From a virus, in the IMG/VR virus record IMGVR_UViG_3300032268_000973, positions 119,358 to 183,357 of that record: 64,000 nucleotides of DNA, one strand, 5' to 3'. Numbering within the stretch: position 1 is the first letter of the stretch; each line of letters starts with the position of its first letter. The notes beneath the pieces were generated by a model. That model was given only the letters and a program-made list of their open reading frames with translations. It made no database searches and was not told the origin of the DNA. Shown here piece by piece: positions 1-64,000 of this stretch. The translations under genes were made by a program, and so were the position numbers.

Positions 1-2
1 CA

Positions 3-2060
3 ACGTCGACTCAAACTCCAACACCAACACAAACTCCAGGTTATACTGTCCAATTCCAAGATTGTACAAACAGTTTAAATATATTCAGATTTTTTGACAT
101 CCCGATGACACTAACTCCAGGGTTGGTGTATTATATAAGTGGAGGAGTTGAATTTGAAGGATGTGCAACGGTTGTTGCTACAACTGGTGCAGGCGCTTTA
201 TATGATGGAGGTGGATACAGTTTTACTCAGACCGCGTCTGGATGCGCTGACGCAGTTTGTCCTACAGAATCTAATGTTGCTGCTTTATTATATAAATGTT
301 CTAATGGATCGGTATTTTATGCTAACGTAAAAGAAGATACTGCATTCTTTGGAGCAACTTATCTATATAACGGAGAATGTTACAGTTTTGTTGAATTCTC
401 AGGTCCAGGTGGACCTGATTTGAATGATCCTGATTTTGATGATTGTTCATTTTGTGTTCCGACTCCAACACCTACTAACACACCACAACCTACTCCAACT
501 CAAACACCAACCGTATCACCTTCACCTTCCGCATGTGCATTTACTGATTTTTGTTTCTATACAACTTTACCTTCTTTTTCAGGGTATAATGGAAATTATG
601 AAGTAGCAGGAACTTACAACTCAAGGTTATATTATTCTGGAGATGGTTTGACCTCTGCTGTTATTTACCACACTGGTAATTATTGGTGTTTGAGTACATC
701 ATTGGGAGGTTCTTGTTTGTTGAGAGGGTCTTACCCTTGTAAATCTCAGTGTCCTGATATTTCAGCCAATGATTTCAGTGGAGGGGTTTGTCCGACACCA
801 ACTCCAACCGCAATAGATTGTTCGACGTTCGACTTCGACGCATATTTCGATTGTGCTTACGTTCCTCCTGTAACTCCAACTCCAAGTATAGCTTGTGATG
901 ACGTAAACTTCACAATATCATCGTTTGGAGTAACTCCAACCCCTTCACCAACTGGTAACTTTTGTAGTGGAGTTGGTATTAGTTTCAGTTTGAGCGGATA
1001 TAACCCTTCAACTCCAACGGTGACTTTAACTCCATCAGTGACTCTCACTAAAACCGTTTCAATCGAAGGAGTAGTGACCTATGGAATTATGGATCAAACT
1101 TTCAGTTGTGTTTCAGTAAAAGTCCTCACGGATTGTGGATCAGGAGAAGAATTCTATACTGCAGATTCTCTGTCTTTCAATGGAACCCCTGTGGTTATTG
1201 GAATGACAATGTTTGTTCAAGTTAATGGTGTAGATCGATGTGTAGTTTACACTCGAGACGATAAGAATTTATCTTCAAATAGTAATTTGGGGGCTATCAC
1301 TCAGATATATGCTTCTTGTGAATATTGTAGCACTATCCCAACTCCAACACCAACTACGACATCAACACCAACCAATACTCCAACATCAACTGCAGGAATT
1401 ACTCCAAGTGTAACCGCAACACAAACTGCGACACCATCTCAGACTGCAACCGTTGGAACAACACCTCCACCAACTCCTACACAAACAAGTTCGCCAACGG
1501 CTACAAATACTCCAACACCATCTATTACAATGTCGCCATCAGCAACACCAAACTTCTTGTATGTGTATCAATCTTGTAACAGAATTGGTGGGGGTGCAGG
1601 AAGCTTTACTCAAGTAATTCAAACACAACCAGTTGGTTTTACTATTGCGGTCAATGAAGTGTTCAAAGATACTAACGGAAATTGTTGGTATTATGTTGGG
1701 CAATTTAATACATCTTACATTGCTCCTCCAAAAGTTACTCCAATCAACTTTGGAGGGAATTATTTTACAGGTGTTCCGAGTCAGACCTACACTGATTGTG
1801 TCACTTGTGCAACAGCTAACATCGGAACATTTGGAAATAGCGGAGTTAGTAATGTGAGTGTTGCCGACGCTTGTTCCGACGCAATAATTAACCCTAAGAC
1901 ATTATATTCTAACTGTACAGAGATAAATGTGGGATGTATATTATATGACAACTCTAATTTGACAACAGTGGTTAGTGAAATATATGTATTCCACCAAGGT
2001 GCAAACTGGGATCTTAATGGATCAGGTGTTGTAACTGGATTATCATCAACACAATGTTAA
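3..2060 (+). CDS. Cys-rich, Pro/Thr-linker virion-associated (fibre/decoration-like) protein, 5'-truncated by window edge
   Basis: The frame is open from nt 3 (TSTQTPTPTQTPGY...) into the ATG at 105, so the gene starts upstream. Several (PT)n linkers separate Cys-rich beta modules. It lies at the head of a same-strand cluster of similar proteins. Confidence 0.7.
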   Translation, partial: TSTQTPTPTQTPGYTVQFQDCTNSLNIFRFFDIPMTLTPGLVYYISGGVEFEGCATVVATTGAGALYDGGGYSFTQTASGCADAVCPTESNVAALLYKCSNGSVFYANVKEDTAFFGATYLYNGECYSFVEFSGPGGPDLNDPDFDDCSFCVPTPTPTNTPQPTPTQTPTVSPSPSACAFTDFCFYTTLPSFSGYNGNYEVAGTYNSRLYYSGDGLTSAVIYHTGNYWCLSTSLGGSCLLRGSYPCKSQCPDISANDFSGGVCPTPTPTAIDCSTFDFDAYFDCAYVPPVTPTPSIACDDVNFTISSFGVTPTPSPTGNFCSGVGISFSLSGYNPSTPTVTLTPSVTLTKTVSIEGVVTYGIMDQTFSCVSVKVLTDCGSGEEFYTADSLSFNGTPVVIGMTMFVQVNGVDRCVVYTRDDKNLSSNSNLGAITQIYASCEYCSTIPTPTPTTTSTPTNTPTSTAGITPSVTATQTATPSQTATVGTTPPPTPTQTSSPTATNTPTPSITMSPSATPNFLYVYQSCNRIGGGAGSFTQVIQTQPVGFTIAVNEVFKDTNGNCWYYVGQFNTSYIAPPKVTPINFGGNYFTGVPSQTYTDCVTCATANIGTFGNSGVSNVSVADACSDAIINPKTLYSNCTEINVGCILYDNSNLTTVVSEIYVFHQGANWDLNGSGVVTGLSSTQC

Positions 2061-2072
2061 ACAAAATTTGAA

Positions 2073-5000
2073 ATGGAAGTTCAATGTACGATAAATAATA
2101 TAACAGGACAGACCCCCTACGACATATATGTTTGTCAAACGGATGGTAGTGGTTGTTTTTATATTTCAACTATAAATAACTCATCTTTCCCTTATGTGTT
2201 TAACATACCAGCACCATACAACACTTCACCAAATTATATGATCAAGGCAATTGACGCCAATAACTGTATTATATCAGGAAGTAGCGCTGTTCAATTCTTT
2301 CCAACTCCTACACCAACCCCTTGGGACTTCTGTTACGAACTTGATGGAGGATTCAACAATCAAGCGGAGGCTGCGGTTGAAGATTCGAGTGGAAGAATTA
2401 TTTTTGGTGGTATTTTTACAACTTATAGTGGGCAATCATTCAATCGAATTGTTCGTGTCAATAGTAATGGCAGTATTGATAACACGTTCACTATTGGAAC
2501 TGGATTCGATAATGACGTTTATGCAGTTGAATTACAACCTGATGGAAAAATTCTTGTTGGAGGTATATTCTCATCTTATAGTGGAGTTTCTGCGAATAAA
2601 ATCATACGACTTAATTCTGACGGAACTGTGGATAATACATTTTCTAGTGGTTCTGGTTTTAATTTTTCAGTATGGTCTTTTGCAGTACAACCTGACGGGA
2701 AAATAGTTGTGGGTGGAGGATTTACTACTTACAGTGGGCAATCGGCTAATTCGATTATCAGATTAAACAGTGATGGCTCGATTGATAACTCATTTAGTAT
2801 TGGTTCAGGATTGAATAACATTGCATACGATATTATTGAACAAACGGACGGTAAAAAGTTAGTTCTTGGTTCATTTACGTCTTACAGTGGACAAACACAT
2901 AATAGAATTCTTAGATTGAATAACGACGGGACCGTTGACAATACCCTGAACGTTGGGACTGGATTCAATAGTGAGGTGTATTCATGTGTATTGGAAGATG
3001 ATGGAAAAATGGTAATTGTAGGACTTTTCGACCAATTTAGTGGACAAACTTACCGTCAAATTGTAAAATTGAATGCTGATGGATCGATTGATAATACATT
3101 TAATGTTGGAACTGGATTCCAAAGGTCTGTTGGATTATGTTTTGCTTTGAGTGTCTTCAAGTATGACACAAAATATTTTATTACAGGTGATTTTGATTTT
3201 TATAATGGAAATAGTGCAAATGGACTGATACAGCTCAATAGTGATGGAAGTAAGGATACCTCATTCAATTACGGAACAGGATTATTATTTAGTGGTACTT
3301 CTTTCAATACAGGATTACTTCTCTCAAGCGGAGTTCACATAGTCTATGGCCAATTTACTCAATATAATGGATATGAAGTGAATGATGTGGCTTATTTGAA
3401 TCCATTTGGTACTTTATTGAATTGTCCTCAATTGACACCAACACCTACTGCAACGCCAACATTGACCCCAACAAATACACCAACAACTACAAGAACCCCA
3501 ACAAATACACCAACAACCACTTCAACTCCAACAAATACACCAACAACCACTTCAACTCCAACAACTACACCAACAACTACAACAACTCCAACTAATACTT
3601 CAACAATTAATATTACACCTACTGCGACGCCAACAAATACAACAACAACTACAACAACTCCAACGCCATCCCCTACGTATGGTGGACTCACACCATTTGT
3701 TTCAGTTTGGAATACTTCGAATACTAGTGTAGGGTCGAGTGCTTCAAATCAGATTGCATTACCGCTTCAATCAAGCGGAGCTTATAATTTTGTTGTAAAT
3801 TGGGGTGATAGTAACACCAACACAATCACGTCTTGGAACCAACCTGAAGTGACTCATACTTACGCAAGTCCTGGCCAATATACAATTACAATTAGTGGAA
3901 CTTGCGAAGACTTCGGATTTGGAGGAGGAGGTGATAGGAATAAACTTCTGACTATTATATCTTTCGGGAATGTGGTTTTAGGTGATATTACAACACAATT
4001 CTCCAACTGTTTTAATTTAACTTTGACTGGAGTCACTGATACTCCTGATTTATCATCTATGACTACATTAGCGCAAATGTTCTATGGATGTAGTGGGTTG
4101 ACTACAATTAACAATATAAATTTGTGGGATGTAAGTAACATAACTAACATGCTGAGCATGTTTCAAGGGGCAACTAATTTTAACGATGATATAAGTTCTT
4201 GGGATGTTTCAAACGTGACTAATACGTCTTACATGTTCTCAGCGGCACAAGATTTCAATCAGGATATTGGTAGTTGGGATGTTTCTAATGTTACAAATAT
4301 GGGTGGTATGTTCCAATTTGCAAGTAGTTTCAATCAAGATTTGAACACTTGGAACGTATCAAGTGCTACAACTTTTTCCTATATGTTCCAAGGAGCAACA
4401 GCATTTGATAGCAACATTAGTTCTTGGAATGTTTCGAACGCCACAACTATGGTTCAAATGTTCGATCAAGCAACTTCATTCAACCAAAGTATAAGTGGAT
4501 GGAATGTATCTAACGTCACAACCATGATTGGTATGTTTGGTTCTGCATCATCATTCAACCAAAATATTGATTCTTGGAATGTTTCTAACGTTACGAACAT
4601 GGCGTCTATGTTCACTAATGCGGATAGTTTCAATCAGAGTTTGAATAGTTGGAATGTTTCTAATGTTACGAACATGGCGGGAATGTTTAGTTTGGCTAAT
4701 GTATTCAATGGAGACATAACATCTTGGAATGTTTCAGGGGTGACCAATATGGGCCAAATGTTTCTATCTGCAGTTAGTTTTAACCGAAATATTGGTAGTT
4801 GGAACGTTTCAAATGTAACAAATATGGGTCAAATGTTTGCTTCAGCGTCAATCTTCAATCAGGATATTAGTTCTTGGGATGTTTCGAGTGTAACAGATAT
4901 GGGATCGATGTTTAATAGCGCTTTAGCATTTAACCAAAATATTGATACATGGGATGTTTCGAGTGTAACAGATATGTTCTTCATGTTTTCTAATGCAAAT

Positions 5001-5630
5001 AGTTTTAATCAAAATCTTAATAGTTGGAACGTTTCAAATGTAACTACAATGGAGTTAATGTTCTATGGTGCGGACAATTTTAATGGAAATGTCAGTAATT
5101 GGAATGTATCAGGAGTAACAAGCATGGCAGGAATGTTTTGGGACGCGACTACATTTAATCAAAATATTGGTGGTTGGGATGTTTCAAATGTCACCGATAT
5201 GAGTAGAATGTTCCGAAGTGCGGCGGCATTCAATCAAAACATCAGTGGATGGGATGTATCTAGTGTCACTAACATGCTAGAAATGTTCTATTTAGCCGCA
5301 AACTTCAATCAAAACATTGGTGGATGGGATGTTTCGAGTGTAACAGATATGGAGGGAATGTTCAATAGTGCAAGTATTTTCGATCAAAATATCGGAAGCT
5401 GGGATATTTCTAATGTGACTAATTTTGTAGATTTCATGAACAATAAAACATTTACGAATTATAGTTCAACTAACCTTAATGCTATTTATAATGGATGGAG
5501 TTTGTTGACCCTACAACCTAATATAGTGATTGATTTCAATACAATAAAATACACTGCGGCTGGACAATCAGGAAGAAACATTTTGACAGGAGCCCCAAAC
5601 AATTGGTCAATTACTGACGGAGGTATATAA
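2073..5630 (+). CDS. Large adhesin/receptor-binding-like protein: N-terminal shared domain + delta-60 beta-propeller + PT linker + PKD-like domain + BspA/DUF285 repeats
   Basis: Repeated (L/V)QPDGKI(L/V)VGG ... DG(S/T)(I/V)DN(T/S)F blades (about 7); VNWGD..N...THTY PKD-like segment; 18 W(D/N)VS(N/S)VT(N/D)M repeats. Confidence 0.85.
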   Translation: MEVQCTINNITGQTPYDIYVCQTDGSGCFYISTINNSSFPYVFNIPAPYNTSPNYMIKAIDANNCIISGSSAVQFFPTPTPTPWDFCYELDGGFNNQAEAAVEDSSGRIIFGGIFTTYSGQSFNRIVRVNSNGSIDNTFTIGTGFDNDVYAVELQPDGKILVGGIFSSYSGVSANKIIRLNSDGTVDNTFSSGSGFNFSVWSFAVQPDGKIVVGGGFTTYSGQSANSIIRLNSDGSIDNSFSIGSGLNNIAYDIIEQTDGKKLVLGSFTSYSGQTHNRILRLNNDGTVDNTLNVGTGFNSEVYSCVLEDDGKMVIVGLFDQFSGQTYRQIVKLNADGSIDNTFNVGTGFQRSVGLCFALSVFKYDTKYFITGDFDFYNGNSANGLIQLNSDGSKDTSFNYGTGLLFSGTSFNTGLLLSSGVHIVYGQFTQYNGYEVNDVAYLNPFGTLLNCPQLTPTPTATPTLTPTNTPTTTRTPTNTPTTTSTPTNTPTTTSTPTTTPTTTTTPTNTSTINITPTATPTNTTTTTTTPTPSPTYGGLTPFVSVWNTSNTSVGSSASNQIALPLQSSGAYNFVVNWGDSNTNTITSWNQPEVTHTYASPGQYTITISGTCEDFGFGGGGDRNKLLTIISFGNVVLGDITTQFSNCFNLTLTGVTDTPDLSSMTTLAQMFYGCSGLTTINNINLWDVSNITNMLSMFQGATNFNDDISSWDVSNVTNTSYMFSAAQDFNQDIGSWDVSNVTNMGGMFQFASSFNQDLNTWNVSSATTFSYMFQGATAFDSNISSWNVSNATTMVQMFDQATSFNQSISGWNVSNVTTMIGMFGSASSFNQNIDSWNVSNVTNMASMFTNADSFNQSLNSWNVSNVTNMAGMFSLANVFNGDITSWNVSGVTNMGQMFLSAVSFNRNIGSWNVSNVTNMGQMFASASIFNQDISSWDVSSVTDMGSMFNSALAFNQNIDTWDVSSVTDMFFMFSNANSFNQNLNSWNVSNVTTMELMFYGADNFNGNVSNWNVSGVTSMAGMFWDATTFNQNIGGWDVSNVTDMSRMFRSAAAFNQNISGWDVSSVTNMLEMFYLAANFNQNIGGWDVSSVTDMEGMFNSASIFDQNIGSWDISNVTNFVDFMNNKTFTNYSSTNLNAIYNGWSLLTLQPNIVIDFNTIKYTAAGQSGRNILTGAPNNWSITDGGI
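3471..3670 (+). repeat. 30-nt-period tandem repeats encoding the Thr/Pro linker
   Basis: acaaatacaccaacaaccacttcaactcca occurs twice exactly (3501-3560), flanked by degenerate copies. Confidence 0.85.
4125..5474 (+). repeat. Intragenic tandem array of 18 x 75-nt (25-aa) BspA/DUF285-type repeats
   Basis: The Trp codon of the first repeat is at 4125 and that of the last at 5400, i.e. exactly 17 x 75 nt apart. The end coordinate is approximate. Confidence 0.9.
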
Positions 5631-5641
5631 ATAAAAAAATT

Positions 5642-6289
5642 ATGAGTCGACAAGTAACAATAACTTCAGTAACCGCAAACACCCCAGTTGATGTATATTA
5701 CTGTAATGCATTTAGTGCGAGTTGTGTGTCTGTTGGAACGGTTTCAACTTTTCCTTTCACCTTTACGGTTCCCTCACCTAATGATGAGACAAACATCGTT
5801 ATCAAAATTGAGGACAACAATGGTTGTATTGATGGAGAAGTAATTTATATAACACCGACACCAACATCTACAGTTACTCCGACAGTAACTAAGACTCCCA
5901 CAAACACCCCTACAATAACTAAGACTCCTACAAATACTCCAACACTTTCACCTACAAATACTCTAAGTCCAACTACAACCCCAACGTTCACTCCTACACC
6001 ATCTACTACACCAAACTTTGGATTACATTTGGTTGGTCAAAACACATTTCCTACTTCTGCAAATACTTGTAGTGATACTTTTACATCGGTAAATTATTAT
6101 ACGTATATAAGTCAGGCAAATACTGTTCCTGTAGTCGGCGCAGTGATTTATCAGACAGCTTTCGGAGGATCTTTATATAATCCATACAATGGTAATAATA
6201 GATTCACCAAGTTTACTTTCGGAGGTAATAATTACGCGGTTCAGGTGGATACTAGTGGGATGATAACAAGTTTTGTTGCGTGTCCATAA
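5642..6289 (+). CDS. PT-linker virion-associated protein sharing the N-terminal domain with 2073..5630
   Basis: N-terminal ~65 aa (TANTPVDVYYC...C...FPFTFTVPSP...IKIEDNNGC) aligns by eye with (TGQTPYDIYVC...C...FPYVFNIPAP...IKAIDANNC). Confidence 0.75.
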   Translation: MSRQVTITSVTANTPVDVYYCNAFSASCVSVGTVSTFPFTFTVPSPNDETNIVIKIEDNNGCIDGEVIYITPTPTSTVTPTVTKTPTNTPTITKTPTNTPTLSPTNTLSPTTTPTFTPTPSTTPNFGLHLVGQNTFPTSANTCSDTFTSVNYYTYISQANTVPVVGAVIYQTAFGGSLYNPYNGNNRFTKFTFGGNNYAVQVDTSGMITSFVACP

Positions 6290-6352
6290 ACTTCACAAAT
6301 GTATACAAAATATTGTGAGTTCTTATAATTATAAGATATAATAAATTATTAG

Positions 6353-8842
6353 ATGTGTACTTGTTTTTACATTGAAGTCCCATTTGAATTGTCCACCAGT
6401 GGAGGGCAACAATTGTATGTTGTGTATACAGATTGTAACGGAGTTACTCAAAATACAAATACCGCGACTCTCCCAACAATAAATATTTCAGGAGGATTTG
6501 CATTCTATGTTTGTTCATTTTTATCTAATGCTCCGACTTTCAAATATGGCTTTTTCGGTGATATCGAAGTAATTGGTGGTATTACAGTTACAGACACTGG
6601 AAACAGTTGTATTGATGATTCGAGTTGTTATCCCTCAGTCACACCAAGTCAAACTGCAACACCAACCAACACTCCAACAAATACACCAACCCAAACCGCG
6701 ACTGTAACTCCAACAAGCACACCGAGACCTACTCCAACAATTACCTCGTCTCCAACGGTAACACCAACTCAGACAAGAACTCCGAATGCAACTCCGTCTC
6801 CCACACCAATTTTGTGTGGACAAGCTTTCACTTCGGTAAACCCTGGTAGCACTTATTTCTATACCGATTGTTGCGGAAATTTCCAACAAGGGACAGAGAG
6901 TGGTTTATCCATAACAATGGATTATACCAAGCCATCGAATGGGGTTGTGAAGTTGAACGTGACGGCTTCGGTCAGTTGTCCAACACCAACACCAACCAAG
7001 ACTCCAACTCAAACACCAACTGTAACAACCACACCTACAGTAACACCAACCAATACAACCACACCTACCTTAACGAGAACACCAAGTCCGACTCCAACTA
7101 ATAGCCAAGTTTTTTCCTTAAGAAACAATTGTGAAACTTTCACTCTATTTGATATGGGAGTTTCCTGTTTACCAATAGTATATCCTAACTCATCGAGTTC
7201 TTTGGATGGAATATTATCATTAAGAATTACAGGAGGAACAAGTCCATATTCAATTTATTGGGCAGGTGGACAAAGGACACAAACATTGGTTGGAATACCA
7301 CAAGGTAACTATGAAGTCACCGTTGTTGATTATTATGGTGACTATACCGCATCTACAATTTGTAGTCTATTCCCTCCAACACAAACAATCACACCTTCAC
7401 CAACAGCAACTCCTACAGTTACACCATCTGGTGTTTGTCCTCAGTTGTGTCTAATAGCTATAAGTGATTCTACATCATACGGACCACTTCAATTCAATTG
7501 CAACGGAATGAGAAATGGAAGAACTACTTGGAGAACGTCAAATGGTCAGTATAACATCGTATGGAATCCTGCATCTGTAAGATGGGAGGTCACAGGATCG
7601 GATCCAACTGTATTGTTTAATCCAGTTGGAGGTGGAATATTTGCTAGCACGTCTACATCAATGGTTCCACTTTCAGCGTGGGGTATCATTGGTGGAGTGA
7701 ATACATATAAGTTAACGATGACTCAAGGAACTTGTCCTCCTGTTATCCCTGTACAAGTAAGTTTGACAGTTGATAATAGTTCTTGTAATACTGTATCTAG
7801 TTGTGATGGATCTATTACGGTTAACGCCACATACGGATATCCACCATATCTGTTCTCGATAAACAATGGATCGACTTACCAATCAACCAATACTTTTGAA
7901 GATCTATGTTCAGGTTCTTACAATGTTCTTGTGGTAGATTCGGCTGGTAATTCTCAAATAGTTGGAACAACAGTTGGATTTGATTTCCAACCTACAACTT
8001 ATCAATTGTCATTGAGTGCTAACACCTCAGCGGCACAAACTACAAGTTTGAGTAACTACAACTCGAGCACAACTTATTATCAAGTGGTAAGTAATCCACC
8101 TTTGCCTGTTGGACTGACTATTGGATTCAATCTTACACTTTCATCAATTAAAACTTTCAATGGCCCTGGTACAGGAACTATAACTGACACATTCTCTATC
8201 ACACAGAATGGCTTAACTAAGACACCTGTGTCTTCTCAAGTATCTACACAAACTGGTGGAAGACCAAATTGTAGCCCTGAAACTTATTCAGCAGTAACTG
8301 AGGCTGATACATACAGTTTACAGATTGGAAATGGATCACCAGTGTTGATTACAAACACGTCGGTATTGAGTATTACAAATGGAGCGGCAGGTGCCCAAAG
8401 TAACTGTTTGACAAATCTTACACAACAAATATTTGCACAGATTACTCAAGCATCTGTTAACGGATGTGCTTGTTGCACTGTGGTTGCGGATGCCACATCC
8501 AATACAATCAACAATAATAGTGTGACATATAACGCGACTGGTAACGCACCGTCCAAACCTCTTAATGGAACTGCTAATGTTCTTTGTGGGTTTAATGACA
8601 TCAATACTGTGTTGATCAACAATATTGTTGGTGGTTCAGGTCAATATGATATGACGGATACCTATTATGAAACTTGTGCTGATGCATTGAATGGATCGTT
8701 TAGTTCGATTGTAGGAACGTCAAAAGATTATCTATATATTCCAAGTGGAACCGTATACTTCGGACTTAGAGATTCTAATAACCCATCTAACAAGACTTGT
8801 ATAACTGTGGTAGTAAATTGCGACTTCGGAGCTATAGCATAA
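6353..8842 (+). CDS. PT-linker protein with SprB-like repeats (virion fibre/adhesin-like)
   Basis: ITGGTSPYSIYW...GNYEVTVVD and CDGSITVNATYGYPPYLFSINNG...GSYNVLVVDS are SprB-repeat-like. Confidence 0.7.
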   Translation: MCTCFYIEVPFELSTSGGQQLYVVYTDCNGVTQNTNTATLPTINISGGFAFYVCSFLSNAPTFKYGFFGDIEVIGGITVTDTGNSCIDDSSCYPSVTPSQTATPTNTPTNTPTQTATVTPTSTPRPTPTITSSPTVTPTQTRTPNATPSPTPILCGQAFTSVNPGSTYFYTDCCGNFQQGTESGLSITMDYTKPSNGVVKLNVTASVSCPTPTPTKTPTQTPTVTTTPTVTPTNTTTPTLTRTPSPTPTNSQVFSLRNNCETFTLFDMGVSCLPIVYPNSSSSLDGILSLRITGGTSPYSIYWAGGQRTQTLVGIPQGNYEVTVVDYYGDYTASTICSLFPPTQTITPSPTATPTVTPSGVCPQLCLIAISDSTSYGPLQFNCNGMRNGRTTWRTSNGQYNIVWNPASVRWEVTGSDPTVLFNPVGGGIFASTSTSMVPLSAWGIIGGVNTYKLTMTQGTCPPVIPVQVSLTVDNSSCNTVSSCDGSITVNATYGYPPYLFSINNGSTYQSTNTFEDLCSGSYNVLVVDSAGNSQIVGTTVGFDFQPTTYQLSLSANTSAAQTTSLSNYNSSTTYYQVVSNPPLPVGLTIGFNLTLSSIKTFNGPGTGTITDTFSITQNGLTKTPVSSQVSTQTGGRPNCSPETYSAVTEADTYSLQIGNGSPVLITNTSVLSITNGAAGAQSNCLTNLTQQIFAQITQASVNGCACCTVVADATSNTINNNSVTYNATGNAPSKPLNGTANVLCGFNDINTVLINNIVGGSGQYDMTDTYYETCADALNGSFSSIVGTSKDYLYIPSGTVYFGLRDSNNPSNKTCITVVVNCDFGAIA

Positions 8843-8868
8843 AAAAACAGAATAACTATTTATAGACA

Positions 8869-11055
8869 ATGGCATATATTATTAAAAATACCGCGGGATT
8901 GATTAACACCAGATTGACTGATGTTGGTAGGAGAAATTTGTCCCAAGGTAATTTCAGTATTTCTTATTTTCAAATAGGAGATAGTGAAGTCAGTTACACT
9001 GCAGTCCCAAATTACAATCAAACAAATAATAATATTTTGATGCCAGCATTCAATGCTCAGAATGATACAGGGTCGCCACAGTCTAACAAACAAAATATAA
9101 AATATCCATATTACGTTCAAGGAACAACAGGCAATACATATGGTATTCCGTTTATGGATTCTAATTTCCAACAAGTTTATAACTCTGCTGGTGTAAAAGG
9201 TTTCTTCACCACAGGGACTACTGAGATTCAAACAAATTCGGCTTATACGATTACATCAAACTTTTGGGTTGATATGTCAACCGTTTCTGGACAAACTATA
9301 TTGGATATCGAATTTGATCCAAACGTTTGTGATTTAACAACAACAGGCACTCCATCGATAAATGATTTTGTTACAATAGTTTATGATGGTAATGGTGGTT
9401 GTGGGGACTTTGTAACAAATCAAATCTTAACCTATAAAATTCAAAATATGAGTCCTGTGACAGGCACAACAGGATCTACATTTACTTTGACATTGGATAG
9501 AGCTCTACCAAATTACGACTTTTTACCAGTTCAAACAAACTTCGCTAGACTATATGTTTATCCATCTGGAATGACTGAACTTTATGATTTTGTTACACCT
9601 GCACCATATTGGCAAACTGACACGTTGAATTTTGAGTCACCTTGTGATGTGAGCAACAGAGAGAATACTCCCATTTGGAACATGAATATCCCTTGGACTG
9701 AGAGTCCCGCAGGTTTGTTTAGTAACCAATACGAAGACTATACAAAATTTGGATCAGTATCTTATATCGGAACAAAGGAGTATTTGGGGTACAACGAACC
9801 ATCAGGTCAGACCGATACAAGCCAAGTTTTCTACTATAACTCTTTTGATGAAAAAATTATAGTTAGACCACAAGATCAGAAAGCAATTGCAATCATCCAC
9901 TACACAAATCAAGATATTGATCACGTGTATGGTGAGAAGTTCTCAACACAACCGTTCGACCCACAGAATCCAACAGATGATATTGGTTTGGCTAGACACC
10001 TCAAATTGTCGATCCCAACTTTGATGTGGCACAAATCAACTGGATCGACAATCGGTCAGACATTCTTTATCGATCCTCCAGGATATGATTTGTGTAAACC
10101 ATATTATATCAAGTCAACTAAGAATATTGATATGAATGATCCTGGTATTAGATATTTCCACTTATGGGACACTAACGCTGACTCCAATGGAAACCTTAAT
10201 AGAATAGGTAAAGTATTCCCTGATCAAGAAATTATTGTTATAGATGATGAAGAAGTTATTGCAGCATTGTCCTACAAGTCTAATAGAAATTTCACGTTGC
10301 CAGCACCTAAGGTTAATCTATTGACTCCGAATATTTGTGATACGGGGAATAGTTCAACTGGACTTATGACCGATCCAACCCAAAGATTGTGGGTTAGTTA
10401 TTTGTTCGAATCTCAGACTGGTGTTACAAGTTCTTTACATTGTAACTATTATTCTCAAGTTGTTGCAAATGATACTGTGACAGCAAACACTCAGAACGTT
10501 GCTGTAAGATTCGCAGGAGAATTTAATTTCTTAGGAACAAATCAGTTCACAGGATATACCGCCACATCAATGAAGATAATCTGTCAGCTCGTTACGGGAG
10601 ACACAAGACCATCACCGACGGCTTGGAGAGAGATAGATGTGACATCCGCAATGACTTTGTCAAATGGTTATATCACTCAAAATTCATTGACAGGAACTAC
10701 ATTCCAAATCACAGCAGATGACTACAACAATGCATCAATTTACCAACTACAAAATTATTTGGATATTCCATTGAACGGACAAACAAATGTATTGAACTTT
10801 GGAGACGAGTATTATTTTTATGGAAACTTTGAAACAGACATTTCTGCAACGATTTATGAGATGAAGTATCTCGTCAATTTAAACAGAAATCAGTTTACAG
10901 ATACATCCAATCCGACTTGGACAAAAGGATCAAAATCATATATTACTGAAATTGGTCTTTACGACTCCAACAAAGATCTTATAGTTATATCTAAGCTACA
11001 ATCACCAGAGTTACGTCAAGGAATTCAACAGTTCGTAGTAAAATTAGATTTTTAA
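8869..11055 (+). CDS. Putative virion structural protein (baseplate/tail-fibre attachment-like)
   Basis: N-terminal LTDVGRRNLSQGNFSISYFQIGDSE and C-terminal YITEIGLYDSNKDLIVISKL resemble phage tail/baseplate proteins. TATTTAT motif 5 nt upstream. Confidence 0.6.
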   Translation: MAYIIKNTAGLINTRLTDVGRRNLSQGNFSISYFQIGDSEVSYTAVPNYNQTNNNILMPAFNAQNDTGSPQSNKQNIKYPYYVQGTTGNTYGIPFMDSNFQQVYNSAGVKGFFTTGTTEIQTNSAYTITSNFWVDMSTVSGQTILDIEFDPNVCDLTTTGTPSINDFVTIVYDGNGGCGDFVTNQILTYKIQNMSPVTGTTGSTFTLTLDRALPNYDFLPVQTNFARLYVYPSGMTELYDFVTPAPYWQTDTLNFESPCDVSNRENTPIWNMNIPWTESPAGLFSNQYEDYTKFGSVSYIGTKEYLGYNEPSGQTDTSQVFYYNSFDEKIIVRPQDQKAIAIIHYTNQDIDHVYGEKFSTQPFDPQNPTDDIGLARHLKLSIPTLMWHKSTGSTIGQTFFIDPPGYDLCKPYYIKSTKNIDMNDPGIRYFHLWDTNADSNGNLNRIGKVFPDQEIIVIDDEEVIAALSYKSNRNFTLPAPKVNLLTPNICDTGNSSTGLMTDPTQRLWVSYLFESQTGVTSSLHCNYYSQVVANDTVTANTQNVAVRFAGEFNFLGTNQFTGYTATSMKIICQLVTGDTRPSPTAWREIDVTSAMTLSNGYITQNSLTGTTFQITADDYNNASIYQLQNYLDIPLNGQTNVLNFGDEYYFYGNFETDISATIYEMKYLVNLNRNQFTDTSNPTWTKGSKSYITEIGLYDSNKDLIVISKLQSPELRQGIQQFVVKLDF

Positions 11056-11058
11056 TTT

Positions 11059-11661
11059 ATGGGAAAAAATATCAGAAAGGATTCACCTAAAGTTCTTGGG
11101 CTTGATGTGTCGACTAAAACAATAGGATGGTCATTATTCGACATTGAAACTGGTAACTTATTGGAATTGACACACATTTCACCAGTTCCTAAACCTAAAG
11201 TCGAAAACAAAATCGAAGAACTTTTACTTAAGGGACACATCTTTAAGAAAAAGCTTGAGTCTTATGTTGATATGGGGATTCAATACGTGGTCATTGAAGA
11301 GCCATTATTGAACTCGAACAACGTTTACACTGTCGGGACCTTGTTAAGGTTCAATACGTTAATTTGTAAAGAAGTCTATGACGTTCTCGGAGTAGTTCCT
11401 GATTTCATTTCAACGTATAATTCAAGAAAATTTGCTTTTCCACACTTGGTCCAAGAAAATGACAAAGGTAAATTTGTATTGTTTGGAGGATTACCAAAGG
11501 ATATTGATAAAAAACAAATTATTTTAGAGTTAGTCGCCAAGAGAGAACCTCAAATCACGTGGCAATATACTAAGAACAACACATTAAAAAAAGAAAACTT
11601 CGATCAAACTGACGCTTATTGTGCGGCTTTGGGTTACATGAAGATGAAAGAAATTTGGTAA
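11059..11661 (+). CDS. RuvC-like Holliday junction resolvase
   Basis: RNase H-fold motifs VLGLDVSTKTIGW, VVIEEP and DQTDAYCAA. Confidence 0.8.
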   Translation: MGKNIRKDSPKVLGLDVSTKTIGWSLFDIETGNLLELTHISPVPKPKVENKIEELLLKGHIFKKKLESYVDMGIQYVVIEEPLLNSNNVYTVGTLLRFNTLICKEVYDVLGVVPDFISTYNSRKFAFPHLVQENDKGKFVLFGGLPKDIDKKQIILELVAKREPQITWQYTKNNTLKKENFDQTDAYCAALGYMKMKEIW

Positions 11662-11688
11662 ACAAATTTTTTTTCGTATCTTAGCCTC

Positions 11689-12051
11689 ATGGCACTACAG
11701 ACATCACAATCCAAGTTAAGAAGGACCTTACTTAAGAAACATTGTAAGGTAAAAATCGACGAAAGATACATTCGTGGAGAAGTTTCCATTATTGGATACC
11801 GTAAATACTCTTGCAGAGAAGAAATCGACATCGAATTTCGAGGTGAAATTAGTGCCAGAGTTGGGTATATATCACCTGATAAATGGTATAGTTTGGAGGA
11901 AATGGAAAAAGTCAAAAACCAAATTTCCAAGGTAAAACTTACTAGATTTCTCAAAAGAAGGTTGTTTTATCCCGTGAGCAATAAGTTGGCGTATTTCAGT
12001 ATCAATCTACATGTTTCCACAGATATCAAGAAAGTCAAATGGGTTGGTTGA
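11689..12051 (+). CDS. Hypothetical basic protein
   Basis: 120-aa ORF in operon position; TATCTTAG (near -7 box) just upstream. Confidence 0.55.
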   Translation: MALQTSQSKLRRTLLKKHCKVKIDERYIRGEVSIIGYRKYSCREEIDIEFRGEISARVGYISPDKWYSLEEMEKVKNQISKVKLTRFLKRRLFYPVSNKLAYFSINLHVSTDIKKVKWVG

Positions 12052-12194
12052 TAATCTATTCAATTTGTTTATTTACGACAATTTTATTTTTTGTGACTTT
12101 TCACCTGTTTGAAGAATATTTGAAAGAAGATCATCCAATTATGATTTGGTGGAGAAAACATATCGTTGGTCGTCAGGATGATATTCTCAAATAA
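12039..12194 (+). CDS. Small membrane protein (51 aa; not in supplied track)
   Basis: Own translation MGWLIIYSICLFTTILFFVTFHLFEEYLKEDHPIMIWWRKHIVGRQDDILK; it fills the gap exactly between neighbouring genes. Confidence 0.6.
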   Translation: MGWLIIYSICLFTTILFFVTFHLFEEYLKEDHPIMIWWRKHIVGRQDDILK

Positions 12195-12208
12195 TTTATT
12201 ATATTTGT

Positions 12209-13126
12209 TTGATGAGCGATGAAGTTGAAGTTTTAGTAGAATTACTCACAGAGTTTCTTGGTGACTTTCACCAACACTACGAATCAAAAGGTCAAATATC
12301 ATTTGACTGTCCTGTCTGTGCTCAAGAAAAAGGATTGGACGGTGGTGATGGTAAAGGTAACTTGGAAATCAACTACGGTAAACACGTTTATAAGTGTTGG
12401 TCTTGTGGTGAGACTCACGGAACTCACGGACCATTGGGTAAACTATTTGACCAGTATGCGACCAAAGGACAAAAGAAAGTTTACAACTTAATCAAACCTG
12501 AGGAACTCAAGCAAGAGGATATCAAACGACCCAAACTCAGATTGCCCGAAGGTTACACAACCTTCCAAGATTCCAACCCAAGATTCATTCCACACATGGA
12601 GGCATACAGATACCTCCAATCAAGAGGTATTACTGATGAAATGATTGAGAGGTTCAAGATAGGATATACCGTAAGTGGTGACTTTGCTTATAGAATTATT
12701 GTACCATCCTTCAACAAGGAAGGAGTGTTAAATTATTTTACTGCCAGATCTTGGGTCCCCAAGAAAATGAAGTATAAGAACCCTTCAGTTCCCAAAGATG
12801 AGATAATCTTCAATGAGAGTTTAATTGATTGGGATAAGGACGTATATTTGTGTGAAGGACCATTTGACTCCTTATTCTTATCCAACTCTATTGTGATGTT
12901 AGGAAAAAAAATGAGTAAATTGCTTTTCGAAACTTTGTATTCGAAGGCGAATGCTAACATAATTATTTGTTGTGACGGAGATGCTTTCGAAGATGGATTA
13001 AGAGTTTACCAAGAATTGAATGGGGGTAGATTATACAATAAAATTAAAATAGTGAAATTACCCATTGATAAGGATGTCTGCGACCTCAGAGGTCAGATTG
13101 ATGAGTATTATTATGAAATGAGATAA
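12209..13126 (+). CDS. dnaG: DNA primase (zinc finger + TOPRIM)
   Basis: CPVC...YKCWSC zinc-binding domain; YLQSRGI; LCEGPFD; ICCDGD TOPRIM motifs. Confidence 0.85.
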   Translation: MMSDEVEVLVELLTEFLGDFHQHYESKGQISFDCPVCAQEKGLDGGDGKGNLEINYGKHVYKCWSCGETHGTHGPLGKLFDQYATKGQKKVYNLIKPEELKQEDIKRPKLRLPEGYTTFQDSNPRFIPHMEAYRYLQSRGITDEMIERFKIGYTVSGDFAYRIIVPSFNKEGVLNYFTARSWVPKKMKYKNPSVPKDEIIFNESLIDWDKDVYLCEGPFDSLFLSNSIVMLGKKMSKLLFETLYSKANANIIICCDGDAFEDGLRVYQELNGGRLYNKIKIVKLPIDKDVCDLRGQIDEYYYEMR

Positions 13127-13968
13127 TGACAGATTTAAAGGAGATATCTAAAGAGATTCGAAGTATAATTTTTGATAGACAAAATCAATTAGGGTTAACT
13201 TTCGAAGAAGAACAACACTTGTATACAATGAATGGAAAGTCAGATTGGCCCTCCGTTTCAAAAGTATTAAAAAAATTCTATCGAGAGTTCCCAACTCAAG
13301 AAGCCGCATACAATAAAGCTGGTGGTGACCCATATAAGCAACAAGCCTTGATTGAAGAATGGGAAGCCGCTGGCAGGTATTCAACCAACTTGGGAAGTAG
13401 AGTTCACTACGAGCTCGAAAAGTTTCTTATTGAACAAAATGGTTCGTATAAAGAAATCAGAAAGCCAATTTTCGAATGTGACCTTACTCAACTAATGAAG
13501 AGTGACAATATGATTATGGGAGGCAAAAGGTATTTGGAACTTATGGAAAGCCGAAACTTAGTTCTTTTGGATACTGAAATGGTTTTGGGTGACCCGACCT
13601 TAGGATATGTTGGACAACCAGATAAAGTTTGGTTGACGTATAATAAAAAGGGGGATGACTTCGGGTTGTTGATTACAGATTGGAAAACAAATAAGAAAAA
13701 GAATTTCCAAGAGACAAGTTATACCGATAGAATGTATGAACCATTTAAAAAATATCCTAACACTGCACTTGGCCACTATTACCTTCAACTACCATTGTAT
13801 GGTAAGTTATTATTAAAAATGTTGGAAGGAACAAAGTATGAAAATATCAAACTTTATGGGTGTATCATATCTCATTTACAGGAAGATACTTTTTTTTCTG
13901 AATACAGAGTTCCACAAGATGTGATCGATCTCATCTTAGAAATGGATATCCGAGAATATCTGAAATGA
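13126..13968 (+). CDS. PD-(D/E)XK exonuclease (Cas4/RecB-like)
   Basis: GSRVHYELE, DTEM, GQPD..W, ITDWKT and YYLQLPLY motifs. Confidence 0.75.
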   Translation: MTDLKEISKEIRSIIFDRQNQLGLTFEEEQHLYTMNGKSDWPSVSKVLKKFYREFPTQEAAYNKAGGDPYKQQALIEEWEAAGRYSTNLGSRVHYELEKFLIEQNGSYKEIRKPIFECDLTQLMKSDNMIMGGKRYLELMESRNLVLLDTEMVLGDPTLGYVGQPDKVWLTYNKKGDDFGLLITDWKTNKKKNFQETSYTDRMYEPFKKYPNTALGHYYLQLPLYGKLLLKMLEGTKYENIKLYGCIISHLQEDTFFSEYRVPQDVIDLILEMDIREYLK

Positions 13969-14025
13969 GATTTTGAATTCACCCAAAAAATTCTTACCTT
14001 TGATTCATATCTAAAATGAAAAAAT

Positions 14026-14901
14026 ATGTCAAAGGTAGACGATTTACGGCAGAAGTATCAAATAGTTGCTAAATCTACGTTCAATAAGTTTGTCGAAGGA
14101 GATAAAACACCAACCAAGAAGTATTTGGAGTATATGCTAAAGGCATGGACTGAGCGTCAAGATTATACTCATAAAAGAACAATTGGAGGTATTATCGAAA
14201 ACGTTCTTCTATTCGATGCGTTAATCCCATATATTGAAAACAAAGACATTTATTCAAAGGAATATTCGGACTATCGAAATTTAGAACATACCGTAATCAA
14301 AGCCCAAGAAACTAAAGAAGAAAAATCTTTTGTTAGGAAAGATCATATTAAAGTTCTAATCGAAAACGAACGATTCCTCTTACTAATTCCAATAACACAT
14401 CAAGGTTCTGTGAAGTATGGGGCTAACACCAAATGGTGCACGACAACAAGAGGGAACGACAACCTATTCAACAAATATTCCAAGGAGGGAATATTAGCGT
14501 ATTTGGTCGATAAAGAAGGGAATAAACATGAAGACTTCAAGAAAATCGCATTCAGTATGAATTTTGCTAATTCGGGATTGAATGAAAATTTCACCATCTA
14601 TGATGTGAAAGATAGATATACTGGTGAAACTATGATGGTTGAAAAGGGTTGGAACTTTGAAGACTTATTTCATGTTTTTTCCGCACTCAGATACGTATTT
14701 TACAAGACGAAAGAATATAAAAAGAATAAAGATTTTGTTGATTCTTTTGTGAAAACAGTAAGTTCATTGGACATTGATAAGTTCGAAAAATGTTTTAATA
14801 AACTTGATGAAACATCAAGTGATGAGTATATTAAAGAAACTAAAACTAAAATTGAAACATTCGTTTCAGCAATAAAAAAATCTAAATATGGAAATAAATA
14901 A
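14026..14901 (+). CDS. Hypothetical protein of the YG..T.WCT family (paralog of 32768 and 39194)
   Basis: GSVKYGANTKWCTT...FNKYSKEGILAYLVDK motif is shared with two other ORFs. Confidence 0.65.
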   Translation: MSKVDDLRQKYQIVAKSTFNKFVEGDKTPTKKYLEYMLKAWTERQDYTHKRTIGGIIENVLLFDALIPYIENKDIYSKEYSDYRNLEHTVIKAQETKEEKSFVRKDHIKVLIENERFLLLIPITHQGSVKYGANTKWCTTTRGNDNLFNKYSKEGILAYLVDKEGNKHEDFKKIAFSMNFANSGLNENFTIYDVKDRYTGETMMVEKGWNFEDLFHVFSALRYVFYKTKEYKKNKDFVDSFVKTVSSLDIDKFEKCFNKLDETSSDEYIKETKTKIETFVSAIKKSKYGNK

Positions 14902-15124
14902 ACCAAAACTCAACTTACGGGAGGTCCCAACGGTTAAATGTGATAATTGTGGTGGAATATACTTCAGAGAGGTAACTTATCTTAAACTTGTTCCAAAACT
15001 TTTGGTAGGCGCCGCTGAAGATACAACCGTTCCATTCCCAATTTACAAATGTGATTCTTGTGGACACGTCAACAAGGGTTTCAATCCTTTTGAGGATAAA
15101 GATAAAGTTTCATTGGAAGCGTAA
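14888..15124 (+). CDS. Small zinc-ribbon protein
   Basis: CDNC ... CDSCGH pairs. Confidence 0.7.
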   Translation: MEINKPKLNLREVPTVKCDNCGGIYFREVTYLKLVPKLLVGAAEDTTVPFPIYKCDSCGHVNKGFNPFEDKDKVSLEA

Positions 15125-15129
15125 AGTTA

Positions 15130-15909
15130 ATGATTAAGAGACTAATACATTTTTCTGACTTACACATCAGGCTTTTCAAGGACCACGATTTATATCGATC
15201 GGTCCTTGAATTTGCTTTAAAGGAGTGGCAAACACTTCAACCCGATCGAATTGTTTTCACTGGTGACTTGGTGCATTCCAAAAATCAAATGACACCAGAG
15301 TTAATTGAATTTGTGGCTTGGATTCTCTCTGAGTGTTCTAAAATTGCAAAGACAATAGTTATTATAGGGAACCACGACTTTCTTGAAAACAACAATACGA
15401 GATTGGATGCTCTTACTCCAATCATTGATTCATTGAATAATGAAAACATTGTTTATCTCAAGAATCGAGGAGTCTATGAGGATGAGAACATTAATTGGTG
15501 TGTATATTCTTTGATGGAACATAACATTCAACCTGATATTCAGAAGTCGAAGAATAAGAATATTGGTTTATTTCATGGACCTGTCACTGGTCTTTACACC
15601 GATATTGGATATAAGTTCGAGGATGGGTTTGATGTGTCCAAGTTCAAGGGATGCGACTTAGTTTTGTGTGGTGACATTCACAAGAGACAAGTGTTTGATA
15701 TTCCTGGAGGAAATAAAGCATATATGGTTGGATCAACAATTCAACAAAACTTTGGCGAGAAAGTAACCAAACACGGATATGGAGTTTATGATATTGAGAA
15801 AGATCAATATGACTTTGTCGATCTTCCAAATCCAAAACCTTTCTTATCATTTTACATAAACTCAATCGACAACTTAGTTGACGGAACCGAGAAACTTGTG
15901 AATTACTAA
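15130..15909 (+). CDS. sbcD: SbcD/Mre11/gp47-like metallophosphoesterase nuclease subunit (short)
   Basis: HFSDLH, FTGDLVH, IIGNHD, LFHG and CGDIHK motifs; an SbcC-like gene lies 1.2 kb downstream. Confidence 0.8.
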   Translation: MIKRLIHFSDLHIRLFKDHDLYRSVLEFALKEWQTLQPDRIVFTGDLVHSKNQMTPELIEFVAWILSECSKIAKTIVIIGNHDFLENNNTRLDALTPIIDSLNNENIVYLKNRGVYEDENINWCVYSLMEHNIQPDIQKSKNKNIGLFHGPVTGLYTDIGYKFEDGFDVSKFKGCDLVLCGDIHKRQVFDIPGGNKAYMVGSTIQQNFGEKVTKHGYGVYDIEKDQYDFVDLPNPKPFLSFYINSIDNLVDGTEKLVNY

Positions 15910-16524
15910 ATGGAATACAAACTCAATCTTTCTTCTACTCAGAACACTGATCTCGTATCTTATTGTAATCTTAATGACTTAAGGATTAGTGAGGTGATTA
16001 AGAAATCATACCTCGAAGGATTTAATATTGAGAGGTATGGTTTGTTAAATACGGGGGGAACTCGCGAAAAACAGGTGGAAAAGGAGGTTATTGTTGAAAA
16101 ACGGGTGGAGATTCCTGTGGAGGTTATTAAGGAAGTGGTGAGGATTGAATACGTTGAAGTTGAAAAACCAATTGAAGTAATCAAAGAGGTTATTGTTGAT
16201 AGAATTGTAGAAAAGGTTGTTGAGGTTATCAAAGAAGTCCCTGTAATACAACAACTCGAAACAAAGGAACCTGAGGTTAAAGAGATTATTCGAGAGGTTG
16301 AAGTTATTAAAGAGGTAGTTATTGAAAAGGAAGGTGACAGTAGTTTGAAATCAAAGTTGGACGCGCTTCAACTAACAGTTCAAAAACTCAAACAAGATAA
16401 CATCGAGAAAGATAAAAAAATTAAAGAGTACGAACAAACCATTCAAGATATCCAAAAATTTCAAGAAGAAAAGAAGGCGATGTTCCTGAGAGGTTCAAAC
16501 TTAGATGATAAATTATATAAATAA
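15910..16524 (+). CDS. Hypothetical protein with (E/V)VIKEV repeats and C-terminal coiled coil
   Basis: Repeated VIKEV/VEKRVE/IIREV segments. Confidence 0.65.
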   Translation: MEYKLNLSSTQNTDLVSYCNLNDLRISEVIKKSYLEGFNIERYGLLNTGGTREKQVEKEVIVEKRVEIPVEVIKEVVRIEYVEVEKPIEVIKEVIVDRIVEKVVEVIKEVPVIQQLETKEPEVKEIIREVEVIKEVVIEKEGDSSLKSKLDALQLTVQKLKQDNIEKDKKIKEYEQTIQDIQKFQEEKKAMFLRGSNLDDKLYK

Positions 16525-16529
16525 AAATT

Positions 16530-16880
16530 ATGGTACAAATATTAATATGGATGATAATGGCTTATGGTATGAGCAACATCCTCGTTTATGGTAGTATTTT
16601 CAATAGACCAAGAAATGCAATAAACAGATGGGCGGCAGATGTTGACTCAATTCTCCAAGATTTTTGGATATTCTTATCCGATATGTTAAGATGTATGATG
16701 TGTACATCAACTTGGGTTGGATTCTTTATAGGAATTTTTGTATATTCTCCTTGGAATATAATCATTGGGGAATCATTATGGTACTCTTGGTTTTTTGATG
16801 GTATGTTTGCTTCAGGAGCCGTATGGGCAATAAATGCAATCGTAGAATGGTTTGAAGTAAACCGTCCAAAATCAGAATAA
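16530..16880 (+). CDS. Membrane protein, DUF1360-like
   Basis: Three hydrophobic helices; LRCMMCTSTWVG CxxC-W motif. Confidence 0.55.
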   Translation: MVQILIWMIMAYGMSNILVYGSIFNRPRNAINRWAADVDSILQDFWIFLSDMLRCMMCTSTWVGFFIGIFVYSPWNIIIGESLWYSWFFDGMFASGAVWAINAIVEWFEVNRPKSE

Positions 16881-16897
16881 ATTAAACAACAATACAA

Positions 16898-17086
16898 ATG
16901 GGAAAATCAAAAGTAAGAGGTGGTGCTAAGACTCACAGAAAAAGAGTTGCAAACAGAAACCAAAATATTAAGACACAGCAATCTGCAATTCAGAAACTTT
17001 TCAATGAAACAATGAAACTTCAAATGGAAGAGTTTAAGAAAAAACAAGAATCTGAACAAAACGGAACTTCTGAACCACAACAATAA
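16898..17086 (+). CDS. Small basic hypothetical protein
   Basis: 62-aa ORF abutting its neighbours. Confidence 0.6.
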   Translation: MGKSKVRGGAKTHRKRVANRNQNIKTQQSAIQKLFNETMKLQMEEFKKKQESEQNGTSEPQQ

Positions 17087-17088
17087 AA

Positions 17089-19470
17089 ATGAAATGGGAT
17101 TTGTTTAATCCATATCCAACTTACAACTATTCAAATATGCCAACTAATTTAGATGTATCTACATTAGAAAATCCTTACATTCAGGTAATTTGGGAAGACA
17201 CACCCGAAAACTTTACTCAAGAAAGAATTAAGTCTGTGAAGCAGTACTTTATGAAAAAGTATTCTTCAACAAACATTAATGTAATCACCAAAGTGAAGAC
17301 ATCGGATGAAGACTCCATGCAGACTATTGATGTTTCAGTGAACATCATGGATAAGAATTATCAGACAGAGTTAGTAAAAACTTATTTGGAGTCCAAAGGT
17401 CAAGAACAATACATCGACCAACTAATGAACATCGACCTTGCGGTTGAAAACAGAATGTTGGCAAACGAAGTTGAGGTCACTCCATTCAAAAGATGGTATA
17501 TCAAAAAAATTGAGTTCGATAACTTCTTATCTTATGGACAGAATCAAGTAATTGATTTTGATAAATGTAATGGAATTACTGTAGTTGAATCGGATCCACC
17601 AAACTTTGGAGGGAAGACGGTATTAACCGTTGACCTTCTATTATTTTTGTTCTTCAACACAACAACCAAAACTCAAAAGGCTGAAGAAATCTTTAACAGA
17701 TTTACTGATGTAAATAAAGTTAGTGTCAAAGGTGATATTACAATCGATGGTGAAGATTATGTGATTGTTCGTCAAATTGAAAGAAAGAAGTCCAAGGCTG
17801 GTGAATGGAACATTAAAACCGAGCTTGAGTTCTTCAAGAAACTTGCGGATGGTCAACTCCAAAACTTTACAGGTGAACAAAGACGTGAGACAGAAAACTT
17901 CATGAAGAAATCCATTGGAAGTATGGAAGACTTTTTGATGACCATTGTTACAACAGCGTCCAATCTGGAAGACTTATTGGAAGCAAAACCAACTGCTCGT
18001 GGGCAGGTTCTGAGTAGATTTCTTGGATTGGAATTCCTAAAGAAAAAGGAGGAAACTGGTAAAGAAATTTATTCTGAGTTTTCCAAAGGAATGATTTCTA
18101 ATGTGTATAACACAGAGTCTCTTAAACAGGATAATGAGTCCTTTGGAGAGGAGATTGTTAAAATGAAGGATGAGATTATCGAGATGTCCAAAAACATCTC
18201 AGATGTCGACAAAAGACTTCAGAGGGGACAAGATTATAAAGATAATTTGTTAAAATCTAAATTCACTGATTTGGATAATGAACTCATTACCTTGAATCCA
18301 TTGTTATTACAATCTTCAATAAGCAACTTAGAGGATTCGAAACAAAAGACCGAACAGGACATCAAGAATATTAAGATAGTTGAGCCCAAAGAATTTTATC
18401 ATGAGGACAAACATGATAACGTAAAAGAGGTTATCAAATCAAGATTCGCTGAACTTGTTACTTGTGAGAATAAAGTTGAGGAAATTCAAGACCTTATCGA
18501 AAAGTATGGAGACGGAATTCAATGTGACCACTGTGGTATCAAATTGATGGAAGCTAAATTGACCAACGAGAAAATTAAACAACTCGATTCATTCAAAAGA
18601 CTTGTTCAGGATTTCAAAGAAGAAATTGATGGGTACGAAAAGAAAGAACAATCTTTTACACAACTCAAGAAAGACTTCGATGAATATGAGAGAAACAAAC
18701 TCATAAAAGAAAAATATGAGTTATCTTTGGAATCCACTCAACTCAAATTGGAACAAGCCAAAGATAAACTCAAAAGATATGAGGAAGTCCAAGACAAAAT
18801 CAAGAAGAACAATGAGATTGATGCTCAGTTGTTAAAGGCAGGATTACGTATTGATGAATTGATTAACGAGAAAAGAGGGTATGAAAAGGTTCAAAATACG
18901 AACTCAACACGTATCGAAACTATTGAATCAAGAATTGAGAAAAATAATGACCTTATCTCAAAAATTGCCGAAGAGTTTGAACGTGAGAAGATTTATAAAA
19001 TCTACGTTGAAATCTATGGTAAGAATGGAATCACCAAAATGATTATGAAGACCATGATGCCATTGATTAACTCTGAACTTCAGAGATTACTTCAGGACTC
19101 AGCGTACTTCAGTTTGGAAATCCGTATCAATGACAAGAATGAGGTTGAGTTCATTATGATAGATAACTCCACTGGTGTTGAAAAACTAATGGTATCAGGA
19201 TCAGGTTATGAAAGAACGATTGCTGCGATGGCATTGAGAGCGGTGTTATCAAAGGTTTGTTCACTTCCAAAACCAAACATAATTGTGTGGGACGAAGTGT
19301 TCGGAAAAATATCTAATGATAATCTTGAAATGGTTGGAGAATTTTTTACCAAGATGAGAGATTACTTCGAGAAGATATTTGTAATAACTCACAATCCACT
19401 TGTAAATAACTGGTCTAACAATGTGGTCAGAATAAGTAAGGTTGACAATATTTCAAAAGTCTCACAATAG
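17089..19470 (+). CDS. sbcC: SbcC/Rad50/gp46-like SMC-family ATPase with N-terminal extension
   Basis: IEFDNFLSYG, Walker A variant SDPPNFGGKT, coiled coil with CDHC zinc hook, signature SGSGYE, Walker B IIVWDEVFG, and ITHN. Confidence 0.85.
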   Translation: MKWDLFNPYPTYNYSNMPTNLDVSTLENPYIQVIWEDTPENFTQERIKSVKQYFMKKYSSTNINVITKVKTSDEDSMQTIDVSVNIMDKNYQTELVKTYLESKGQEQYIDQLMNIDLAVENRMLANEVEVTPFKRWYIKKIEFDNFLSYGQNQVIDFDKCNGITVVESDPPNFGGKTVLTVDLLLFLFFNTTTKTQKAEEIFNRFTDVNKVSVKGDITIDGEDYVIVRQIERKKSKAGEWNIKTELEFFKKLADGQLQNFTGEQRRETENFMKKSIGSMEDFLMTIVTTASNLEDLLEAKPTARGQVLSRFLGLEFLKKKEETGKEIYSEFSKGMISNVYNTESLKQDNESFGEEIVKMKDEIIEMSKNISDVDKRLQRGQDYKDNLLKSKFTDLDNELITLNPLLLQSSISNLEDSKQKTEQDIKNIKIVEPKEFYHEDKHDNVKEVIKSRFAELVTCENKVEEIQDLIEKYGDGIQCDHCGIKLMEAKLTNEKIKQLDSFKRLVQDFKEEIDGYEKKEQSFTQLKKDFDEYERNKLIKEKYELSLESTQLKLEQAKDKLKRYEEVQDKIKKNNEIDAQLLKAGLRIDELINEKRGYEKVQNTNSTRIETIESRIEKNNDLISKIAEEFEREKIYKIYVEIYGKNGITKMIMKTMMPLINSELQRLLQDSAYFSLEIRINDKNEVEFIMIDNSTGVEKLMVSGSGYERTIAAMALRAVLSKVCSLPKPNIIVWDEVFGKISNDNLEMVGEFFTKMRDYFEKIFVITHNPLVNNWSNNVVRISKVDNISKVSQ

Positions 19471-19485
19471 TGGGACTTTTTTTGT
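19456..19485 (+). terminator. Intrinsic terminator overlapping the sbcC stop codon
   Basis: aaagtctca-caatag-tgggacttt followed by a T-run. Confidence 0.6.
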
Positions 19486-19524
19486 TATGTCATTTAATTT
19501 TAATATCTTTATAAAAAAAAAGAC

Positions 19525-20088
19525 ATGGAAGAAATTAAACTAAGAGATGCAATATTTTCCTTACATACTAGGAAATTTGGAGCTGTAGTAGAAAAGTTAG
19601 TAGAAAGAATTCTTGAAGAATTTGGATTTATTGTAGAAAAATCCAATGACTTATCGTACGACCGAAAAATAAATAATGAAGAAGATGAAATTAAAGGTTC
19701 TAGAGTTCTAGGTAAGTCAGTTTTAAATTTAGAAAATGATAATATCGTTGAATCTTTATTAGAGCATGAAACTAATCGATTTGTTAATACGGTAGATAAC
19801 TCTAATGTGGAATGGGATTGTAATGTCCAACAGATAAAAACAAAATTATTCAATACTCTTTGGTATGTTTTATTTTTTGGGGATTGCGTTGCAATTTTTA
19901 AAATAGGTGCAGATGAAATTATTACTGATAAAAATATTTCATATTCTAATAAACAACACAGAGGAAATGAGGGAGAGGGGCAGTTTCACGTTACAAATAA
20001 AAATATTAAATATCATTTAGATAATTATTTGGTGAAAAAAATTACCTATACTGAGGTATATAATAAACTAAATAAAATAAAGAAATGA
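19525..20088 (+). CDS. Putative type II restriction endonuclease (PD-(D/E)XK)
   Basis: SYDRKINNEEDEIKGS gives a D..E-x-K catalytic pattern; the stop overlaps the MTase start (ATGA); the segment is more AT-rich than its flanks. Confidence 0.5.
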   Translation: MEEIKLRDAIFSLHTRKFGAVVEKLVERILEEFGFIVEKSNDLSYDRKINNEEDEIKGSRVLGKSVLNLENDNIVESLLEHETNRFVNTVDNSNVEWDCNVQQIKTKLFNTLWYVLFFGDCVAIFKIGADEIITDKNISYSNKQHRGNEGEGQFHVTNKNIKYHLDNYLVKKITYTEVYNKLNKIKK

Positions 20089-20792
20089 GAGAAAAAGTAA
20101 TATTAGGTGATTGTTTTGAAAATTTATCTAAAATTGAAGATAATTCTATTGATTTAATCGCTATAGACCCACCATATGAAATTTCATACGAAAATTTAGA
20201 ATGGGATAAGAAAAGTTTAAATTGGAATATATTAAGAGATGAATTTTATCGAATACTTAAACCAACAGGTAATTTAGTGATATTCCAAGGATGGTCGAAT
20301 GTTTCTGAAACCAAAAAAACTTTAGAAGAAACTTTCAAATTGAAGAATTGGATTATTTGGGATAGAATTAAGGGTAGGGGGGCAAATACAAACATGGTTT
20401 CAACTAGAGAAGATATCCTATGGTTTGTTAAAAGTGATAAATATACTTATAACAAAATTTATAGTACAATTAAAAAGAAAACAGGAGGATTAGGAGCTAA
20501 AAACGGTCAAGAATGTAGGGCCTTATCGAATGTGTGGACAGACATTAGCCCAATAGTCCCATGGGCTAAAGAACGAGTTAGTCACCCAACTCAAAAGCCA
20601 ATTCAATTGATGGAAAGAATTATTACAATTTTTTCAAATGAAAATGATTTAGTTTTAGATTGTTTTGCGGGTTCGGGATCTACTGGAGCCGCGGCAAAAA
20701 ACTTAAATAGAGATTTTATTATGATAGAAAAAGATGATGAATATCATAAAATAATACTCAAAAGATTGAATCCTGAAACTGAGAAAGAATAA
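20085..20792 (+). CDS. Amino-DNA methyltransferase, beta class (N6A/N4C)
   Basis: DPPY near the N-terminus; HPTQKP; DCFAGSGST near the C-terminus. Confidence 0.9.
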   Translation: MREKVILGDCFENLSKIEDNSIDLIAIDPPYEISYENLEWDKKSLNWNILRDEFYRILKPTGNLVIFQGWSNVSETKKTLEETFKLKNWIIWDRIKGRGANTNMVSTREDILWFVKSDKYTYNKIYSTIKKKTGGLGAKNGQECRALSNVWTDISPIVPWAKERVSHPTQKPIQLMERIITIFSNENDLVLDCFAGSGSTGAAAKNLNRDFIMIEKDDEYHKIILKRLNPETEKE

Positions 20793-20827
20793 GATAAAAC
20801 CTCCCAACCCCATAAAAAAACTTTCTT

Positions 20828-20858
20828 TTTGTTTATACTAAATTTATTCATACTTTTG
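20828..20858 (+). promoter_or_regulatory. Bacteroidota-type housekeeping promoter (TTTG-N19-TAnnTTTG)
   Basis: TTTG at 20828 and TACTTTTG at 20851-20858. Similar -7 boxes occur at 12200, 13995, 21353, 31871, 47117, 47360, 48318 and 50570. Confidence 0.7.
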
Positions 20859-20862
20859 TGGT

Positions 20863-21363
20863 ATGCAAACATTCCTACCTTACTCAGACATTACTGAATC
20901 AATGAGAGTCCTTGACAACAAGAGACTTGGTAAACAACGAGTTGAAACCTATCAAATTATCAGTGCAATCACTGGCAGATTAAAGTTGGATGGTACCCCC
21001 TACAAAGGGTGGATTAACCATCCATGTTCTGTTATGTGGAGGAACCACGTCCCACTTTTGAAGATGTACTTGAACGCAAGTATTGATGAGTGGGTTAGAC
21101 GTGGGTTTAAGAATACCATGGATAGGGAAGATATTGATGAGTCGGTTACTTACCCTGAGTGGTGGGGGAACAAAAAGTTCCATGACTCACACAAATCGAA
21201 TTTGTTGAAGAAAGATTTTGATTTCTATTCACAGTATAGATGGCAGGTCGATCCAACCAATCCGTATGTTTGGAAGGACAAAGATGGTAAGTGGTACGAG
21301 CAACATTCGGGAGCAAAAGGAAGAGTTTATTTTGAGAGTAATAGAAAATTAGTATCTTTGTAA
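20863..21363 (+). CDS. Pyrimidine-dimer DNA glycosylase / endonuclease V-like (MSMEG_6728 family)
   Basis: MQTFLPY...LDNKRLGKQRVE...HP...MW...SHKSNLLKKD signature. Confidence 0.8.
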   Translation: MQTFLPYSDITESMRVLDNKRLGKQRVETYQIISAITGRLKLDGTPYKGWINHPCSVMWRNHVPLLKMYLNASIDEWVRRGFKNTMDREDIDESVTYPEWWGNKKFHDSHKSNLLKKDFDFYSQYRWQVDPTNPYVWKDKDGKWYEQHSGAKGRVYFESNRKLVSL

Positions 21364-21379
21364 AAATTAAACGTAAAAT

Positions 21380-21952
21380 ATGAAAAACTACTTAGCCACA
21401 GTTATTGGTAATTTCATTACAGACGAAAGTTGTAATGATATGGTAATGTCAGTCGCACCATTGGTGGATTCACGAAACATGAAATATCAATTCGGAGGAG
21501 GAATTATACTGATGCACTTCGCAACAGATGTCCCCAAAGACGAAATCTTTGAATATATTACTGGACTCATCCATGTTGATAGTGAAATATTAATTTTGAC
21601 AGAAGTATCTGACAAGGTGTCAGTTCACGTCCCTTACGAAAAATCTGGTCATTTATTTGATTTAGATAATCCTGGACTAAATAATAACTATTCAATCGAC
21701 ATGAAAGGTGTTATCGAGAATACTGATTTGTATAACGACTTAGATGAGGACGATATCGATATCAGTTTTTCAAACGAAATAAAATTTTCAAAAGATTTTG
21801 AGGCTCAATTTAGGTCAAAGGTTTCACAATGGATGGGCACTTTGCCATCCAAAACAACTTTGGATACTATCCTAGATAAGATTAATGTTTTAGGAATGGA
21901 CTCACTTACCAAACACGAATTAACTCTACTTCAAAACTACGGTAATAACTAA
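21380..21952 (+). CDS. Hypothetical protein
   Basis: 190-aa ORF preceded by TATCTTTG. Confidence 0.6.
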   Translation: MKNYLATVIGNFITDESCNDMVMSVAPLVDSRNMKYQFGGGIILMHFATDVPKDEIFEYITGLIHVDSEILILTEVSDKVSVHVPYEKSGHLFDLDNPGLNNNYSIDMKGVIENTDLYNDLDEDDIDISFSNEIKFSKDFEAQFRSKVSQWMGTLPSKTTLDTILDKINVLGMDSLTKHELTLLQNYGNN

Positions 21953-21953
21953 T

Positions 21954-22751
21954 ATGAAAGAAAAATCAGGAATTCCTATCAATCAAGAAGAAATCAGTCA
22001 TTATCTAAAGGATATTCGTAAACTCAAAGTGATGACTCCCGAAAGGGAAAGGGAACTTGCTGACAGAATGTTATCAGGTTTCATTACTGAGGAGGAGAAA
22101 AAAGAAATTCAAAAGGAGTTGTTGGAGGGAAACCTTCGATTTGTGATTACTGTATCCAAACAATATCAAAATCAAGGATTAGATCTTTGTGATCTAATTG
22201 CTGAGGGTAATTTGGGTCTTATGAAAGCGATTGAAAACTTCGATTGGAGTAAAAGACTAAGATTCATTTCATATGCGGTTTGGTGGGTGAGACAATCTAT
22301 CTTGCAATCCTTGAATGAAAATGCTCGAACCATCCGACTACCAGTTAATGTTGTTCAAGAACTTCAGAGAGCGAAAAAAGAATTGGATAAGGCGGGTATT
22401 GAACTTCCCGAGAAGTTGGTGAATTTGCCTTATACCATCAATTTAGATAATCCTTTGAATGAAGAAGGTGATACCCTACTTGATATTTTGGTAAATCCAA
22501 ACGCTGACGCGGCTGATAAAAATATGTCCACCGAAAATATTTTAAAAGAAAAACTTTTGGGTATGTTGGATGTTTTAGATGAGAGAGAAAAGATCATTAT
22601 CCAAGACTATTTTGGGTTATCTGGTTCAGTTAGGACCCTTGAAGACATTGGAAGTGACTTCGATTTGACCAAAGAAAGGGTTAGACAGATCAAAGAAAAG
22701 GCTCTTAGAAAGTTACGGAACGAGACCAGTATTTTGTTCGATTACTTGTAA
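21954..22751 (+). CDS. Sigma-70 family RNA polymerase sigma factor (Bacteroidota primary-sigma-like, no region 1.1)
   Basis: Region 1.2 YLKDI; region 2 NLRFVITVSKQYQNQGL...EGNLGLMKA...RFISYAVWWVRQSI; region 4 TLEDIG...LTKERVRQIKEKALRKLR. Confidence 0.92.
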   Translation: MKEKSGIPINQEEISHYLKDIRKLKVMTPERERELADRMLSGFITEEEKKEIQKELLEGNLRFVITVSKQYQNQGLDLCDLIAEGNLGLMKAIENFDWSKRLRFISYAVWWVRQSILQSLNENARTIRLPVNVVQELQRAKKELDKAGIELPEKLVNLPYTINLDNPLNEEGDTLLDILVNPNADAADKNMSTENILKEKLLGMLDVLDEREKIIIQDYFGLSGSVRTLEDIGSDFDLTKERVRQIKEKALRKLRNETSILFDYL

Positions 22752-22758
22752 ATCAAAA

Positions 22759-22787
22759 AAAAGGTGTATTTATTTAATACACCTTTT
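22759..22787. terminator. Symmetric hairpin after the sigma gene (possible bidirectional terminator) that contains a TATTTAT motif
   Basis: aaaaggtgtatt-tattt-aatacacctttt, a 12-bp perfect stem. Confidence 0.6.
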
Positions 22788-22819
22788 ATATTTTAAGGAT
22801 AAACGTAAAACATTTTAAA

Positions 22820-23104
22820 ATGAAAAAATTTATTGAAAACAATTTTGTTATCATTGTATTGGTGATCTCTTTATTGGGATTTTTCAAATCATGTGGAGAC
22901 TCAAGAGAACTGACCAAGATGAGACAGGAGATAACTGCAATCAAAGATTCTACATACACAAAACAAGAATTGGAGGTTGAATTAAGAATATCAGGACTTG
23001 AAGCTGAAAAAAGAATGATTCAAGCAACTGATCGAAAACTTTTGGATCTTAGAAGACAAACTGAGATTGAAGATGAAATTAAAAAATTAAGAACACAAAA
23101 ATAA
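22820..23104 (+). CDS. Membrane-anchored/lipoprotein-like coiled-coil protein
   Basis: N-terminal hydrophobic stretch ending FFKSCG; coiled-coil C-terminus. Confidence 0.6.
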   Translation: MKKFIENNFVIIVLVISLLGFFKSCGDSRELTKMRQEITAIKDSTYTKQELEVELRISGLEAEKRMIQATDRKLLDLRRQTEIEDEIKKLRTQK

Positions 23105-23835
23105 TGAATTGGATTCAAAAAAATTTCAGGGCCATAATCTATATTGCATTTTTGGTTCCGATATTAACGGTTGCGTTTGTTTCGATTTCTCACGTGGCAT
23201 CTTGGTATGGGTTATCTAACCCATTTAGTTGGGCTATCTATTTGTCCGTAGGTATTGAAATTGCTGCATTATCGGCTTTGGCTGCAATATCTGCTCAGAT
23301 GGGAGCCAAAGTATATTTTCCCTTTGGAATAGTTACACTTATTCAATTTATTGGGAATATTTTCTTCGCATATCAATACATTGATGTTAACTCAGAATCA
23401 TTCAAAGATTGGGTGGACTTAGTTGATCCGTTTGTAACTTACTTAGGAGTTGAATCAGGTGATCTTGTTGGCCATAAAAGATTCCTTTCGTTATTTGCTG
23501 GTGGAATGCTTCCAATCATTTCCCTTTCATTTTTACACATGTTAGTTAAATTTGAGGAGGAGGATAAGAAAAAAACTCCACAGCAAGTTCTTCCACAAAT
23601 TGATTTGGATGAGTTGAGTAGGGAAGCTGGTAAGATGGAAACAAGTCCTGACAAGGAAAAGTATACTCCAACACCTGAAGAACTATTTAAGTTGGAAGAA
23701 GAATTAAGAAAATTAAACGAGCAGAAGTTTGGATCTTTGGTGACCGAACTTGACGGTAAAACCGACAAGTTGGAAGAAGAATCAAAATCTGATTCTGAAA
23801 TTAAAAGACTTAGTTACATAAGGAGTCATGGTTAA
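23104..23835 (+). CDS. Multi-pass membrane protein (holin candidate)
   Basis: About 4 TM helices followed by a charged tail; overlaps the amidase start. Confidence 0.55.
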   Translation: MNWIQKNFRAIIYIAFLVPILTVAFVSISHVASWYGLSNPFSWAIYLSVGIEIAALSALAAISAQMGAKVYFPFGIVTLIQFIGNIFFAYQYIDVNSESFKDWVDLVDPFVTYLGVESGDLVGHKRFLSLFAGGMLPIISLSFLHMLVKFEEEDKKKTPQQVLPQIDLDELSREAGKMETSPDKEKYTPTPEELFKLEEELRKLNEQKFGSLVTELDGKTDKLEEESKSDSEIKRLSYIRSHG

Positions 23836-24433
23836 CATTGAAGACTACGGAAATTTCAAACCAACAGGAAAACAAAAAAACAAAAAACAAATAATCTTAT
23901 GTCACACTTCGAGGGAGGTTGAGGAATACTTGACCTCCCTTAGTGTTAGATATAATTCGAAATATGATAAAATACCCAATTTTGTTATAAATCGGGATGG
24001 GAAGATACTCAGGTTGTTATCAGAGGATTCCTATTCCAATTTTTTTCATGAGACAGAGGTCAATAAGAGATCAATTTTTATCTGTTTGGAAAATTTGGGA
24101 TGGTTGGAAAAGAAACCACTGACCAATCATTATATTAACTGGAAAGGAAGTATTTATAATCAACAGGTTTACGAGAAGAAGTGGAGAGACTTTTATTTTT
24201 GGCAACCTTATACAGTTTCACAGTTGGAATCAACCGCAGAACTATGTAAGCACTTAACTGAAAGTCTCAAAATTGAAAAAACGTGTGTGGGGCATAACAC
24301 AAAGATAGACGGTATTGAAAGCTTCATAGGAATATCATCGAGAAGTAATTACGACACCTCTTTCACGGATTTGAACCCATCGTTTAACTTCGAAACCTTT
24401 ATTAAATTTTTAGGAAATGAACAATTTGCATAA
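23828..24433 (+). CDS. N-acetylmuramoyl-L-alanine amidase (Amidase_2-like), divergent
   Basis: IILCHTS, NFVINRDGKI, SIFICLEN, VGHN and TDLNP correspond to the Amidase_2 motif order. Confidence 0.65.
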   Translation: MVNIEDYGNFKPTGKQKNKKQIILCHTSREVEEYLTSLSVRYNSKYDKIPNFVINRDGKILRLLSEDSYSNFFHETEVNKRSIFICLENLGWLEKKPLTNHYINWKGSIYNQQVYEKKWRDFYFWQPYTVSQLESTAELCKHLTESLKIEKTCVGHNTKIDGIESFIGISSRSNYDTSFTDLNPSFNFETFIKFLGNEQFA

Positions 24434-24989
24434 CGAAAGATACGACGAGATCAAATCTTTATTAAAGAAATCAAAGTTACTCTTCGAACAAGAGGGACAG
24501 ATAAACGTTGCTAAGGACTTAGAAAGTCGTTTGAAGCAGGACGTTGAGTATGATACCGCCGAAACTGATATTGAAGATGGAGAAACTCCTTCACCTAAGG
24601 ATAAGACACAAAAGTATAGAATATCAGGTGGTATACTAGCCCTTCACGGTAAAGATAGAAGTGAATTAGATATTACAACCGACGAGAAAATTGCATTCCA
24701 AGAAACTATGGATGAGTTCGTTGAGGAGGTTTCTGACTTGGCCGATTTCAATACCCTTAATGTTTATAAAAACAGTGTGGAGTGGTCAGGAAAACTTATT
24801 GACGAAGATTTGGAATTTATTTTCACGATTGGTGAAGAAAGTGGAATCTATATCAATGGACAGATGATCAAGGTCGATGACGAATTTCTAACTATGATCA
24901 ACAAACTTCAACAATATTATCAAAAGTTCAAATCCAAGTGGGGCAAAGTATTGGCAAGTCGAAAGAAGACAAAAGAATCACCAGTTTAA
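24417..24989 (+). CDS. Hypothetical acidic protein
   Basis: 190 aa; LLKKSKLLFEQE leader. Confidence 0.6.
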   Translation: MNNLHNERYDEIKSLLKKSKLLFEQEGQINVAKDLESRLKQDVEYDTAETDIEDGETPSPKDKTQKYRISGGILALHGKDRSELDITTDEKIAFQETMDEFVEEVSDLADFNTLNVYKNSVEWSGKLIDEDLEFIFTIGEESGIYINGQMIKVDDEFLTMINKLQQYYQKFKSKWGKVLASRKKTKESPV

Positions 24990-24990
24990 T

Positions 24991-25341
24991 ATGAAAGAGA
25001 AATTTACACTTAATAAGCAAAACATTCTTTTAGTGATCATCATTATTTTGGTGTTGTGGAATTGGTTTAATACCTCCACAGTCAAAACTGATGTTAAGGC
25101 TTATAAAGAGAAGATTGAAAATATACAAGTGGAAATCGATTCGGCTCAAATAGTAAATAAAGAGATGAGTGAAAAGGTATTGGTTATCAAGGAAAACATA
25201 ACCAACATCACCAACGAGATTCACGAAATTGATAATAACATCGAAACTGTAAAAGAACAAACTGATGAAAAAGTTAATAATGTTGTGTTTATTGGTAATG
25301 TTGAGCTTGAAAGGCTTTTCACAGACCGATATTCAAACTGA
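24991..25341 (+). CDS. N-terminally anchored coiled-coil protein (i-spanin-like)
   Basis: Single N-terminal TM followed by a heptad coiled coil; its 3' end overlaps the next gene by 77 nt. Confidence 0.55.
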   Translation: MKEKFTLNKQNILLVIIIILVLWNWFNTSTVKTDVKAYKEKIENIQVEIDSAQIVNKEMSEKVLVIKENITNITNEIHEIDNNIETVKEQTDEKVNNVVFIGNVELERLFTDRYSN

Positions 25342-25690
25342 TAAAGTCGATACAACCAAAGTAGTTCTAAGTGTCAGAGTAGCAAGACTGGTCTATCAGG
25401 ATTTGCTTAGATATGATGGATTGAAAGAAGAAACAAGTTTGTTGAAATTGAAGTTACAGAAAACTGAAGAAAGAGAGTTTCAGAAAGATAATGTTATCAG
25501 TATTCTAACAACAAAAGATGAAAATAATCAGTTTATCATTTCAAAAAAAGATGAACAAATAAAATTATATCAGGATTTATCTGACAAACTAAACAAAGAG
25601 TTGAAAGCACAACGAACCAAAACTTTCTTATGGAAAGTTGGGACTTTTGTAGGTGGAATTTCAGCTTCATTTTTATTACTTAATAACTAA
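25265..25690 (+). CDS. Secreted coiled-coil protein with signal peptide and C-terminal TM (spanin-partner-like)
   Basis: MKKLIMLCLLVMLSLKGFS/QTD signal with Gln at +1; C-terminal FLWKVGTFVGGISASFLLL. Confidence 0.55.
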   Translation: MKKLIMLCLLVMLSLKGFSQTDIQTDKVDTTKVVLSVRVARLVYQDLLRYDGLKEETSLLKLKLQKTEEREFQKDNVISILTTKDENNQFIISKKDEQIKLYQDLSDKLNKELKAQRTKTFLWKVGTFVGGISASFLLLNN

Positions 25691-25935
25691 TGGCACTTAC
25701 AAGTTCTGAGGTCAAAGAAATTGAAGTTATGATTCGTAAAGAAATAAAATCTTTTATGAACAATAATACTATCAAACAATATGAAGACCAGTTGATGGAT
25801 AAAATTCAAAAAGAAATTCAAAGGGGTAAGTTAGAAGGGGAAGTCAAAGAGATAACCCTAAAAATGTTCCGAGAGTTCTATCAATTTATGTGGGTCAATA
25901 GAAGTTATTGGGAACCAAGACTCAAGAATGCTTAA
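25690..25935 (+). CDS. Hypothetical protein
   Basis: 81-aa ORF translationally coupled to its neighbours. Confidence 0.6.
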   Translation: MALTSSEVKEIEVMIRKEIKSFMNNNTIKQYEDQLMDKIQKEIQRGKLEGEVKEITLKMFREFYQFMWVNRSYWEPRLKNA

Positions 25936-25946
25936 AGTTACGTAAG

Positions 25947-26708
25947 ATGAAAAGTTCAAAAGACTCATTTAAAAATAATTTAGACAAGGCTTTTTCCCAA
26001 ATATCCTTGAATACTTCAACATTAGGAGACCACATGAAATACAAACAAGGATTCAAAGAAGAAAAACTTGAAGATAGTTCCAACCAAAATGATAAAGAAA
26101 TGGTTGATGGTATAATTGAAATTATTAAGCAAATCAAAGATACGTCTAATAGAAAAGAGGTTGCACATAATATGATTAAAAAATTGAAGAGGGAAAAAGT
26201 TGATTTTGACCACGTAGATTTTTTGAAGAAATGTGCTTTCAAACAAATTAAGAAATCAGAACCCAAAGAAGCAACAGGTTCAGGGTCATCAGGATCATAT
26301 GTTGGTCCAGTTTTCGGTGGAGATGATGAATTTTGGGAACGAAGTAGAAGTGAGAACCCTAAATTAGATGAGAGTGAAGTTGAAAAGGTTGAAGCTAAAG
26401 AGGCAACAACTACAGGTTCTTCAGGAGGATATGAAACACCAGCTATGTGGGCAAAATCGACTAAGAAGAAAGATTGGGGACCAAGTAGAAAAACTCAATA
26501 TAAGGGCGGATCATTTGTTAAGATAAAAAAGAAATGCACCACATTCCCATATTGTAATCAGGGGGACATCTCAAATCTGAAACTCAGTAAGAATGAATCT
26601 GTAAGTGATGCAATTGACAACGTATCAAAAAAATACAATATAGATAAATCGGTCATCATAACTATTTTGGAGAGAGAATATAAAAAAAATAGTAAAAGAT
26701 CTAACTAA
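25947..26708 (+). CDS. Hypothetical head-associated protein with duplicated EAT(G/T)xGSSGxY motif
   Basis: KEATGSGSSGSYVGP and KEATTTGSSGGYETP; KKKCTTFPYCNQGD module. ATG at 25947 preferred over the track start at 25908. Confidence 0.6.
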   Translation: MKSSKDSFKNNLDKAFSQISLNTSTLGDHMKYKQGFKEEKLEDSSNQNDKEMVDGIIEIIKQIKDTSNRKEVAHNMIKKLKREKVDFDHVDFLKKCAFKQIKKSEPKEATGSGSSGSYVGPVFGGDDEFWERSRSENPKLDESEVEKVEAKEATTTGSSGGYETPAMWAKSTKKKDWGPSRKTQYKGGSFVKIKKKCTTFPYCNQGDISNLKLSKNESVSDAIDNVSKKYNIDKSVIITILEREYKKNSKRSN

Positions 26709-26733
26709 AGATATTTATAATAAAATCAAAAAA

Positions 26734-28212
26734 ATGAGTAATTTCAAAAACAATATAGACAAACTAGTTTCTCGAATCTTGAACGAGGAAATTGAAAACA
26801 AAGTTAAACAAATTTCCGAAGAAATGCATGAGGGAGATTGGACTGAAATTGAGATGGGTGAAGAGTTACACGGAGGTCAAAAGAAATTGGACGTTGCTAA
26901 GCCAAAAGGTAAAATAACTGCGGCAGATTTCGAAGAACTTAGAAATAAGAAAGAAGTTGATGAGTTTTACTTCGATTCTGAAGAAGATGAAGAAGAAGAT
27001 GATTACTTCGATTTTGATGGGGATGATTCTGAAGATGAAGAAATGGAAATGGGTAGAGATAAATTTCATGTAACTCGTAGACCAAAAATGATGGGTTCAT
27101 TTGATGATGAACACGGATTTTATGACGAAGACGAAAGACAATATACTGGAGATTTTGACTTTGACTTTGATGAAGAAGAGTTTGATGATTTCGATTCGTT
27201 TGATGCAAAGTATGGGGGAAAACAAAGATTATTTGCGCCAGGTGAAGAAGGTAAAAAATTCTTCGACATGTATAAAGAAAAGTTTGGTAAACCATTTAAA
27301 GTTAGAACCCCAAGAGATATGGAAGAGGCTGAAACCGAAGAAGGTAACAAATTCACAAAGGCTTTAGATGACGCAAGAGAGGATGGGGACGATACTTTCG
27401 ATGTTGATGGAAAAACATATAATGTACGGAAAGAAAGTAGAAAGTCATCTTTGAGACTTACTGAGGACGAACTAATTGACATGATCGAAAAGATTGTGTT
27501 GGAACAAAAAGTTAAAGATACTGCAGAAAGTGTTAATATATCTAAAAAAAGTCCCGTGGGTCTAAAGAAGACTGAGGATGTTCTTGGTAAGAATAAGAAA
27601 GAAAATGATGACTATGCTAAAGAAGTTGTTAAGAAAATGAAGGATTACATGAAGGATATGTTCTCAGGTAGTAACGGATATGATGAAAATCCTGATGACT
27701 TTCCTCAAAGCAATTATGATATGGAGAAAGATCATAAAGAGATGAAGTATCATCCATCAGACGCTGTTGAAGAATATATAGACGCATTTGCATATCCTGG
27801 TATGACCAATTTAGTTTATGACGAAATTAAACCTGATGATGATATGATTGCAAATCAAATCAAAGGGGCTTCCAAAAATGGGAATGCGGTTACTGATAAA
27901 GAAGGGAATGCTTTAGGTAATGTATCAAAGAGAAGTGAAAAGGTTGGTGATAGATTCAAAAATAATTTTGATAACAATTTATATGGAGCTGAACAAATGG
28001 AAGTTTCTTATAATAGACAACCTCAACCTGTTGACGTTGCTGGTAGTAAAAAACAAGCTGGTTCATTAAAAAGTATTAGAAGCACTTCAAAAGAGAAAGC
28101 TGGAAAAATCATGAGTCAATTAGAATCAACTGAAGCGAAACAATCAAGAATAATTTCTGAGGAAATGGTAAAGATGAAAAATCTTATCGGATACAACAGA
28201 AAAACTCAATAA
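26734..28212 (+). CDS. Highly acidic putative prohead core/internal head protein
   Basis: Leader LVSRILNEE; D/E-rich tract; internal LRLTEDELIDMIEKIVLEQ; TATTTAT at 26712. Confidence 0.55.
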   Translation: MSNFKNNIDKLVSRILNEEIENKVKQISEEMHEGDWTEIEMGEELHGGQKKLDVAKPKGKITAADFEELRNKKEVDEFYFDSEEDEEEDDYFDFDGDDSEDEEMEMGRDKFHVTRRPKMMGSFDDEHGFYDEDERQYTGDFDFDFDEEEFDDFDSFDAKYGGKQRLFAPGEEGKKFFDMYKEKFGKPFKVRTPRDMEEAETEEGNKFTKALDDAREDGDDTFDVDGKTYNVRKESRKSSLRLTEDELIDMIEKIVLEQKVKDTAESVNISKKSPVGLKKTEDVLGKNKKENDDYAKEVVKKMKDYMKDMFSGSNGYDENPDDFPQSNYDMEKDHKEMKYHPSDAVEEYIDAFAYPGMTNLVYDEIKPDDDMIANQIKGASKNGNAVTDKEGNALGNVSKRSEKVGDRFKNNFDNNLYGAEQMEVSYNRQPQPVDVAGSKKQAGSLKSIRSTSKEKAGKIMSQLESTEAKQSRIISEEMVKMKNLIGYNRKTQ

Positions 28213-28260
28213 AAATTCACATTTATATCACTTTTATTATATTCTCCATAGAAAACCTCT

Positions 28261-28728
28261 ATGGAGAATTTTTTTAATTGGATTGCCAAACCTTTACCCA
28301 ATGATGAAGTGATCATTTGGTTCAATGTTCATAACATGCTATATGAACGCATAGAACTGTATGGGGATATATTCAAAACTTTACATCATATAATAAGAGA
28401 CACTTATATGGGGGATGATTTTGATGCTCCAACTGAAACAAAAATTTCAATCTCCAAAAAAGATCAAGAACTTCACTTCGATTGGTGTTGGAAAAAAATG
28501 ATTTCTGATTTTAAAAAAGAGAATGTGATAATAACTGAGGTAGGAGAACATAAGGATTATCTTGAGTCATTTTATGTTGACACTTTTTACAATCAATCTG
28601 AAGCTCGAGTAAAAAATTCCATACCCAAATTTGTCAACGAAATTTTTGATGTGTTCAAACCATTTAGTAAGTCAGACTTAGATATGATTACTGAGTTATA
28701 TAAATTATTGGAAAAAAACGTCAAGTAA
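28261..28728 (+). CDS. Hypothetical protein
   Basis: 155-aa ORF. Confidence 0.6.
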   Translation: MENFFNWIAKPLPNDEVIIWFNVHNMLYERIELYGDIFKTLHHIIRDTYMGDDFDAPTETKISISKKDQELHFDWCWKKMISDFKKENVIITEVGEHKDYLESFYVDTFYNQSEARVKNSIPKFVNEIFDVFKPFSKSDLDMITELYKLLEKNVK

Positions 28729-28804
28729 TATCGGTCTATCTATTGACACAGGGGATTAAAAAAGTTATTTTAATGTAATAAGATAAACATCAAACAATTT
28801 AGAA

Positions 28805-28987
28805 ATGGAAACATTGGAAAAAATTAAAGAATTGACAGAAGCATTGTCAGTCGATGCTGGAAAATTCTATAAAGGTAATAAAAGTGCTGGAACTAGAGCA
28901 AGAAAATCTGCTCAAGAATTAAAATCATTACTTCAAAAATTTAGAACTGAAGTTTTAGAACACTCTAAAACCGAAAAAAATGCATAG
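28805..28987 (+). CDS. Small histone H1-like (Hc1-type) nucleoid protein
   Basis: GNKSAGTRARKSAQELKSLLQKFR matches the small Bacteroidota 'histone H1' proteins. Confidence 0.75.
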   Translation: METLEKIKELTEALSVDAGKFYKGNKSAGTRARKSAQELKSLLQKFRTEVLEHSKTEKNA

Positions 28988-29168
28988 TATTCAATCAATC
29001 TACCTATTCATATTTATTTTTACTTCATTAGTGGTATTAAGAAATATCGGAAAGGTATTGGTTGCCCTGTTACAAAAAAACCCAAAACCGTTGGTTTATA
29101 GTAACAGGGAGTTAACCTTCTTAGGGTTATCAATAAGTTATATTCTCACCTATTTAGTTTTATTATGA
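28980..29168 (+). CDS. Small two-TM membrane protein
   Basis: Two hydrophobic helices; overlaps its neighbours. Confidence 0.55.
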   Translation: MHSIQSIYLFIFIFTSLVVLRNIGKVLVALLQKNPKPLVYSNRELTFLGLSISYILTYLVLL

Positions 29169-29650
29169 GTTTTTATAAAGAATTACTTCCTTTTGTTGAA
29201 TACATTCAATCAATAAGGAAATTAAAAAATTATTTGAGTTTTGATATGGTATTTCCTAACAAGTGGTCAATTCCAAAATCTATAGTCGATGATGGACAAA
29301 TTGTGGCATTTCAATCGGAAGAATCAAACCTAAAAGGTATTTCATTCGTGTCTGTTATTGCAGAATCAGAAATTTCTAAAACAATGACTCGCATTGCCAA
29401 AATTATTAGACTCAACAAAGAAAAAGAATTGAAAGAACAACTTTTTAAACAAACAATTGAACAATTAAAAACAACTTTTGAAAAAACTGATTTGGATAAA
29501 TTGAAAAATCTTAATTTTTATTTTGAAGAAGATGATAATACACCTGAATTAGATGTTGAATTGAATGATGACGATATAGACGAAAAGGATTATGAGCAAT
29601 ACGAACAAGAAGGAATCGATTCTGAATTGGCTGGAGAGCGAGAAGAATAA
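29165..29650 (+). CDS. Hypothetical protein
   Basis: 161 aa with an acidic tail. Confidence 0.6.
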   Translation: MSFYKELLPFVEYIQSIRKLKNYLSFDMVFPNKWSIPKSIVDDGQIVAFQSEESNLKGISFVSVIAESEISKTMTRIAKIIRLNKEKELKEQLFKQTIEQLKTTFEKTDLDKLKNLNFYFEEDDNTPELDVELNDDDIDEKDYEQYEQEGIDSELAGEREE

Positions 29651-29786
29651 GGACAGAATCGAAATCGAAAGAACAAAAGAAAAATACATCAAAGAATTAA
29701 AAAATTTAACTAAGGAGGATTTGTTTCCACCACAAAAAAAGTTGACATTATGGCAGAAAATAAAAATACTACTCTCGGGGAATTAG
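29592..29786 (+). CDS. Small hypothetical protein
   Basis: 64 aa; overlapping operon arrangement. Confidence 0.5.
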   Translation: MSNTNKKESILNWLESEKNKDRIEIERTKEKYIKELKNLTKEDLFPPQKKLTLWQKIKILLSGN

Positions 29787-29980
29787 AAAAGTTGGCATTG
29801 ATCGCGGAATCTTGTCAAACAATTTTCAGTGGTAAGGCAACAATCGTTTTCGAACTACCAAAAGGGGAATATACTAGTGTTATCAATCACTTCAGAGAAA
29901 TTGATCGACAACACAAACAATTCTCCATCGATATCTCAGGGACTGAGTTTCATTTTATTTTAACTGAGGTTGAGAAGTAA
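29750..29980 (+). CDS. Small hypothetical protein
   Basis: 76 aa. Confidence 0.55.
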   Translation: MAENKNTTLGELEKLALIAESCQTIFSGKATIVFELPKGEYTSVINHFREIDRQHKQFSIDISGTEFHFILTEVEK

Positions 29981-30599
29981 ATTTCCTATACAATATTTTT
30001 TTATCAAATCCAGATTGTTCTAAAAGGTTATATAGATATTTTCGTTGTGGGGTTGATGAATCTTTTACGAAAAGACAATCCGATCTTTTAGTTTTGAAAA
30101 AATATGAAGAAAGTTGATCTATAAATCTTTCCGATTCGGATTCAGACTTTAATGTAAATAAATTTATTTTTTCATTTTCCTGAACAACTATTTTATTATT
30201 CAGGGATGAGATCATTTTCATTCCATCTCCTTTGAGATATTTTTTTATGAATGAATTAACTTTAATTTTTTTGTTATCCTTAATGTCGTATATGAGTTCC
30301 TCTTTTTTGTATGGTTTGATTTGGAATAATGTCATTCCATCTTCGTCTAACTTTACTTTAATATTTCTACCAAATTCATCCGTCATATAAACTGGTATGA
30401 GTTGTTTCGCACTCATTTCAACCAATCCGATTTCAAACTTTGATTCCTTTCCAGACTCAAGTTTAACTTCAAAAATTATTTGATTTGATTGATCTAATAA
30501 TTTTTCATAAAATTCTTTAGCACGTTTGAACGTAATAAACTTCTTTAGTATTTTTTTCTTTTTTTTATTCTTAAATAATACTACAATGTAGTTCTCCAT
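29955..30599 (-). CDS. Hypothetical basic protein
   Basis: Likely start MENYIVV at 30599. The longer track start at 30710 runs antisense into dnaJ. Confidence 0.6.
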   Translation of the reverse strand: MENYIVVLFKNKKKKKILKKFITFKRAKEFYEKLLDQSNQIIFEVKLESGKESKFEIGLVEMSAKQLIPVYMTDEFGRNIKVKLDEDGMTLFQIKPYKKEELIYDIKDNKKIKVNSFIKKYLKGDGMKMISSLNNKIVVQENEKINLFTLKSESESERFIDQLSSYFFKTKRSDCLFVKDSSTPQRKYLYNLLEQSGFDKKILYRKFTSQPQLK

Positions 30600-30601
30600 A
30601 T

Positions 30602-31534
30602 ATGAAAGATTACTATAAAATATTGGAAGTTGAAGAGAAAGCTTCTGCGGATGAAATAAAAAAGTCTTACAGACGGCTTGCGGCACAATACCATCCTGAT
30701 AAAAATCCACAAGGAGAAGAAAAGTTTAAGGAAATTGCTGAAGCCTATGAAACCTTGAGTAATCCCGAAAAGAAAGAAAAATACGACAATAGAGGTAGTA
30801 ATCCTTTCCAAGGCACCGCTTATGAAGATATGTTCAATCAAATGTTCGGTTCAGGGAGAGCCCAGCCACAACAACAACAACGAAGAAAATCTGCGCCAGA
30901 TAAAGTAGTAAAGTTACAACTCTCACCTATAGAATCGTATAGAGGACAAGAAAAGGTTATTCAATATATTAGAGATCAACACTGTGGTGTGTGTAATGGT
31001 TCTGGCGGAGATCAACAAGTATGTGGAACTTGTAGTGGACAAGGGTTTACAATCAAAAATTTCGGAACAGGTTTCTTGACGCAACAGATGAGAACTGCAT
31101 GCCCAACTTGTGCTGGCCGCGGATATACTTTAGTTCACAAGTGTTTCAATTGTGACGGAAGGGGAACAAAATCATCAACCAATGAACTTACTATCATGAT
31201 TCCTAAAGGAGTTGATAGTGGACAGTATTTAAAAATCGAAAGATCTGGTGATTTCAAGAACGGTGAATATGGTGATCTAATTCTACAGGTTGAAGTAGTC
31301 CCTAAAGATGGGTATGAAAAAATGAATAATGATTTAATCTTTAATCTTTTTCTAAATTTAGAGGAGTTGAAACAAGAAAAATATTTGATTTCTCATCCTG
31401 ATGGAGATATTAGAATTGACTCTCCAAAAATTTTCGATACCTCGAAACCGTTAAGAATTAGAGGTAAGGGGTATGCTAGTGGAGATATGTATATAAAATT
31501 GAATGTTAGATTCGAAAAAGAATCAGTAAAATAA
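30602..31534 (+). CDS. dnaJ: DnaJ chaperone
   Basis: J-domain with HPD; four CxxCxGxG repeats; C-terminal DnaJ domain. Confidence 0.93.
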   Translation: MKDYYKILEVEEKASADEIKKSYRRLAAQYHPDKNPQGEEKFKEIAEAYETLSNPEKKEKYDNRGSNPFQGTAYEDMFNQMFGSGRAQPQQQQRRKSAPDKVVKLQLSPIESYRGQEKVIQYIRDQHCGVCNGSGGDQQVCGTCSGQGFTIKNFGTGFLTQQMRTACPTCAGRGYTLVHKCFNCDGRGTKSSTNELTIMIPKGVDSGQYLKIERSGDFKNGEYGDLILQVEVVPKDGYEKMNNDLIFNLFLNLEELKQEKYLISHPDGDIRIDSPKIFDTSKPLRIRGKGYASGDMYIKLNVRFEKESVK

Positions 31535-31663
31535 CGAAACCAACATTTCAAATAATTTATAGGTTCCATATATGGATGTTCCTAAGATATATGTGCCACC
31601 TACCAATGAAATATATTGAATATTACTGGTTGGTTTTTCATTACATTTTTTACATTCCGACAT
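31523..31663 (-). CDS. Small CxxC membrane peptide (46 aa; not in track)
   Basis: Own translation MSECKKCNEKPTSNIQYISLVGGTYILGTSIYGTYKLFEMLVSLFY. Confidence 0.5.
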   Translation of the reverse strand: MSECKKCNEKPTSNIQYISLVGGTYILGTSIYGTYKLFEMLVSLFY

Positions 31664-31673
31664 AATTATAAGT

Positions 31674-31847
31674 ATGTTAAGTGAACAAATTAGAAGAATT
31701 CTTTATATGTACCTTGATGAGAAGGAACAAGGGAAATATAAAAAACCTCGTAAGTATAGTAAATCTTATTGTAATTCTACTCCGTGTGACGAAATGGGGT
31801 TCACTCAAAAAGCATCTTGTCGTCCATACAAAAATTGTTATAAGTAA
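31674..31847 (+). CDS. Small Cys/Lys-rich protein (57 aa; replaces the track ORF 31681..31905)
   Basis: Own translation MLSEQIRRILYMYLDEKEQGKYKKPRKYSKSYCNSTPCDEMGFTQKASCRPYKNCYK; ATG start; LSEQIRRIL leader like other ORFs here. Confidence 0.65.
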   Translation: MLSEQIRRILYMYLDEKEQGKYKKPRKYSKSYCNSTPCDEMGFTQKASCRPYKNCYK

Positions 31848-31882
31848 TTGCCTTTCTCCATTTTTTTTATTACCTTTGGTCT

Positions 31883-32722
31883 ATGATTTCATATATAGGA
31901 GGTAAGTCGAAAATAGGTAAGTGGATTGTTCCATTTTATCCAACAGACATCGAGACATACGTAGAACCATTTTCAGGTATGTTCTGGTGTTTTTTTAATA
32001 TGGATTTGAGTAGATACCCAAATCTCAAGAAAGTCGTTTACAATGACTTTAATCCACTTAATTTTAACCTGTTTCAATGTGTTCAGAACCCATCTGAACT
32101 TCAAAGACACATGGATCAAATTCCCGTTCAACAAGTTGGTGTTAGTAATACTCCTGATGAGTTTAGAAATATGTTTATTGAATTTCAGAAGGAATTGTTC
32201 GGTGATATTTTTTTGTTAGGGGAACCTGATTATGAGTCCGCAGCTAAATACGTTTATGTCCTTTCTCAAGTTTTTAGTGGAAGTAAACCTGAGACATCGA
32301 ACTTCATCGATTTGAAGGGTAAATATAGATCCAAGTATTTGGCATTCCGTGACAAATTGAGTAAACCTAAATGGGTAGAACATTTCTTGAAAATTACTAA
32401 TGTTGAGAATCTTGATTTCCAACAAGTGATTGAGAAGTATGATTCTCCTTCAACATACATTTATCTTGATCCACCTTATTGGAAAACTGAAAACTATTAT
32501 AATAATCATGATTTTGATCGAGAAGATCACGAAAGATTATCAGAAGTTTTAAATGAAGTCAAAGGTAAATTTTCACTGTCATATTATGATTTTGAATTAT
32601 TGAAAAATTGGTATCCAACCGATAAGTTTCGGTGGGAGAAAAAAGAATTTGCAAAAGCTGCAGCGGCAAAAAAAGGGGTAAAACAGAATATGGCGCAGGA
32701 GCTTCTGATTTTGAATTACTAA
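31883..32722 (+). CDS. Dam-like (D12 class) DNA adenine methyltransferase
   Basis: YIGGKS, YVEPFSG, VYNDFN and YLDPPY. Confidence 0.9.
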   Translation: MISYIGGKSKIGKWIVPFYPTDIETYVEPFSGMFWCFFNMDLSRYPNLKKVVYNDFNPLNFNLFQCVQNPSELQRHMDQIPVQQVGVSNTPDEFRNMFIEFQKELFGDIFLLGEPDYESAAKYVYVLSQVFSGSKPETSNFIDLKGKYRSKYLAFRDKLSKPKWVEHFLKITNVENLDFQQVIEKYDSPSTYIYLDPPYWKTENYYNNHDFDREDHERLSEVLNEVKGKFSLSYYDFELLKNWYPTDKFRWEKKEFAKAAAAKKGVKQNMAQELLILNY

Positions 32723-32767
32723 TTATTTTACAAAGATCCATATATTTATTATTAAAATATAAAATAG

Positions 32768-34084
32768 ATGAAATTCACATCGTTATTGAAGTCGTTAATT
32801 ATTGAACAGTCAAGGTTCGAAGTATTGTTGAATACCCTTACAAAGGCTGGTGAGGATAAGGAAGGTAATAAAACTAAACCTAAACTTACTAAAAAAGAAT
32901 TTTTTGAGTTAGTCAAAGCGGATCCAACAACGAGATTGAATGACGTTAATTTGGAGACTGCTAAACCAGATGAGTTAGCAAAAGTTAAGGCGGGAAGTTA
33001 TGTCGCTTGGTTGATCAAGAATTATTTGAATCCAACCACAGAAACCGCTCCTGGTGATTACAATTATGAGAGAGAAGCTGTTGAGATGAAGAGAAGATTT
33101 ATCGAAGACCTTTATTATGTCACAGAGGATCTTAAGAAGTTTGAAAAACATAAAGGTAAGCTTCCTGTAGAAAAAAGGGATATCAATAAGTTAAACAAGG
33201 AGCAACTTTACGATGCGGTTAAGGACTTCGATATTACTGTTTCGGATTTGAAAGATGTAAGAAGATCAATTCCAATTCACCCTGGAGCAAAACTTGCATT
33301 TGAGGGACCAACTTGGAGAGTTATTGAAATTGATGACAAGGGGTCTCAAGGTAAAACCGCGGCATGTTTCTACGGTGGTCACGGAACAGAAACCACATGG
33401 TGTACTTCGAGAAAAGATCAATATCATTTTGATAGTTATATAAAACAAGGTCCTTTGTATGTTATATATAAACCTTCCGATGAAAACGTAGCTCCTGAGA
33501 CAGGATTACCAGTAGAAAGATATCAAATCCACTTCCCATCGAACCAATTCACAAACAAACAAAACCAACAACAAGATCTAATCAAATACTTGACTGGTCC
33601 TATGGCTGAATTGAAAGACTTTTTCAAGCCTGAATTTGCTAAAGGATTGACTATTGGTAATGGTGAGAAATTGGTCATTGATGATTTTCAAAGAGGTGCA
33701 ACGGGTAAATTTATCGCCTTATACGGGTTGGATGAACTAATTGATAGTTTACCATCCACCCTCAAAGAATTCCAAATTCAAAATAGAGATCAAAGAGATG
33801 GTTTTATAATTGCAATACCACCATCTATTTCTAGATTCAAAAATTTGGAGGCGATTATGTTAGAAAATTGTATCGACAGTATTCCTGATACAATTTGTCA
33901 GTTGAAAGAGTTACAGTTTATATCATTGGTCAAAAATCCTAAGTTGACTTCAATTCCCGAATGTATTGCGAACATGCAATCACTTTTATTCCTCAATCTT
34001 AAAGATAGTAAGAATGTTCAAGTCCCTGAAGCTATCAAAGAAAAAGGTAAGGAGTGGGAAGATGGAATGTGGGATCTTTCTTAA
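32768..34084 (+). CDS. YG..T.WCT-family protein with C-terminal leucine-rich repeats
   Basis: AACFYGG...TTWCTS; C-terminal IPPSISRFKNLEAIML / IPDTICQLKELQFISL / IPECIANMQSLLFLNL LRRs. Confidence 0.7.
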   Translation: MKFTSLLKSLIIEQSRFEVLLNTLTKAGEDKEGNKTKPKLTKKEFFELVKADPTTRLNDVNLETAKPDELAKVKAGSYVAWLIKNYLNPTTETAPGDYNYEREAVEMKRRFIEDLYYVTEDLKKFEKHKGKLPVEKRDINKLNKEQLYDAVKDFDITVSDLKDVRRSIPIHPGAKLAFEGPTWRVIEIDDKGSQGKTAACFYGGHGTETTWCTSRKDQYHFDSYIKQGPLYVIYKPSDENVAPETGLPVERYQIHFPSNQFTNKQNQQQDLIKYLTGPMAELKDFFKPEFAKGLTIGNGEKLVIDDFQRGATGKFIALYGLDELIDSLPSTLKEFQIQNRDQRDGFIIAIPPSISRFKNLEAIMLENCIDSIPDTICQLKELQFISLVKNPKLTSIPECIANMQSLLFLNLKDSKNVQVPEAIKEKGKEWEDGMWDLS

Positions 34085-34106
34085 TTTCAATTAAAAAACG
34101 TTTATT

Positions 34107-34391
34107 ATGAGTGTTGATGTTGAAATATACATGAATAACGTAATTAAATTCTTTAGGGATAATCCTAACGATCTTTTGAACCTTGTTCCTAAAAATAAGG
34201 AAGAAGAATTTTACCACAAAGTTCGTGAAGTTGCAATGAAGAATTTGGAAAACGGTGATGAGGTTGGGTTGACCCAAGTTCAGATAATTGATATTTGTGT
34301 TGAAATAAATAATCCTTCGATCAAAAAATTTGATATTGATCATGCTCATCTTTTTATGAGAACAAAAATTGGATTATTCTGTTTGAATTGA
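34107..34391 (+). CDS. Hypothetical protein
   Basis: 94 aa. Confidence 0.6.
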   Translation: MSVDVEIYMNNVIKFFRDNPNDLLNLVPKNKEEEFYHKVREVAMKNLENGDEVGLTQVQIIDICVEINNPSIKKFDIDHAHLFMRTKIGLFCLN

Positions 34392-34400
34392 TTTGAAATT

Positions 34401-34425
34401 GGGGATTTATAATCCCCTTTTTTTT
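34401..34425 (+). terminator. Intrinsic terminator
   Basis: ggggatt-tat-aatcccc followed by a T-run. Confidence 0.65.
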
Positions 34426-34440
34426 TATTATTTTTTATCT

Positions 34441-36153
34441 ATGAAAAAAGAAATTTTCAAATTGAATTACGAGTTATATAATGTCGTTGTGCATCACGAC
34501 CATAATCCGATCTCTTCGTCGCCTTTAAAGATAACAAAGATGACAGATAATGATCATGAAGTGGGCGATCTTGAGGAGTTTCTTTTTTTATATAATGAAG
34601 TTTCTGTTTCTCAGAAAAAAAAATCGAGATATGTAGACTCTCATATTTTTATAGAAAAATTTTCTTCGGAGTTACAACAAGAGTATATTGAACATTATGG
34701 AAATCCATTAGCTAAAGTCAGTAAAAAATATTCGATGATTTTGGTGGAAAAAAATTTAGATAAAGTATCTATCAAATTATTTTATGGTCTTAGAAGTAGG
34801 AGAGTTGGTAAACATTGGTTTAAGACCTCAAAAAACATGGAGTTTATAACCGTGAATACTAAAACTGGAGATTTTTATAGAGGATCTTTGTTAAATTATC
34901 AAAGTAAAAAAAATTGTAAAAAGAAAATATGTAAAAACTTTTTTGTTGATGAACCAATCAACAGTTTCATGATTACAATTCGAAATTGTGTATGGTCTTA
35001 TGTTTTAGATCACTCCTCAATTACTAGAGAAGCTATGTCTAAGTTTTTACAAGAAATAGACGGTAGAGGTGATTTCGATGAGCTGAGTTTTGAACAAAGA
35101 ATGTTCAAATTTTATTTAGATAAAAAAGGTGTAAAATATCCGAACAACTTTTACATATATTCAAAAAAATTTTTTGGACCACAATTCAGAAAAGAACTCA
35201 AAAAAAATGACAATAGATTAGTCGATACAATAATGAGCTTGAATAATTTATCTGGTAAAACAATCAAGAAAGCCTTACATACATGTAATAATTTGAACAT
35301 TGATTTATATTATAAGACAAAAAAATTATTTGGAGAGGATTGGATAAATCAAGATGAAAATTTTGTTTTGAAAACATTAAATTCAGAGATAGTGATAGGT
35401 AGTAGAGCAATTCCTGCGGAGTTCTTAGATCTAATATCCAAAGAGGAACTCAGGAGGGTTTTTAAAGTTTTCAAAAAAGTTTTTTTCGAAAACCGAATGA
35501 ATTCTTATACATTTTTGGACCATATAACATTTTATACAGAACTGAAAATGTATGGGGAGAACGAAGTCAAATGGATGTCGGATGACTCGGAATCTATGAA
35601 TTTTATGAATGAGCATCGAGATTGGTCAGATAAAATTTCATACTACAAAAATGGATTTTATAATAGAATATACCCAGAATATACCTATGAGGAATTGGAA
35701 AAACCTATTGGAGATTACTATCCTGTAGTTCTCAATAATTCTTCGAACTATAACAATGAAAGTTCGACTCAGTCTAATTGTGTGAAAACATACATTGGTA
35801 AAGCTCCGAGTATGATTATTTCATTACGGAAAGGTTCACAATTTTCTGATGAGAGAGCAACTATAGAATATATTATATTTGAAAAAGAGGATAAGAGACA
35901 AGTTCAACGAGTTCAAAGTTTAGGTAGATTCAATAGTAAATTATCTGATGATTGGATTTCTAAGCTATTGAAATTAGATCTCAGGATGTTATATTATGTG
36001 AACGACAAACGTTTCGAAAGTGTTAAGATAACCAAGGACTGTCCTAATGGAACAATACTTGAATCCGATTCCTATTTCAACGAAGAGGGAACTTTAAAAT
36101 GGACATACAAGTCTATTGAAGGAGTTCCAAGTGCAATATTTCAATGGATATGA
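34441..36153 (+). CDS. PcfJ-like domain protein
   Basis: C-terminal VVLNNSSNYNNESSTQSNCVKTY...IISLR...RATIEY...VQSLGRFN resembles PcfJ-like domains. Confidence 0.55.
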   Translation: MKKEIFKLNYELYNVVVHHDHNPISSSPLKITKMTDNDHEVGDLEEFLFLYNEVSVSQKKKSRYVDSHIFIEKFSSELQQEYIEHYGNPLAKVSKKYSMILVEKNLDKVSIKLFYGLRSRRVGKHWFKTSKNMEFITVNTKTGDFYRGSLLNYQSKKNCKKKICKNFFVDEPINSFMITIRNCVWSYVLDHSSITREAMSKFLQEIDGRGDFDELSFEQRMFKFYLDKKGVKYPNNFYIYSKKFFGPQFRKELKKNDNRLVDTIMSLNNLSGKTIKKALHTCNNLNIDLYYKTKKLFGEDWINQDENFVLKTLNSEIVIGSRAIPAEFLDLISKEELRRVFKVFKKVFFENRMNSYTFLDHITFYTELKMYGENEVKWMSDDSESMNFMNEHRDWSDKISYYKNGFYNRIYPEYTYEELEKPIGDYYPVVLNNSSNYNNESSTQSNCVKTYIGKAPSMIISLRKGSQFSDERATIEYIIFEKEDKRQVQRVQSLGRFNSKLSDDWISKLLKLDLRMLYYVNDKRFESVKITKDCPNGTILESDSYFNEEGTLKWTYKSIEGVPSAIFQWI

Positions 36154-36488
36154 TTAACAAACCAAAAATTATAAAAAATAACGAAAAATCTTTAGGGACT
36201 TTATCAAGTGTTCAATTAGATTTCCCTGATGATTCTATTTATAAATTCATCGATAATAGAAAATTCGAGGTTGTATGGAGTAAGGGATTTGCAACCATTT
36301 CGAACGGAAAAATTACCTTCAGTAAAAAAATTTATAAATCAAAACAAGGGTTTTATTTATATTTATTGATGAACAATTCTGAAACAAATTTTGTAATATA
36401 CTACAAGCAAGATCAACACAGTGAACTAACAATATTTTTGCAACAATTATTAAAACAATATAACAATGACAAAGCAACTAACAAGTGA
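36144..36488 (+). CDS. Hypothetical protein
   Basis: 114 aa. Confidence 0.55.
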   Translation: MDMINKPKIIKNNEKSLGTLSSVQLDFPDDSIYKFIDNRKFEVVWSKGFATISNGKITFSKKIYKSKQGFYLYLLMNNSETNFVIYYKQDQHSELTIFLQQLLKQYNNDKATNK

Positions 36489-36789
36489 AGAATTAAAACA
36501 GAAAATTCAAGATAAGGAAAATTTTGTATTGGACTTATTTGCAACCTGGTGTGGACCGTGTAAGATAATGCTCGGGAATCTTGAAAAGGTTAATGACTCT
36601 TTGATGAAAGATTCTAATGGGTCTCCCAATTTTAAAGTCTATAAGTTTGATATTGAAGAAGATATGGACTTGATGAAAGAGTGGAATGTTAGAGGTGTCC
36701 CAACCATAAAAATATTTAAGGGCGGAGAAGAAGTTTTCTCGAAACCTGGTGTCATGTCGCCAGATCAGGTCCTTAGGTTATTAAACTAA
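36466..36789 (+). CDS. trxA: Thioredoxin
   Basis: DLFATWCGPCK active site; VRGVPT cis-Pro loop. Confidence 0.93.
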   Translation: MTKQLTSEELKQKIQDKENFVLDLFATWCGPCKIMLGNLEKVNDSLMKDSNGSPNFKVYKFDIEEDMDLMKEWNVRGVPTIKIFKGGEEVFSKPGVMSPDQVLRLLN

Positions 36790-36792
36790 GTT

Positions 36793-37092
36793 ATGAAAGA
36801 TCTGAATGTAATTGTTTATACAATGAAGGGTTGTCCTTTCTGTGTTGACTTCAAAAAAATGTTGAAGAAGGAGGGGATTGAATTTTTCGACAGAGATATT
36901 GATGAGTATAAGGATGAATATGATCTATTCAGTAAAATTGCTGAAAATGATTTAATTCCCGCACTTTTGATTATTGAAGGAAATGAAGGGAATTATGAAT
37001 CATTTGTATACGCACCTGATAGAAATTACAATGAATTAACAGAAGCAGTGCAGATCATAAAAGAACACAGAAAAAATGTTGGGATACTTTAG
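36793..37092 (+). CDS. Glutaredoxin/NrdH-like redoxin
   Basis: VYTMKGCPFC; IPAL. Confidence 0.8.
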   Translation: MKDLNVIVYTMKGCPFCVDFKKMLKKEGIEFFDRDIDEYKDEYDLFSKIAENDLIPALLIIEGNEGNYESFVYAPDRNYNELTEAVQIIKEHRKNVGIL

Positions 37093-37832
37093 AATATAAT
37101 CAATTCTTTATTTCTTTCTTTAATAAAAGAATATTCTTCAAGTGGATTTGTGAGTTCAATACTCCAATCCACTTTTTTCATTTCTGATGTAATCCAAGAA
37201 AGATCAAAATCAAACACATCCAATATAGCTGACTCTAAAACTTTATCGTTTTCTAATGTATCTACATTGAATACACATATATTAAAATCATCATCCTCGT
37301 TCTTTTCCAAAGATAGTTCGAAGAATAGAGTTGTTTGTCGTATCGATGGTATACTGTAAAATATATGTTTTCCGTATAGATAAAGAGATCTACCTTGATT
37401 CAAAGAGTAACCATGTGGGAATTCGGAAGTTATAATCATTTCATCATCGGAAAACTCGATGGGTTGTCCGTTGAAACTGAATGAAGTATTTTCTGAAATA
37501 TATTTTTTGATTTGGTCCTTATGATAAGAACAGTTTTGTGATTTGTGTAAAAGAAAACTGATATTCTTTACTTTAGGAAGTTTGCTATCATATTCAATCA
37601 AATCAATTGTGTGTGAGATTGGAGTATCTGGATTGTATTTTTCATTAAATTCTTTAACGACAGAACTCATATCCAAAATTTCCTTGTGTGTGGTTTTTCC
37701 TTTAACTATAATAAAATTCTTACAATCAGCAATTTTGAATATAGACTCTTCCGTAAATGGAATTTTTTTGACCAAAAAGTCTGCAAATAAATTTATGGTA
37801 TAAATTCGGCTGTTGGTCTTTTTTAGTATCAT
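37089..37832 (-). CDS. Hypothetical protein, weak resemblance to a degenerate SAM-synthetase fold
   Basis: INLFADFLV..., IADCKNFIIVKGKTT and SEFPHGYS loosely echo MetK motifs; canonical catalytic motifs are absent. Confidence 0.45.
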   Translation of the reverse strand: MILKKTNSRIYTINLFADFLVKKIPFTEESIFKIADCKNFIIVKGKTTHKEILDMSSVVKEFNEKYNPDTPISHTIDLIEYDSKLPKVKNISFLLHKSQNCSYHKDQIKKYISENTSFSFNGQPIEFSDDEMIITSEFPHGYSLNQGRSLYLYGKHIFYSIPSIRQTTLFFELSLEKNEDDDFNICVFNVDTLENDKVLESAILDVFDFDLSWITSEMKKVDWSIELTNPLEEYSFIKERNKELIIF

Positions 37833-37888
37833 TACTATTTGGATTCATTGAATTATACGAAATCCAACAAACAAAAAAAATAGAGTTA

Positions 37889-38878
37889 TTAAATATAATC
37901 AGTAAAAAGTTCGTTCACCAACGTATCTACTTTGGAAGAATCGGGATAATCATCGGGATAAACGCTTAGACAATCCTGAGAATCTTGAACTAAAGAAATA
38001 TAAGAACCAAAATATTCTAATGAACCTCGACTCAAGCTATTTTTTCCTTGATCTAAATAATCCATAATGATATCATTAAAGTTGGATGCCACAGGGATTC
38101 GAAACCTTTCAGTCATAGTATTTTTTTTGAAAGAATGGGGCCTTGAATAAAACTCTCCATACCCATCAAAATATTCTTGCAACTCGTTCATCACCGCACT
38201 GTACATTTGATCCTCGTAGGCTGTTGTGTAAGCTTGTGAATGGAGAGAATTGAGATTTCCATTCAACTCATCCAAGTAATTTTCTAAGAGGTAATTTATA
38301 GTATCTTCATCATCTATGATATCACTAATTATGGAGGAATCAATTTTTACGAGATCTGCAGAACCTTGCTCTTTAGATAATTCTCTTAAAAGTTCGGTTT
38401 TTGGTTCCACCTCAACGTTCTTCAAAGAATCAACAATATGTTGTTCTAAAATTTTCATATTCTTTGGATTCAATTCAGATATGACATCTCTGTATATGTC
38501 GTTCGTCGAATAATCAAACCAATATTCCGAATCTCCTCTTAATAAATTCGCAACTTGTGCTATTGAAAGTGTATTTCTACCTCTAGTACAGAATAACTCG
38601 GATAATTCAGATCTATCGGAGATATCTAAATAAATTTTTCCGTCTTCGTCCATCACAAGATCTGAAAGTATGTCGACTACAAACTTATTGAATTGTTTGA
38701 AGTCTTCATCGTGTAACCACATTAAATAATGATTTTGATATTCGGGATTGTAGATATCAACTTTTGAGATAAGACCTCGTTTATTCAAAAAATTGAAAAA
38801 AGTTTTATAACCACCAAAATACGATGTTATGTCATATTCATTATTGTTGAAATTATCTATAATCTTTTCTAAATCCAT
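37889..38878 (-). CDS. Hypothetical acidic protein
   Basis: ORF in track; TATTTAT 4 nt upstream of the ATG at 38878. Confidence 0.65.
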   Translation of the reverse strand: MDLEKIIDNFNNNEYDITSYFGGYKTFFNFLNKRGLISKVDIYNPEYQNHYLMWLHDEDFKQFNKFVVDILSDLVMDEDGKIYLDISDRSELSELFCTRGRNTLSIAQVANLLRGDSEYWFDYSTNDIYRDVISELNPKNMKILEQHIVDSLKNVEVEPKTELLRELSKEQGSADLVKIDSSIISDIIDDEDTINYLLENYLDELNGNLNSLHSQAYTTAYEDQMYSAVMNELQEYFDGYGEFYSRPHSFKKNTMTERFRIPVASNFNDIIMDYLDQGKNSLSRGSLEYFGSYISLVQDSQDCLSVYPDDYPDSSKVDTLVNELFTDYI

Positions 38879-38942
38879 AATCATAAATACAAAAAGGGGA
38901 CAAAAAAATTGCCCCCTTTCATATATCCCATTCCTAAAGTTT

Positions 38943-39104
38943 TTACCTTGAAGTTTTATTTACATTATAATACTTCTCAACGGTTTTTTTAATCGCCGCT
39001 TTAATGCTTTCGCTTTGTGACTCCTTTACAACTTGAGCGGGTTGTTGTTGCTGTTGTTGAGGTTGAGGCTGAGATTGAGGTTTGTTTTTACATCCACAAG
39101 ACAT
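38943..39104 (-). CDS. Small Gln-rich protein with N-terminal CxC (53 aa; not in track)
   Basis: Own translation MSCGCKNKPQSQPQPQQQQQQPAQVVKESQSESIKAAIKKTVEKYYNVNKTSR. Confidence 0.65.
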   Translation of the reverse strand: MSCGCKNKPQSQPQPQQQQQQPAQVVKESQSESIKAAIKKTVEKYYNVNKTSR

Positions 39105-39193
39105 ATTGAAATAATTTTGGTATGTTTATAATCATAAATACTTGATGATAATCAATTATAATCGATGAAAGATATTTATTAAATAAAATACAG

Positions 39194-40816
39194 ATGAATT
39201 TTTTAGATTTAATTAAAGAAGGAAGGGTTGAAGATTTCAAATCCAAATATGGAAACAAGTTTTCCGACAACCAAATCAATAAGATTATTAAATCTATTCT
39301 TCCCAAATACCTTATGTGGGTTGGAAAAACCATCGATCCAATAGACTTTGAGAGAAGATTTCAATCTTTGTTTTCAACATTGTTGAAGTTCGAAAAAATA
39401 GGATCAAATTTGCCAAAGACTGATATCAACGCATACAAAAGTTTTGATGAATTACTTTCGGCTATTGAAACCTTTCAAAATAGAGAAAAAAGAGATTTTA
39501 AACAAGTTCAAGGGGGTAATTTGGTTTATGATGATGGAAAAATATTCGTTGTAAATCCATTGGATCACACATCTTCTTGTTATTATGGGAGGGGGACCAA
39601 GTGGTGTACTGCAAGTTCCACTGATACTGCATTCAGGAATTATAATAATGAGGGAAAACTTTTTTATATTATTGATAGAACTAAACCAACAGACGATCCA
39701 CTTTATAAAGTTGCCTACTTGAGAAAATTTGATGGAAACAAAATATTTTATAATGCTGTTGACGACCGTATTGATGACGGGTGGATTTTCGGAACCAATC
39801 AATTCAAATCATTGTCTGAAAAAGTTGAACAATACTTGGAAAATCAGTTTGGAGAACAACTCGAAATATGGAAAAGCTTCGAATTAGCTGAAAAGGAAAG
39901 ACAGAGACAAAACAGGATGGAGAGAGAACGAATATTGTTACAAAAACGTAACGCAGCTGAAGAAAGACGTTTAAATGGAGAATGGGATTTGTCTAATCCA
40001 AATATAGATGAAGAGGGATTGAAAGCAAACGCCCTTTTGAATTTTCTTATCGAGGTTGGAGAGGCGCAAGATGATGATCCTGATGCTGGTGACTACATGG
40101 ATGTCTATAATATTATTCCTGCTGGAGTTTATTATGATACTTCTGAATTTGAAATAATTGACAATGATTTGGAGTCCAATAGATATGCTGTTGGGACGGA
40201 TGATGAGATGGACTCGAGTTCTGTATCATATTTGGAAGATATTATTAATGACGAAGGAGTTGGTGCATATAACAGAAATTTTTTGTATGATTTTATTGAT
40301 AAGGAAGCGGTTATAGAGTATGCTCTTGAATACTATCAAAACGATATAAGAGATAATGCTGAGGATTATTTTGATGAGTCATTGAGAATGTTGTCTTCGA
40401 GACAACAAGAACGAGTTGATTTATTTCGTAATAAAATAGAACAGAATGAAAAACTAATCAACTTGTTCAAGGAGAAGGGTAATACCGAATGGTTTTCTAA
40501 GAAAATAACTGAATTAGAAGAGATAAATGAAGAATATCTCGAAGAAATAGGATACATTGAAAGTGATCCCGATGGAGACTTCCCTGAGGAAATTATAAAT
40601 GAAAAAATTGAGGATAATGTAAATTGGGTCAAACAAAATATAACAGGATTTTTGGATGATTTTGGATTGAATTATGACGACTTCATCAATGAAAAAGAAT
40701 TGATCAGAGGAATTATAAATCATGATGGATATGGACAGATATTAAATCATTATGATGGGGGAGCGTGGGATATATCTGTCAAGGGAAAGTTATTTTATGT
40801 TATGAGAATTGATTAA
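39194..40816 (+). CDS. YG..T.WCT-family protein with acidic C-terminal region
   Basis: SSCYYGRGTKWCTA; leader LDLIKEG; TATTTAT at 39173. Confidence 0.7.
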   Translation: MNFLDLIKEGRVEDFKSKYGNKFSDNQINKIIKSILPKYLMWVGKTIDPIDFERRFQSLFSTLLKFEKIGSNLPKTDINAYKSFDELLSAIETFQNREKRDFKQVQGGNLVYDDGKIFVVNPLDHTSSCYYGRGTKWCTASSTDTAFRNYNNEGKLFYIIDRTKPTDDPLYKVAYLRKFDGNKIFYNAVDDRIDDGWIFGTNQFKSLSEKVEQYLENQFGEQLEIWKSFELAEKERQRQNRMERERILLQKRNAAEERRLNGEWDLSNPNIDEEGLKANALLNFLIEVGEAQDDDPDAGDYMDVYNIIPAGVYYDTSEFEIIDNDLESNRYAVGTDDEMDSSSVSYLEDIINDEGVGAYNRNFLYDFIDKEAVIEYALEYYQNDIRDNAEDYFDESLRMLSSRQQERVDLFRNKIEQNEKLINLFKEKGNTEWFSKKITELEEINEEYLEEIGYIESDPDGDFPEEIINEKIEDNVNWVKQNITGFLDDFGLNYDDFINEKELIRGIINHDGYGQILNHYDGGAWDISVKGKLFYVMRID

Positions 40817-40859
40817 AATATCATAACAGTTATATTTCATTCAACCGTAATATTATATA

Positions 40860-41639
40860 ATGGCAAGGAGAAAAAAAACACCCTTTAAGTTGGATCCAGA
40901 ATGGATGTTCAAAGAACCAATGGACTTTGAATTTAACAAATATACCTTATTGGATTACCTTCAAAAGTGTGATCAAAGTTTCGACAAGTTCGAGTTATAT
41001 CCCAATTTTGTTGAACTATCCTTACATTTGGCAAACATACAATCCATTTCCAAAGAAAAAACTTTATTGTTGACAAATAAAAAGTTTCAATCTTGTGACG
41101 ATGAGATTCTTGTGAAAGAATTAGTAACAAAAAAATATGGACCGTTATCCGATCAGGATGAAACTGAACTTGATAAAACGATTAGATTCTCTGGCCCAAG
41201 ATTATTTGATGCATTCAACATTGCAAAATCCATTTGGAATATTGCATTCGAATCGATAGAGATACACGTTAGAAAAAATAAAAGTAATTTATTTTCTCGA
41301 ACAGGTTATATTTTTTTCTACCAAAAACATAATGAGACATTGTATGTTTGGGAGTATGAGATTAAACAAGATAGAAAAGATAAGTCAACAACAAGAACTA
41401 CATTGGATTTGATATCACAAGGCGGAGTTGATGAAAAGACCATGACTGAAATAATTGATCAAAACTCCAAATGGAAAGATTCTGAATTTTATAGACAACT
41501 TCCAATATTCGAAGTCAAATGTGGACAAAATTTTCCATTCGATGAAACAATGGTTCCAATTATCAAAAGGAAGTTAATGTCATATATTTTTCAAGTTATA
41601 GATATAAAGAAATTGGAAGACTTTGACTCCAAGAAATAA
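40860..41639 (+). CDS. Hypothetical protein
   Basis: 259 aa. Confidence 0.65.
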   Translation: MARRKKTPFKLDPEWMFKEPMDFEFNKYTLLDYLQKCDQSFDKFELYPNFVELSLHLANIQSISKEKTLLLTNKKFQSCDDEILVKELVTKKYGPLSDQDETELDKTIRFSGPRLFDAFNIAKSIWNIAFESIEIHVRKNKSNLFSRTGYIFFYQKHNETLYVWEYEIKQDRKDKSTTRTTLDLISQGGVDEKTMTEIIDQNSKWKDSEFYRQLPIFEVKCGQNFPFDETMVPIIKRKLMSYIFQVIDIKKLEDFDSKK

Positions 41640-41690
41640 GTTTGGTATATTTAATTCAGTTCAAATTCTGTAAATAAAAAATAATAAAAA

Positions 41691-41897
41691 ATGAAGTGTA
41701 TCAAATCTATTAAGTCTGCAACAAATAAGGAAGTTGGTTCTATTATTAGAATCAATGATACTGAAGCTCATCAAAGAGTTAAAAGTGGTTTTTGGGCTTA
41801 TGTTCCCAAATCGGAATACAAGGCATTGAGAAAACCTACTAAAACTGAGGTTGAAGTTAAGGAAACCAAAGAAAAAATTAAAAAGAGTAAAAAATGA
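41691..41897 (+). CDS. Small basic hypothetical protein
   Basis: 68 aa. Confidence 0.6.
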   Translation: MKCIKSIKSATNKEVGSIIRINDTEAHQRVKSGFWAYVPKSEYKALRKPTKTEVEVKETKEKIKKSKK

Positions 41898-42121
41898 CAA
41901 ACGAAAATTTGAGAAAAATGTTATTAGCGTCTGCTGAGGCGGACAAAGCTAAAGCAATTTTAACATTAGATTTGTTGGGAAATTATGGTGTGGGTATTGG
42001 AGATCACTCCACTAACGATTTCTACAATAACGCAGAAGAAGCTCTCAGAATGCTGATCGATGCTGATGAACGAATCGAAACCATTGGAAAATATTTTGGA
42101 AACGATAAAACGGTTTTTTAA
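41894..42121 (+). CDS. Small hypothetical protein
   Basis: 75 aa; ATGA overlap with the previous gene. Confidence 0.65.
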   Translation: MTNENLRKMLLASAEADKAKAILTLDLLGNYGVGIGDHSTNDFYNNAEEALRMLIDADERIETIGKYFGNDKTVF

Positions 42122-42236
42122 GAAAATTGATTGGTATATCGACATTTACTTTATTTGGATGTTATACAATCCAAGAAAGTATGATCGATACATTGATTAC
42201 TTAGAAAGAAAGTGGGGGAAAAATGGATCCGAATAA
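42084..42236 (+). CDS. Possible small protein (TTG start; not in track)
   Basis: Open frame ...KRFFKKIDWYIDIYFIWMLYNPRKYDRYIDYLERKWGKNGSE fills the gap; start uncertain. Confidence 0.4.
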   Translation: MENILETIKRFFKKIDWYIDIYFIWMLYNPRKYDRYIDYLERKWGKNGSE

Positions 42237-42462
42237 AATAGAAATGGTGAATCACCCAAATCATTATGGGGGAGAAAATAACACGTATGAAGTAATTAAA
42301 GTTTGCGAGGCTTGGGATCTTGACAAAGACGCATACCTATTCAACGTGGTGAAATATGTTGCAAGAGCGGGAAAAAAGGACCCAGCAAAAAAATTAGAAG
42401 ATCTTAAGAAAGCCCTTTTCTATTTGGATCGTAGAATCAAAAACTTAGAAAAAAATCCGTAA
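42223..42462 (+). CDS. DUF3310-family protein
   Basis: VNHPNHYG...NVVKYVARAGKK...EDLKKA.FYL. Confidence 0.85.
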   Translation: MDPNKIEMVNHPNHYGGENNTYEVIKVCEAWDLDKDAYLFNVVKYVARAGKKDPAKKLEDLKKALFYLDRRIKNLEKNP

Positions 42463-42464
42463 TT

Positions 42465-43310
42465 TTGGAAACAAATAAAATAATAAATGGGGACTGTGTC
42501 GAAGAGATGAGCAAGTTTCCAGAATCTGTCATTGATTTAATTGTGACATCACCTCCATACAATGTAGGGATTGATTATGATGTTCATAATGACAATCAAT
42601 CGATGGAGAACTATTGGCAATTTACTGAAAATTGGTTGTCAGAATCTTTTCGTGTATTGAAAGATGATGGTAGAATTGCAATCAACATTCCTTATGAGAT
42701 AAATGTTCAGGATAGGGGTGGAAGAGTATTGTTTATGGCTGAATTTTGGTCAGTTATGAAGAAAGTTGGATTTCAGTTTTATGGACTTGTAGATCTTGAT
42801 GAAAACTCACCACATAGAAGTAAAACTACTGCTTGGGGATCTTGGATGTCACCATCTTCACCTTACATATATAATCCTAAAGAATGTGTCATTCTTGCCT
42901 ATAAAAAAGACAGAATAAAGAAAAAGAAGGGAGAGGGTCAATGGAGTTTCGAGGTCATTGATTTAGAACAAGAGGATGGGTCAGTAAAGAAAAAGACTAT
43001 CTATAAGGACGAAGACAAGAAAGAGTTCATGAGTTTGGTTTATGGTCAATGGGAATATTTTGCGGACACAAAACAACAAACCAAAGCGACATTTTCAATG
43101 GATATTCCGAGTAAAGCAATCAAAATCCTAACATATAAAAATGATATAGTCTTAGATCCATTCACAGGATCAGGAACCTCTATAGTTAGTGCTGAAATTT
43201 TAAACAGACGTTGGATTGGTATTGAATTGAGCCCCAACTATTGTGAAGTTGCCAAAAAAAGAGTTCAACATTTTGTTGATGTAAAAAAACAAGGTGTTTT
43301 AGATTTTTAA
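42465..43310 (+). CDS. Beta-class amino-DNA methyltransferase (likely N4C)
   Basis: TSPPY near the N-terminus; DPFTGSGT near the C-terminus. Confidence 0.88.
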   Translation: METNKIINGDCVEEMSKFPESVIDLIVTSPPYNVGIDYDVHNDNQSMENYWQFTENWLSESFRVLKDDGRIAINIPYEINVQDRGGRVLFMAEFWSVMKKVGFQFYGLVDLDENSPHRSKTTAWGSWMSPSSPYIYNPKECVILAYKKDRIKKKKGEGQWSFEVIDLEQEDGSVKKKTIYKDEDKKEFMSLVYGQWEYFADTKQQTKATFSMDIPSKAIKILTYKNDIVLDPFTGSGTSIVSAEILNRRWIGIELSPNYCEVAKKRVQHFVDVKKQGVLDF

Positions 43311-43320
43311 TATTTCAATC

Positions 43321-43346
43321 AAAAGGTCCTAATGGACCTTTTTTTT
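43321..43346 (+). terminator. Intrinsic terminator
   Basis: aaaaggtcc-taat-ggacctttt followed by T's. Confidence 0.7.
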
Positions 43347-43379
43347 GTTTTTATTGATATTTATTTAAAAAATGTAAAG

Positions 43380-44459
43380 ATGGCTCAATTTATAATAACC
43401 GAAAGTCAGTTAGAGGTTCTCAAATCAAACTTAACCTCAGAAGTTGGAAAATCCAAAAAACAATTGGACGAGGCTTGGTATAACACAGTGATGGATATAG
43501 TGGGACTTGCGGACCCTACAGGAGTTGTGGATATTGTGAACGGTATATCGTATTTCACTCAAGGAGATACCTTATTTGGTATTTTGAGTATTGTTGCGGC
43601 TATCCCATATGCTGGTGATGTAGTTGCAAAACCTGTAATGGGAGCAATGAAACTCGGATCGGCCAGTACTAAAACACTTCAATCAGCTTTAAAAACTGCG
43701 ACTAAGTTTCCAAGAGGAACAAAGGAATATGATTTAGCAATTCAGTCTTTGGAAAATTTGGCAAAATCACCAGGTGTTGTCGGTAAATTTTTACAATCAG
43801 CTGGTGGTCCAAATGGATGGGCGGGTAAAATCAACCGTGCACTTGATGGAATGCCATTAGGACCGTTCAAAGGGATGAAAAACACTATTATGGATTATTT
43901 CACTTTGTTGGGAAGAACGGGACAAAAAAGTAAAGTTCTTCAAAGCCAAGTAAAAATGTTATTACGAAACAAAAGTGCTGCGAATCTCCAAAGAAACATT
44001 CCAATTATATTAGATACTCTCAAGACAACTAAAATATTCGATACTGCGGCTTTATCCAAACCTGGTTTTATGAGTCAAGTTTTCTTCGGAGGTATACCAA
44101 GAATATTTAGATCCCCTGAAGGTAGAAGATTAAGAATTCTTATGCAATCAACTAAGTGGTGGTTAGGATTCTTGGATTACATTGGATTAGGTAATTTTGT
44201 TGGGGTCGAAGAAGTCGCAAAAAGACTTGGAGACGAAGAATTCCAAAGAAAGCTAGGAGAATATCAAAACACCTCACAAGCAAGACAATATTATGATGAG
44301 GAGTTTTCACAACAAAATATGGGAGGTGAACCAAGTCAACAATCACAACAATCATCATCACAAACATCATCATCACAATCCTCACAAGGATTAGATCCGT
44401 TTGCTAAATTGCTTCAGAACTTGTTCTTGGGCCAAATAAACCCAATACCAGGGTTATAA
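43380..44459 (+). CDS. Protein with (I/L)xE leader and pre-toxin TG-like helical domain
   Basis: MAQFIITESQLE leader; DIVGLADPTGVVDIVNGISYFTQGD..GILSIVAAIPYAGD is PT-TG-like; TATTTAT at 43358. Confidence 0.6.
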   Translation: MAQFIITESQLEVLKSNLTSEVGKSKKQLDEAWYNTVMDIVGLADPTGVVDIVNGISYFTQGDTLFGILSIVAAIPYAGDVVAKPVMGAMKLGSASTKTLQSALKTATKFPRGTKEYDLAIQSLENLAKSPGVVGKFLQSAGGPNGWAGKINRALDGMPLGPFKGMKNTIMDYFTLLGRTGQKSKVLQSQVKMLLRNKSAANLQRNIPIILDTLKTTKIFDTAALSKPGFMSQVFFGGIPRIFRSPEGRRLRILMQSTKWWLGFLDYIGLGNFVGVEEVAKRLGDEEFQRKLGEYQNTSQARQYYDEEFSQQNMGGEPSQQSQQSSSQTSSSQSSQGLDPFAKLLQNLFLGQINPIPGL

Positions 44460-44463
44460 TTTA

Positions 44464-44841
44464 TTGAAAATGAAAGAAGAACTTATACAAAAACTTGTTC
44501 AAGTACAATTACAATGGAAATTCCTTCATTGGCAAACATTTGGAGACGCTAAACATAGAACTTATGGATCTATCTATGATGGATTGGGAGATTTGATTGA
44601 CGAATTCACCGAGGTAATGATGGGAAAATATGGTAGACCTGAGTTTGATCCTGAGTTTGCTTTAATGTTCCAAGATATTAAAGCATTAAGTATTCAAGAA
44701 TTTATGGATGGGATTACTGAATTTTTAGTTGGATTCTCCGATCAACTTGATTCAAGATACGATACAGATTTACTTAATATCCGAGATGAAATGTTGGCTT
44801 TGATTAACAAGTCCAAGTATCTTCTTACATTGAAATATTAA
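44464..44841 (+). CDS. Ferritin/Dps-like four-helix protein (DUF5856-like)
   Basis: KFLHWQT...KHRTYG..YD.L.DLIDEF.E...NIRDEML. Confidence 0.7.
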   Translation: MKMKEELIQKLVQVQLQWKFLHWQTFGDAKHRTYGSIYDGLGDLIDEFTEVMMGKYGRPEFDPEFALMFQDIKALSIQEFMDGITEFLVGFSDQLDSRYDTDLLNIRDEMLALINKSKYLLTLKY

Positions 44842-44842
44842 A

Positions 44843-46246
44843 TTGATGAAACTACTTAAGGAAAGTGGACTTAGGGATATCAATGATTTAAAGAAAAGGT
44901 ATCCAAAAGCTGAAATATATTTTCACCAAGATTTGGATGGCGTAACCACTGCGGTTGCCATGAAGAAATATCTCGAGGATAATGGAATTGATGTAGTTGA
45001 CGCTCACGTCATTCAATACGGTGATAAGGAATTCGCCGTTAAGAAAAATGACGCAACAGGAGACACAATGCCAGTCCTTGTTGATTTTGCTCACGGAAAA
45101 CCAATGTTTGTGATCCATACTGATCATCACGATAGACAGGCTGGTGCTGAGGATACAAAATCCAAGTCATTTAGACAATCAAGATCGAATGTTGAAACTA
45201 TTTCTCAGATTGTCTCACCAAAAGAATTATTTCCATCCTCTGACATACTATTGATTAGCACAGTTGACTCAGCGGATTTTGCCAGACAAAACATTTCACC
45301 TGATGAAGTTGTAAACTATCTATTTAGATTTGACAAAGAAAAAAGTTTACAAAAGAATAAAATGTTGCTCGGCTTGGTCATCAACAAACTTTTATTGGCA
45401 TTTAAGAACAAGCCAGGATTTTTAGAAGGTTTGGTGATGGATTCACAGCCATCGTTGTTGTCAATTCTTAACAATATAAAGGCTTGGATGACAAAAACAA
45501 CGTCAGCAACACCAGAACAACTACAGAAGAACGCTGAAGAATATGTTCAGCAAATGAAAGGATTTCCAACTGTATCTGATAATATCATTTTCCAATATGG
45601 GGGAGGAAGTATGTTTAAGCCAGGATCTTATGACAGATACACTCCATACAGAAATAATCCTGAGGCTGATTTTATGATTATGGCTTGGCCTTTAGGATTG
45701 GTTCAAGCCTCTTGTAATCCATTCAAAAAAGAAAGAGAATTGAAAGGAGTAAATTTGGGAGAAATTGCCCAAGAAGTATTAGCCAAATGGGAACCTCAAT
45801 TGAAAGAAAGATCAATCCCCTTGTCAACAATCAAGTGGGTAAGTGAAACGAGCGTAGGACCAATGAGTGTCGGATTTACCTTCAAAGATTTTGATGCGTT
45901 ATATGGTGGGAAATTTATGTTTATGGATGGAGGAGAAGAGATTTTAGGAAAAATCAAATCTATGATGGACAAGCCTTTCAAGGAGCTTTCAGAAGAAGAA
46001 ATGAAACTCTTAGACAAAATTGGGGTGAACGCTTGGGATCTTATTCAATCAAATTCGGGTGGACACAAATGTATTACTAATATATCGGGGTTAAATTATT
46101 TAGGAAAGAGCACAAGACCTCCTAAAGGTGGTCAACGATTCGGGGAGTCTGAGGATTCTCCAACTGTGAAATTCACCAAAATGATTGCAAATCAATTCCA
46201 AAAAGTATTAAAAGAAAAAATATCACAGTCTAAAGTAGATACTTGA
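44843..46246 (+). CDS. DHH-family phosphoesterase
   Basis: YFHQDLDG, VDFAHG, TDHHD and VDSAD motifs. Confidence 0.75.
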   Translation: MMKLLKESGLRDINDLKKRYPKAEIYFHQDLDGVTTAVAMKKYLEDNGIDVVDAHVIQYGDKEFAVKKNDATGDTMPVLVDFAHGKPMFVIHTDHHDRQAGAEDTKSKSFRQSRSNVETISQIVSPKELFPSSDILLISTVDSADFARQNISPDEVVNYLFRFDKEKSLQKNKMLLGLVINKLLLAFKNKPGFLEGLVMDSQPSLLSILNNIKAWMTKTTSATPEQLQKNAEEYVQQMKGFPTVSDNIIFQYGGGSMFKPGSYDRYTPYRNNPEADFMIMAWPLGLVQASCNPFKKERELKGVNLGEIAQEVLAKWEPQLKERSIPLSTIKWVSETSVGPMSVGFTFKDFDALYGGKFMFMDGGEEILGKIKSMMDKPFKELSEEEMKLLDKIGVNAWDLIQSNSGGHKCITNISGLNYLGKSTRPPKGGQRFGESEDSPTVKFTKMIANQFQKVLKEKISQSKVDT

Positions 46247-46577
46247 TAGTGTCACCAGATTGAATTCCGAGTTTTTCACAAGTTCCACCATCCAATTCTA
46301 ACACGACATTTCCATTACCACAATAACTCGGACAATCTTCATCCTGACAAGGAGGACAGTTGTGGTGGATATTGATTATCACATTATTTTTTATTATAAT
46401 AATGTCTAAAGGTATGATACAATTTTTCATCCAAAAGCATTGTTTCTTTCCTCCCATTAAAAAAAGTAAGCCTTGGTTGGGGTGAGAGAATTTTTTACCC
46501 ATCATACCGATTTTTTGTGAAGACGGATCGGTGAGGGTAACAACTTCGAAAATGTGATTATTTATTGATATATCCAT
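46230..46577 (-). CDS. DUF192-family protein
   Basis: GMMGK...GLLF...FWMKNCIIPLDIII...VLELDGG; ATG at 46577 lies 4 nt below TATTTAT. Confidence 0.85.
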   Translation of the reverse strand: MDISINNHIFEVVTLTDPSSQKIGMMGKKFSHPNQGLLFLMGGKKQCFWMKNCIIPLDIIIIKNNVIINIHHNCPPCQDEDCPSYCGNGNVVLELDGGTCEKLGIQSGDTIKYLL

Positions 46578-46602
46578 AAACATAAATACAAAATAACTTC
46601 AA

Positions 46603-47016
46603 ATGTATTCAGGAGTCATAATAAAGTATAACGATAAATGTTTACTATGTAAACGTAGTGAGAAATATACCCACCCGAATGAATGGTTTATTCCAGCGGG
46701 GCAAATAGAAGCTGGGGAAACTCCGAGAGAAACTGCAATAAGAGAGTTATATGAGGAAACCAATCTTCAATTCACCGAAGAAGATCTGAATTTTGTTGGA
46801 ACTATCCCAACTAAGGACGATGAAGGTGGGTTATCCAATGATTTTATTTATCTGTTTGTTTCTGAGGTAAACCATCCGTTGTTTCCTGATTTAGAAAATG
46901 CGATGGATGGAAAAGAACACACCAAGTGTGGATATTTTGATTTCGAAGGTATAAAAAAACTTGGATTGGATTCTAATCTATTAAAAGTTTTGAAAAAATA
47001 TTTCGACACTAATTGA
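46603..47016 (+). CDS. NUDIX hydrolase
   Basis: Nudix box GQIEAGETPRETAIRELYEETNL. Confidence 0.9.
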   Translation: MYSGVIIKYNDKCLLCKRSEKYTHPNEWFIPAGQIEAGETPRETAIRELYEETNLQFTEEDLNFVGTIPTKDDEGGLSNDFIYLFVSEVNHPLFPDLENAMDGKEHTKCGYFDFEGIKKLGLDSNLLKVLKKYFDTN

Positions 47017-47092
47017 TTTTTTTAAAATCTGTCGTATATTTATAAAACTGAATCGAGAGATTCAACACCCCCACAAAAAAGTTTCATTTTAG

Positions 47093-47124
47093 TTTGATAT
47101 AATAAAATATTCTGACTATGTTTG
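47093..47124 (+). promoter_or_regulatory. Bacteroidota-type promoter upstream of the tRNA
   Basis: TTTG(47093)-N20-TATGTTTG(47117). Confidence 0.7.
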
Positions 47125-47210
47125 TGAAACATTTGTCCCACAAATGACAGTTCGAGAGAAAAAGAGTTTGTGGGACTTTTTTGTCCGAAGTTATTCAACT
47201 TAAAATATAT

Positions 47211-47282
47211 CGCAGGATAGAGCAGTGGAAGCTCGTCAGGCTCATAACCTGAAGGTCGAAAGTTCGAATCTTTCTCCTGCTA
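47211..47282 (+). tRNA. Initiator-type tRNA-Met (CAT)
   Basis: Cloverleaf: C1 mismatched, GCAGGA/TCCTGC acceptor, GAGC/GCTC D-stem (purine 11), TCAGG-CTCATAA-CCTGA anticodon arm, GAAAG-TTCGAAT-CTTTC T-arm; CCA not encoded. Confidence 0.93.
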
Positions 47283-47335
47283 CAACGAACTGAATAAATT
47301 AAATTCAGTTGTTAAAAAAAAAGTTTTACAAAAAA

Positions 47336-47367
47336 TTTGATTGTTAAAAGTAACTTTCTTAGATTTG
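47336..47367 (+). promoter_or_regulatory. Bacteroidota-type promoter upstream of the large ncRNA
   Basis: TTTG(47336)-N20-TAGATTTG(47360). Confidence 0.7.
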
Positions 47368-47460
47368 TGAAACATTCGAAGGAAGAGGTAGTAAGTCCCT
47401 TTTAGGGTTGTAAATCCTCTTCCTTTTTTGAGTGAAAATTTGTTCTTTGAAAATATTTTT

Positions 47461-48252
47461 GGGCGGTCTATAGTCCAATAAAATAAACTGTGAAAGCAGG
47501 ATAAAGTGACTTGGTTAGGTTGAACTGAGTTGCGGTTTCCTTAGGGGAACTCGAGTAGACAGGCGAGATATCGTTGGACCTTAAGTACCGAGGGTGACAC
47601 TGTAGGGAAAGTGGTTTGATGACTGAGCGATGTGGGTCGTTTGGTTGAGGTGGGAACACCAATAAGAATAACTCGTAGGATATTTGTGAGAAATACGGTC
47701 ATCCAACCGTATAATTACGTTATCCAATATAAAAGTTTACTTAAAACCGAAAGGCATGAATTCGTACAGGTGGTGCTGTTGTTTTCCTTATTGGGTGTTT
47801 ACCAAGACCTCAATCTGAAGTTGACTTGAAATATGGAGGTGGGGACATCTCAGAGAGTAGTTTTGTATTCCGTTGTTCAAAAGATAACGGAGCAGGTGAC
47901 GGACCGCTACTTTCCAATTCCACAAACCAATAACCAATCACATTATAACAATTTGATAAAGGGAAAGTGTCCGTCAGTCATAGGAAACAGGTGACTACAT
48001 AGTCGTGAGATGTTCACGGCCGTAGAGGATCCCAAGTCCGAAACGAGTTCTGAGAAATATCTCTATTCCCGCAAGGAAGAGTTGGTGAGGCATCATCGAA
48101 GAGAATTGAGTATCAGGAGAGTATTCTATGACTTCAAGGAGTGGTTAACCTAAACAAACCGTCACTGAGGATTACTATCCAAAAGATAGTGGAAACGAGG
48201 GGAAATCATAATCCCTCTAAAGATCCTTAATGAAAGGTGTATTCTCAACCTT
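47461..48252 (+). ncRNA. Giant structured ncRNA, GOLLD-like (~790 nt)
   Basis: No credible ORF; richer in G/C than its flanks; many hairpins with GNRA loops; long-range helix 47463-69/47901-07; A/C-rich linker; downstream of a tRNA; own promoter and terminator. Confidence 0.65.
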
Positions 48253-48265
48253 ATTTTTATTTTCA

Positions 48266-48299
48266 CCCCTACTAAAAAAAAAGTAGGGGATTTTTTTTT
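48266..48299 (+). terminator. Intrinsic terminator closing the ncRNA unit
   Basis: cccctact-A8-agtagggg followed by T9. Confidence 0.75.
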
Positions 48300-48344
48300 A
48301 TTACAGTTGGGATTTATTATATTTGTAAAACAAACGAAGAAGAT

Positions 48345-48626
48345 ATGACAACATCATCCCACAACATCAAAATCCAACACGAAAAATTCGGAGTTCTTTT
48401 GAACGAGACATTTGTTAACGGAACTCAGTTCAAACTTTTTTTAAAGATGATCCAAGGTTGTATTGAACTGAAAAACGATTTGACGTTTTTCAACGGGACT
48501 GATTTTTTCACTCACATCCCTTTCAAACACTTGGTTGATTCTATTATAACCACACACGTGGATAACTATACATTAGCGGAACATTTAATAAATAAATCTA
48601 AAATAGAAGCGGAGGTAACAAGATGA
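48345..48626 (+). CDS. Hypothetical protein
   Basis: 93 aa; TATATTTG promoter box at 48318. Confidence 0.65.
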   Translation: MTTSSHNIKIQHEKFGVLLNETFVNGTQFKLFLKMIQGCIELKNDLTFFNGTDFFTHIPFKHLVDSIITTHVDNYTLAEHLINKSKIEAEVTR

Positions 48627-48877
48627 ATTTCAGTGAAATTTTACGATATGCATTTCTTGGATCAGTAGTCTACGGAGCATACAAATTGGGAGAAAAAAAC
48701 GGTAAGAGTATGAATCAAAATGATGGGTATATTCCTGATTCGAAAAGATATTCTGAAGAAGAATATATCATAGATGAGATTGAAGCTTTGAAGAGAAAAC
48801 CAAACAAAACCCGAAAAGATAGAGACAATCTTTCTTTACTCGAGATCAAACTTCAACAGTTGTATAAATTCAGATAA
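48623..48877 (+). CDS. Hypothetical protein with N-terminal membrane anchor
   Basis: 84 aa; ATGA overlap. Confidence 0.6.
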   Translation: MNFSEILRYAFLGSVVYGAYKLGEKNGKSMNQNDGYIPDSKRYSEEEYIIDEIEALKRKPNKTRKDRDNLSLLEIKLQQLYKFR

Positions 48878-48943
48878 TCGAGGAATCGTTTCCAAGTTCG
48901 TAAAACTTGGTGGTGGAACTGCACAAAACCTGTGTAGCCCTAT

Positions 48944-48968
48944 AAAGGAGGTTTCGACCTCCTTTTTT
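48944..48968 (+). terminator. Intrinsic terminator
   Basis: aaggagg-tttcga-cctcctt followed by a T-run. Confidence 0.7.
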
Positions 48969-49774
48969 TATTGAAATAAACGATGTAAATCGAAATATAC
49001 GCTTCCAAGTTTAACTATGTGGAAGCTACCGCCGAATACCATTTTTGGCTCGTCAGAGTAGTTGAGACAATAAACCTCATCGGCAATTACATCCAAGGGA
49101 GCGTGGTCAGAAGTTATAGACAACGTAACAAAGTCGTCTTGAAATTCGTATAATTCTTCATTTGACATGATTGGATTTTTTGTTTCTTGATTAATTTCAC
49201 AAATATCATTCAAATTTTTATTCCAAGACATTATAAAATATAACTCATAGTCATATTCGTTTTCAGATTGTATTTCTCCATTACCATCACATTTTTCACA
49301 TAGGACTTCTCCTGGGGAGAACCCCGAATTACTACAATTAGGACAATCCGTTTCACCTTCACCCTCGCATTGAGGACAAGTTATTACTTCATCTTCCTCA
49401 TCATCATCTTCAATTTCACCTTCACCATCGCAAGTTGTGCATGTTACCCTTCCTCCATAACAAACGTCGCAATCAACTACTCCTGAGCCTTCACAATCAG
49501 AACAAGTGTAAATATGAATTTCATTCTGAGAAATTAAAAGTTGTGAAAATCCAACATTGAACAACATTTTTTCACCTAAAATGAAATCATTTGTGTTCTT
49601 CAAGGAATAGATATAAAAAACTAATTTTATAAAGTCTTGAGGGCCGATTTTATTGAAGTAATCGGACTGATCCTTGGCCATTTCCCTTAGTGAATTAAAA
49701 ACTTCCGAAACAGTATTAAATTTTCGGATTCGTTTTTGTAAAATATTTGATATTTTTTTTAATTTTTCTTCCAT
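48968..49774 (-). CDS. Protein with six DnaJ-type CxxCxGxG zinc-finger repeats (no J-domain)
   Basis: CSDCEGSG, CDVCYGG, CTTCDGEG, CPQCEGEG, CPNCSNSG and CEKCDGNG. Confidence 0.75.
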   Translation of the reverse strand: MEEKLKKISNILQKRIRKFNTVSEVFNSLREMAKDQSDYFNKIGPQDFIKLVFYIYSLKNTNDFILGEKMLFNVGFSQLLISQNEIHIYTCSDCEGSGVVDCDVCYGGRVTCTTCDGEGEIEDDDEEDEVITCPQCEGEGETDCPNCSNSGFSPGEVLCEKCDGNGEIQSENEYDYELYFIMSWNKNLNDICEINQETKNPIMSNEELYEFQDDFVTLSITSDHAPLDVIADEVYCLNYSDEPKMVFGGSFHIVKLGSVYFDLHRLFQ

Positions 49775-49777
49775 AAC

Positions 49778-50158
49778 TTACGCAGCGTCAAATCCGAAAC
49801 TCATAGTCATAACATGTCTTTCTTCCAATTCAAATTCTATTGAGGCTATAATAGGGGAATCACTAACTATTCCTTTGTCATTTTTAACCAATTTGAAATC
49901 TTTTGTTATCACATACATATTGAGATAATCGGTTATCATCTTTGTGATTTCAATCAATTGGGATGAGAATTCTAGTGGCGTAGGAACCCAAGGCCAAAGA
50001 TAATCACACTCTATGAAAATCGTGTAACCATCTAATAAGTCTGGTGACCCATGAAAATCAAGACTTAGATCAATAATATCAAATTGATCCTTACTCGCCA
50101 TTTTTACTAAATAATTCAATTTTTGAGTTAAAATTTTCGTGGATTTCTGATAGTCCAT
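49778..50158 (-). CDS. Hypothetical protein
   Basis: Probable start MDYQ at 50158; TATTTAT about 40 nt upstream. Confidence 0.55.
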   Translation of the reverse strand: MDYQKSTKILTQKLNYLVKMASKDQFDIIDLSLDFHGSPDLLDGYTIFIECDYLWPWVPTPLEFSSQLIEITKMITDYLNMYVITKDFKLVKNDKGIVSDSPIIASIEFELEERHVMTMSFGFDAA

Positions 50159-50211
50159 AATCTTTATTTTTCTTCGGAAAAAATTTATATTATCAATATA
50201 AATAGCAAGAT

Positions 50212-50523
50212 ATGTCATTTCAAGTCATTGTAACCGAAAAAGAAATTTTAGATACCCCAAATTATTTTGAATTGGGTAAATTGATCAACAACAAATATTG
50301 GCAAGCAAAAAGGGACTCTGAAGGACCCCAAATTGATGATGAACACTTTGGTCTAACCATTGATGAAAATGGTCTGGTGACCTCCATAAATCGTCCTGAT
50401 GACCATGAGGATTGTGTTCTGTGTGGGAAAAAAACACCATACTTAAAATCAACAAACATTAATTTTAGGCATGGATATGTTGAAGGTGCAGGACAGTTGT
50501 GTTCGGATTGTTCTGAAAAATAA
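50212..50523 (+). CDS. Hypothetical protein with C-terminal zinc ribbon
   Basis: CVLCG...YVEGAGQLCSDC. Confidence 0.65.
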   Translation: MSFQVIVTEKEILDTPNYFELGKLINNKYWQAKRDSEGPQIDDEHFGLTIDENGLVTSINRPDDHEDCVLCGKKTPYLKSTNINFRHGYVEGAGQLCSDCSEK

Positions 50524-50600
50524 TTGAAAAAAATTTCAATTAGGGTTTTGTATACTCACCATACATGGTTATATTTGTATTCACAAAAACACTCTGACAT

Positions 50601-51179
50601 ATGACAGCTACTGAAGATCTCCAAAAAATCATTGACTACAAAGGTTCGAATAGTTTTGTTAACAACATCGCATCAAAACTTCAAATGTATGGATCTCTAA
50701 CAGACAAACAAAGAGAAACAGCCCTAAATCAGATCAGAAAAGAGGAGGACCAAGAGAAGGTTAAAAGAATGAACTGGCCTACCATCGGACAAACGATCAA
50801 AGTTGGTAGAAAAGTTGGGGAAGGACTCAAGAAAAAATACGGTTTGAAGTTTAATCCCGTGTTACTTGACATCACTTCTCTGAGAGCGGTTTCTTCTAAA
50901 GCGGTCCTTTTCACAGGAAAAATGACCATCAAAAGAGGGAATGTTTGCACTTGTTGTTTGAGAACTTTGACTGATGAGTTTTCGATGTTGACTGGAATGG
51001 GAAAGATTTGTGCTGGTCATCTTGGTGTTACATATATCACAGACGCTTCTGAAGTTACTCGATTCAGAGAAGAATATCTTCAAAGAGTAGAAGAAATTGG
51101 GGAAATGGAATTTTGGGTTCCAAGAAACCAAATCGTAAAGTGGGACGGATCCACAAGCCGAATTTTGAGATATATGTAA
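50601..51179 (+). CDS. DUF6011-like zinc-binding protein
   Basis: CTCCLRTLTDEFSMLTGMGKICA; promoter TTTG(50547)-N19-TATATTTG(50570). Confidence 0.6.
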   Translation: MTATEDLQKIIDYKGSNSFVNNIASKLQMYGSLTDKQRETALNQIRKEEDQEKVKRMNWPTIGQTIKVGRKVGEGLKKKYGLKFNPVLLDITSLRAVSSKAVLFTGKMTIKRGNVCTCCLRTLTDEFSMLTGMGKICAGHLGVTYITDASEVTRFREEYLQRVEEIGEMEFWVPRNQIVKWDGSTSRILRYM

Positions 51180-51257
51180 TCAAAAACCCCCAACATTGTT
51201 GGGGGTTTTTATTTTTTTATAAATTGATGATATATATGTAAAAAATTACATATAATA

Positions 51258-51659
51258 TTGATGGAAAAATTCGATCCTTATCATCAACATCTATTAGTAA
51301 AATGTTGGGCAACTAATCCTCCGAGGGAAGAGGAGGTATTAAACAAATGGTTTATAAACTTAGTTGAAACGGTGGGGATGAAAGTTGTGGCAGGACCTAC
51401 AAGTATATATGTTTCAGATCCAGGTAATGAAGGGTTGACAGGGACCGTCACCCTTGCTACTTCTCATGCTTCCATTCATATTTGGGATAATTTGGAGTTA
51501 CCCATGATACAGTTTGACATTTACAGTTGTAAGTGTTTTACATTGGAACAAGTCATGGATTGTTTCGAACCATTCGGACTTGTGAAATCTGAATGGATTA
51601 TGATTGATAGGAACGATAAACCAACAATCATTTCAGAAGGAAGTTGGTGGAAAAAATAA
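51258..51659 (+). CDS. speD: S-adenosylmethionine decarboxylase proenzyme (class 1B)
   Basis: HQHLL, GLTGTVTLAT/SHASIHIW pyruvoyl site and QFDIYSCK. Confidence 0.8.
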   Translation: MMEKFDPYHQHLLVKCWATNPPREEEVLNKWFINLVETVGMKVVAGPTSIYVSDPGNEGLTGTVTLATSHASIHIWDNLELPMIQFDIYSCKCFTLEQVMDCFEPFGLVKSEWIMIDRNDKPTIISEGSWWKK

Positions 51660-51690
51660 GTGGTTAAAATTAACCACTTATTTTTTTTTA
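51654..51690 (+). terminator. Intrinsic terminator (14-bp stem)
   Basis: aaataagtggttaa-aa-ttaaccacttattt followed by a T-run. Confidence 0.7.
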
Positions 51691-51739
51691 TAGATTATTT
51701 TCTTTACTTTTAGGGGTTGAAACTCACTAAAAAAAAGAT

Positions 51740-51919
51740 ATGAACAAATTCAAAAAATCAGAGTTGGCACTATTGGTATTGGTGTTAATTCTCATCATGA
51801 TATCGGAATACTACTTTGTATTTCTGAACGAACCTCTCAAAGCCATCTTTATCGGGTTATGGTGCCCTACCATTTTAGGATTCGTAATGATTTTTAACTT
51901 AAAAAAAAGAAATGGATAA
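51740..51919 (+). CDS. Small two-TM membrane protein (59 aa; not in track)
   Basis: Own translation MNKFKKSELALLVLVLILIMISEYYFVFLNEPLKAIFIGLWCPTILGFVMIFNLKKRNG. Confidence 0.65.
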   Translation: MNKFKKSELALLVLVLILIMISEYYFVFLNEPLKAIFIGLWCPTILGFVMIFNLKKRNG

Positions 51920-52274
51920 CATAGGGATTTTAATTTTGTCAATATTTGTGATGATAGCATTTTTGGTTTTCATCATCGCATCTATTAAAGAAATCTCCAA
52001 AATGGAGAAGGAACCGTATCAGTATAAAAAACCTGTATTCGGTAGAGACGCACTTTTTTACATTTTAGAAAATTTCTTCAATGATAAAAGTTTATCTGAA
52101 ACAGAGAAAAAATCTTTATTGAAAACAATCGACAGGACCATTTCTGATATGGAGTCCGATGGAATGTATTTTCCTGAAGAAATTAAAGATGAACTCGAAA
52201 AACAACGTGAAGAACTTTACTGTGAGTATAGTGGATTACCTTCACCCAAATCATATAACACAGACCAAGTCTAA
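51912..52274 (+). CDS. Membrane-anchored hypothetical protein
   Basis: N-terminal TM; C-terminal CEYSGLPSP. Confidence 0.65.
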   Translation: MDNIGILILSIFVMIAFLVFIIASIKEISKMEKEPYQYKKPVFGRDALFYILENFFNDKSLSETEKKSLLKTIDRTISDMESDGMYFPEEIKDELEKQREELYCEYSGLPSPKSYNTDQV

Positions 52275-52278
52275 GATT

Positions 52279-52515
52279 ATGAAAAAGGAAATAAAAGTTG
52301 AAATGCGTAAATCCGCATTTGTTGATTTAGAAGATTATTGTGTCGGATCAATGGGAGACAGAAAAGGTAAAGGTGACTTTTTGGAAGTCACGGAATGGAC
52401 TAATGGAGAAGGATATGATATTCACATAGAAGACTCGAGTGGGTCAACTCGATTCATGTTGACTTGGGGACAGTTCGAAGCGATGAAAAAATGTATAAAA
52501 GTAATTGATAAATAA
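52279..52515 (+). CDS. Hypothetical protein
   Basis: Probable start MKKEIKVEMR at 52279. Confidence 0.6.
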   Translation: MKKEIKVEMRKSAFVDLEDYCVGSMGDRKGKGDFLEVTEWTNGEGYDIHIEDSSGSTRFMLTWGQFEAMKKCIKVIDK

Positions 52516-52579
52516 AATAACTATGGTATATATTGATGTAGAGCCATAAAATAATAATTTTTTATTATATTTATACCTG

Positions 52580-53392
52580 ATGAAAGTTTGTATCAAAAGT
52601 CAAAAGTCGGAAGTCAATCAGGGCCAATTGGAGGTTATTTCTTCATTTATTAAATTCCTACAAAGCCAACTTCCGTTATCTTCAGAGGTAGAGGTCAATC
52701 TTACTAGTGATCGAGATACAACCGTTACCACTGGTGTAAGAATGCCAGGAAACAAAATGTATGTTTTAGCTAAGGGAAGGATGTTGATTGACATTTTGAG
52801 AACCATATCTCATGAGTGGGTCCATGAATATCAATATCAGAAAATGGGATTGGATGACAAACAAAAAATACAAGACATCGGGGGTCCCGAGGAGAATATG
52901 AGTAATGTTCTCTCAGGTATTTTTATTAAGAAGTTCGACAAACAAAACCCTGACTTCAAAAACAGACTTTACGAAGCTAAAAAAGTCGTTTCTTTTCGGA
53001 GAAAAAAAGATCCCATTGATGATGAAATAGAAGAAATAGAAAGAACGGTGGAGGATTTGTCAAGAAAGGGAATCGAAACATCAGTCGAGGATGTTGTTAA
53101 GGCATTCAGAAATGGTGTTGAAATCGAAATTCCTATAATGGTTTGGGCTAAATTGGAAAACACGCATTCCAACCTCATTAAGATGGGTGAAATGGATAAG
53201 GTAAAGAAAATTGCTAAAGAGTTTAACAAAACCAATCCAATGAAATTAGCTAAAGATCTTAAGAGTGGAGTTTATGATAGACCACTAATACTTAAATTTG
53301 GAGACACATATTATTTGGTCGCTGGAAATACTCGTTTGTCTACAGCGGCAGCTTTGGGGATGAGACCAATTGTAATCATAGGGGAAATTTAA
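52580..53392 (+). CDS. Zincin (HExxH) domain fused to a ParB/Srx-like domain
   Basis: DILRTISHEWVHEYQ; C-terminal RPLILKFGDTYYLVAGNTRLSTA; junction RLYEAKK. Confidence 0.65.
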   Translation: MKVCIKSQKSEVNQGQLEVISSFIKFLQSQLPLSSEVEVNLTSDRDTTVTTGVRMPGNKMYVLAKGRMLIDILRTISHEWVHEYQYQKMGLDDKQKIQDIGGPEENMSNVLSGIFIKKFDKQNPDFKNRLYEAKKVVSFRRKKDPIDDEIEEIERTVEDLSRKGIETSVEDVVKAFRNGVEIEIPIMVWAKLENTHSNLIKMGEMDKVKKIAKEFNKTNPMKLAKDLKSGVYDRPLILKFGDTYYLVAGNTRLSTAAALGMRPIVIIGEI

Positions 53393-53408
53393 AATTATAA
53401 AAAATTAG

Positions 53409-53804
53409 ATGGAACATCAGAGTTCAAACAGAGATAAGTCAAAGAATGGAACTGCATTTGAAAAGGAATTTACAGATTTGACAGGTATCGAAAAATTAAG
53501 AAAAAAAGACAAACCTCATTTCATCAATTCTCACGGATTAAGTCAAATCGTTGATTTTGATTATAAAACAACCATAGGAGGGAATACATCCTGCATAGAT
53601 GTATCAACCACTTTCAGGAGTGATAGACTGAAACAAAAGGCATATAATGCTTTGATGATGAAGCAAAATGCGAATGTGGACTGTAAATTTTATATGGTGG
53701 TTAAATCATTAACTGAAAATGGTAAGACCAAGAAACCTGTATTGATCGAAGGTATGGATGGGGTTTTAGAAATTGGTGAATTTATAAAATTATTGAACAC
53801 CTGA
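53409..53804 (+). CDS. Free-standing PD-(D/E)XK nuclease-like protein
   Basis: GTAFEKEF...IVDFDY...IDVSTTFRSDRLKQK. Confidence 0.5.
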   Translation: MEHQSSNRDKSKNGTAFEKEFTDLTGIEKLRKKDKPHFINSHGLSQIVDFDYKTTIGGNTSCIDVSTTFRSDRLKQKAYNALMMKQNANVDCKFYMVVKSLTENGKTKKPVLIEGMDGVLEIGEFIKLLNT

Positions 53805-54452
53805 TTGTTTGTTTTCTTTGAATTCGTAAAAGAAATTGTCTTCATCTCCCACGGACCACTTGGTTCCTTTTTCACAAATAAATTCTTTGGTCGATACTTT
53901 AAAATCGGGTTTATTTATTCCAAATGGGGTTAGTGATTGATCATAAAACAGAATTCTATTGTTAGGTTGAGCAGCAAACTGTCCATTATCCAATTTGATG
54001 ATATTGAATGATTTATGTTCATTCGGAGTTTCAGATAAAGACACATTGATCTCATTTGGTTCTGAACTACAGGAGTCGATTGTGAACATATACTGACCTT
54101 TATAAAACTGTTTATCTTTCATATAGACCATTACGTCTAACATAGATAATGTTTTCTTTTCAATCACAGATATGTTGTAAGAAAATGCATCCCATATCTC
54201 CAAAAAATCTAAAGGTAGTAATTCTTCATCAACTACGTCAGTTTTCCAAACATAAGCGGAAATTGGTAGCTTGTCATAAAGAGCTCCGTAATTATCTAAC
54301 AGTGATTCGATGTATAAAGCTTTCCCTTTTACTGATTTGACACTTACCCAATAACAAGGTTCAAACTCACCAAATCCTTTCTGAAAATCATAAAGGTATT
54401 CTTTCCTTATGTAACATTGTACGGGAGGAATATTCGCAACTAAGTAACTCAT
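53790..54452 (-). CDS. Conserved phage hypothetical protein
   Basis: YLVANIPP..CYIRKEYLYD...EHKSFNIIKLDNGQFAAQPNNR; TATTTAT 4 nt upstream. Confidence 0.7.
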   Translation of the reverse strand: MSYLVANIPPVQCYIRKEYLYDFQKGFGEFEPCYWVSVKSVKGKALYIESLLDNYGALYDKLPISAYVWKTDVVDEELLPLDFLEIWDAFSYNISVIEKKTLSMLDVMVYMKDKQFYKGQYMFTIDSCSSEPNEINVSLSETPNEHKSFNIIKLDNGQFAAQPNNRILFYDQSLTPFGINKPDFKVSTKEFICEKGTKWSVGDEDNFFYEFKENKQSGVQ

Positions 54453-54503
54453 ATTGATAAATAGAAATTATATTGTTATTTTTAAATTATAAAAGTTATT
54501 ATT

Positions 54504-54848
54504 ATGGAATTAAATAAGTTTTTAGAGAAAGTTTCATGGAAACTACACAGAGTCAGTTTCAAAGTTAGTTTATTTACTATTGGGTATTATGGAGATTCTT
54601 CATCATTCAATTTTAGATTTTTTACGGTTCTTAATAAACTCCGTGAGAGCTCATTATTGGCGTTTTCCTTCAGGTTACCAAATAAAACTCATGTTAAGAG
54701 GTTTGTTGTTGACCATTGGGATTTTTTGTTTTTAAGACATTCTTTATATAAAAAATTTGAAAGGTTAATTGATAAGGAATTGTGGACAGTTAGAGGACTT
54801 ACAAAAACTGAAGAATTCAAACGTAGACTTTTGTCAAAATTATTCTGA
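54504..54848 (+). CDS. Hypothetical protein
   Basis: 114 aa. Confidence 0.5.
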   Translation: MELNKFLEKVSWKLHRVSFKVSLFTIGYYGDSSSFNFRFFTVLNKLRESSLLAFSFRLPNKTHVKRFVVDHWDFLFLRHSLYKKFERLIDKELWTVRGLTKTEEFKRRLLSKLF

Positions 54849-54868
54849 TTTCATGGTATTTATATACA

Positions 54869-55585
54869 ATGAGAGATCTTATTCGAAGAATTTTACGAGA
54901 GGAAACAAGTGACAGATTTGGGCCATTGATTAAAAAGTTGTTGGGCAAAAAAATGCCAGCGGCTTATGTAGACCAAATTTGTGATATTCAAGTTGAAAAG
55001 TTTTCATACGAATGGGGAGACACATATAATGTAAAAGTGATTTTTGACATAGGATCAGGAATTGATCAAGTTGATCACGAGTCCATGCTTTGGGAAATTT
55101 ATGATTTGATGTATACATATTTTTCAGTGTCTGCAAATGTTGGATTAGAATTTACTCGTGGTTGTAAAGAAGGGATAAATGAACAATCTGAAGACAAACT
55201 TGTTCCACTAATTCGAAGATTGTTACGTAAAAGAATTATTGAAACCTATAGTGATGAGGTTTGTGACATCAAAGTCAATGTTTTTAATACCCGAAGTGTG
55301 GATTATAAGAGATATTGGATTGATTTGATATTTGATGGTAATAATCTATCCTCCATTTACAGTATCAAAAATATTATGGATGAAACCAGCAATTTGGTTA
55401 AAGGTTATTTTAATATTCAACCATTTATGAATTCCCAAATTGTTGATGGTTGTGAAGAGGAACAACTCAAGGGAGAACAAAACGAAGGTGAGATCACCGA
55501 AAGATGCTGGAAAGGTTATACTCAAAAGGGTATGAAGACAATGTTTGGCAAACGATATCCTAATTGTGTTAAGAAGAAAAAGTAA
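54869..55585 (+). CDS. (I/L)xE-leader protein with two tandem domains and a C-terminal CWKGY...PNCV module
   Basis: MRDLIRRILREE; repeats PLIKKLL...ICDIQV and PLIRRLL...VCDIKV, separated by GINEQ; ITE/RCWKGY...YPNCVKKKK. Confidence 0.7.
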   Translation: MRDLIRRILREETSDRFGPLIKKLLGKKMPAAYVDQICDIQVEKFSYEWGDTYNVKVIFDIGSGIDQVDHESMLWEIYDLMYTYFSVSANVGLEFTRGCKEGINEQSEDKLVPLIRRLLRKRIIETYSDEVCDIKVNVFNTRSVDYKRYWIDLIFDGNNLSSIYSIKNIMDETSNLVKGYFNIQPFMNSQIVDGCEEEQLKGEQNEGEITERCWKGYTQKGMKTMFGKRYPNCVKKKK

Positions 55586-56127
55586 TGAATTTACACGAAA
55601 ACATAAATAGGATAAAAGAAGTAATGGGGGTTATTTTAGAACAAGAAGATTCTTCCATGTTTGATTTTAATAAGACAACTTACGTTCCTGAAGACAAATC
55701 AATTGTCGGGGCTTACATGATTATAGGAGAAGATGAGAAAACAATAGAAGTTCTCAACATCAAGGAAATTCATCCTGAGGATAAGTTTTATATGGACGGT
55801 GCCAAAGTTTATCATTTGAGTGTCAAAAAGGCAAGACTTCCAAAGTCTCAAATTGAAATTTTAAGTGGTGTAGATGATAAGGAAGGATTCAATTTTATAA
55901 AAATTCCTTATTGGTTATATAAGAAATTAGAGTTCGATTTGAAAGTTGAAAGGATTGAAGGGAAAAAAAGATTAGACATAACCGCAAAACAAAGTAAGGA
56001 CAAAAACTTTTTAACTCAAATTAGTGATCCGAATGTTGAAACATACATATCTGTGGTAAACCCTGATAAATCAGGTATGGATATGTTAAAATATACAATA
56101 CTCAGAGGGGTAAAATACATGGACTAA
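55585..56127 (+). CDS. MNLxExINRIKEVMG-leader protein
   Basis: Leader shared with 57165 and 57809; unrelated body. Confidence 0.7.
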   Translation: MNLHENINRIKEVMGVILEQEDSSMFDFNKTTYVPEDKSIVGAYMIIGEDEKTIEVLNIKEIHPEDKFYMDGAKVYHLSVKKARLPKSQIEILSGVDDKEGFNFIKIPYWLYKKLEFDLKVERIEGKKRLDITAKQSKDKNFLTQISDPNVETYISVVNPDKSGMDMLKYTILRGVKYMD

Positions 56128-56208
56128 CTAAAGACTCAAAATAAGAATTGGGCTCTTGACGATGTGTCAAAAAACAATTAAATTATAATTCTTAAACAAA
56201 TTTTATTT

Positions 56209-56547
56209 ATGGATATTTTACAAATCATCGGATGGGCATTGTCCGTCGCAACAGGATTATTTTTGGGCAAAGGCGCAATCGAGAAAATCATCGGGACCAA
56301 AGAAATGGTGGGGAACTTTGCTTATATGAAGTTAGAGAAGTATAGACTTCTCACAGGTATAGGAGAATTATTGGCAGTTGTATTATTGTTGATTCCAATG
56401 ACCTCATTGTTCGGAGCAATTCTAATTGCATCTTTCATGAGTGCCGCCGCTGTAATGCACTTATCTCTTATGGGTGGAGCCAAAACTTATATTCCCATTT
56501 TGGTAGGAGTGGCAGGTCTCTTAGGACATTTTCTAAGAGCTATTTAA
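56209..56547 (+). CDS. DoxX-like membrane protein
   Basis: Four TM helices; GKGAIEK...GIGELLAVVLLLIP...MSAAAVMHL. Confidence 0.75.
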   Translation: MDILQIIGWALSVATGLFLGKGAIEKIIGTKEMVGNFAYMKLEKYRLLTGIGELLAVVLLLIPMTSLFGAILIASFMSAAAVMHLSLMGGAKTYIPILVGVAGLLGHFLRAI

Positions 56548-56552
56548 TGAAG

Positions 56553-56579
56553 ACCCTCACCCAAAAGGTGGGGGTTTTT
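56553..56579 (+). repeat. Repeated terminator hairpin, copy 1
   Basis: ACCCTCACCCAAAAGGTGGGGGTTTTT; identical copy at 57116-57142 and a 1-mismatch copy at 61260-61286. Confidence 0.85.
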
Positions 56580-56616
56580 TAATTTCGTAGATATTTATAT
56601 GAAACTTAAAAATCAT

Positions 56617-57075
56617 ATGAAAAAAATAATAAGATTAACCGAATCAGACTTAACAAGATTGGTTAGAAGAGTAATTAAAGAACAATCAGATATGAGAAAC
56701 TTATCGATTATTTATGATTGTTCAGGACTAGATGCATCAGAAGTTGAATTAAGTGAAATAAATTCAATAGTAGATGGTTTATATGATGCAACAAATGGAT
56801 TAGATTTTGGTTCAAACTGGGATGAAAATGGTATTGTTCAAGCATTAGAACAGGGTGATGGTCGATTAGCCAAATCCGCCAATCAATTATTGGCTTGTTT
56901 TATGAAAAGAATGAGTATACCTATTGTCGATAATAATCCTTTACTAACAATATGTAAAAAGGCATTTACTACAGGTATAAATGTTCCAGGGTTAAGAACG
57001 GATTTCGGCGATAAGGATAACAAAGCCGCAGCACAAAAGGCTTTAGCTAATCTTGGAATTATGGGTCGAATATAA
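56617..57075 (+). CDS. IIRLTESDL-leader protein with a degenerate annexin-like segment
   Basis: MKKIIRLTESDLTRLVRRVIKEQ; IVDGLYDATNGLDFGSNWDENGIVQAL. The track start at 56599 abuts TATTTAT, so 56617 is preferred. Confidence 0.65.
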   Translation: MKKIIRLTESDLTRLVRRVIKEQSDMRNLSIIYDCSGLDASEVELSEINSIVDGLYDATNGLDFGSNWDENGIVQALEQGDGRLAKSANQLLACFMKRMSIPIVDNNPLLTICKKAFTTGINVPGLRTDFGDKDNKAAAQKALANLGIMGRI

Positions 57076-57115
57076 TTTATAAAGTAATGTAAGTTATTGA
57101 TGGGATAACAAATTA

Positions 57116-57142
57116 ACCCTCACCCAAAAGGTGGGGGTTTTT
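57116..57142 (+). repeat. Repeated terminator hairpin, copy 2
   Basis: Identical to copy 1; followed by TATTTAT at 57154. Confidence 0.85.
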
Positions 57143-57164
57143 CATTACACAGATATTTATTAAC

Positions 57165-57785
57165 ATGAATCTACAGGAAGATATAAATCGGATTAAAGAA
57201 GTGATGGGGATTAACGAAAATCGAAATCTTTTTTTTATAAGAAGACAGGACGAATTTCTTGAAGATGTGCTTAACTCGTTCGATTGGGTGGAAGCTCAAG
57301 AATCGAATACTTTTGAAGAATATGTCGAGGATATTTTGAGGCACTCTATAGATTCCTTATTTGGTTATAATAATATTCTTGTGACTAATGAAGAAATAGA
57401 TGAGTTAATCCCAACAGCTCTTCACATATTACGTAGTAAAGAGAAACTATATAACCAAATCAAAGGATTTTGGTATAGACAATTATCTTCAAGAGTCGAT
57501 GAATCAAAGGAAATGGTCCCATTAAAAAGAAGAATACATTTATTAGATGAATACATTGAACTTGCTTACGATTGGCTATCACCAAGAAGATTTGATAACT
57601 TTGAACATTTTCTAAAGAGAGTTGTATTCTCAGCAACAAGAGATTTCGTTCACGATGAAATGGGAGGAGAATATAAAAACCAGTTGGATATTCGTGATAA
57701 GTTTGAGCCAATGGTTGTGGACTACATCAAGAGAAATAAAGAACTCTATGATAAGATTTATAATTATTATATGTCCAACATATAA
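57165..57785 (+). CDS. MNLQE-leader protein with two xxRR repeat modules
   Basis: LFFIRRQ...FDWV...NTFEEYV and PLKRRI...YDWLSPRRFDNFEHFL. Confidence 0.72.
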   Translation: MNLQEDINRIKEVMGINENRNLFFIRRQDEFLEDVLNSFDWVEAQESNTFEEYVEDILRHSIDSLFGYNNILVTNEEIDELIPTALHILRSKEKLYNQIKGFWYRQLSSRVDESKEMVPLKRRIHLLDEYIELAYDWLSPRRFDNFEHFLKRVVFSATRDFVHDEMGGEYKNQLDIRDKFEPMVVDYIKRNKELYDKIYNYYMSNI

Positions 57786-57808
57786 GGATTGCATCGATAG
57801 TTATTGAT

Positions 57809-58753
57809 ATGAATTTACAAGAAAACATAAATAGGATTAAAGAGGTCATGGGGATCAATGAGAGCTATGATCTTTTTTTTAAGAGGAGAGAGTCTCAATT
57901 CTTAGAACATTTGATTTATGCTTTCGAATGGTTGGACCCAAAACGATTTAATAGTTTTACAGAATTTGTTTATTCGATTTTGGATCACGCGATCCTTACC
58001 TTTTTTAATGCCAGTGGCAATTGGAAATTGGAACCTGAAGAACGAAAAAAAGCTCTCCCACTTGCCCTTCAAATATTGCGTAGTAACGTTGATCTTTTTG
58101 AGAGAATTAAAGATGAATATAATCAGAATTTTTGGGCGACGGATGAGGACTTTTGGGGAATAAATGAAAGTAGAGAATTGGATTTTTTCAAAAGGAGAAA
58201 GGATCAAATTTATGAATTTATTGTAAGTGAATTCGGTAGCACCCTTCCATCATTTTATGATTCATTCGAAGATTATCTTTCAGATATTGTTAATAGCACA
58301 ATCGATCAATTTTATTTTAAGTCCGACAGATCTTGGAACCCTTCAGGAGAAAATGTTGGTCAACTCAGAGAATTCATAACAAGACTCATATATAATGATC
58401 GGCCACTTTTCAATGAGATGAAAAGTTTTTACTATGACAATAACCCAAACATTTCTGAAGAAGAAATGATGAATGAGCAAAATACATCCGCATTTGTTAA
58501 ACGAAGACTACCTGATCTTATAGATGGGGTTCTCCAAGCGGCAAAATGGTATTCTCCGAGAATGATGCCCGACTTTGACACATTCATATATAGAGCAATA
58601 TACTCGGGAATCATAAATGTAATCCCTGATGACTATCTCGATTCAAATATCGAAGAAATTAGAGAGCTAGAAGAAACACTACAGAAAACATTCCTTACCG
58701 ACAAGAACTTGTTTAATCAGATAAAAGCAATCTACGACAAGGGGATGATGTAA
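57809..58753 (+). CDS. MNLQE-leader protein with three xxRR repeat modules
   Basis: FFKRRE..., FFKRRK... and FVKRRL... modules separated by GINES / MMNEQ. Confidence 0.72.
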   Translation: MNLQENINRIKEVMGINESYDLFFKRRESQFLEHLIYAFEWLDPKRFNSFTEFVYSILDHAILTFFNASGNWKLEPEERKKALPLALQILRSNVDLFERIKDEYNQNFWATDEDFWGINESRELDFFKRRKDQIYEFIVSEFGSTLPSFYDSFEDYLSDIVNSTIDQFYFKSDRSWNPSGENVGQLREFITRLIYNDRPLFNEMKSFYYDNNPNISEEEMMNEQNTSAFVKRRLPDLIDGVLQAAKWYSPRMMPDFDTFIYRAIYSGIINVIPDDYLDSNIEEIRELEETLQKTFLTDKNLFNQIKAIYDKGMM

Positions 58754-58756
58754 TAC

Positions 58757-59089
58757 TCATACTGTCTTACAAGATTCAACAGGAGTTAAAACCTTTTCAC
58801 CACCAGAGTTAATCACAAAACCATACTTAGGTCTACTCCACACCCATTCATTCAAGATAATATCCGCGGTACACTTAGTCACGGAGAACATCGATGACAA
58901 TGTTTCGATGATTTCCTTTCGCTGATCGAACCAACTACCCTTACCTCTATTTATTGGTCTATTGTCGAACCAATCCTCTTGTCTCTCTACATCAAAGGTT
59001 TGCACAATATCCCCCAAGAAATCCATCTCGAGTATGTATATCTCAGGATACCTCAAATCCAAATACTTAAACATTAACTTCTTCTTCAT
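58757..59089 (-). CDS. Hypothetical protein
   Basis: 110 aa. Confidence 0.6.
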   Translation of the reverse strand: MKKKLMFKYLDLRYPEIYILEMDFLGDIVQTFDVERQEDWFDNRPINRGKGSWFDQRKEIIETLSSMFSVTKCTADIILNEWVWSRPKYGFVINSGGEKVLTPVESCKTV

Positions 59090-59113
59090 ACCCTAAAGGT
59101 AATACATTTCGGA

Positions 59114-59839
59114 TTACCTTTCAATTAATTTCCATTCATTTTCTGAAGTCAACACGAGACAGGAGAAGTTTTCAACCCAATCACCTGAGTTGTAGTAATC
59201 GATTCCATCGATTTTTTTAATCACGGGGATATGAATATGTCCACATATGACCGAATCACATTTCTTGGATTTGGCGTATTCACAAGCATTTATTTCAAAG
59301 TCGTTAACGAAGGAGATTGCATTCTTCACATTTTTTTTAATCCATTTGGATATGGAGTAATATGGTTTGCCAGTTCTCATTCTATATTCATTGTACAAAG
59401 TGTTTAGTCGAAGGGCGAGGTCATAACCGATGGATCCAATCTGACTAAGAAATTTATATTTGACGGTGACATCAATTTTATCACCATGGAATATCAGCAT
59501 CTTTTTATCATCATGATTATAGATGTATTCATCCATAAACTTTATGTTTCCGAATTTATATCCATAAACATCTTCCAAGTCTGAGTCATGGTTTCCACGA
59601 AGATATATGATATCAATATCACGGGACATATCAAGAAGTTTCATAATAACTTTTGTATGTTTATTTTTCCATTTGCTTCCACGTTTAAGGGCATCCATAT
59701 CAATGATATCACCATTAAGGATTAGCAGGTCGGTATGAATGGAATCCAAGAATTCCAATATCTTTTTAGGGGAAGAGTCTTTCATTCCCAGGTGGAGGTC
59801 GGACATTATCACGACCTTATAGCCAGTAGTTGTGGTCAT
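59114..59839 (-). CDS. LpxH-like (UDP-2,3-diacylglucosamine hydrolase-like) metallophosphoesterase
   Basis: MSDLHLG, LNGDIID, YLRGNHD, IFHGD, ICGHIH and NSGDWVE motifs. Confidence 0.85.
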   Translation of the reverse strand: MTTTTGYKVVIMSDLHLGMKDSSPKKILEFLDSIHTDLLILNGDIIDMDALKRGSKWKNKHTKVIMKLLDMSRDIDIIYLRGNHDSDLEDVYGYKFGNIKFMDEYIYNHDDKKMLIFHGDKIDVTVKYKFLSQIGSIGYDLALRLNTLYNEYRMRTGKPYYSISKWIKKNVKNAISFVNDFEINACEYAKSKKCDSVICGHIHIPVIKKIDGIDYYNSGDWVENFSCLVLTSENEWKLIER

Positions 59840-60515
59840 ACTTAAAAAACGAGGGATTGTTCTTATTCATTATGGATAGAATGGCAACTTTAACCATATA
59901 AAATAATCCTTTCTTCTTAAATCTTCTGTCGGTGGTATATATCTTCTTATTCACCACCTTAAATAACTTAGGGGAGATTTTACTACTAAGATGAAAATCC
60001 TCAGCAAACTTATCTTCATCATCAAATCCTCCAACTCTAATAAACGATTCAAATTCAAATAACATAAAACCACCAATAGCACATGGGGAATATCTAACAG
60101 ATAAATCTCTAAAGAATTCAAAGATGGGGAATACAAATGAATATCTACCTTCACATCTAAACTTACACGTCACCAACTCCAATGATTGTTTCTGTATAAT
60201 ACTCATACACTCTTTTATGGTGGTGTTATCAATCAAGAATATATCAGCATCCAAGAATAATATATAAGGGGTTGTGGATAACATGGCACCCTTGTTTCTT
60301 GCTACGCTCGGATATCCACCATCAATAATAGTAATGTTCAAATTACTATGGTCTCCCGATAATATAATATCTCTTGTAGAATCATCAGAGGAATCGGCAA
60401 TAATAACTCTTGTACCCGATATGTCCTCTTGTTTACTAATTAAACTCAGAGTCAAATCAATTAACTCCATTTCATTCTTACAAGGTATAACGATTGTTAG
60501 TAGGTCTTTTATCAT
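59817..60515 (-). CDS. Glycosyltransferase family 2
   Basis: IVIPCKNE, IADSSDD, ARNKGA, FLDAD, GGFD and AEDF; ATG at 60515 lies 4 nt below TATTTAT. Confidence 0.88.
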   Translation of the reverse strand: MIKDLLTIVIPCKNEMELIDLTLSLISKQEDISGTRVIIADSSDDSTRDIILSGDHSNLNITIIDGGYPSVARNKGAMLSTTPYILFLDADIFLIDNTTIKECMSIIQKQSLELVTCKFRCEGRYSFVFPIFEFFRDLSVRYSPCAIGGFMLFEFESFIRVGGFDDEDKFAEDFHLSSKISPKLFKVVNKKIYTTDRRFKKKGLFYMVKVAILSIMNKNNPSFFKYDHNYWL

Positions 60516-60657
60516 ACCAATAAATAGAATAAAGAAACTCACGCCATATTAAATAATTGTGATGATTATCTGAAGGGCGGGAATTTTTTTATTTGTGTTT
60601 GGAAATTAGAAAACTTATCTACATCTTTACATTTCAAACATATAAACAAACGCACAC

Positions 60658-61254
60658 ATGAAAAAACTGATTCTAATTTTACTTACATTCGTTGCGACTT
60701 ACTCAGTATTCGGACAAGATGAAGTTGTTCCCGAAATGAAAAAGTTCGAGGACGCTGACTCCCAACTTTACTTATCCAAAGTAATCGAAGTACCAAATCA
60801 AACCCAATCTCAATTAATCAATAGATTCAAGAATTGGGCGTCACTGAATTTTGTAAGTCTTAAAGATGTTATTGTAAGCGAAACTGAAAATCAAATTGTT
60901 TTGGTTTATATTACTGAACCTGTTCATTGGTACAGAGCAATGGGAACGAAAATGTTTTATCCAACTAAATTTTATGTAAGATTGGTTGTACAGTTCAAAG
61001 ATGGGAAAAGTAAATTTTCATTCTTCGATGATGGTAACGCCTTTATTGTCGGAGGTCCTAGTCCGAGAACCCATTACACCTCCGAGTGGTCTAAAACTGT
61101 GGAAACTCCACCGATTCAAGATTATAGAAAAGTTAAATATCTTCAATACGGAGTCATTTGTGCTTGGCAAAGTAATGTAGATAAAATGGTTAAGTCTTTA
61201 GAAGATGGGTTATTAAACGAAACCACATCTTCGCAATTATCGGATGATTTTTAA
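60658..61254 (+). CDS. Secreted DUF4468-like protein
   Basis: Signal peptide ending VFG/QD; SKVIEVPNQTQSQLINRFKNW...VQFKDGK. Confidence 0.65.
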   Translation: MKKLILILLTFVATYSVFGQDEVVPEMKKFEDADSQLYLSKVIEVPNQTQSQLINRFKNWASLNFVSLKDVIVSETENQIVLVYITEPVHWYRAMGTKMFYPTKFYVRLVVQFKDGKSKFSFFDDGNAFIVGGPSPRTHYTSEWSKTVETPPIQDYRKVKYLQYGVICAWQSNVDKMVKSLEDGLLNETTSSQLSDDF

Positions 61255-61259
61255 TAATA

Positions 61260-61286
61260 ACCCTCACTCAAAAGGTGGGGGTTTTT
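61260..61286 (+). repeat. Repeated terminator hairpin, copy 3
   Basis: ACCCTCACTCAAAAGGTGGGGGTTTTT. Confidence 0.85.
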
Positions 61287-61876
61287 TGTTATAGAGAATG
61301 TGTAATATAATTCACTCACTCCATGGTCGGATGAGGAACACTGTCGTGTTCCCGACCATTTCATTCGTTCATTAATTCCACATTCTCCCCCGCCAAACTA
61401 ATCCCCGCTAAATGAGGGGACATTAAACGAGATGGTGTATAGTGTGAAAGTGAGATGTTAAATAAACCATCCCCATTCGGGGAATATCCGAATTAACATA
61501 TATTATTTCACGATATTATAATTTAGGCACGACAAGATATTATAGAAAACCTACGGTATAATTAGATATCTTCTATTCGTCCCACTTCTTACCACCATCT
61601 ATGACATGTCCGTTAAAGGGGAATGTAATGGTCCATATGAGGGGTCATCTAAGATACCCTAATGGTTCGTTGAAGGGGGTTAAAGGTTCACTACGTTCAC
61701 TCACGCGGGGTCTCACTTACTAATCCTTTTTTTGCTAGGATTTAAATATAGTAAAAAAATGGTCTTCCTGATACCGTGAGAGGGGAAAAAGTGGTCATTA
61801 CGCTATAACCAGCCATGAATTCACTATGAATGGTGGGGGAATGTGGCATAGAGTGGGGGAACTAAATATCCCCAAA

Positions 61877-62007
61877 GGGATTATCCCCCATGTAACGCTC
61901 CCCTGACATTTTGTCAAAGTCAAGTTTTTTGGTCATAATAGTTATCCACAAGGGAAAAAGTTTTCCACATGGTGACCCCGCCAGACATAATGTCAGTATG
62001 TGGATAA
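61877..62007. promoter_or_regulatory. Origin-like module A: 22-nt repeat + TGACA/TGTCA elements + DnaA boxes
   Basis: GGGATTATCCCCCATGTAACGC (61877-98); TGACA-TTT-TGTCA (61904-16); TTATCCACA (61942-50); TTTTCCACA (61961-69); AGACA-TAA-TGTCA (61983-95); TGTGGATAA (61999-62007). Confidence 0.65.
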
Positions 62008-62044
62008 CTTTATTTTTATATGTTCCGATGGTATACTTATCAAC

Positions 62045-62302
62045 ATGACAGATTTTATATACAAGATGGATAAGATAGAGGATGGGAGAATACGGTTTAT
62101 TGTTTCCTTCAATGATCAAGAGGTTGGTTCTCTGTATTTTGAGAAAGCAAAGAAGGGGTTTACCAATAAGCCATTGAGCATGGATGCTTGGGTATGTGTT
62201 GATGCAAAGATCGAGAGGTTGTATGAAGTGGTTGATTATGAGATTACCCCCAAAGATATTGTGGAGGTATGTCAAAAGATGATCAGAGGGGAGTATTTAT
62301 AA
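62045..62302 (+). CDS. Hypothetical protein
   Basis: ATG at 62045 preferred; the track GTG start overlaps a DnaA box. Confidence 0.55.
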   Translation: MTDFIYKMDKIEDGRIRFIVSFNDQEVGSLYFEKAKKGFTNKPLSMDAWVCVDAKIERLYEVVDYEITPKDIVEVCQKMIRGEYL

Positions 62303-62315
62303 TAAAGTATTTTCC

Positions 62316-62774
62316 ATGCCAGCTTACATAGAACAATATACCCCTGATCAAATTTATCAATCCCTTCAATTCAAGTATCTCAAGAAGATGATATTGGAGA
62401 AATATCCATGGGTTAAGGACATCACGATCAAGGAGGAATGGTTAAGTAAGTATAACACCATCTACTTGTTGCTTGAAATTAACCCCCTTGAGTTTGCTGA
62501 GTTCTATCATACAAGAGTTGATGAGGGGTTGGTCGGACTGATCAATCATTTGGGGGAGTATTGGGTAAGTTCTTTGTCCTTAATATCTGACATTAGTAGA
62601 AGGGAAGCTGAAGCAATTCAAATGGGGATCCAATATCTTATGGACAAGTATACCAAGACAACATCCATTCCCCCATCCTTAAAGTTAAGGGGGAGATCTT
62701 TCGGGATCGATGGGTTCATTGCTTATAAGAATCTTCTTCAGGACATGGGGGATGAAGAACAAGAAGATGTCTAA
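62316..62774 (+). CDS. Hypothetical protein
   Basis: 152 aa. Confidence 0.6.
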   Translation: MPAYIEQYTPDQIYQSLQFKYLKKMILEKYPWVKDITIKEEWLSKYNTIYLLLEINPLEFAEFYHTRVDEGLVGLINHLGEYWVSSLSLISDISRREAEAIQMGIQYLMDKYTKTTSIPPSLKLRGRSFGIDGFIAYKNLLQDMGDEEQEDV

Positions 62775-62963
62775 ACTTTTTCGACTGACCTAAAGATTCC
62801 CCGAAGATTACAATAAAAGATTGGGGTAGTCCTACAACCATGTTATATAATCTGGATTATGTTAAGTAGGGGAGACGATTCTAAGATATAATTGTACTGT
62901 CATAACAGAACATTCTTTGGTTACCCCTACGTGGTTTTTCATTTAGACTATCTGTCATACCAC

Positions 62964-63174
62964 TTATCCACAATATATTATTCTGTTTGTACCCACAAGT
63001 TATCCACACTAACAACTTGTGGATAACTCATAAGGGGTGGGGGATAAATAAATATATCTAATACTCCCCCTCTGGCATGGGGTATACCCCCCTATATGGG
63101 GGCCCCTCCCCCCGTATCCCCCCTTATGTAGTGTCAGAATGTCAGTTTAGGGGGGATAATCCCCTATGTTACGC
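62964..63174. promoter_or_regulatory. Origin-like module B: DnaA boxes + G/C tracts + TGTCA direct repeat + 22-nt repeat
   Basis: TTATCCACA (62964-72, 63000-08); TGTGGATAA (63018-26); G/C homopolymer palindromes 63060-63125; TGTCA-GAA-TGTCA (63132-44); GGGATAATCCCCTATGTTACGC (63153-74). Confidence 0.65.
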
Positions 63175-63221
63175 AAAAAAATTTTTGGGGAAAAAATGAC
63201 CTTTTTTGGGTATTTATGATT

Positions 63222-63500
63222 ATGAAATATATTATAAGTGAAAGTAGGTTGGATGATATTTTTGAAAAGTATGTGGACCGATATGGATTGGTATATAACA
63301 AACGTCTTAGAGAATTTAATTTGCCAAATGGGGAACCATTTGCGAACATATTTGAAAAACATTTTTACTATGAAAATACTACAGACAAAAACCTCTTAAG
63401 ATCGATGTTTGGGAGTAATACAGATAAGTTAATGCTTTATTATATAAGGAAAAGGTTTCCTAACGTGAAAATAACTGCTGTGGAGCTTTATGAGGAATAA
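63222..63500 (+). CDS. (I/L)xE-leader hypothetical protein
   Basis: MKYIISESRL; TATTTAT at 63211, 4 nt upstream. Confidence 0.65.
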   Translation: MKYIISESRLDDIFEKYVDRYGLVYNKRLREFNLPNGEPFANIFEKHFYYENTTDKNLLRSMFGSNTDKLMLYYIRKRFPNVKITAVELYEE

Positions 63501-63576
63501 CTCTAATAGTTTAATATAACCCCTCCTGATACAGAGGGGTTTTTTATTTTCTAACTATTTATAATAAATTGAAATT

Positions 63577-63999
63577 ATGAAACACATATTAAATAATTTA
63601 TCGGAACAGGAGAAAAACTCTATCCGTGAACAACATACAGGTGGGATAAAGGTAATGACTGAGAGTTTCTCAAAGTTATTAAATTCAAAACTTGGGGATG
63701 TTAAGCCATTGGTTAGTGAACAAATATTACCAGGACTTTCATCAGGTAATTCCTCTAAGGCAGTTGCAGATATTTTTAGAAGTTGCACAGGAGTTAAGGT
63801 ATCTGTTGACCCTAAGGTAAAACAAGCAACAGATTCTATATATAAAGCAATTCAAGGACTTGGAACTAATGAACAAGCAATTATGCAAGCGTTCTCAAGC
63901 TTAAGAAGTAAAAATGAATTTTGCGGCGTAAATAAAACATACCTTCAAACATATGGTACAAATTTATACACTGACCTTGATGGTGATATTGACCAAGAG
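63577..63999 (+). CDS. Annexin-repeat-containing protein, 3'-truncated (not in track)
   Basis: Own translation is open to the window end: ...LVSEQ...ATDSIYKAIQGLGTNEQAIMQAFSSLRSKNEFCGVNKTYLQTYGTNLYTDLDGDIDQE; TATTTAT at 63556. Confidence 0.75.
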   Translation, partial: MKHILNNLSEQEKNSIREQHTGGIKVMTESFSKLLNSKLGDVKPLVSEQILPGLSSGNSSKAVADIFRSCTGVKVSVDPKVKQATDSIYKAIQGLGTNEQAIMQAFSSLRSKNEFCGVNKTYLQTYGTNLYTDLDGDIDQE

Positions 64000-64000
64000 A

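Follow-up and report, generated by a model that had tools for sequence, protein, structure and literature searches.

The 64-kb window analysed here, which forms the end of a 183,357-bp IMG/VR viral contig, very probably carries the full-length gene of an env-38-type GOLLD RNA belonging to a large Bacteroidota-infecting phage, and its transcript probably begins with a leader that borrows the antitermination signal of host rRNA operons. The RNA at 47461-48251 on the plus strand is almost certainly a genuine structured non-coding RNA of the GOLLD family. GOLLD RNA was reportedly introduced by Weinberg et al. 2009. Traits of the family include a length of about 800 nt, a conserved 3' region joined through a variable linker to a 5' region that is less conserved, self-assembly into hollow, multimeric RNA-only cages, and expression that rises in lytic growth. 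In itself the copy is of little added value, being an ordinary one that Rfam detects at once, and publications already cover the family, its occurrence in phages and near tRNAs, and its cage. Of some value are the subtype to which it belongs, the phage lineage that carries this subtype, and the leader in front of it.

When the whole 64-kb window was scanned against Rfam, two matches only came out above threshold, one to GOLLD (RF02032) and one to tRNA. The GOLLD match scores 318.9 bits (E = 1.6e-90) against a gathering score of 150 bits and spans all 416 positions of the model, and it is the one GOLLD copy in the whole 183,357-bp record. In a MAFFT alignment with relatives, homology sets in abruptly at 47459-47461, stops at 48251 and gives way to unalignable flanks on both sides; these limits define an RNA of 791 nt. 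The initial annotation had placed an RNA of about 790 nt at 47461-48252, in a stretch described as ORF-free and enriched in G and C, and it was right on each count, given that the longest ORF between these limits has at most 65 aa and that G+C is 0.40-0.43, compared with 0.31-0.37 in the flanks. Folded as a single sequence, the RNA has a minimum free energy 2.7 standard deviations below that of shuffled versions (z = -2.7), and 0 of 20 shuffles equal it.

A search of IMG/VR for relatives, with a 19-nt query drawn from the RNA's 3' end, yielded 54 loci; the 5' half is common to about 30 of them, at 67-99% identity. The RNAalifold consensus fold of 17 distinct sequences (alignment A1) has 209 predicted pairs, 115 of which show compensatory changes. 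An RNA this large and ornate could also be a self-splicing intron or an RNase P RNA, and the short ORFs of up to 65 aa could point to a protein-coding stretch. We regard these readings as having a negligible chance of being correct, given that intron and RNase P families all stay below the Rfam threshold anywhere in the window, and that the substitutions among relatives are compensatory in stems and not codon-like. The coordinates of all features are given in Table 1.

Table 1 Features of the GOLLD locus (window coordinates; relatives are the 17 sequences over which the bridge motifs were scored)
Feature	Position	Strand	Basis and remarks
Bacteroidota-type promoter of tRNA-Met, TTTG-N-TATGTTTG	47093..47124	+	Pattern match; followed by TGAAACA and a hairpin
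tRNA-Met (CAU), initiator-type	47211..47283	+	ARAGORN; Rfam 64 bits (47211-47282)
Promoter of the GOLLD unit, TTTG-N20-TAGATTTG	47336..47367	+	Match to the Bacteroidota pattern
Leader hairpin in boxB-like position, then T6	47373..47434	+	MFE -26.2 kcal/mol, z = -3.3
boxA-like element GTTCTTTGAAAATATT	47442..47457	+	Predicted unpaired in the fold
GOLLD 5' domain, env-38 type	47461..47852	+	Homology, covariation, bridge motifs B1-B3
Bridge motif B1, GAAA loop	47492-95	+	Invariant in the relatives
Bridge motif B2, GAGGGUGACAC	47590-600	+	Near invariant in the relatives
Bridge motif B3, GGAA loop	47652-55	+	Invariant in the relatives
GOLLD conserved 3' region	47853..48251	+	Rfam RF02032, model 1-416
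P13/P14 hairpin with A-rich loop L14 (UCAAAAG, 47877-83)	47853..47914	+	Rfam alignment; stems covary, loop invariant
Bridge motif B6, L14 UCAAAAG	47877-83	+	Invariant in the relatives; L14 makes B6 in env-38
Pseudoknot, 5' strand	47897..47904	+	Pairs with 47969-47976, enclosing the linker
Variable A/C-rich linker J13/15, about 46 nt	47915..47960	+	Unalignable and variable in length (A1)
Bridge motif B7, J13/15 GGGA with L20 UCCC	47961-64 with 48030-33	+	Two pairs covary
Pseudoknot strand	47990..47995	+	With 48161-48166: 100% paired, G-C to C-G swap in 8/17 sequences
Bridge motif B8 (self-kissing), P21a/L21a hairpin	48066..48078	+	Loop GC at 48071-72
Bridge motif B9 (self-kissing), P21b/L21b hairpin	48083..48100	+	Loop GGCA at 48089-92, invariant in 17 sequences
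Intrinsic terminator	48266..48299	+	8-bp stem (48266-48289) with 5 G-C pairs, then T9

The initial annotation had left two options open, membership of GOLLD or a new class of giant RNA related to it. A new class that merely resembles GOLLD would find some room in the Rfam model, which describes the 3' half only, so that the 5' 390 nt are not covered by any Rfam model. However, the match is full length at more than twice the gathering score, the 5' half shares homology with the corresponding domain of env-38, itself an undoubted GOLLD, and the bridge motifs of the family are retained. Of the two options the GOLLD assignment stands and the new class is excluded.

The reference for the 5' half is env-38 itself, an 833-nt GOLLD located downstream of a tRNA-Met on an anonymous marine scaffold (Kretsch et al. 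2025, PMC12286853). By cryo-EM it is a D7 14-mer, in which the 5' domain (1-420) forms the cap, the 3' domain forms the ring, and the linker (497-538) is disordered and lies inside the cage (PMC12286853). The supplement of that paper supplied the 5' 146 nt of env-38, which align with 47460-47602 of the window at 70% identity, with a score of 104 compared with 27 +/- 5 for shuffles, and the alignment begins at the same nucleotide as the 5' end of our RNA. An exact 44-nt word of env-38 is absent from IMG/VR.

The inter-subunit contacts of env-38 were taken from the table in PMC12286853 and mapped by local sequence, given that the residue numbers in the OCR text drift by 2-13 nt, and the behaviour of each motif was scored over the 17 relatives. 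Beyond the conservation listed in Table 1, B7 contains two pairs that are always paired and change in a compensatory way in two loci (L044 and L042); this contact is intermolecular in env-38. In the same two loci the GC of L21a becomes CG, as PMC12286853 describes for the family, and the B9 contact corresponds to G675:C676 of env-38 (PMC12286853). By eye, the loops near 47700 and 47842 gave no convincing counterpart of the env-38 kissing loop B4. The conserved or covarying motifs of B1-B3 and B6-B9 indicate an ordinary env-38-type GOLLD for which a similar cage is probable. The oligomer number varies among GOLLDs, from a 10-mer in S. agalactiae to a 14-mer in env-38 (PMC12990946); by homology with env-38, we lean towards a closed 14-mer for the present RNA.

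Taken as a whole, the RNA resembles env-38 in its size of about 0.8 kb, its upstream tRNA-Met, its 5' domain, the P13/P14 element with an A-rich L14, the variable linker, the 3' domain and the L20-J13/15, L21a and L21b contact motifs. It differs in sequence (approximately 70% identity), in a linker of other sequence and about 46 nt, and in its large Bacteroidota phage. The GOLLD of S. agalactiae and other Lactobacillales prophages has the Rfam family, the 3' domain and the association with phages and tRNAs in common with it; however, the S. agalactiae RNA is without P9, P11a-c and P21b and mainly forms 10-mers (PMC12990946), whereas in the present copy the L21b motif and a 5' domain of the env-38 type are both retained. 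ROOL RNA (RF03087) is likewise large, phage-associated, located near tRNAs and cage-forming, but it is unrelated in sequence and fold and has no Rfam match in the window.

All nine hairpins listed in the initial annotation are present in the covariation-supported consensus fold, and its A/C-rich linker is confirmed by a segment that becomes unalignable beyond about 47915 and varies in length among relatives; within the subtype both domains are conserved. The long-range pairings that it proposed met with mixed results. A helix closing the 5' domain (47463-69:47901-07) is paired in 85% of cases but has zero compensatory changes, with three pairs that vary only by breaking, and it overlaps two covarying helices, namely the P13 stem of Rfam (47853-61:47906-14) and the helix at alignment columns 8-13:113-118; it was rejected. 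A pairing of 47896-902 with 48159-65 was also rejected on covariation, given that it has no compensatory changes and one pair is broken in 9/17 sequences; the true partner of 48161-66 is 47990-95. The pairing of 47897-904 with 47969-76 is upheld: it is 93% paired, with compensatory changes in 4 of 8 pairs. Through this pseudoknot the linker is tied, at its 3' end, to the internal loop in the P13/P14 hairpin, and env-38 has GATAGAC/GTCTATC at the equivalent positions.

The contig has a CheckV completeness of 61%, from which we estimate a genome of about 300 kb, probably that of a jumbo phage. A jumbo phage of Bacteroidota had been proposed initially, and a large phage of this phylum is supported by the viral contig and its completeness, by Bacteroidota-type promoters and by the boxA of the phylum's rrn operons. 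The closest GenBank copies of the RNA, which belong to the same type, are in LR745206 and LR756502, from uncultured phages of 634,780 and 642,428 bp, with Rfam GOLLD scores of 287 and 275 bits. Our literature search found no publication that links GOLLD with huge or Bacteroidota phages.

The gene order around the RNA is syntenic in relatives on both sides. Upstream, the conserved block 42465-47016 comprises a DNA methyltransferase, a 375-aa unknown protein, proteins of DUF5856 and of 467 aa, a minus-strand DUF192 protein and a NUDIX hydrolase just ahead of the tRNA. Among the phages the 467-aa protein is 73-100% identical, and its only domain match, to DHH, is weak. Downstream there are small unknown ORFs, and a 268-aa protein (48968-49774, minus strand) whose matches to DnaJ-type CXXCXGXG zinc-finger repeats stay below threshold. 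None of the neighbouring genes indicates a function for GOLLD.

The other RNA gene at the locus had been annotated as an initiator tRNA, and its sequence features make this likely: a C1.U72 mismatch, A11:U24, G2:C71, C3:G70 and A73, together with an anticodon stem containing G30G31:C39C40 and an A:U pair at 29:41, that is, two of the three initiator G:C pairs. In relatives, 1:72 is C.A, U.U or A-U, hence mismatched or weak. The tRNA-Met lies upstream on the same strand in 15/19 related loci, here at 178 nt from GOLLD, and it is the sole tRNA in the 183-kb record. A candidate pairing between UCCAC of J13/15 and GUGGA of the tRNA D-loop was dropped, given that relatives show no covariation and that the D-loop Gs are universal.

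Several side observations concern tRNAs at other GOLLD loci. In two loci of another subtype the tRNA match falls within the GOLLD match (2253-2324 in 1927-2390 of L037; 4826-4887 in 4754-5180 of L020), which agrees with published linker-embedded tRNAs, and L017 and L020 carry permuted tmRNAs and long tRNA arrays besides GOLLD. In huge phages, ARAGORN reports tRNA-like genes beside GOLLD with odd 2-nt or 4-nt anticodon calls (L056 2402-2489, L057 3838-3911, L042 1515-1601), which may be intron-containing or unusual tRNAs.

Both RNA genes have promoters of the Bacteroidota type (consensus TTTG-N17-22-TAnnTTTG), of which the window contains 12 sites compared with 4.6 +/- 2.2 expected. The promoter and the terminator that the initial annotation assigned to the GOLLD unit are both borne out: the promoter fits the consensus and has an equivalent in the same relative place in most relatives, and the stem and T-run of the terminator were detected by a scan and also recur in the same place in most relatives. 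Although the upstream flanks of the relatives are unalignable, they have a common architecture, which runs from a Bacteroidota-type promoter through TGAAACA, a long hairpin and GTTCTTTGAA(A/T)AT to the 5' end of GOLLD 18-92 nt further on. The hairpin is found in the same place in relatives, without the T-run; in this phage, the T6 after the hairpin makes termination possible before boxA is made.

The tRNA-Met is preceded by a twin of the GOLLD leader (47093-47210, plus strand), in which the promoter and TGAAACA are followed by a hairpin and its T-run (hairpin at about 47134-47185), and a boxA-like but degenerate GTTATTCAAC comes last; in L002 and L007, ACGTTCTTAAAAAT precedes the tRNA. An extended promoter form, TAnnTTTGT[GA]AAAC, has 3 sites only in the 183-kb record (47117, 47360 and 48318, plus strand), all within 1.2 kb, ahead of tRNA-Met, of GOLLD and of a 93-aa ORF at 48345. 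Possibly it marks a special class of promoter or the timing of the locus.

The word GTTCTTTGAA resembled boxA, for which reason the 16S leaders of Bacteroidota genomes were compared. boxA reads UGCUCUUUAACA in E. coli and AUGAUCUUUGAAA in B. subtilis, and the B. subtilis element binds NusB (PMC13753749); NusB-S10 binding with suppression of termination is described for the E. coli and B. subtilis boxA only (PMC13753749). In 51/101 Bacteroidota 16S leaders we found TTCTTT[GA]A, nearly always as GTTCTTTGAA, at 75-260 nt ahead of 16S, and four of these leaders (L062, L100, L132, L158) read CGTTCTTTGAAAATATTGAA, which equals the window over 16 nt. The boxA core is present in 19/20 GOLLD loci, on the sense strand and within 150 nt of the 5' end, where approximately 0.05 are expected per leader; L057 is the sole locus of the 20 without the motif. 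Outside the core, the GOLLD copies score -2 to +8 bits with the rrn profile, compared with -9.5 +/- 6.6 for copies of the core elsewhere in these phages. The distance from the -7 box to boxA is 75 nt, and the host rrn range is 25-160 nt. In the window alone the boxA 10-mer has 2 hits vs 1.15 expected and is not rarer than chance, hence the case rests on the comparison with relatives. Among other GOLLD subtypes, boxA is present in L016 and doubtful in L020 and L034, and it was not found in L017, L037 and L023.

The same leader can be read in another way: the promoter at 47336-67, together with the hairpin and its T6 (47373-47434), would constitute an attenuator or the unit of a separate small RNA, about 60 nt long. 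GOLLD would then be produced by read-through or from another start, and GTTCTTTGAA would be a non-Nus signal related to processing or to a promoter. The T-run after the hairpin in this phage, the twin unit ahead of tRNA-Met and a -7-like box, TATTTTTG, that ends at 47461 all fit such a reading. However, relatives keep the hairpin and GTTCTTTGAA but not the T-run, and the -7-like box (47454-61) is missing in relatives and is without a -33 partner. In three loci (L044, L042, L056) there is no promoter between tRNA-Met and GOLLD, and the order tRNA, hairpin, boxA, GOLLD is kept within one transcript. In addition, the word equals the boxA of rrn operons in the host phylum, flanks included. We therefore consider a separate small RNA or attenuator unlikely.

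Given that Bacteroidota 16S leaders contain a boxA identical to this element, which 19 of 20 GOLLD loci keep, antitermination of the host rRNA type is the explanation that we favour for the GOLLD leader, and boxA probably acts as its antitermination signal. Like an rrn leader, the unit has a host-type promoter, a hairpin, an unpaired boxA and a long untranslated structured RNA, in that order, and an identical boxA word. The cargo, however, is a phage RNA and not rRNA. The promoters also differ after the -7 box: in the loci from which the 16S leaders were taken (L058-L177), the host rrn promoters have TAnnTTTG followed by CAnCCGC, rich in G+C, and the phage units instead have TGAAACA, rich in A+T. 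If CAnCCGC is the discriminator for stringent control in the host, the phage units may escape such control, which is speculation. No phage NusG gene was found in the 183-kb record, and our literature search found no publication that links GOLLD with boxA or antitermination.

With boxA as an antitermination signal, the events at the locus would probably be as follows. Host RNA polymerase would start at the GOLLD-unit promoter and transcribe the leader hairpin and then the unpaired boxA. This element would load NusB-S10 as in rRNA operons, and the polymerase would become Rho-resistant across 0.8 kb of untranslated RNA. Transcription would end at the intrinsic terminator and the leader would be trimmed off. 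Going by the homology with env-38, the RNA would then self-assemble into a 14-mer, a closed shell that holds the linkers in its interior.

For the role of GOLLD, our best guess, and a tentative one, is a helper of the lytic cycle that is tied to translation or tRNA, given that the initiator-type tRNA-Met is its constant neighbour and the sole tRNA in 183 kb. A bolder version, which we consider improbable, is that GOLLD and the initiator tRNA-Met form one module of rRNA-style 'stable RNAs', in which the cage stores, shields or sequesters the initiator tRNA or a partner. As part of this equally improbable whole, the promoters without the G+C-rich rrn discriminator of the host might let the module escape stringent control. 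If the module were real, translation initiation would be biased toward the phage late in infection.

The finding places the env-38 subtype, for which the structure has been solved, in a lineage of large Bacteroidota phages that includes the 634-kb and 642-kb GenBank records, and thereby provides a host group for functional tests of GOLLD. Furthermore, the conserved leader of hairpin and boxA suggests how a phage makes 0.8 kb of untranslated RNA without termination by Rho.
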